In this document: positions 1-64,000 of the stretch, one piece after another
Layout of the letters: each line of letters starts with the position of its first letter
Position numbering within the stretch: the stretch's first letter is position 1
From: Zootoca vivipara
Lineage: Eukaryota
DNA: 64,000 nucleotides
NCBI RefSeq assembly: GCF_963506605.1
Contig: NC_083282.1
Location: forward strand, 69,130,001-69,194,000
Direction: 5' to 3'
Position numbers and translations under genes: made by a program
Notes under the pieces: model-generated
Told to the model about the DNA's origin: nothing
Database searches by the model: none
What the model saw: only the letters and a program-made list of their open reading frames with translations

Positions 1-12960: not shown

Positions 12961-14519
12961 CCACTGTTTTATAGAATGCATTGGTGTTACACAATAGGGG
13001 GCAGGAAGAAAGTGAAATGAATGTTGCATGCAAGTGTATTTCAATGTAACAGTGATATACTTTTACTCTGTTCTCTTGACAGCCCCTGCTTGACACCACA
13101 ACTATCATCACTACAAAGAACGCAAACAGCCCGAAGTTGAGCATTTTTACTTCCTTTAATTTATATTAAGGACATGGTTTACTCTCTCCAACTGAAATCA
13201 AGGGGGGCTAAAACTGCTTTGCTTTGGCAGGATAATTCTACTGTGGATCATATTACAGAAATAATATTACACATTAAAACAGCTTCACACTGTAATGGAA
13301 ATAGACAACGGTGTTAATTATGTCACCAAAAAACAACGCTCTCATTTCAAGCAATAGTTTGATGCTTGAATATGGGTTTATCTACAAGAAATTTATATAC
13401 ATACTGTACGATGTGTACACACACGATTTCTTTTGAGCCTTAAATAATCAAATGCCATTTGTGTGCCACAATTTACTCTTGGGAAATCAAGTAAGCTGTG
13501 TCCTAAAGGTATGTCTGTAAATTAAGTGAATTGTTATACAATGCATCCCTTGCTTATGAATGGGCATAACCAAATTGTGACTTCCCCCCCCAAGCTGTGA
13601 AGAGGTAGCAACCAGCCCAGCATGCTGTAGCAGTTGGTGTGATGGGATGGGACTTCACACCTGACCTCTGGTTAGTTGCATTGCTGCTACTTACTAGGAG
13701 ACAGAGGGGGAGTTGGTGGCAAGGTCAGCACGGTGCAAACGTACTGGCAGAAGTACCAGATTGACTCTGTTAATGCATTTGCACCAGTCCAACCTCACTG
13801 CTGCCCTGACTTCCTCCCCTGTAAGCAGCAACGTAATCAAACACAGGTCAGGTAAGTAGCAGCAGTCCACCACACTGTTCACTACTGCTAAGAAGTAGTC
13901 ACTTTCTCTGAGGGTTCAATCCTACACACACTTACCTGGGAATAAATGCCACTGAACTCAATGGGATTACACAATTAATATGTAATATGTAATCGGCCAT
14001 GGGATTACACAATTAATATGTTACGTTGTTTGGTCCATGACATCCACTGCTGGCAGCCTGAAAACGTATTCCTAAATCTCCTATGTGCTTGGGGTGAGGG
14101 CTTAACATCCAAACCAGTAATATATACTGTATATCCTATTGCCCTAAATTTCCTCTTTGTATGTAAAACTTTTCACTCCAGTTGAGGGGTGTGAACGAGC
14201 TGCTCCTGCCAAACAGGTCATCAGGATACTGTCAGCTGACAGTGCTGAGCAGGTGTTCCTCTCCCTGCCCACTGAGTCAGGGAGAAGAGTGCCATCTCAT
14301 CCCTCCAATCAGTATAATACAGGAAACTCTGTCCCACCCCTTGCGATGGCCACCAGTGCAGGCAAGTAATGGAATCAACCCTGTTTCCTCCCAAATCATA
14401 CTTATTTGCTTATTTCAAAATAACTATCAGCAAGAGACATTATGGTATAAGTGAAACACACCTAATTCTGCTAAAGATTTATGTTTCCCTTCTGTTAAAA
14501 AGGGGGTTGTATTCAACTA

Positions 14520-14746
14520 CAGTGGTACGTCTACTTACGGATAACTCTACTTACGAATGTTTCTACTTACGAATGGAGCTCCGTCCGCCATCTTGGATGT
14601 GGTTTAGATAGGATTTTTTCTACTTACGAATTTTTAGATAGGGTTGCTTCTACTTACGATTTTTTTCTCCCAATGCATTCCTAATGGGATTTGATTTACA
14701 AATGTGTGTTCGGAACGCATTAAATTTGTAAGTAGAGGTACCACTG
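14520..14746. mobile_element. Tc1/mariner (Tigger-like) MITE
   Basis: TIRs cagtggtac(g/c)tctacttac / gtaagtagaggtaccactg; TA on both sides. Confidence 0.85.
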
Positions 14747-14864
14747 TACTACTAAGAGCAGACCCACTAAAATTAATGGACCTAAGTTAGGAATGGCCAT
14801 TAATTTGAATGGGTCTACTCTGAGTTAGTTGAACACACCCCAAATATTCTGCTTAATAAAAATA

Positions 14865-15090
14865 CAGTGGTACCTCTGGTTAAGAACTTAATTAGTTCCG
14901 GAGGTCCGTTCTTAACCTGAAACTGTTCTCAACCTGAAGCACCACTTTAGCTAATGGGGCCTCCTGCTGCTGCCGCGCCGCCGCAGCATGATTTCTGTTC
15001 TCATCCTGAAGCAAAGTTCTTAACCTGAGGTACTATTTCTGGGTTAGCGGAGTCTGTAACCTGAAGCATTTGTAACCCGAGGTACCACTG
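14865..15090. mobile_element. Tc1/mariner (Tigger-like) MITE
   Basis: TIRs cagtggtacctc..gaggtaccactg with TA TSD; same family as 44950-45194. Confidence 0.9.
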
Positions 15091-15834
15091 TATATGGTAA
15101 CTCATACTCAAACTAATCTTTCTATGTATCCTTGGGGAAAACAACTTCCAACTGCATTTCATTTATAACAGAAGATAACATTTACTGCTTACATCCCCTC
15201 CTTCTCAATACAAAACAAATGCCCGAGAATGTGTTTTGATGGCCCACTGCATGGCAATCAATTGTTAGTGATACAAAATAGTATCACCATGCTGTTGGTG
15301 TAGCAGAAAATGTAGAAGTTATATTGTACACTGCAACTTCATGGCCAATACTTGCAACTTTGTTGACATACACGTGTATGTATATGTGTGTTTGTGTGTG
15401 CGTATATAACATTAATATATGAATGTTGCTGAATTACAATGCCTATAACCCCCGCCCTCTGCCCACACTTTCTGGAGCTAATAGGATTTGTAGTTCAGCA
15501 ACATCTGGAGAACCAAAACACACATAAACTGTGATAAAAGGTATATCTGGTATTTCCTGCTTGGAGGCTACCATTGGCAGGGAAGTTCAATGTCTGGCAG
15601 CATATTTAAACATGCATAAGGGAGACAAAAAATGAGGACTAGATCCCAGCAGAGAAATAAAATATAGATCAACACAAATGCAACTTTGTCTATGAAATAT
15701 AATTATTACTGAGATAAATTATGTTGAGGAGCTTTGAACATTTGAAATGCACAATATGAGCAAAAAAGTATTACAATGAATAACTAATGTAGTGAAATGC
15801 AAAGGTTTTGTGGGCATAGATCATTTTATTAATA

Positions 15835-16181
15835 CAGGTGAAACTCGGAAAATTAGAATATCGCCGAAAAGTGCATTTATTTCAGTAATGCAACTTAAAA
15901 GGTGAAACCAATATATGAGATAGATGCATGACATGCAAAGCAAAATATGTCAAGCTTTTATTTGTTGTAATTGTAATTATTTGTCATTGGGTGGGTCAAT
16001 TATAAATGGAATGTAATTAAAGAAATGGAATAGTGATGTTTATTTTTGTAACTGTTTTATTACTGTGGAATTTCCAAAAGAAAGCATTTGTAAAAATTAA
16101 AAGAAAAAGAAAAAATAACAAGTTGCATTACTGAAATAAATGCACTTTTCGACGATATTCTAATTTTCCGAGTTTCACCTG
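15835..16181. mobile_element. Tc1-like MITE with ~60-bp TIRs
   Basis: caggtgaaactcggaaaattagaatatcg...gcaactt is inverted at 16120-16181. Confidence 0.9.
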
Positions 16182-18199
16182 GATTTATGCAGGGGGACAA
16201 AAATAGCCCAAATATTTAATTAAAGCTTCTTCTTTTTTGTGCACTTGTTGTATTTTCATGCCAGCTACTAGTTTTGAGAGCTTGGAAGAACCCATCATGT
16301 AAAAGTGTCATGCTGGACCCAGAAATCTGTAAAGATACTGGCATTGGATACCAGTTAGGAGAATCAATAGTTTGATACATTGACAAACAATGAAACAAAC
16401 TTCAAATGAGGAAACACTCAGGATTCTAACCAATAGATACATATGCATCTGAAAAGAGAATCAATAAATGATTGACATATAATTATGGGGGTGCCAAACT
16501 GAAACGTTTATTTAGCTTTTGCAAATTTCAGAAGCTTGGAGTGAGCGGACCAAATGGAAATGAAAAATACAAAAACACAAGAGTGGTGGTGAGTCAGGAT
16601 GGGACAATGAAATAAAAGTGAAGCACTTCTTTTACATATCGGTTTCAGTGTCCTGAATCTTCCAAGAGATCCCTCATATGCTACAAAGGAGGGGGGGAAA
16701 CCTGCTGCTCCCCCCTGCTTCTATTTTAAAGTGGAGATCAATAATTTTGTCTAGTAATGCAAGACCTGTAAACTCCAGAAGAGTATTAGACTCCCAAGTC
16801 TCATTCAAGGAAAAATTTGTATGTCTCACTTTCCACATTATGGTAGAGGTAGAGAAAGAAAAGCGTATGGTTCATGCTTTTGCTTTTACTACTTCATTGT
16901 TACACATGAAGCAACTCATAGCGAAAGGGAGTGTAGAAAACATCAAAATACTTATCTGAACTACTGGGGATCTGTATCAGAACCAATGAGTTCTGTTGAT
17001 TTACCTCAGCATGTTTTAGACGGCATGTCTCTATAGATTCATATCAATATATTGGCTTTTTCATTCATTTTTAACCTGTTTTGAATCCTCTAACAGAGTC
17101 CCAACTGAGGATTTCTCACAATGTGATGAGTCCATAAGTTCATTGCAGGAGGATGTACGGAATTACATATCTGATACCTGTTAGGTCATTCAAAAATCTG
17201 GTTACAAAAAATATGCCAAGTATGGATCTTTCTTGCTTTCCTCTTGTGAGTTATCACCAGTATCTGAGATTCACAGTAGTTATCTCTGTAACATGGAGGT
17301 TCTATTTGGCTATTCTGGCCTATCCACTATAAGTCTGTTTAAACCCTTTTAGAAAGCAATATAAGCTGATGGCAGTGAACTGCAAATGTAACAGCACACT
17401 GAATGAAGTACTTCCGTTTGTCAGTCCTAAAGCTCCTGCCAATCAGTTTCAATGGGTGGCTCAGAGAGCTCCAATTATGAGACGGGGACAGCAACCAGAA
17501 ACTCTACTTTGCACATTGTCCCTCTACAATCGCATTGCAAGAACCAGTGGAATCTGCATTTAAGTTGGATAGGTCTTGGCTACCTCTGCCAAATTTCATC
17601 TGGCTTTTGCAGTGCAGATCTGATACAAAAATAGTAAAAGTCTCCAAGGGCAGTCTTAATGCTTGCCAATAGCTGGTGAGAGAACAGAAAACTCTGCCCT
17701 TGCTATATTTTCCAATATCTTCACAGAGAGAAAGGGAAGGAGACCTCTGTCCCCAATCCCTCCCTATTTTTCAGGCATTACAGAACAAAAGGATGCCACA
17801 TAAAGTCTCGACACTATGTAGGATGGGAGTGACTAGGCTCGGTAATTAACTTGGCAGTACTGTGAAAATCAACATTTTGGGGAAAGCTCATCCTGCCACC
17901 CCCACCAAAAGGGGCGGAGGTAAAACCATAAGATGCTGATTTGGAGCTTTCAGAGGAGGTGGGAGAGTTGGGAAGATAATGAGGATGGAGGAGGCTGCTT
18001 TAGCACAAAAGGGTATTCTGTGGAGCAGCAAACACAGGGTGGGCTGCAAGATCTGGAGGGGCGGAGGACTGGAGAGCCACTCACTTTATTGCCCCAATAG
18101 GGGAAAGTAGCACGGCAGAAAAGGGAGAGGAAATTAAATGGGAGATGGGGATGAGAAAGGTGGAGAGCGACAAAGACAGGTGGAAGGGAAACGGCAGGG

Positions 18200-19030
18200 A
18201 TGTGCAAGGAGCCGGTACCCAGGCAGGGGAGGGTTGCTCACGCAGCACCATCCCCCGCTATGGGTGGGTGGGGAGAGGAGGCTGAGGAGTCAAATTTGGC
18301 TGCAGAGAAGTGGGGTCCCGATCCCCGGGGGCCGCTGGGCTGGGACGTTCAGAGGAGGCGAGGGATGGCTGCTGCGCCATCCAAATGGTGGTGCCAAATG
18401 CTTCTGGGGAAGGGGGGGAGGAGGAAGGGATGGCGCAGGAGGGGGGCGAGATGCGGGAAGATGCTTGCTTAGGACTTGTGGACGAAGGCTGGAGGCAGCG
18501 CAGGTGGATGGGAGGATGGAGCATGGAGTCATGGGCTGGTCGGATGGAGGGTGCAGGTAGGAGGCAGGCAGGCAGGCAGGCGGCGCGGCCTCTCGGCTCC
18601 CGCTCTCACCCGTGTCCTGCTCGGCCAGGAACGCGTCTTCCTCCTTCCTGGAGCGCAGGCAGCTCTCGGGGGCGCCGCCGCCGCCGCCTGGCTCCTCCTC
18701 GGGCAAGCGGGGAAAGCTGGTGATGCTCATGTAGTCGACGGGCGAGTAGGCGCCCAGGCTGCTCTGCTGACTCGCCTCCTTCTCCGAGGCACCAGCCGCA
18801 GACGACGCTGCAGACGCGGAGGCTGCTGATGCCGCCGCCATGCTGCCTGCCTGCTTGCCTGCGCCTCCCGGGCCGGGCAGCCGCCGCCTCCGAGCCAAGG
18901 ACCCCGTTCCGGAAGTGGCGGAAGGGAACCCGAGAGGGAGGAGGAGGAGGAGGAGGAGGGCGGGGCTTGGGGCCCAGGGACCGCCCACCTGAGCCAGGCG
19001 GACCGTCGCCCTGATGGCTGGTTTTCTCTT
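18200..19030 (-). promoter_or_regulatory. CpG island / GGT7 promoter with tandem ETS (CCGGAAGT) and GC boxes
   Basis: High GC and CpG density around the first exon; CCGGAAGTGGCGGAAG at 18909-18924. Confidence 0.75.
18610..18841 (-). CDS. GGT7: GGT7 coding exon 1 (MAAASAASASAASS...LGAYSPVDYMSITSFPRLPEEE...AFLAEQDT)
   Basis: The LGAYSPVDYMSITSFPRLPE motif is diagnostic for GGT7; ATG at 18841 and GTGAG donor at 18609; phase 1 matches exon 2. Confidence 0.96.
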
Positions 19031-20874
19031 TTCTATGCCGTTTAATACCGTAGATTGAAGAATATCTCCAAGTACCGGTAGTGTACAGGAAACCGAAGCA
19101 ACAACAGGCAACTTGAGCCAAATATTGCGAAAACGCGCAGTTGCATATAAAAATGAGGCATTAATACAAAATAATTTATCTATAATCTAATCTATATCTG
19201 TCTATCTGTCCACACACACACACACACACACAAGCCTCGCATAGAATGGGCCCCTTCCCAAGAAAAGCGGGTAAAACAAGTTTTGGTGAGCACAGGTGTG
19301 GCAAAGACCATAATTACAGGTGCAGGGATGCTGATACTGATGGTTAAGAAAGATTTTTATACCACTCAGTCATTACATTATTCTCAAATATACAGCTTTT
19401 TTTAAGGACAAGTAGAGCATACAGAAGATGATCAACCGCAAAACACAGAATAAAATTAGTAAAACGTTTAAAACAGGCATAGATAACTAAATTATATTTG
19501 CATTATTTAATAACATGTTAAGCCCACCTGTCATCAACAAGCAGACCCAAGGTAGGGGTAAAATAAAAATAAGATAAAAAATCATACATTTCCATCAAAT
19601 CATAGGAGAGAAATCATTTTATTTTATTTTGATAAATGTATTTGGATCGGAGTGCTTCAGAATGAAGGGTTTCGTTCATGCTATATAAATTACTGTACAT
19701 ATACTGTGACTGCAGAGCCGGCCCTACCAGCAGGCAGAGTGAGACCACCATCTCAGGCCATAGGTACTGGGTGGTGTGTGTGAGGGGGGTGGCGGCAACA
19801 TGTTAGAGGACAGAGCTGCATATACCATGCAGCCTGCCCTGTGCCCATCCTCAGGGATACCACTTGCTGAAAACCACAGGTGGGGCAAGTTGTGTTCATG
19901 TCCTACTTGCAAGCTTCCCACTGGCACCTTATTGGCCACTGTGAGAGCAGGATGCTGGACTAGGTGGGCCATTGGCCAGATCAATCAGGCTCTTATTATG
20001 CTCTTATGTTCTTATTAGCACTGTAATTGAGAATGTGCGCCCCATCCATCACTAATGACACAATAGTGTATCCCCATGGACCGGGTGAACTGAAATGTTT
20101 CAAGGAAAGCTTTTTAAGTATACTGTAATGGGCTGCCTACACAAGTAGCAGTTATATGGCAGAATTGTTCCTGGATTGTACCACTTTGAACTGCAGATGG
20201 GGGTGAGGAACTATCACATATCCGAGTGCTTCCCGGTTTTTAAAGGGTTACTTGACTGCTCCTGCTTGGGTCCTATATCTAGTCAAAACAGTTCTTTAAC
20301 TTCATTGATCAATTAATTAACTATAGAACAAAAAGAACTGCATGTCCCCACTGGTTCCCCCTAATACTAAACAAGTAGACAATAAAACAGTTCTGAGGTA
20401 TTAATCATATAATTACAAACATAGATGGGTTGATGTGTTATAAGAAAAATAATCTGGATTCTAGGTTTCTGTCACAGAAACTTTGGAGCATTTTCAAATG
20501 TAGGCACTTAAAATGCATTTGATATTTTGTAAAGTGCACAATATTTGTTTGTTTGTTTGTTTACATTTACTAGCTTGCCCTATCTCAGAGGCAGGATGAA
20601 ATGGATTTAAAATATGCATCTTAGCTGCCAAATTAAAACCAGCTAATGCAATGTCAAAAGGTAAAATTCCACACCAACTTAATGCCAGGCCTTAACTGCT
20701 TGCCCAATTAAAGGTTTTCCTTTTTTTAAAGGGCAACAACAAATGCCCCTGAATTTATTCTATAAGTTCTCCCAACTCTCTGGAGCACATTTGGGGAGAG
20801 TGTGAGGTACACATAGGGGGAGGAGAGTGGGAAAAACTTGTTGTACTAGCAGGAATCCTTGTGCTAATGGGATG

Positions 20875-20990
20875 CAGGCCCTCCAGATGTTTGGGACTAC
20901 AATTCCCATCATCCCTAGCTAACAGGACCAGTGCTCAGGGATGATGGGAAATGTAGTCCCAAACATCTGGAGGGACAGAGTTTGCCTATG
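20875..20990. mobile_element. hAT-type palindromic MITE (partial)
   Basis: ccctccagatgtttgggactacaattcccatc..inverted; same family as 44165-44300 and 56427-56562. Confidence 0.7.
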
Positions 20991-22011
20991 CCACTGCCTC
21001 AAGTGCTTCCCACAGTACCCCACTAGCCCAATGGCACAGGAGTGCATTGGGTGTGAGGCCATGAAACACAGGAGAAATGTCCATCAACATTTTTAAGGGG
21101 AAGAGTTTCACTATATTTGTAAATACTCCACCCTTCAATGACCCAGTTCTCAATTTGTGACACGATTATAGATGCACCCTGTGGAACATAATTCACCAGC
21201 TGTGGTGAATGATGCAGAATAAGCCTATCACAAATAATAATAATTAACTGAGCCAGTAACGTATGTGTGTGTGTTTGGGTTGCATAACTGCAAATTCTGT
21301 GAGGTCACATCTATGTCAAGTTGACCTAGGAGTTCCTTGTTAGTCATAACTTTGTCTTGCAACTACCATCTTCTAATAGGGAAAAAATGTTAGTATCTCC
21401 TTTTTTAACATTTACAGTACACACACCTTTGAAATGAGGATTACTGTAGATGCGTCAGCACTGGGGTGGGGGGTGGGAACCAAAGGGGCAGGAGCCCAGG
21501 TCAAGTGGGATCAAGGAGAGAGAGAAATGCCCTGGAAGCTGCCCAGAAATGCCAGCTGCTGATTCCAGCCTCAGTACAGATGGTCAATTTGTGGTTGCTT
21601 CTACATGACCTCATTATCAAGCATTCTCCCTGATTTGTTTGTGCAAGGTTTGTTAGATAACATTGGCTATTTATTGAGCATGCATTCTGATTGGTTTGCA
21701 GGGAGGTTATTCAACATTGCATCAAGCAATTGTTATCCCACTTTGTCCCGTGCATTTCCCCATCTCTTTCGCTATTGCACAAAGTCCAATTTTGTCGAGA
21801 GGAGAGGAGGCTTGCTGTGCAAGAGCACCAAATCAACTTTTAACTGCGCTACCTGAATATGGCATTATTTGATTGAATCCCACCTGGAAATACAGTAGTA
21901 ACAGCCCAGAACCACCCTTTCATTAATGCAACAGGGTGATTTTTGTTTTGATTTATGATGGCACTAATCTTTATCTTGCAACAGTAGTGCAGGTGGGAGC
22001 CTTGTAGTGAG

Positions 22012-22053
22012 GTTGTTGTTGTTGTTTAGTCGTGTCCGACTCTTCGTGACCCG
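22012..22053 (-). mobile_element. Very short BovB 3' end
   Basis: (GTT)n followed by tttagtcgtgtccgactcttcgtgaccc, as in the BovB terminus at 57174-57220. Confidence 0.7.
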
Positions 22054-22215
22054 TTAGACTTGCAGAAGACAAAATCCTGTTTACTCCTTTAAGGTTACGG
22101 AGAGGTAAATAGTGCATGTGTGTGTGCGTGTGTGCGCGCGCACACACACACACACTGTTAAGCACTTTGCACATTGGTAGCCACAGTTTAAAAGAGCTGT
22201 GGGTCTTCTTTCCAA

Positions 22216-22388
22216 GGGCGTGACCAGAAGTTAGTTATGCCAATGTTGTTCTGTGTCTTAAAATCCACCCTGGAGGCTGTATTGCTACAGAAGAAGCAGG
22301 ACACACCCTTGGTGCTATTTATAAAAAGAGCAAAGCAGGCTCTTTGCAGTGACTGACAAGCCAGGAATCAAATCCCTTCCAAGGTCAG
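22216..22388 (+). promoter_or_regulatory. Putative TATA promoter and short non-coding exon 1 of the CYLD-like gene
   Basis: GGGCGTG at 22216, CCAAT at 22240, CACCC boxes, TATAAAA at 22320-22326, then a strong donor CAG|GTAAGC at 22388/22389; the first coding exon has an acceptor at 24971, so an upstream exon is expected. Confidence 0.55.
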
Positions 22389-23570
22389 GTAAGCAAAACT
22401 GCGTTGTAGGGTTAGATATAAAAGCGACTGACAGACTTTGTATACAACAAATAAAAAATAATGAAGCCAGTAACTTGGTAACTTTCCGCTTTCATGACTT
22501 TGTCTTAAGGTTGATTTGGATATAACAAAAGCTGGAGAGCCGGGGTGAGGAAATAACATCCAGCCAGTATATTCTATAATGTGTAAATGAAAGTTTGCAT
22601 TCAAAATGTCAGACAAAAAATCTTTTTTTCCCTAAACATTGGATACATTGAAATAAATGCATTGTTTTACAATGCCATTCAAACCCAATGGTGATCTTCA
22701 TTTCAGTTATTTCAGAAAGAGGGAAACTGAAGCACAGTTTCAGCCTCCCCCTAAGTGTCCCTATTTTCCAGGGACATCACTGATTTAGAGAAACCATCCC
22801 AGCTTCTGATTTGATTCCGGAATGTCCCACTATTCCTTAGGATGTCCCTATTTTCATTGGAGATATGTTGGAGGGTATGGAGTTATTCGACCTCCAAGCT
22901 GTCTGAAGGCAATCCTGAATAGGGAAGGTTTTTTTAATGTTCAATGTTTTATTACGTTTTTGTATATGTTGGAAGCTGCTCAGAGTGGCTGGGGCTACCA
23001 AGTAAGATGTGTGGGGTTTAAACAGTAAAATGATTATTATGGAATGGGATGTTCCTATTTTCATCAGAGAAATGTTGGAGGGAATGCAGTTTTCCACATT
23101 CAGCAATTGGATTTTTTTTCAAGTGTACAGTTCCCCTTTTCTGCAATTATATAAGTAGTATAATGATATCTCCTATCTTGCCATGTGATGAGTTCAAAAA
23201 TTAGGAAATAGCAGATTTTAAAGAGTCAGCATAACTTTAATCTGTACTATTAACTGACACCTGGCAAAAGTTTTGTGAGTAAAGTTAGCTTTACAGAAGG
23301 CTGTAAAAACACAGGTGTATAGCGCTTCTGAGCTAAGGGTGCATTGATTGATTGAGTTGGGGCAGAGAGGGTCACTAACATAGCCTTAAGGTCCTTGAGA
23401 AGGAGGAAAAGAACATGAATAGGGGCTTTCTTGTTCATTCTATTCATTGAGCACACTGCCTCTAATACCGGTATGTGCAGCTAGGAGGTGGTGGTGATAG
23501 GAGGTGAGTGAGCTCTCTTGGGCTGCATGTAGGAAAAGCAGTGCATTGTGTCAACCATCACCTTCTTGAT

Positions 23571-23889
23571 CAGGGTCTCCAAACTAAGGCCCGGGGGCCG
23601 GATGCGGCCCAATCACCTTCTAAATCCAGCCCACGGACGGTCCGGGAATCAGCATGTTTTTACATGAGTAGAATGTGTCCTTTTCTTTAAAATGCATCTC
23701 TGGGTTATTTGTGGGGCCTGCCTGGTGTTTTTACATGAGTAGAATGTGTCATTTTATTTAAAATGCATCTCAGGGTTATTTATGGGGCATAGGAATTTGT
23801 TCATATTTTTTCCAAAATATGATCCGGCCCCCCACAAGGTCTGAGGGACAGTGGACCGGCCCCCTGCTGAAAACGTTTGCTGACCCCTG
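23571..23889. mobile_element. hAT MITE with internal tandem duplication
   Basis: caggg...cccctg termini with 8-bp TSD ttcttgat (23563-23570 / 23890-23897). Confidence 0.9.
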
Positions 23890-24986
23890 TTCTTGATCAT
23901 AGAGAAGCTGCTGTCCCTGGCCAGAAATCTGAGCTGAAATCCTGCAGTTCAAAACTAAGCTCAGCAGCCAATCAACTGTTGTCTCTGTTTCCCAATTGTC
24001 AATGGGGAGAAGATATTGGTCAAATTTACAGAGTTGTTGTAGCAGATTATTGTAGGGGTGAGAAGCCTGAGACCATCCAGTTTGGTTGGACTAAAACACC
24101 CATCATTCCTGACCATTGCCTACACTGGTCAGAGTTGTGATCCAACAACATCTTCAGGACAACACAGGCGCTCTATCCCTGGGCTACTGAAATATTGTAT
24201 ATGACGTTTGAGCACTTAGGAAATGTGCTATAGAAATGCCAGGTCATTATAATATGTACAACTGCCTTGTTTAATTGACTAAGGCTGCATTCCTAAGCAT
24301 ACCTACTTACCTGGGAGTAAAGCCCAGTGAACCCAATGGAACTTAAAGTAGAAATGGCCTTTGACAGTTAAGGTACTTTGTTTTGGAGGACCCATCTATT
24401 TTGTTGAATCTATAATTGTTCTATTTTGGTAAGAATAGTTTGTGTTACTCTTTTTAAACAATTGCAACTGTCCTACATGTTTTATAGCTGTATATTGCAT
24501 TATTGGAACTCACCTAAGATAGTAAAGGGCAGGTAAGAAACGTTATAAATTATTGTAACTGATTAAAACATTTTTGATAAATTAAAATTATATTCTAAAT
24601 TAACTGGGCAAGAGATTATTCAAAAAATGATTTTAATATAAAAACTAGATTAAAAAGTGCCTTCCTAAAAGAGTCCAATTTTGTCCCACACAATAAAAAA
24701 TGGATCTAAGACAAAACTTGCAACACACTTGCATGATTTTAAAAAATGGAAAGTATTCATTCTCTTTCCAAACTACTGCTTTTACTTACCGTATATACAA
24801 CTGTATGCAAATCAAGTCAATTAGTCTGCTACTGTAATTAATGAACATGGATTTCTTCAGTTGAGCAACAGCCCTGGTCACACTATAAAACCCCACCAAC
24901 TATGACCTGAGTTTGTCTCTTGCAAGCCTCTGAGACAATCATCTCCTGTCCTGATTTTTTCATGTTTACAGGTTGTATTCGCTGCC

Positions 24987-25400
24987 ATGGATTTTGCTCC
25001 AGAGAAGAAAGAGGCCTTCATCATAACTCGAGAGATCTGTGCTGGCAGGAAGAAGATCCCCTTGGGGTCCATAGGATGCTTTGTGGAGGGCAAGCACAGC
25101 AAAGGTCGTCTGGTTGACATGAAGTCCAGGCCTATCATAGCCCTGATGAGCAGCCACATAAGACCTCTCAGCCGACACCAGGCTGCCCTGTTGCTCACCA
25201 TTGAGAGCCCACAAAAGAGGCATAGCCTGTTCTGCAATGAACAGCTCTTCTCTTCCATTTGCTGCCTGCGGATCCACGATGTGCTGCAACTAAGATATGG
25301 CAGAGTGGCGACTGTTGGTATTGTGAGAGGCTTCTGGGAACGGCGCAGGAAACCGGGCAGTGGAGAGCTGAGGATGGTCCTCATTGAGGTGGAGTTGCTG
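24987..25400 (+). CDS. CYLD-like coding exon 1 (N-terminal domain plus start of a degenerate CAP-Gly1)
   Basis: Kozak GCCATGG; [23 protein letters not shown] and IEVELL parallel CYLD KVPKGSIG, LLLAITNCEERFSLF and FGVELL; donor at 25401. Confidence 0.85.
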
Positions 25401-28400
25401 GTGAGGCCATAGCAGGGCTTAGCTTCAGGGTATTCTGGTACTGTACTGCTCCTGTTAATGGCCAAACTTTTAGTTGCTGTGGAGCGAAGCCTTCAAATTC
25501 CCCATTTTTCATCACAGGTCCTTCTCTGAATCCCCTAATCCTTTAGCCTCTTGATCTATGTATCTTTGCATCCCTTACTCTTTATCACCCCTTCTTAAAT
25601 ATATACTTTATGATACCCCCTATATGACCATTCTTAAATACATAAGGTACTACCTTCGGCAAATGGAATTGTCCCTAAAATAAACTGGTACTGCCATTGC
25701 AACAAGGAGTTTGGGAGGGGAAATATGGATCAGGGATGTGGTAGCTCCCACCAGCCCTACCCAGCATGGTCAGTGATCAAGAATGATGGGAGATGGTATG
25801 GATTATTGCTTCAAAAAAGCAGTATTCTCAACACCGATTATTATTTTCTTTGCTGCTTAAACCAGGATCCAGGAATTATTGCCCTTGGTAAAAACAACTC
25901 CAGGCTGAAAATCGATGCAAGCAAGATTGTCGCTGTTAGCTCCAGTATTACCAACCCCGTTTCATGCAAAGAGATTGGCCAAAGATCCCTTAAGAAAGGT
26001 AAGAGTTGGTGATGAAGTTGCAAGACCTCAGCCCCCTAAAATTACCAGTTTGTTTGCACAATATTCCTTATTAAAGAGATCTATGGTTTTGAGATTATTG
26101 TCCCCTAATTTCTTAGTTCTTGTGATATCCGGGAAGATCACAAACAAATGAGTTATGCTTTGTGCTTTGCAACCTAGGTGTGGCTGGTAGTGTGCTTGTG
26201 CGCCTGTAAGAGACATGCCTGTTATGTAATAGAAATGCCCTTCCCCTCTCTGGGTGTGGCTCCCAACATAACTCAGTGGGAATGAGATAGAAAGAACCTT
26301 GAGTCTTGCCTGGGCAGTGAGTCCTAGCTAGCTGCTGTTAAAAATAAATACAATTACTGAAGTTCTCCTGACCACCTGCTGACCTCCTACCACTTCCTGT
26401 CATTAGGGCAAACCCACTGCAAATTTTCTTTCCCAAACTTACAGGGCGAGAGCAAGCAGCAATACCATGTGATCTGAAAGGGACTTCACAGGATCTCTTC
26501 CAGTGTCACAGAGGGTGCTGGGATGCAACTCAACATCCGGCTACCCCACGCAATTGCTTGGATTGCTTGGCAGTTGGGCATAAAACACAGGGCAGCATTT
26601 CAAGGCATCATAGCCTTGCATCCTTGGGAGGGGCCTCACAGTCCTCAGTGATCTGAAATTCTGATCACAGGGAGGAGAGTAAGAATGTTCAAACTCTCCC
26701 TCTTGCAATCCCCTTTCAGGTTTCCCTGGGGGTCTGCAGGCCCTCAACGCTAAGGTTGCCATATTTCAAAAAGTAAAAATCAAGACACCCTGAAAATTGA
26801 TGAGCTTTTTTAGTTTACTTGCTGAAGATCCAGGACAAATCCCCCCCCCCCCCCGGGAGTCACTTCTGCCTTTGAAATCCCCGTAGTGTCCAGGAAAATC
26901 TGGACATATGGCAGCCCTACTCCATGTTGTAGTTGTGGGACTATAACTTCCGTCATCCCTGACCACTGATCATGCTGGCTGGAGCTGAGGGGAATTGGAG
27001 TTCAGCAGCAACATCTGGAGAGCCATGTGTCCTTGCTTTAGGTATTTTGGCTCTCGTGGTGAAGGTAGGGTTAATAACAGGACTATCATTTACCATACCC
27101 CAACTGTTCTTCTAGAGGGCAGTTACATAATGGAGCACTTGGCAGAGGATGAGGCAGCATGGGAACATGACGTCCTGCAGAAGATGGAAGGCAGCATGAA
27201 GGGCATCCAGGGGCATTGCAACTCCTGCTATCTAGACACTACCCTCTACAGGTTTGTTCAGTGTTTGGGGTCCAGCTCTGTGGTCTCTCCATCATTTCAC
27301 ACTGCCTCCTGCATTCAGCAATGCATTCAGCAAACCTTTCTCCCCTTTATTTTGCTGCCTTTTTCTGATCATAGCGCTTTGGTCTTTTTTGCAATCTTCA
27401 TGGTGCAGTCCTTCCTTCAAAATGGCCAGCTAGACCAGGAGTAGCCAACATGGGCCCTACAGGTGGACTCCACATTCGGAAGCTGTATGCCTCCAAATGC
27501 CAGTTGCTGGGAATGGCCGGTGTGTGTGTGTGTGTGTGAGTGAGTGCTGTTACGCTCATATCCTACTTTCGTGCTTCCCATGATGTCACACTGGAGAAGA
27601 GAATGTCGGACACATTGGCCTGATCCAACATGGTTCTTTTTAGGACTGCAATTTCCATCATCATCACCACTGACCATGCCTGATGGAGCTGGTGGAAGCT
27701 GTAGTTTAGCAGCATATGATGAGCTGCTACTCAATGACTGCTAGACAAAGCCAAAGTGGTACCCAGCCCTTGGAGGGCCAGTTCCATCAGCAGCTACCCT
27801 AGGAAGTAGCAGGCCATGGTACCCATTTTGCACAGGGGTGATGACCTCCCTTTCTATTTCAGTTCATGTGTTTTATGTGCATGTTTCTTTGCAGTTTGTT
27901 CAGCTTCTCCTCTGCCTTGGATGGCATCCTCTATTCATCTGAGGTGCGTGATGCAACAGTGCAGCAAATCTTGAGGCAGCAGATTGTGCAACCCTTGAGA
28001 CAGTGAGTTCCATTGTCTGTTCAAAGTGCTTGTACTCTGTGGTATTCATGTGCTCAGTGATGGACTATAATTTATTATAGGAATAAGGGAACTTTGGGCT
28101 GGACTTTTCATCCTGCCTAATTAAGCAGGTCAATAATAGAAAATACCATACTGTAGAGGGGCCAGATCCTGATCTCCCCACTCCCACAGACCATGTTGAC
28201 AGGTGAGCAGGCATTGGCTACACGATAGCATTTCAAGGATATCTCTAGTACGGGAGATCCTATCGAGGCTTGCTGTCACCACTGATAAGCCGATTGGCAC
28301 TGCAGCAAACCTCACTTGTCAAGTAACAATTGTGCCCTGGCCAGTGCACTTAAAGGCTCCCAACGGTTCTTTTGCAGCCATGTCTCTACCTGCCCTACAC

Positions 28401-31400
28401 CTGATGTCACCTGTTACATTTGGGGGCAATGACCTTCTGGGCCAAACTGGAACCTATGCCAGGCCTGATTTAGCCCACAGGCCAGAGGTTCCCCACTGCC
28501 GCCATATTTATTTTAGGAAATGCACAAAGAGCAAGAACTCTTTCCCCTGGCCAGTGAAAATTAGTATGCAGAGTGGTTGAAAGAACGGATCAAAATGTCT
28601 ACAGAAGTAATTATTGGTGCGATTACGACAGCTTCTCAAAGAGCAAATTGCTGGCCTGTGTTAATTAGTACAGAGCAGGGGGTTGGGAAATAATTCAGGT
28701 TAAACTCCAAGAGATGACATTGGAACAGCATGCCCACTTGCCCCACTGCTGCCGGAGAAGTAGCACTGGCATCAACGCTGACTTCTGGTGACATCTCACC
28801 AGAACTCGCTGCTGCTGCTTTGCACCACCGAGGCACAACCTAGGTGGGGGGTGCAGCAGGGGTGCAGCGCAATAGCAGCAGATGGGTAGGGCAGCACTTC
28901 CCATTTCCCCTCAAGCCGTGAAGCAGGATGCACCACCCCATCTTTCGATGTTGCTGCAGTATCACTCCTCTCACCCCTGACCAACAGCCATGATGAATTG
29001 CAGCTTCCACCAGCACCAGCCAACATCTGGACAGCCACATGTTCCCCACCCCTGCTTTATAGTGAAGTCGCACATTTCACTGCATTATATACATTTCATG
29101 GAATTCATAAAACACGTTGCTGTTAAGAGAAAAAAGAGCCATAACCTTATTCTTTTCAGGTAGCCCCTGAAGGAAATCTCCCTGTTATCATGCAAACACC
29201 AGCACATCTGTTTCCAGGTGCAGATTTTAAGGATCTTCTTTGCACCATTAAATGAACCGGCTTTTCAGCAAGGCGTGAGCTAATGTTCAGTGGCTCGCCT
29301 AGTATTTTCCCTTTATACTCTCCACTTCCCCCAAGTGATAGGAATTTGCAGGGCTGTCTATTACAAGGTCAGTTTCATGGAGAGAATGCAGGCTGTTTTG
29401 TATTGTAGTTGGTCAAAGAGACTAACCAACATATTTAGCTTTTTTTAATTAAAAAAATGTACTTATACACATTGAGCATGGGAAAGATATAGCAGGATTA
29501 ACCTTGAAACAGCCTCAGTTTCTGCCAAAGCAGCTGCATTCCTCTGCAGCTCCCTAGGGCTGTTTTTTTGCCAGGCAGTCCCAACAGCACACATTTCTTT
29601 CTCTGGCTAAAGACAAAATTGTGAGCAGGCAGGTGCAACCATCATTCCTAGATGATCTGGTTTGCCCATTAATGAACATCTATTGTAAGCAGGCAAGCAC
29701 ATAGCTCATGCAAGTATTGATCTTTCCCAGGCATGGCTATGTGGGAGCTGAGAATGTGATGAACTTGAGGAGGTTGCTGCGATGCGACAGCTTTGTTACA
29801 GAAGAGAAAGGTAAGGGACAATGGCATCATAGTCCATCCGCTGCACCTCTGGGGGCAAGGGAAGGTCACTTTGCCACTGCTTCCTTCCTTCCTCCCCTTA
29901 AAAACACACTCAGACACTTTGAAATATCTGGAATTTGTCCACAAATGAAGAGTGTGCCGATTAGGAGTATAGTTCTGGGCATTGCTGCAGGCCTTTTACT
30001 ATCCTAATGGAGACTACTGTTGACAGATCCAGAGGAGTTTCTGAATGTCCTTCTCAGAGAGGTCTTGGCTGTAGAACCCTTGCTCAAAATCAGGTATGGC
30101 TTTGATCTGTTTATCTTTTTTTATCTTGGCTCTGAGGGCCAGTCACCAGGGCAGTATTATCTACCATGTGACTAGGGATGCCAACTCTTGGATTCATAAA
30201 ATCTGGTGATTAGGCAGAGCCTAGGATTGGAGCCCATTTCAGTGCAGCAATGGGTGTGGGTGGGAGCCTAGCTGTGTCATATGGGCAGACGGCATTGAGT
30301 TGAGATAGGTTGGGAGGTGAAGCATAACAGTTTTTCAGTAGGAAGGAGCCCAACACAAAAGCTGTTAATTTGCCTAAGCTTCAAAACTTCTTCCCCCAAA
30401 ATTTTTAGGTCAGACAACGAAGTGCTAGAATATAATTGCTACCAGATCCTTGCAGAGAAAGATGCTACAATCAAAGTGCCCACTGTGCAGCAGCTACTGG
30501 AAACATCCCTGCTCTCATATGGCTTAAAGCTGGATGAGGTATGCAACTGTCTTTAAGTAGCACTGTGTATATTTCAAGATTAGACCTCAACAACAACCAA
30601 GAATGGTCTATTCAGGAGCAGTTCTATTTGGACCACTCCATCTTGAGCCAACTTACAGCAAAACACATACAAACACTCTTCAAAAAGGTCCGTTTCTTCC
30701 AGATTCCATCATGCCTCATCTTACAGATGCCTAGGTTTGGGAAGAGTTATAAGAAGTTTTCATCAGTGTATCCCTCTCTCGAGCTTGACCTCACAGATAT
30801 GATGGAGCAAGGTAAATCAAAGATTTGATACTGGTTGGGTTTGATGTTACTAAGAACTGATTGAAGACTACAGTACTGTACAAACCTGGGTTCTTTTTCT
30901 ATGATTGTAGCTCCACGGGTGTGTTGTGTTTGTGGAGGAGAGGCAGCCCACGGATGCTCACGATGCCAACTGGATTCCCTTCTGCATCCTAAACTCATGA
31001 AACTGTTTGAGAACCTTTCTAAGGTATGAAGGAACAATGAATGATAATTATTTCATGATAGAAAAGCCAGTGGGAGGGTTCTGTAATGACATTGGAAAGA
31101 GTTGCTAGCAGGTAGCCAAATGGTCCATGTCAACAATGAGACTTTGTCCTTAGGTTTTTTATTAAATTTTCCTAACTTTACCAATTAATTTCAAATTTGC
31201 TACACATTTGTTACAATTTGACTTTCCACCTTTCCTTCCATGCTTTTTTACACCCATCCCTTCCACCTACTGCATACGGTAATATCACACATTTCATCTA
31301 ATACATAGTCCTATATTTCATATACAGTCATACCTCGGTTTAAGTACGCCTCAGTTTGAGTATTTTCAGTTTAAGTACTCCGCGGACCCGTCTGGAACAG

Positions 31401-31978
31401 ATTAATCAACTTTCCATTACTTTCAATGGGAAAGTTTGCTTCAGTTTAAGTACGCTTCAGGTTAAGTACAGACTTCCGGAACCAATTGTGTTTGTAAACC
31501 GAGGTACCACTGTATTATCATTTTCTTCCTGTTGCTCAAATTTCAAATCCGGCACACAATTTCATTTGGTCATCATATTTTTTCAAATTATCCAGAAAGG
31601 CTCCCACTCTTTCATAAATTGTCCATCATATTGATCTTTTACTTTCACTTCTAGCTTTGCCAGTACCGCTTAGTAACTGTGAGCCTCTGTCTTCATCTTC
31701 AGGGATTTATTGCTACAGCTTCTTGCACACTTAGGTGTGGAGTTACCCACCCACCAGGCAAGCAAGCAAAAATTAGGCTTGCCAGCTTTGGCACAATTTC
31801 AACAAACAATATTCTCCTTGTAGGTAGAGATGTGCATAGTTTTCTCTGCTGCATTTCTGCTGGTTGTGCAGCTGTAAAAGGCACAGCACCCTCCCTGGAA
31901 ATGTTCGTTAATTTGCCTCAAGGACATTTCCTTCAGAACTCTGTAACCTGCATATTCTCCTTCCTCCTCCATAACACG

Positions 31979-32011
<33 letters not shown>

Positions 32012-34419
32012 TATTATTTATACCCTGCCCGTCTGGCCGGGTTCCCCCAGTCACTCTGGGCGGCTTCCAACAAAATATTAAAATACAGAAATCCATCAAA
32101 CATTAAAAGCTTCCCTAAACAGGGCTGCCTTGAGATGTCTTTTAAGGTCTGGTAATTGTTGCTCTATTTGACCTCTGGTGGGAGGGCATTCCACAGGGTG
32201 GGTGCCACTACCGAGAAGGTCCTCTGCCTGGTTCCCTGTAACTTGGCTTCTCGTAGCGAGGGAACTGCCAGAAGGCCCTCGGCGCTGGACCTGTGTCTGG
32301 GCAGAATGATGGGGGAGGAGACGCTCCTTCAGGTATACTGGACCGAGGCCATTTAGGGCTTTAAAGGTCAGCACTAACACTTTGAATTGTGCTCGGAAAC
32401 GTACTGGGAGCCAATGTAGGTCTTTCAGGATCGGTGTTATGTGGTCACGGCGGCCGCTCCCAGTCACCAGTCTAGCTGCCACATTCTGAGTTAGTTGTAG
32501 TTTCCAGGTCACCTTCAAAGGTAGCCCCACATAGAGCGCATTGCAGTAGTCCAAGCGGGAGATAACTAGAGCATGCACCACTCTGGCGAGACAGTCCGCG
32601 GGCAGGTAGGGTCTCAGCCTGCGTACCAGATGGAGCTGATACACAGCTGCCCTGGATACAGAATTGACCTGCGCCTCCATGGACATCTGTGAGTCCAAAA
32701 TGACTCCCAGGCTGCACACCTGGTCCTTCAGGGGCACAGTTACCCCATTCAGGACCAGGGAATCCTCCACACCTGCCCGCCTCCTGTCCCCCACAAACAG
32801 TACTTCTGTCTTGTCGGGATTCAATCTCAATCTGTTAGCCGCCACCCATCCTCCAGCCGCCTCCAGGCACTCACATAGAACCTTCACCGCCTTCCCTAGT
32901 TCTGATTTGATAACTTGTATTCTAGGAAACAACACATTCTCCCTATTGGGAAACCCAAAAGTATGTCCCAACTGGTTAGCCTTCCAGAATCCTCTTTGCA
33001 CAATAAACATTCCAGGTACCTTAGGCAATTTCTTGGCCAAGATTTCTGGTTAGAGTGAAAAACCAGCTACACAAATGGCACAGTCTGTCAGCTAGGGGGT
33101 TTATATTATTATTAATTCATTTACAAATTTGCCTTTTACTTTTTTATGTCTCAAGGCTATTTACACAGACATGGCTAAAATGGTTTTTAAAACAGTACAA
33201 AGAAACCTGAAAATAGGTTTCAAAGCAACTCAAAGTGAACATCTGAAGCAGCGAGGTCTTTACATGCAGCTGGAGAAGCCTGTCAAAACAAAAATGTCTT
33301 CAATTGTTTCTGGAAAATTCAGGTGGTGGCCTCCTGCTGTAGCTCAACAGGTTTGCAAAGAACCACCCTACATCGCTGGACTGCACTGAAGGGTGACACA
33401 GTCAAAGTGTGACGCCCAAGAAATAGAGCATTATAATCACTACTTTAAGATGCGGGGAAACTCCGAAAAACAGTGTCAGATTCTGACTAGCAATCATCTG
33501 TTTCTTTCATCCAGCCACCATCTCATTGGATTGGACCAAAGCATCCTTACAAAGGACTAGGACCCAACAGCCCTCCAAAGCAGCGCACCTTGGATCTCTT
33601 CGCCGTCCTTTGCATAGAAAGCAGCCATTATGTGGCTTTTGTTAGATACGGCCCATTGAGACACTCCTGGCTTTTCTTCGACAGCATGGCTGGCAGCACA
33701 CTGAGTAAGCAAGGATCTTGGGCTTTATTTGTGGGGGTTAGTCTAAAAACCAGAGCTCTGCAAGCTTCAACACGTGTTTCCAAGGTTTTCTCTCCCTTTC
33801 CCATTGGTTCTTACTTCCTGCCTATTTTCACTTAGACATGGCTTCCTTCAGCGCTGCTGAATCCTGGCAACAAATATAATTACTGTCTTGCTCTTCACAA
33901 GCTCACAGAATGCATAACTACAGGCATTCCCCCCCCCCTTACCCAGGGGTTACGTTTTGGGCCCCTGTGAGCATAAGTGGAATTGCGTAAAGTGGGGAGG
34001 GGCACCCTCTAAAAAGGCTCTAAATGCCCATTTCCCACCTGCTCTCCAGCTCTCTCTCCACATACAACTCTCTCTCCACCTAGAGGTGAAGTTCTGGGGC
34101 CAGCTGGAGGACGCACAGAAAAGCAGCAGCAACATGCAGCAGCTGCGCTACCCCAACCGTCAGCTGTTAGGTGAGGAGGCTTGAGCAGCTTAAACAAAGC
34201 TCTGCTGTGCCTCCAGCCCCTTTAGGGCTCCCTCTGTCCTCACTGATGTCTTTTTTGGGCTCTGGGGAGGGTCTCCTCGTGAATCACAAGGACTCTTCAG
34301 CTCTCTTTCGCCATTTCCTGGTATGATTCTATAAGTAAAAAATGGAGGTGCTATATGTACTTTTCCATGTTTATTTGTTTGTTTTGCAACACAACACAAT
34401 CTCTACTAAAAACTAATAA

Positions 34420-34459
<40 letters not shown>

Positions 34460-34717
34460 GAATTATCTTTAGTTGCCTCTTTTTAAACTGTCCGTTTTTC
34501 TTTAGAGAATGACAAAGGAATTAACATTCCTGTGGTCAAGGCCTGCCCTCAGATTGGAGACTATCTGGCTATGGCACCCGAGGAATTTGCTACTGTGGAT
34601 ACCAAGCAGATGGATGCTTTTTCCAGAAGATTTTTCTGCGATGCTTACACGTTCATGTACCAAAAGCCACAGCACGCTTCTTACAAGTTATCGGTTCAGA
34701 AACTGAGCTCTCTCTGA
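24987..34717 (+). CDS. CYLD-like ubiquitin carboxyl-terminal hydrolase (USP family), 11 coding exons, ~563 aa: join(24987-25400,25866-25998,27116-27251,27895-28002,29731-29810,30027-30093,30409-30538,30703-30811,30911-31023,33515-33704,34506-34717)
   Basis: All introns are GT-AG with matching phases; total 1692 nt open to TGA. Motifs [59 protein letters not shown] and CDAYTFMYQ are CYLD-specific. A divergent paralog rather than CYLD itself. Confidence 0.92.
25866..25998 (+). CDS. CYLD-like coding exon 2 ([24 protein letters not shown]...SLKK)
   Basis: Pyrimidine tract plus CAG acceptor and GTAAGA donor; phase 0 to 1 bridges the flanking exons; homology is weak. Confidence 0.65.
27116..27251 (+). 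CDS. CYLD-like exon with Cys box ([17 protein letters not shown]); catalytic Cys at 27226-27228
   Basis: Aligns to CYLD KGIQGHYNSCYLDSTLF. Confidence 0.93.
27895..28002 (+). CDS. CYLD-like exon ([35 protein letters not shown])
   Basis: Aligns to CYLD LFAFSSVLDTVLL...LLRTEIVNPLR; AG/GTGAGT boundaries. Confidence 0.9.
29731..29810 (+). CDS. CYLD-like exon ([26 protein letters not shown])
   Basis: Aligns to CYLD YGYVCATKIMKLRKIL...GFTSEEK. Confidence 0.9.
30027..30093 (+). CDS. CYLD-like exon ([23 protein letters not shown])
   Basis: Aligns to [27 protein letters not shown]. Confidence 0.92.
30409..30538 (+). CDS. CYLD-like exon ([43 protein letters not shown])
   Basis: Aligns to CYLD YQIFMEK..VPTIQQLLEWSF..LKFAE. 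Confidence 0.92.
30703..30811 (+). CDS. CYLD-like exon ([36 protein letters not shown])
   Basis: Aligns to CYLD [36 protein letters not shown]. Confidence 0.93.
30911..31023 (+). CDS. CYLD-like B-box exon ([38 protein letters not shown])
   Basis: Aligns to CYLD [34 protein letters not shown]. Confidence 0.88.
31325..31512. mobile_element. Tc1/mariner (Tigger-like) MITE within a decayed L1-like fragment
   Basis: TIRs cagtcatacctcggttt / aaaccgaggtaccactg with TA flanks. Confidence 0.85.
31980..32905 (-). mobile_element. L2-clade LINE 3' fragment (RT C-terminus), ending in (TTA)n
   Basis: ORF 32096..33040 contains [18 protein letters not shown] and [14 protein letters not shown], typical of L2 RT; frameshifted near its end. 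Confidence 0.92.
33515..33704 (+). CDS. CYLD-like exon with His box; catalytic His at 33626-33628 and Asp at 33680-33682
   Basis: [34 protein letters not shown] aligns to [33 protein letters not shown]. Confidence 0.93.
34506..34717 (+). CDS. CYLD-like terminal coding exon ([20 protein letters not shown]...[26 protein letters not shown])
   Basis: Aligns to CYLD NIPQVTPCPEVGEYL...CDAYMCMYQSPTMSLYK. Confidence 0.93.
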
Positions 34718-35700
34718 GCCAGATCTTGGAGAGGGAATTTGAAAGCTCACAAGGACCACCATCTTTCTCTTGGGAGACAGAAACATGAATGCTGGAACTG
34801 TCAGGTTATAGGCTTCTAATAAACCCCACCTCCAACGTAACAGCATTGGTCTGCGTTATAGCAAGTCACTGCTTTCAAAGCCATATTTTCTGAACAATCA
34901 TTTTCTGGAATTATCTTCCGGCTGACACACTGGTGTAAAGGTGGAAGTCCCTCTCCACTTTGCAAGATGCCAAGGAAGACTGCCCAAGTGATTGTGGTGT
35001 GTTGCATCTCTGTAACACCTGCAAGGTGAGGAGAGATATTTTCCTGAAGGCACATCCCAGCCTACCTTGACTGGCAGCAGAGGAGGATGTTGTACCTGTG
35101 TGCCAGGTGAGCACCAGCCTTGTTCATTAATTTGAACGCTTCTGAAGCTGCTTTCATCAGGCACTGAAAATGAGCTCTTACTCATACATACAACTTATCC
35201 GTTGAACATTCATCCTGATTTGCATCCACAAAGCTTACATGGAGGTTATATTCTTTATTGAGCTTTTATTCCGATTTATTTGTGGGGAGGTTATATGACA
35301 ACTGGCATTCATCTCAATTTATTTGTGGGGTGTTTATACATCTTCCTGTTAACTGTTCACTCATTCTACACTTTACAATGCATTTTCTCACCACCTTCCT
35401 GACTGTAAAAACCCCTTTTTTTAAGTGGATTTGCTACAGTAGAGTGACAAGAGCGTTTTAATTGCTTGAATCCCACCTGCAAAATACTGACAATCTAGAG
35501 ATGCCCAAGGCCAGTTCATTTGCAACAATGACCCATCTCCCACTCTGAGACCTTTCCTGTGCAGCACCCTGTATATGACTTTATTTAGATCCTGCTGTTT
35601 TAGCTCTTATTGTTTTGTACTTTTTATATAAATGTTGTTTTTTTAAGTATTCTTTTTGTACTGTGTTGTCTTGGCTCTGTGACTGTAAGGGTAGTTTATA

Positions 35701-35706
35701 AATAAA
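35701..35706 (+). terminator. Candidate polyadenylation signal of the CYLD-like gene
   Basis: AATAAA ~1 kb downstream of the stop, preceded by U-rich sequence; an earlier AATAAA lies at 34818. Confidence 0.4.
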
Positions 35707-49436: not shown

Positions 49437-51214
49437 GTAAGCGCCCTTCCTTGGATTTCCTTTGTTCCGTGAGGACGGGGCTGGTGGGTGGTCAAGACCA
49501 GGTTAGGGGCGAGAATGCGGGATAACTTGCTGCATATGACCCAGCCACTCATTAATCCGAAGTAACTAGTCCCTGTTGTCTTTGCTGCGGCAAAAGTAAC
49601 TAGTCCCTGTTGTTTTTCGTTGTAAGAAACTAGCTGGCCTCCCCTGGAAATTTACTGCCTACTGGTTTCAAGACGCATGAGGTGTATTAGGAATAGTGAC
49701 TCTAGGAAAGGAAGGTTTCTGGATATTTATTTCAGCCTTCCCCAAGCTGGTGCCCCCCGGAGATGTTTTGGACTACAACCCCCAGCAGCCCCGTTGCCCT
49801 ACTTGCATGGGAGCTGTAACCCAATGCATCAGCAGTGCTCCTGGTTGAGGAAGTTTGATTTCCTTATTGTTCAAGGCAGCATACACAGTCCTCGCCCTCC
49901 ATTACACCACTGCAACCCTCCAGTCGATTATGTTAAGCTGGGAAAGACAGAGGAGATGGGAGGAGAAACAGGTCCTGAGCCACACAGTGAGCATCATGGC
50001 TGAGTGGGGATTTGATCTTGAGTTTCCGCAGCACAGGTTCAACACTTTAACCACTGCACCCCACTGTCTCTTAGTGGTCAGGTGGGACCCACTTTTGACA
50101 CTCCTTAAGCACTTTTCCTTGAGTATAGCAGTGTTGTCCCCCAATGCAGAGCCCTCCTGATGCTGCGGGCTACAATTCTTTCAGCTCCAAACAACTGGGA
50201 AGAAGTTTACCCAAGAAGTGCACAAGCTGTGGGATGTGATGTGACCATCTCTTGATTTTTTGAAAGGTTTCCCTAACTTCCAGCATACCCCCCCCACACA
50301 CACACACATACACACTGGGCAGGAGAACAGGGCAATGTCTTGTAGGCTGTCTGTTCACCTTCTCAATACAAGAAATCCGGAGTTAGAGCATCCCCAAAAC
50401 ATAGCTCCCCATCCTCTGCAAGCGACAAGCGTCCCCACATACCCAAACAAGGAAAAATGTGTTTCAGAGAAAGAAATGCCAGCTGATACTGGAACAAGTG
50501 TGGGTCAAGTGCACTGGGGTTGCACAACGACCCATTTGCTCGTCTCCAGAATCTGTCATCCAGCCTAGCAGCAGGAAGCCTCACCGCTCAGTGACAGAGC
50601 AACTGCTTGGCCTGCAGAAGGTTGCAGGTTCAGTTCCCTGCAGTTCCCTGCAGTTGCCAGTCAGTGTAGCTCTGCTGCCAGTCAGCAGTCAGTACTGAGT
50701 TACATGGACCAGTGGTCTGGCTTGCTATGTTCTAGTGATCAGCGCAGTCAGTGTTTCACGTTGAACTGATGATATACCTGACATTAAACAAATAATCTTC
50801 TAGCGGAGGGCACCCTTAAAAGAGTCCCCAGGTACACCCCTGGAAGACCTCATCACTAGTCCTCCCCTAAGTGTAGAATCTTGGCTGGCTGTGAGGGGTA
50901 TCTGCTTACTCATGCACTCCGCACATGCTCAGAAGGGCCCTTTTTATTACTACTTTGCATGTTCGGAAGTTGAGAGAGACACTGAAAAGCAGTTCCAGGG
51001 CTGATGCCCGGGAGCAACTGAGCTCTGTCGACAGTGATCTGTGCGGTCCACACAGCTGGCTTTGTGGGTCTGGAGCAGAAATGAAATGGCTCTCTTCTGG
51101 TCTCTACCCCATCCTCCCATTGCAGGCCAAACAAAAAGCAAGGAAAGACATTGACCTGAAGAATTATGACACACCACTGCCATACTATGAGGTTTTCTCT
51201 GTCCATCATCAGAG

Positions 51215-51460
51215 GGGAAGGGCCATAGCTCAGTGGCAGAACATCCGCTCTGCATGCACAAGGTTCCAGGTTCAATCCCTGGCATTGCCAGGTAGGGGTG
51301 GGAGAGACTCCTGCCTTGCCGGGGGTTGAGCTCGATGACCCTTGGGGTCTCTTCCAACTCTATGATTCTGTGACTCCTTGTCTGAAACCCTGCAGGCTTG
51401 CTGCGAGTCAGTTTTGAGCTAGATGGACTAATGGTATGACTCAGAAAAAGGCTCTTCCTA
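51215..51460 (+). mobile_element. tRNA-derived SINE (Squam3-like) with an embedded CR1-like tail fragment
   Basis: A box TAGCTCAGTGG and B box GGTTCAATCCC; CR1-like gatgaccc..ttccaactctatgattct at ~51320-51372. Confidence 0.65.
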
Positions 51461-51521
51461 TCTGGGTAGGTAGCAGCGAAGGGGGCATTTACTGAATGAA
51501 TGCATACAGCAAACATGGGAT

Positions 51522-51522
<1 letters not shown>

Positions 51523-51576
<54 letters not shown>
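51523..51576. repeat. (TAA)n microsatellite
   Basis: Perfect trinucleotide run; similar runs at 34420-34458 and 57665-57710. Confidence 0.95.
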
Positions 51577-52573
51577 GCCTGGTGTGCAATGTAATATCCA
51601 GGGGGTGGGGATGAAGTGCCCTAATTCCACAGAAGCAGGTTTTTAAACAGTGTACAGTATATCTAGAGAGATGGTGTGGTGAACAGCATGTCAGATTGAG
51701 GTTCAAATCTCTACCACACAGGAGGGCAGCCCACAGCCCACAGGCTATATGCAGCCCACGCAGGGCCTCTCTGCTGCCCACCACAAGTTCACTAACCCTC
51801 CCCTGTCACCCCCAAAATAGGAGTGTGGGAAACTGCCTTTTGCTGAGTGACACCGTTGGTTGATTCAGCCCAGTGTTGTGTACACTGACTGGCCACAGGT
51901 CTCTGGGATTTCAGCCAGGGCTCTCTCGCAGCCTGGAGATGCTGGGGATTGAAGCTGGGACCCCCTGCATGCAGAACATGTGCTCTGCCACGGTCTTGAA
52001 GTGTACAGCTGGGTCAAGGGAAGGGAAGGGAGTGGTAGCAGTAGCTGGCCAATTCAGTGCCATTTTGAGTTTGCAACCTCACGTCGTGGTGCTCTTGACC
52101 TGCTAGTGTGGGTATACCAAAATCCTGCTGCCAAATAATATTCTTTTGCCTTAATTCAGCTCACAGTGGATTTATTTTTTGTCTCAGCTGCAAAAGCAAC
52201 AGGTCAAATTCCTAACATCCCAGTCCTATGACTCCAGTCCAACAAAGGCAGAACAAAACAGTGGCTTGCAACACCACTGCAAAATCAGCATCTAACCTGG
52301 GGGGGAAATCCCAGTACACTGATACCGTCAGGGCCATGCAAGTTCTTTTGGGTGCCAGCACAGGACATTTTACTCCCTGAAGCCAAGTCCTAATGGGGCC
52401 GCCTGCCCTGCTGCAGTCACTTTTTTTTTTTAAAGAATAAAGTATTGATGCACTATTCAGGCACCAATCCTTGCCTTCATCTCCTCCACCTCTGCTATTG
52501 TCTGTAAATTCACCCTACTGCATGCCTAGGCTGGTCCAGGTCTTCTCGATGGGTAAAAGCAAATGAGCACTCT

Positions 52574-52713
52574 CAGTAGCGAAGGAAGGGGTGTGCGGTG
52601 GGTGCGGACTGCCCCGGGTGTCATCAATGAGGGGGGTGACAAAATGGCAAAAATATGTGTTTTGGGGCTAAAATAACTCCCGCACCCACCACACGCCCCT
52701 TCCTACGCCACTG
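52574..52713. mobile_element. Short MITE with ~34-bp TIRs
   Basis: cagtagcgaaggaaggggtgtgcggtgggtgcgg / ccgcacccaccacacgccccttcctacgccactg. Confidence 0.75.
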
Positions 52714-53336
52714 CAAGAGCACTCTCCCCTTGAGTGATTTCCAGAAACCAGAAGCATTGCTGCCTCCAATTTTGCAGGCAGAGCATACTAGTAGCCTTCG
52801 ACAGCCCCCTCCTCCATGAATCTGCCTAATCCAGAGGCGTAGCTAGGTGAGGTGGGGGGCACTGGGTGTCACACCGCGGGGCCTGCAGTGTGCCTTAGCC
52901 ACACGTCTCTCCTGATTGGGGAGGTGTCGGTGGACTGCCTGCAAGCTCCATGCTGCTTTTTCAAGCAGCTTGGGGCTTGTGTCTGCCCACCGCCTCAGCC
53001 GCCCTACAGCTGATGGGGAGGCTGCGGAGAGGCTCCACACAGCCCGCCCTGCCCTGGCTCACCCCGCCCCCATGGGCGGTTTGTGCTGCCCCCGACTGCA
53101 GGGCGCGTGCGCCGTTCCAGGCACCCGAGCGGCTAGCTATGCCGCTGCTCTCATGCAGCCAGTTTTTTTTTATCAGGGAGATGTATCATTTATATTCTCC
53201 ATTTGACAGAAGAAAATACTTGTCCTGTAGCCAGGAGCAGGTCATTTAGAATAGGTCAAGCTGAGTTGAGATACCTTTTTATAGACGAAAGATATTATTT
53301 TCTTTTTTGGAAACTTCTTCCTTTATTTTGAATGTT

Positions 53337-53796
53337 TTTTTTATAATGTTTTTATTAGAATTTTCAAAAATACAACAATAATATAAAAAGAAATAAAGCA
53401 GAAAAAAGGAAAAGGAAAAACAAATACATATAAAGCACAAATTCTTATATCACTTCACATTGTATATTGGGACCTCCTCGGGTTCCCCTCCCTGTGGTTC
53501 TTTAGCACAATTATACTTAGCAAATTCTATACCATTTTAATCACCTTGCATAGTCTTATTTTCTTCCTTTCATATATCATATTCATAAATTCCACAGTCT
53601 ATTTACAACTTAATTTCTGATCTAGTACATTACTTTAGCATGTTTTTTTAAATACAATTTGAAATCTTTCCATTCTTCTTCCATTGCTTCCTCCCCCTGG
53701 TTGCGGATTCTTCCGGTCATCTCAGCCAATTCCATAAACTCCATCATCTTCATCTGCCAGTCATCAATCGTTGGTAGTGTTTGTAATTTCCAGTTC
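53337..53796 (-). mobile_element. L1 LINE 3' fragment (ORF2 C-terminus plus 3' UTR and poly-A)
   Basis: WKLQTLPTIDDWQMKMMEFMELAEMT..EEWKDFKLYL resembles the non-mammalian L1 ORF2 end; 18-bp TSD tcctttattttgaatgtt (53319-53336 / 53797-53814). Confidence 0.85.
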
Positions 53797-54987
53797 TCCT
53801 TTATTTTGAATGTTATGCACACAAAATATTGAGAGCTAGTGGAGACCTGATCAGAACCTCATCTTTAGCACAAACTCGTTTTGATCCAAAGATAGATAGG
53901 GGAACATGCGGGCCTCTGGATATAGTTGGACAATAACTCCCATCGGCCCCAGCCTGCTGGATGGGATCTGTGTCACCTGCGACTCAGTAGGAAATATCCA
54001 GGGACACTGGAGAGCTGGAAACAAATCACGGTAGTGATACAAAAACAAAATGTGTTTCTGGGTGCTTCCCAGACAGAAGCTTAATACTGTAATCATTCAG
54101 GTGTTGCAAACTGGTTGTTGGCAGCTTAACTGGAGTTTTCCTGGAATGGGTGAAATCCTGATTAAAAGTGGGAGGGGGGAATATCGGGTGGCATTTTGAT
54201 GCCAATGACGTGTGGATGCTGCAAAAAATGTTTGTTTGTTTTTTTAAAAAAATTCCATGCCCAAGGGGGACTGCCAATCCCACAACTGACACCCAATCTG
54301 GCTGCATCCCAGAGTTCCCTCTGTGACTGATGGAAGAAAGATGTCTGTGCGTGATCCCAGATGCACCTGTTTGTGCATATGGAACCTCTGCCTGAGTGTG
54401 TTTCTGAAGGAGGAACCTGCTTCTCAAGAGGGATTGCAGTAATGCGGGTCCCCCCAAACACAGCCCCTAAGGAATGCAGGAATGGTTCACATCGCTTATT
54501 GGCTCTTGGCTTCTGCTCCCTGCAAGTTCCTCTGTGATACGGCTAATGGAAAGGAGGCACCAGGCAGCTGGTGACAAATGTAATGTTGGGTAAAGTCCCA
54601 CTCCAGGCAGGAGGACAAAAAGGCTTTTATCCTCTTTGTAGTGGGAGGTGTATCGTAGCCTTGAACTAATCATCTTGCCCCCCTTGTCTTCCTGGGGCTG
54701 GCAGAAAAGAGCTCCTCTCTTAGCCTGTGCTAACAAGCTAGCCTTTGAGCTCCGCAATCATTGTCTGGGGGCAGGGCTGCTCTCCCTCTCTCCCTTCATC
54801 TACCCTTCTCAGGATTGCTAAACAGCAACTTACTCACTCCCAGCATAACTGCTGGGCATGCTCTTATCAGCTACCTAAATGCATATTGTTGTTGTTGTTG
54901 TTGTTTTTTAAAAAAAATTCCCTGGAGTTAGAGAAGAACAAGGAGCTGGGCATTTTTAGTCCTTGAATGTGTGTGGCTCTTTAGCAG

Positions 54988-54989
<2 letters not shown>

Positions 54990-55048
<59 letters not shown>
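54990..55048. repeat. Compound (CA)n(GA)n microsatellite
   Basis: Seen directly. Confidence 0.95.
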
Positions 55049-55053
<5 letters not shown>

Positions 55054-55532
55054 CCACAAAGGACTGCATTGCACAGAAAGGAGCATCGGGCCTATACTAA
55101 GACTCTGACCAAGCATCACTTTACACCAGGAAGGGATTTACACACACGCACACGCACACACACACTGCTAAGTGGAACTGGACAAAAGCAGACCTGAATT
55201 TAGTTAGCCATGGCAGTTTCTGGAGAGGGAAGGAAATTGTTGTGTCATGCCTTCCAGATACTGACTAAGCTTGAGAGCAGGGCTGGCCCTACCATTAGGC
55301 AGAGTGAGGCAACTGCCTCAGCCAGCAAATGCTTGGGGAAGGAGGCAGTAGCCTCTTGGCTGTTTCTTCTGAGCCCCCTGGCCAAAACCCCATGCCTGCA
55401 CCCACTGCCCTTAACTGGCTTCCTGCCAGTATTAATATAATATTCAATTGCTGTTCCAGCCTGCATGTGGACTGGGGGTGCCATCTTGGGGGTGCCCCAG
55501 CAGCAAAATGTGCCTTGAAGCAGTCCTGCTTG

Positions 55533-55674
55533 AGAATTATAGAATTATAGAGTTGGAAGGGATCACAAGGATTATCCAACCCCCTGCAGTGCAGGAATCG
55601 TTCGCCCAATGTGGGACTTGAACCCACAACCCTGGGATTAAGAGGCTCATGCTCTACCAATTGAACTATCCCAG
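55533..55674 (-). mobile_element. tRNA-Lys(CTT)-headed SINE with CR1-like tail
   Basis: Reverse complement reads GGTAGAGCATGAGCCTCTTAATCCCAGGGTTGTGGGTTCAAGTCCCACATTGGGCG, then attcctgcactgcagggggttgg..ccttccaactctataattct. Confidence 0.8.
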
Positions 55675-55839
55675 GAATGGAGCAAACTAATCCAAGCCCT
55701 GAGTGGAGATTCCCAGTACCTCCAGCTAAGGTTAGGAACGTGACCTGCCTGAAACCCTGGATAGCCGTTGCAAGTCAGTGTGTAGACAATATTCAGTTAA
55801 ATGTTGCCAGTGGTCTGCCTATGTTCCTGTGAGGTCGAA

Positions 55840-55842
<3 letters not shown>

Positions 55843-55894
<52 letters not shown>
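55843..55894. repeat. (GT)n microsatellite
   Basis: Seen directly. Confidence 0.95.
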
Positions 55895-55900
<6 letters not shown>

Positions 55901-56202
55901 TGGGCATACTACATATATACGATACAGATATAGATATTTAAAATTTCCTGTCCGTTCTTCTGAAGAACTGGGAGGGAGCCTCTAATCCTTCTTAACAAGC
56001 TCTAGCTGTAGGAAAGAGCACAGATCCACATGCCACTCTTTGCCTGGCTAGACAAAGCGGGTGGGGAAAGGAATGCTAAGAATCTGCTGGGAACAGATAA
56101 TTTCCTGCTTATTCCGGAGTAGGCCTAGCGCCTGCATCTTACTTGCAAGCCTGTCCTTATGAAAATAGAATCAAAGAAAGACTAAGGGTCGGTCCTTTAG
56201 AG

Positions 56203-56418
56203 CAGTGGCCTTCAACCCCCAGGCCACGGACCGGTAGCGGTCCGTGAATCAATTGGTACCGGGCCGCCTAAGGATCATTAAATACAATTAAATTAAAATT
56301 ATTAAATCAAAACAATCTAAATAAAATATAAACAATAAACGCCCCCCCCCTCAGCGGGCCACAGTAAAATTATCAAACGTTGACTGGTCCGCGGTGATAA
56401 AAAGGTTGGGGAGCACTG
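56203..56418. mobile_element. hAT MITE A
   Basis: cagtg...cactg termini; TSD ctttagag. Confidence 0.9.
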
Positions 56419-56426
56419 CTTTAGAG

Positions 56427-56562
56427 CAGTGGTCCTCAACCTTGGGCCTCCAGATGTTTTTGGCCTACAACTCCCATGATCCCTAGCTAGCAGGACTAGT
56501 GGTCAGGGATGATGGGAATTGTAGTCTCAAAACATCTGGAGGCCCAAGGTTGAGGACCACTG
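56427..56562. mobile_element. hAT MITE B (palindromic)
   Basis: TIRs cagtggtcctcaaccttgggcctccagatg; TSD ctttagag. Confidence 0.92.
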
Positions 56563-57173
56563 CTTTAGAGGGAAGGATCTCCTGCTGGAAATTGCCCCAA
56601 GTTTCTGAAGGTATTGCTTCTGTCTCGCTAAGAAATCAGACACCAGCAGTGTAATTCTCTGCACATCTGCTTAGAAGGAAGTCCCACTGAGTTCCATGGG
56701 ACTTACTCCCAGGTAGATGTGTATACTAGGACTGGAACCTAAATGAGTAGCAAGTAGCCTTGCCATTTCTCTCTCCCTTGTCTGTCTCCCCCCCCCCCAA
56801 AAATTAATAATCTGGGTTTGTGTATCTTTAACAGCTGATTGTCAGGCAGATAGTAAAGAGCAGAGGCTTTCACTATCCCCTATAACTGCATGCTGCTGCT
56901 TATGTTGAATTTCCTGGGTAAACTCTCAGGCATTAGGCTAGATGGGAACAATGTATATGCAAGCACAGGGTATCTCTCCCCACTCTAGCAATGGCGAGTT
57001 CTGGTGCAGTGAGCCCATTCTGAAGAATGGGAAGCAGGTTTGTCGCAAGGCTAGACACAGTTTACGCTGGTGATTGCAATGGGCCACCGTTTGTGTGCAG
57101 GCATGCTTTTTCTGTTGCTTCCAAATGTCTCAAATGTGTCATCATCCCCATCCCACCAAAGGCAGCCCTGTTT

Positions 57174-57524
57174 GTTGTTGTTTAGTCGTTTAGTCGTGTC
57201 CGACTCTTCGTGACCCCATGGACCAGAGCACGCCAGGCACTCCTGTCTTCCACTGCCTCCCGCAGTTTGGTCAAACTCATGTTCGTAGCTTCGAGAACAC
57301 TGTCCAACCATCTCGTCCTCTGTCGTCCCCTTCTCCTAGTGCCCTCCATCTTTCCCAACATCAGGGTCTTTTCCAGGGAGTCTTCTCTTCTCATGAGGTG
57401 GCCAAAGTATTGGAGCCTCAGCTTCACGATCTGTCCTTCCAGTGAGCACTCAGGGCTGATTTCCTTCAGAATGGATAGGTTTGATCTTCTTGCAGTCCAT
57501 GGGACTCTCAAGAGTCTCCTCCAG
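57174..57524 (-). mobile_element. BovB (RTE) 3' fragment
   Basis: ORF 57182..57511 is the intact BovB C-terminus; 34-bp TSD at 57140-57173 / 57525-57558. Confidence 0.95.
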
Positions 57525-57543
57525 CATCATCCCCATCCCACCA

Positions 57544-57664
57544 AAGGCAGCCCTGTTTAGGGAAGGTTTTTTATGTTTAATGCTGTATTGTGTTTTTAAT
57601 ATTTGGTTGGGAGCCGTCCAGAGTGGCTGGGAAACCCAGCCAGATGGGCAGGGTGTAAATAAAC

Positions 57665-57710
<46 letters not shown>
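57544..57710 (+). mobile_element. L2 3' terminal fragment with (TTA)n tail
   Basis: aaggcagccctgtttagggaag...cagatgggcagggtgtaaat matches the 3' end of the L2 at 31980-32140. Confidence 0.8.
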
Positions 57711-58879
57711 GCAGAAGCTCAGGAATGGATTCCCAGCTTGCCTTGGATGGTATCTGCAATACAAAGATTTGAATAGTTTACCAAAACTCTTCAAGATGCC
57801 TTTTAAAGATGGTTGTTTTAGTCAGGAGATTCAGAATACAGCATTTGCCGAAGGCAGGGAAGTGGGGGGTGGGGAGTATTGTGGCATCAGATCTTAAATC
57901 CTTCAGATAACATATCCAAAATGTGAAATGATTAAACATTAGGGCGACCAGATGGAAAGGAGGATGGGGCTTCCATCATCAATACAGAAGGAGTGGTGTA
58001 TTGGAAGAGGGATGAAGCACTCTCAATTATTACACAGCCAGGACAATGGTGGCATCTCTTGGGGCACTCTGTGCATATCCTCTGCATGCCAAGAAATTAG
58101 GGTGGCTCCCCCCCCCCCCGAGAAAAACCCACCAGAAAAGTCAAGCAGAGCAAGAGACAGGTGCCGTGAATATGCATGGCTAAGGTTTCGATGGGCACTT
58201 TGGAAATAATGTTTTTGAGTGCACACAATAAATTACTGGATGTTCAAATGAACCCACTGACAATTCTTCATATATATATATATATATATAATGTAAGACC
58301 AGAACATCAGAATTTAGTTAGGGGTTTGTTAACTGCTGCTAAAATGTTAATTGCTGCTAAACGTGTGCTCCAATAATTCCAATGAAATGAAAATGGTTTA
58401 TTAAAATAATGAAATTAATGTTTAATAATAATAATAATAATAAATTTTTATTTATACCCCACGCTCCCCAGACACGGCTGAGCTCAGAGCAGCTAACACC
58501 AAATATAAAACAACTAGTTAAAATACTACTCAACAACAAGACTAAATACATTGAAATTAAAGTTAAAAATTAAAGGAAAGTAGGCACAAAAGTGAGTGAT
58601 TTGAGAATTGGCAATCTACCTTATTTAGTACATGAAATCAGAACGTGTTAGAATTATTGAAAGCCTTTTCACTGCTATCAAAAGTAATTATCTGTTTGCC
58701 TACTTAAAAGATAGAAATGATATAATATTTCTAAAATGAGGTAATAGTATTTTAAAGAACATATTATCTATATTTGTGCTATATAATAGTGAAGATACAT
58801 ATTTAATGTAGGAAGATATTTAAAAAGGCTCAAAGAATAAGTATTATAAGCAATTATAAGTCTGTTTTGTTTTTCCTAG

Positions 58880-59161
<282 letters not shown>

Positions 59162-59215
59162 TGAACCAGGAAGCCCTCCCTTTCAATCTCACCTCGGTCA
59201 AGAACTTAGTAGATA

Positions 59216-59455
59216 CCGTGTTCCTCCGAAAATGAGACACCGTCTTATATTTATTTTCCCTCAAAAAACACACACACTATGGCTTATTTTCAGGGGATGT
59301 CTTATGTTTTTTCCTCCTCCTCCTGCCGCGGCCGGCATTGCTGCTGCGCCTATCACCATGCCTTATTTTTGGGGTGTGGCTTATATTCCTTGAATGCTTA
59401 AAAATCCTGCTATGGCTTATTTTTATGACTACATCTTAAAATAGGGGAAACAGGG
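59216..59455. mobile_element. Tc1/mariner-pogo MITE
   Basis: ta-ccgtgttcc...ggaaacaggg-ta imperfect TIRs with TA flanks. Confidence 0.7.
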
Positions 59456-60948
59456 TAGTCTTAAGGCGGGGACAGGTAACCTCTGTCTCTCCAGAGGTTG
59501 CTGCACTACAGCTCCCGTGATGATTCCCAACCATTGACCAGGCTGGTTAAATAGTTAGTTTGCTTGTTTTATTAAGCCTACATTTAAATTGAATTGAATT
59601 GAGGAAAGTGGCAACTGTTGGTGTTGCTAAAACAACTGGATGTCAGAAACCTTTGCCAAGCTACTGCAAAGCAGCCAGAGATCTACCAGAGACCCTCATC
59701 TGCATTCTGGCCGTCTCTGCTCAAAGCAACTCATCTTGTAATGATGGTGCCAATACGTTTACATTAGCGATGAGGTTCCTGTGGCCCCTGCTTTAATCTC
59801 ATGTTGCCCTAGAGGCACCTTAGACCCATTCTTGCTCTCTGGATCACAGTAGAGGATGGCCCATTGGGGTGAGTCAGGCACTTTCCTACCAACACCATTC
59901 TGCCCCCAGGTACCCTGCACTTGCTTGCCTTCTTACTTTCAGCCATTCCAGGCACTGCCTGTCATTTTAGTCTCAGTGTTTCCCTTGTGGAACGTAGCAC
60001 AGAGATGGATTTAGCGCAGTGCAACCAGTTCTACTCCACTGGGCGCTGAGCCTAGGAGGAGCCACAGGGTGCCGTAACTATGACATAGTGAAATGAGCAG
60101 AATGGAGGGTGAAAGGCAGGGGTGCACACCAAATTTGGGGCTCGCACAGGGTGCAGCTGAAATTTGAAAGACCAAAGTCTGCCCCCCGAGTAATAGGGCG
60201 GAGGACGAGGACAAAACTAGAATTACTTGGCTCTGTTGGTTATTGGCTGTGGCCAATGGCCAGCACTTATAGACAATCCCTCTGGGAATTGCTTTGCCTC
60301 CTCCATTGTGTGTGAGAGAGAGGGAGAGAGAGAAGGAGCCATGGCTGTTACGCAGTGAATCAGGAGGTGGGGTGGGAGCTTTGCAGCAGAGACAGATTTA
60401 GGGCAGCGTGACCGGTTCACCCACACTGGGCACTGAGCTGAGGGGGGCGCTGCAGGGCACTGCAACTGTGATGTAATGCACACACAGAAAGGAAGGCGAA
60501 GAGGGGGCACCAAATTTTAGCCTCACACAGGGTGCTGTTGAAATTTGAAAGATCAAAGAACACCCCTGCTTGCAATAAGCCATGGAATATGAGGGAATGT
60601 ATTCAGTATCGAGAAAAGAAAGTTATTCGCACGTAGTTAAACTATGAAATCTGATCCCACAAGAGGCAGTGATCCACATCTTGAAACTAAGAGGAAACAA
60701 CATGGGGTGGGAGAACTTGGTGTTCATTTTAACAAGCCAAAAGAAGTCTGATTGCCAGGCCTAGCCTTTTATTCCCAGAAACTCCCCCTGCCCCAGAAAC
60801 CCAGGTCAGTTGCTAAATCAGGCAGGGCAAAGCAAAAACTTGCTCAAATGGCCAAGGGTGAGAGACGATGGGAGCTGCAGCCTAGCAACATATGGGGAGC
60901 CACAGGGCCCTCATCTCCCTTGCTCAAGGCTTCAGGCAGTTCTGAGTA

Positions 60949-61322
60949 CCATATTTTTCGCTCCATAAGACGCACCTGACCAAAAGACGCACCTAATTTT
61001 TAGAGGAGGAAAGGGGGAAAGCCCTGGTTTTTGGGGGATCAGCTCAAAGTTGTGCACCTTCTTGCAGCTTCTTTTGCAAATGGGAAAAGCCCCATTTTGG
61101 GGGGACCAGCTCACAGTTGTGCAGCTTTTTTGCAGAGGGGGAAAGCTCCTTTCCTTTGAGCATCAGCTCGAAATTGTGCAGCTTCTTTTGCAAAAAAGAA
61201 AAGCCCCATTTTGGGGGGGATCAGCTGCAACTTTTTTGGGGGGAAAACTCCATTTTTGAGGATGAGCTCAAAGTTGCTGAGCTTACCTTGCAAAGGAAAA
61301 ATATCCTGTTTTTATGGGGTTC
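60949..61322. mobile_element. Partial pogo/Tigger-like element with internal degenerate tandem repeats
   Basis: taccatatttttcgctccataagacgcac terminus; repeated ggggatcagctc..gttgtgcagc units. Confidence 0.55.
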
Positions 61323-62116
61323 AACTAATCCAATCCAATCCAATCCATATTCAAATTAAGGTTGTACGCACAGCATCCATTTAAAGCACATTTAAAATAT
61401 ATGACTTTTCCTCAAAGAATCATGGGAACTATAGTTTGTTAAGGCTGCTGGAAACTGTTGCTGTATGAGGCTTAAACTATCTTTTTGGGGGCTGGGGGTG
61501 TGCTTTAAATGTATAGTATGTACACAGCCTGAGTCTAGTTGCGATCTTATGGGTGCTGCATCAAGCCATATTGTTTATTCATTTTGTTCTCCTCTTTAAC
61601 CCCTGCTTTGCATAATCCAGCCTGTGAAAGAATTAGGAAGAACTCAAAATTATGATCACTGTTTTGTGACTTCCTGGTTGGTCCTAAAAAAGGGATTGTC
61701 CAAATTGTGGAATTTGGGACAAACTAAGAACAGATTCAGCTTCTGGCAGACAGGCTTATAGTCATCCCAAGCATACTCGGTCTCAGTGTGGTGACAGTTG
61801 TGGGCTGAAAGGGTCCTCTGTGAATATCCACTTCACAAAGGCCAGCCTGCATTCTGAACACTCACCGAACCATTGTCAAGCTCATTTCAAGGCCAGTAAA
61901 TTCATCCTGGGTAGAGAGGTTGTGGAGACTATAAATCAAGGAAATAAAATGGTTGAGAGAACACCTGAATGCATGGATAGGAATCAGGAAGTCATCTGAT
62001 TAGCAAGCCTCCCCCCCCCCAACACTCAATCTCTTATCAAACAACACACCACCTCGCAAGTCAATTTTGCTATGTTATTTTCCATTCAACAGCCTAACAG
62101 CCCATGGATAGAAGCT

Positions 62117-63692
62117 ACGCGGGTGGCGCTGTAGGTTAAACCACAGAGCCTAGGGCGGCGGTTCGAATCCCTGCGACAGGGTGAGCTCCCGTTGTTCGGT
62201 CCCAGCTCCTGCCAACCTAGCAGTTCGAAAGCACGTCAAAGTGCAAGTAGATAAATAGGCACCGCTCCAGCAGGAAGGTAAACAGCGTTTCCGTGTGCTG
62301 CTCTGGTTCGCCAGAAGCGGCTTAGTCATGGGGTTCCGGTTTCCGCCTGCAGGAATGGCGGACCTGTTTTCCATCTCTCTGACCTTCGTAAGGAATTTGG
62401 CGGTTGCTAGGGGAGTAAATGGCAACCCCCTACCCTCTCCGGGGGTTACGGAGAGGGGCCGCTGGCCCGCGATGCCCCCAGACCCACTCCGACTGTTTTT
62501 GGAGTGGGGGGAGCTTGGGCTGAGCACTTACGACGGCCAGGACTCCCGGACGCTAATCTGCATGGCGGGGATTTCCATGGTTAAAGAAGATAATTAGGCT
62601 TAAATCTATGGACATACTTCAGAAGGAGGGGAAGAAGCGCTGTTTACTGCTGAGAATTTTATGCTGCTGAGCGAGAGGAGTCAAAGAATGTACGGCATCT
62701 GGAAGAAGGATTGATGGGGACGGAGCGATAAGGGAAGCAAGTTTTTATTTTTTCTTCATATTGTTGCCTCGTATCTTCCCGGACGCGATGTCCTGGCTTG
62801 TTTGGAGTGAAAGAGAAGCAAAAGACTGTGTGAGTTGAACTCTATAGCTGTTGTTACTGAGCATATTTCTTAAAGATGTGAAGTTGCCGATGAGAAAAGC
62901 CCCCCCCTAGTCAGACGGAAGGAGTCCTGGACGCGTTCGGAGGATTTATGAGCTGTGACGCACTTTAAATTGGAGCAGCGACCTGAAGCTAAGTTCAGCT
63001 ATAGGGCAAGGAGATCCATTAATTTACCAAGAGTTCATGGTTGGATGTTTGGGTCTCCTGCCTGAAAAAGCTGTAAATTCTATAAAGATAAATAAATCGT
63101 AAATCTTCATGGCTATGAGAGAAAATGAAAGTGATTTGAGCCTTTTAAGATGGCGCTGCTACTCCGTCGCAACAGGGAGCTCCACTAAGAAGATTTATGG
63201 GGAGGCTGGACTGATTAACTCACACAGGAGAAAGAACATCTGTGAAACTTCGTTTGACATTTATCTCAGCAGCTGGAACAATTGGATGAAAGTGGAAAAC
63301 ATCTAGGTGACTGTAAGGGGAAGATTTGGAATATTATGAGCTTGGAGGACGATTTGAACTTTAGAAATAAGACGGCAGTGGACAGTTGCGAGGAATTCCC
63401 AATTTCTTGAAGCATGGGAACCCAAAAATAAATTATTTAGATGATTTGGCATAACATTCGGTTTGATTGATATATATATGTGTATAATTTGAAATATTGA
63501 ATGTGATATAATTGGTTTTAATTGGAAAATTAATAAAAATATTTAAAAAAAAAAAAAAAAAAGAAGCGGCTTAGTCATGCTGGCCCCATGACCTGGAACG
63601 CCGGCTCCCTCGGCCAATAAAGCGAGATGAGTGCCAGAACCTCAGAGTCGGTCATGACTGGACCTAATGGTCAGGGGTCCCTTTACCTTTAC
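62117..63692 (+). mobile_element. Sauria SINE split into 62117-62330 and 63562-63692 by a younger insertion
   Basis: The two halves are collinear with the consensus; ACCTTT tail at 63680-63692. Confidence 0.9.
62331..63561 (+). mobile_element. 1.23-kb non-coding L1-type retroelement with GC-rich 5' end and poly(A)
   Basis: 18-bp TSD agaagcggcttagtcatg (62313-62330 / 63562-63579), AATAAA at 63532, pure A tail, no recognisable ORF. Confidence 0.85.
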
Positions 63693-63945
63693 GGCTGATT
63701 ATACTTCTATACCTCCTGCCCAAGGGTAGAAGATTAAAGAGGTGACGGCCAGGGTGTGAGTCATCCCTGAGAATTCTTCTCGCTCTCCTAAGGCAACGAT
63801 CCCTTGCAATGTCATCTAGCGGACTCAAGGGACAGCCCATGATATCATGTGCTGTATTCACCACCCTCTGTAGAGACTTTCTGTCCGTGGCTGTCAGCAT
63901 ACCACACTGTGATACAATATGAAAGGATGCTTTCTACAGTATTTC
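63693..63945 (-). mobile_element. Rex1/Babar-type LINE fragment
   Basis: TVESILSYCITVW (frameshift) DRKSLQRVVNTA..RILRDDSHPGRHLFNLLPLGRRYRSI is typical of the Rex-Babar ORF C-terminus. Confidence 0.8.
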
Positions 63946-64000
63946 TATTTGGCATGTTTAAATCGTGGTATTTGTACAGATGACCACTAGAGGGCACTTA

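What the first reader, a model, noticed from the sequence alone, without database searches (positions are those of the whole stretch)
24987..34717. Intact compact CYLD paralog: a ~563-aa deubiquitinase lacking CAP-Gly2/3 and the central regulatory region
Seen: 11 GT-AG exons splice into a 1692-nt open frame with the catalytic Cys (NSCY), His (SSHY) and Asp (FDSM) all preserved. Known: human CYLD is a single-copy, 956-aa K63/M1 deubiquitinase with three CAP-Gly domains, a TRAF2-binding site and a phospho-serine cluster. Here only ~180 residues precede the USP-domain exon. Inference: this is an active second CYLD-family enzyme, uncoupled from the usual NEMO/TRAF2/IKK regulation and with no human equivalent. 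It is likely annotated at best as 'CYLD-like' and is probably uncharacterised.
Basis: partly seen in the sequence, partly recalled or inferred. Interest (0 to 1): 0.85.

Follow-up and report, generated by a model that had tools for sequence, protein, structure and literature searches.

The report
Lizard CYLD-like deubiquitinase gene, already annotated
This is a real, intact second CYLD-type deubiquitinase gene of a lacertid lizard, but it is already in RefSeq and belongs to the published "CYLD-like" duplicate that mammals lost, so the gene is ordinary and only its function is unstudied.

Summary
Eleven GT-AG exons (24987-34717, + strand) join into a 1692-nt open frame of 563 aa with the Cys, His and Asp boxes intact.

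The product is 100% identical to RefSeq XP_034979597.2 of Zootoca vivipara, so the gene is already annotated with these exons.

It is a true paralog. Zootoca also has a canonical CYLD on another contig, with CAP-Gly and phospho-site domains. A tree of 43 USP domains splits CYLD from CYLD-like, and both clades run from sharks to squamates. Vlasschaert et al. 2017 described this duplicate as CYLDL, deleted in mammals. Zebrafish cyldb, by length and species, appears to be its ortholog.

Details added here:
- Fish CYLDL keeps one CAP-Gly domain; amphibian and squamate CYLDL have none.
- Squamates have lost the conserved B-box zinc ligands C817 and C820, and H827 and H833 vary.
- The position of human Leu622, needed for SPATA2 binding, is Tyr.
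- The USP core is still under purifying selection within squamates (Fisher p = 5e-11).

Spliced contigs confirm six junctions. The junctions 2>3 and 7>8 were not seen; unproductive forms were seen instead.

dN/dS could not be computed. Enzyme activity is inferred, not shown.

The parts
24987..25400 (+). Exon 1: start codon and 138 aa of the N-terminal domain. An AG acceptor lies 15 nt upstream of the ATG, so a 5' UTR exon probably lies further upstream.
   Evidence: phmmer finds CYLD-like proteins. The start Met is conserved in squamate orthologs.
25866..25998 (+). Exon 2: end of the N-terminal domain and a short linker.
   Evidence: The junction 25400>25866 is seen in a spliced contig of run X1.
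27116..27251 (+). Exon 3: start of the USP domain, with the Cys box [12 protein letters not shown] (Cys220).
   Evidence: 2VHF, E 8e-5. The model junction 25998>27116 was not seen in the reads.
26445..27115 (+). Alternative 5' extension of exon 3. A transcript contig joins exon 2 to an acceptor at 26445 and reads through to 27251. In frame it hits a stop after 69 codons.
   Evidence: joint 25996>26443, cut +2; record 1 of X1; translation.
27895..28002 (+). Exon 4: USP domain. It holds Tyr at the position of human Leu622.
   Evidence: Junctions 27251>27895 and 28002>29731 are seen.
29731..29810 (+). Exon 5: USP domain.
30027..30093 (+). Exon 6: USP domain (DPEEFLN...). It is skipped in one contig (joint 29810>30409), which shifts the frame.
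30409..30538 (+). Exon 7: USP domain.
   Evidence: (junction 30093>30409 seen).
30539..30702 (+). Intron 7. It is retained in an X1 contig (30407-30809 in one piece) and covered by X20 RNA reads. The spliced junction 30538>30703 was not seen. Retention gives a stop after 5 codons.
   Evidence: table 8 record 6; table 2 bins 30360-30759; sequence.
30703..30811 (+). Exon 8: USP domain (QMPRFGK; R758 and F766 equivalents kept).
   Evidence: Junction 30811>30911 is seen.
30911..31023 (+). Exon 9: B-box remnant. The four Cys equivalent to C788, C791, C799 and C802 are kept. The positions of C817 and C820 are Glu and Ser.
33515..33704 (+). Exon 10: end of the B-box remnant, the His box (SSHY, His468) and the Asp (FDSM, Asp486).
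   Evidence: 3WXF/2VHF, E 3e-12. The junction was not tested; it lies outside the 6-kb stretch that was laid.
34506..34717 (+). Exon 11: C-terminal USP part and the stop codon. One extra T at about 34688-34689 shifts the last codons. Zootoca ends ...[11 protein letters not shown], while Lacerta ends ...YK-YRFRN.
   Evidence: 3WXF, E 9e-15; alignment. The other frame reads SYRFRN* (ORF 34509..34706).

Best explanation
The stretch is the CYLD-like gene (CYLDL; RefSeq XP_034979597) of the common lizard Zootoca vivipara or a near-identical lacertid. It is the old vertebrate duplicate (ohnolog) of the tumour suppressor CYLD. Sharks, bony fishes, lungfish, amphibians and squamates kept it; mammals lost it.

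It encodes a 563-aa protein with two parts:
- a conserved N-terminal module of two small SH3/Tudor-like barrels (about residues 10-165), distantly related to the CYLD N-terminus and the first half of CAP-Gly1;
- a CYLD-type USP cysteine-protease domain with Cys220, His468 and Asp486 in place.

Shown: gene structure, identity, paralogy, domain content, splicing at six junctions, and purifying selection on the USP core.

Inferred:
- It is a working deubiquitinase, probably for Lys63/Met1 chains as in CYLD.
- It works without the CAP-Gly ubiquitin, NEMO and microtubule binders, the Ser418/Ser568 phospho-switches and the TRAF2 site.
- Half of the B-box zinc ligands are no longer conserved and the Leu622 position is Tyr. 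It is therefore probably monomeric and not coupled to SPATA2-LUBAC.
- The N-terminal module would then be what targets it.
For: Structure and frame.

Identity: the model is 100% identical to P0143, XP_034979597.2, named 'CYLD [Zootoca vivipara]' (version 1 'CYLD-like'). It is 94-95% identical to Lacerta and Podarcis 'CYLD-like' proteins.

USP homology: single exons hit CYLD USP structures 2VHF and 3WXE-G. Pfam finds UCH only in tetrapod orthologs, and UCH plus one CAP_GLY in fish and lungfish.

Paralogy:
- Zootoca canonical CYLD is P0197, with PF00443, PF01302 and PF16607, on another contig.
- In the IQ-TREE of 43 USP domains the CYLD clade has support 100/100 and the CYLDL clade 100/98. Both span sharks to squamates.

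Literature: CYLDL is a WGD duplicate deleted in mammals (PMC5381560). cyldb is an extra zebrafish DUB (PMC2809080; PMC8201528).

Constraint:
- Among 8 squamates, only 17 of 94 columns that are invariant in all other CYLD and CYLDL vary, against 140 of 245 other columns (odds ratio 0.17, p = 4.6e-11).
- The frame is intact in all the full-length squamate models compared (8 species, from geckos to iguanians and lacertids).

Catalytic triad, Leu622>Tyr and B-box ligands.

Roles of the B-box and Leu622 in dimerisation and SPATA2 binding: PMC5031558. Roles of CAP-Gly3 and Ser568: PMC8511506.

Transcripts: GT-AG joints 1>2, 3>4, 4>5, 5>6, 6>7 and 8>9 appear in contigs of run X1.

N-terminal module: pLDDT 82-94 in the AlphaFold2 model; hhalign to CYLD residues 15-173.
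Against: No enzyme assay exists, and I found no functional study.

Transcripts:
- The junctions 2>3 and 7>8 were not seen. The assembled forms instead use an acceptor at 26445 (stop after 69 codons), retain intron 7, or skip exon 6.
- Three raw RNA-seq runs of the species gave only a few unspliced reads, at about 6% of each run read.

Rate of change: the squamate stem branch is long (0.54 changes per site), while the canonical USP domain is identical among three lizard families.

Other signs of loosened constraint:
- The B-box has lost constraint.
- Zootoca carries a 1-nt insertion that rewrites the last five codons.
- CAP-Gly3 is needed for full activity of human CYLD (PMC8511506), so a protein without it may be a weak enzyme.

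Model quality: the USP part of the AlphaFold2 model is poor (pLDDT mostly below 60).

dN/dS was not computed.
Confidence: 0.85

Rival explanations
1. The gene is sliding towards loss in squamates, or has become a non-catalytic scaffold. It is still open by inertia, but poorly spliced, fast-evolving and of little function.
For: - The squamate stem branch is long (0.54) and within-squamate divergence is high, while the canonical CYLD USP is unchanged.
- B-box zinc ligands C817, C820, H827 and H833 are not conserved.
- A 1-nt insertion sits in the last codons in Zootoca.
- Transcript contigs carry premature stops, and the 2>3 and 7>8 junctions were not seen.
- Three RNA-seq runs were nearly empty.
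- Of 7 coding differences between individuals, 3 are non-synonymous.
Against: - The frame is open in every full-length squamate model examined, from geckos to iguanians and lacertids. Their divergence is roughly 200 My by general knowledge.
- The catalytic Cys and His and most core motifs are invariant, and the Asp is nearly so.
- Substitutions within squamates avoid the conserved core (p = 4.6e-11). Neutral decay would not do that.
- The N-terminal module is well conserved and confidently folded.
- Contigs drop rare variants, so unseen junctions are not evidence of absence.
Confidence: 0.12
2. It is the species' only CYLD gene: a shortened or misassembled canonical CYLD rather than a paralog.
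For: NCBI now names the protein simply 'CYLD' (XP_034979597.2).
Against: - A separate canonical CYLD of Zootoca (P0197, 897 aa, with CAP_GLY and CYLD_phos_site) lies on another contig.
- The two proteins fall in different, fully supported clades.
- They differ by signature indels in the USP domain.
- The neighbours here are GGT-like and MYL9-like. By my recollection these are human 20q genes, not the 16q CYLD neighbourhood.
Confidence: 0.01

Closest known systems
RefSeq XP_034979597.2 / .1, 'ubiquitin carboxyl-terminal hydrolase CYLD(-like)' of Zootoca vivipara, and the lacertid orthologs XP_033009211.1 (Lacerta agilis) and XP_028591609.2 (Podarcis muralis)
   Same: XP_034979597.2 is identical over all 563 residues. 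Lacerta and Podarcis are 94-95% identical and align without exon-sized gaps.
   Different: Nothing for the Zootoca entry. The other lacertids end in YRFRN or YWFRN instead of LSVQKLSSL, and have 561 aa.
CYLDL, the WGD duplicate of CYLD (Vlasschaert et al. 2017, PMC5381560); zebrafish cyldb; fish, shark and lungfish 'CYLD-like' proteins of about 670-750 aa
   Same: Same clade in the tree (100/98). Same N-terminal module (hhalign E 2.5e-33). Same USP domain, without the canonical 5-aa and 4-aa inserts.
   Different: The fish forms keep one CAP-Gly domain (PF01302, E about 1e-14) and a longer linker, plus a full eight-ligand B-box. The lizard protein has neither.
Amphibian CYLD-like proteins (about 537-572 aa, e.g. 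Microcaecilia XP_030069130.1)
   Same: Same compact layout: N-terminal module plus USP, no CAP-Gly. About 46-50% identity over the full length.
   Different: Amphibians keep all eight B-box Cys/His ligands. Squamates have lost C817 and C820 and vary at H827 and H833.
Canonical CYLD (human 956 aa; structures 2VHF, 3WXE-G, 1WHL, 1WHM, 1IXD)
   Same: - CYLD-type USP fold and catalytic triad.
- 46-49% identity over the USP domain.
- R758 and F766 equivalents are kept.
- A distantly related N-terminus.

   Different: - No Pfam CAP-Gly domain, and no phospho-site region (PF16607).
- The linker that carries Ser568 is not conserved.
- No stretch matching the central region that carries the TRAF2-binding site.
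- Leu622 is Tyr.
- Half of the B-box ligands are gone.
- It evolves far faster.

Membership tests
CYLD-type USP deubiquitinases (peptidase family C19, CYLD subfamily) | Catalytic Cys box, His box and Asp at the positions of C601, H871 and D889 | tested here: met
   NSCY (C220), SSHY (H468) and FDSM (D486) align with C601, H871 and D889 of a 956-aa rodent CYLD. Across 40 CYLDL proteins, C220 and H468 are invariant and D486 nearly so.
CYLD-type USP deubiquitinases (peptidase family C19, CYLD subfamily) | Best sequence and fold matches are CYLD USP structures | tested here: met
   Single exons hit 2VHF and 3WXE-G at E 9e-15 to 8e-5. Foldseek on the model of P0143 gives 3WXE and 2VHF at E about 1e-16, although the USP part of the model is of low confidence.
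CYLD-type USP deubiquitinases (peptidase family C19, CYLD subfamily) | Deubiquitinase activity with Lys63/Met1 preference | not testable with these tools
   Needs a recombinant enzyme assay.
CYLDL (CYLD-like ohnolog clade) | Groups with shark-to-amphibian CYLD-like proteins, apart from canonical CYLD, while a canonical CYLD exists in the same species | tested here: met
   CYLDL clade 100/98 and CYLD clade 100/100. Zootoca canonical CYLD is P0197.
CYLDL (CYLD-like ohnolog clade) | Lacks the canonical USP inserts (5 aa near 'DVEYY', 4 aa near 'KVEA') | tested here: met
   Alignments.
Canonical CYLD | Three CAP-Gly domains (PF01302) | tested here: not met
   No PF01302 hit in exons or in P0042, P0048, P0050, P0002 or P0025. 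No CAP-Gly exon in the window.
Canonical CYLD | Phospho-site region (PF16607), with the TRAF2-binding site, between CAP-Gly2 and CAP-Gly3 | tested here: not met
   PF16607 is precomputed for canonical CYLDs only. It is absent from the CYLDL rows. Residues 138-505 of Zootoca CYLD find nothing in the window.
Canonical CYLD | Leu622 surface needed for SPATA2 binding (PMC5031558) | tested here: not met
   The position is Tyr in lacertids and iguanians, Asp in Paroedura, and His, Arg or Asn in other CYLDL.
B-box zinc finger (as inserted in the CYLD USP domain) | Eight conserved Cys/His zinc ligands (C788, C791, C799, C802, C817, C820, H825/827, H833) | tested here: not met
   The first four Cys are invariant. 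C817 is Glu, Arg or Gly; C820 is Ser or Ala; H827 and H833 vary among squamates. Assigning these residues as zinc ligands rests on their invariance and on my knowledge of B-boxes.
CAP-Gly domain (for the N-terminal module) | Pfam PF01302 match with the glycine-rich loop | tested here: not met
   There is no Pfam hit. The loop region after 'VELL' is shortened in all CYLDL.
CAP-Gly domain (for the N-terminal module) | CAP-Gly/SH3-like fold homologous to CYLD CAP-Gly1 | tested here: inconclusive
   hhalign places residues 4-143 on CYLD 15-173 (E 1.6e-4, probability 50%). VIA-align gives 1WHL Z 5.7, no better than generic Tudor/SH3 barrels at Z 6-7.4.

The most novel reading that the evidence does not exclude
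Tetrapod CYLDL, and the squamate form most of all, may be a stripped-down, constitutively active CYLD-type enzyme. It would be monomeric, free of SPATA2-LUBAC, NEMO, TRAF2 and IKK control, and directed by its conserved two-barrel N-terminal module to substrates that canonical CYLD does not handle. It would then be a natural separation-of-function variant of CYLD, showing what the bare USP core does in vivo.
Probability: 0.3. Interest if true: 0.45.

Novelty: already known. Interest (0 to 1): 0.22.

Why it matters
As a gene it is not news. It is in RefSeq, and its family is in the literature as the CYLD duplicate that mammals lost.

What could matter is biochemical. CYLD is a much-studied tumour suppressor and immune regulator, and its activity depends on its CAP-Gly domains, phospho-switches, B-box dimer and SPATA2. 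Non-mammalian vertebrates carry a sister enzyme that shed these parts in steps: one CAP-Gly left in fishes, none in amphibians and squamates, and a decayed B-box in squamates. That series is a ready-made deletion experiment on the CYLD scaffold, and nobody seems to have assayed any member of it.

For genome annotation there is a second point. NCBI names many CYLDL proteins plainly 'CYLD', which invites false orthology calls.

Tried and rejected
- **Pfam on single exons:** only sub-threshold noise, because the pieces are too short.
- **PDB sequence search with exon 1:** nothing.
- **The search for homologous proteins with residues 425-563 of P0143:** only 20 hits and no canonical CYLD, because the word prefilter is too strict. 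The same idea with a shark CYLDL C-terminus worked.
- **A CAP-Gly relic in intron 2:** the alternative exon at 26445 reads '...DLFQCHRGC...', which recalls the CAP-Gly 'LFQC' motif. I tested whether it is a relic of the lost CAP-Gly exon. tblastn with the middle parts of fish CYLDL and canonical CYLD found nothing there at E <= 0.1. Rejected as chance.
No ortholog DNA could be fetched, no codon-based dN/dS was computed, and synteny could not be compared in other lizards.
- **AlphaFold2 with a 40-row alignment** modelled the USP domain poorly. I drew no structural conclusion about the B-box remnant.
- **Fold searches for the N-terminal module** gave only generic SH3/Tudor-like matches.
- **Raw RNA-seq runs X20-X22** were almost empty over the gene.
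- **The search of earlier findings** by 'CAP-Gly' and by place gave nothing useful.
- **The joined spliced model:** database search tools received only exon references or database protein ids. The joined frame was built only inside the sandbox from window.fa, to check the frame and to compare it with proteins already fetched.
Full report
**1. The observation**

The + strand between 24987 and 34717 holds eleven exons. Each is bounded by an AG acceptor and a GT donor.

Joined inside the sandbox, they give 1692 nt, that is 563 codons and a stop with no internal stop. My first pass used an in-frame acceptor at 33581 and gave 1626 nt.

The motifs NSCY, SSHY and FDSM are present. About 182 residues (exons 1-2) precede the exon that opens the USP domain.

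**2. How the searches were run**

PDB, Pfam and the representative library therefore received only exon references.

The joined frame was computed only inside the sandbox, to verify the frame and to compare it with proteins already fetched. That comparison showed identity to a database protein, and from then on that protein's id (P0143) was used.

**3. What the exons are**

- Exons 3, 10 and 11 hit the solved USP domains of human CYLD (2VHF) and zebrafish CYLD (3WXE-G), with E from 8e-5 to 9e-15.
- Exons 4 and 9 align weakly but without ambiguity to the same chains.
- Exon 1 (138 aa), searched with phmmer over 1.8 billion representatives, found only 14 proteins. Among them are a 553-aa caecilian 'CYLD-like' protein (43% identity), a gecko fragment and fish proteins of about 720 aa.

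**4. The gene is already annotated**

A search with the caecilian protein listed 'CYLD-like' proteins in three size groups:

| Group | Length |
|---|---|
| Amphibians | about 537-572 aa |
| Squamates | about 550-580 aa |
| Sharks, rays, chimaera, lungfish, ray-finned fishes | about 670-750 aa |

The cluster around the Podarcis hit contains XP_034979597.2, 'ubiquitin carboxyl-terminal hydrolase CYLD [Zootoca vivipara]', of 563 aa. Version 1 of that entry was named 'CYLD-like'.

The joined model is identical to it at all 563 positions. It is 94-95% identical to the Lacerta agilis and Podarcis proteins. The window is therefore from Zootoca vivipara or something indistinguishable from it, and RefSeq already holds this exact gene model.

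**5. It is a paralog, not the only CYLD**

A search with the C-terminal 98 residues of a shark CYLD-like protein brought in canonical CYLDs. One is 'CYLD isoform X3 [Zootoca vivipara]' (P0197, 897 aa). It carries PF00443, PF01302 and PF16607 and lies on a different contig.

I built a maximum-likelihood tree of 43 USP domains (IQ-TREE, LG+C20+F+G4).

- It gives a canonical CYLD clade (100/100), a CYLD-like clade (100/98) and a small teleost third clade.
- The two large clades each contain cartilaginous fishes, ray-finned fishes, lungfish, amphibians and squamates.
- Within the CYLD-like clade the order follows the species tree, so the split predates jawed vertebrates.

This agrees with Vlasschaert et al. 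2017 (PMC5381560). They call the gene CYLD-like or CYLDL, class it among the whole-genome-duplication pairs, and state that it was deleted in all mammals. Zebrafish lists have carried cyldb as an extra DUB since 2009 (PMC2809080; PMC8201528).

The neighbours fit a non-CYLD locus:

- a gamma-glutamyltransferase-like gene on the minus strand upstream (weak Pfam hit; its first exon looks like GGT7 to me, from memory);
- an exon 64 residues long that matches myosin light chain 9 at E 4e-38 downstream.

By my own knowledge both are human 20q genes, and 20q is paralogous to the 16q region that holds CYLD. An earlier first-reader note on this window (s1-855459) says the same. I checked only the two gene identities.

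**6. Domain content**

- Pfam finds UCH alone in three squamate and two amphibian orthologs. It finds UCH plus a single CAP_GLY (E about 1e-14) in lungfish, shark and a Danio species.
- tblastn of canonical CYLD and fish CYLDL against the whole window finds only the eleven exons. Residues 138-505 of Zootoca CYLD, and the CAP-Gly and linker part of fish CYLDL, match nothing (at looser settings).
- So the tetrapod form lost the last CAP-Gly domain, which aligns with CAP-Gly3 of CYLD, and its linker. Amphibians and squamates share this layout, so the loss is probably old. Independent losses are not excluded.

The N-terminal 180 residues are conserved:

- The profile of tetrapod CYLDL matches that of fish CYLDL at E 2.5e-33.
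- It matches residues 15-173 of canonical CYLD only at E 1.6e-4. It stops where the glycine loop of CAP-Gly1 would begin, and that loop is shortened in all CYLDL.
- AlphaFold2 models residues 10-165 with pLDDT 82-94 as two small beta-barrels joined by helices.
- Fold searches give generic SH3/Tudor-like matches (Z 6-7.4). CYLD CAP-Gly1 (1WHL) reaches only Z 5.7.

**7. The USP domain in detail**

Using a 956-aa rodent CYLD as a ruler, I confirmed that its C601, H871, D889 and L622 sit at the published human positions. The lizard protein compares as follows.

- It keeps the catalytic triad and the RFGK...F segment (R758, F766).
- It lacks the two short canonical inserts.
- It has Tyr where human CYLD has Leu622. 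Leu622 is essential for SPATA2 binding (PMC5031558). This position is not Leu in any CYLDL examined.

In the B-box, the first four Cys (788, 791, 799, 802) are invariant in all 40 CYLDL aligned. In squamates the later ligand positions are not conserved, while amphibian and fish CYLDL keep all eight:

| Canonical residue | In the eight squamates |
|---|---|
| C817 | Glu, Arg or Gly |
| C820 | Ser or Ala |
| H827 | His, Gln or Pro |
| H833 | His, Tyr or Cys |

In human CYLD the B-box makes the dimer that stabilises the SPATA2 complex, and it is dispensable for catalysis. My inference is that the lizard enzyme is probably monomeric and not tied to SPATA2-LUBAC. This is an inference from residues, not a result.

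**8. Is it under selection?**

No dN/dS was computed. I used protein-level tests instead.

- The frame is intact in every full-length squamate model examined, from geckos to iguanians and lacertids.
- Among eight squamates, columns that are invariant in all 31 non-squamate CYLD and CYLDL sequences vary in 17 of 94 cases. Other columns vary in 140 of 245 cases (odds ratio 0.17, Fisher p = 4.6e-11).
- Six of the 17 exceptions lie in the B-box.

That pattern shows continued purifying selection on the catalytic core and relaxation in the B-box.

The gene nevertheless evolves fast. The squamate stem is 0.54 changes per site, whereas the canonical USP domain is identical in Zootoca, Eublepharis and Varanus.

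Seven coding differences between the window and reads or contigs of other individuals split 4 synonymous to 3 non-synonymous. That is too few to say anything.

**9. Transcripts**

One read-laying run was allowed, on 24960-30959.

Contigs of run X1 come from the same species label. The kind of library is only guessed, but the contigs carry GT-AG joints, so they derive from spliced RNA. They show:

- The model's junctions 1>2, 3>4, 4>5, 5>6, 6>7 and 8>9.
- Instead of 2>3, a 1412-nt contig that joins exon 2 to an acceptor at 26445 and runs on through exon 3. In frame this hits a stop after 69 codons.
- One contig that skips exon 6, which shifts the frame.
- Another contig that retains intron 7. 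A few raw RNA reads of X20 also cover that intron.

Junctions 9>10 and 10>11 lay outside the stretch. They are supported only by the ortholog alignment.

Three raw RNA-seq runs, with about 6% of each read, gave almost nothing over the gene apart from a 36-nt repeat.

Contigs keep only dominant paths, so the unseen junctions are not evidence of absence. Even so, the productive isoform is not directly demonstrated here.

**10. A small lineage-specific change**

Zootoca has one extra T at about 34688-34689. The other frame reads ...SYRFRN*, which is how Lacerta ends. Zootoca instead ends ...[11 protein letters not shown]. The change lies beyond the end of the canonical CYLD sequence and probably has no effect. 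Both RefSeq versions carry it.

**11. Verdict**

The gene is already annotated, and its family and evolutionary origin are published. Novelty: already known.

- the stepwise loss of accessory modules (three CAP-Gly in CYLD, one in fish CYLDL, none in tetrapod CYLDL);
- the squamate-specific decay of the B-box;
- the absence of the SPATA2-contact leucine;
- a protein-level test showing that the catalytic core is still constrained.

My estimates:

| Claim | Probability |
|---|---|
| It is the intact CYLDL gene | about 0.97 |
| It makes an active deubiquitinase | about 0.7 |
| It acts independently of SPATA2, NEMO and TRAF2 | about 0.6 |

Interest is low to modest (0.22). It would rise only if the enzyme were assayed and shown to do something canonical CYLD does not.

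Noticed in passing
window 85-441 (-), 6854-7171 (-), 18293-19111 (-): A gamma-glutamyltransferase-like gene lies on the minus strand upstream of CYLDL. One exon gives a weak Pfam G_glu_transpept hit (E 2e-4, below the cut-off). The GC-rich ORF at 18.3-19.1 kb looks like a GGT7 first exon ('...GAYSPVDYMSITSFPRLPEE...'); that identification is from memory only.
   Followed up: partly
window 58880-59161 (+): An exon encodes the N-terminal 64 residues of a myosin regulatory light chain. The best match is myosin light chain 9 (E 3.6e-38), with an EF-hand by Pfam.
   Followed up: yes
window 42800-44100: A GC-rich, CpG-island-like stretch (GC 0.52) has long open frames on both strands and no Pfam match. 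It is probably the promoter and first exon of an unidentified neighbouring gene.
   Followed up: partly
window 32096-33040 (-): A 314-aa open frame inside intron 9 of CYLDL looks like the C-terminal part of a LINE reverse transcriptase. It has no Pfam hit at E 0.01. It is a transposon insertion, not part of the gene.
   Followed up: partly
window 26754-26789: RNA reads of all three raw runs pile up on a 36-nt piece and have unrelated sequence on both sides. This is a short repeat or conserved motif expressed elsewhere in the genome, inside intron 2 and the alternative exon.
   Followed up: no
window 11059-11469 (-) and 57186-57557 (+); also 50953-51522 (-), 55298-55774 (-): The first two ORFs share near-identical stretches ('...RVFSKDSSLLMRWPKYWSLSFTICPSSEHSGLIS...RMDRFDLLAVHGTLKSLLQ...'), so they are copies of a dispersed repeat. 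The other two carry tRNA-like SINE motifs. None is a gene.
   Followed up: no
proteins P0161, P0168 (Oreochromis), P0040 (Coryphaenoides): A third CYLD-family clade exists in teleosts (100/100 in the tree). UniProt names the tilapia member 'Cylindromatosis (turban tumor syndrome), like'. So the label 'cyldl' in fish databases may not mean the same gene as the CYLDL of Vlasschaert et al. P0040 is a fused model of two tandem copies.
   Followed up: partly
protein names: NCBI names many CYLDL proteins plainly 'CYLD'. Examples are Zootoca XP_034979597.2, Anolis carolinensis XP_062834881.1, many sharks and teleosts, and Xenopus laevis. Name-based orthology will mix the two genes.
   Followed up: no
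one search hit list: No bird, turtle, crocodilian or mammalian CYLDL appeared among the best 120 of 2024 hits, while at least nine squamate species and about 20 amphibians did. This hints at loss in those lineages too. Absence from a capped list proves nothing.
   Followed up: no
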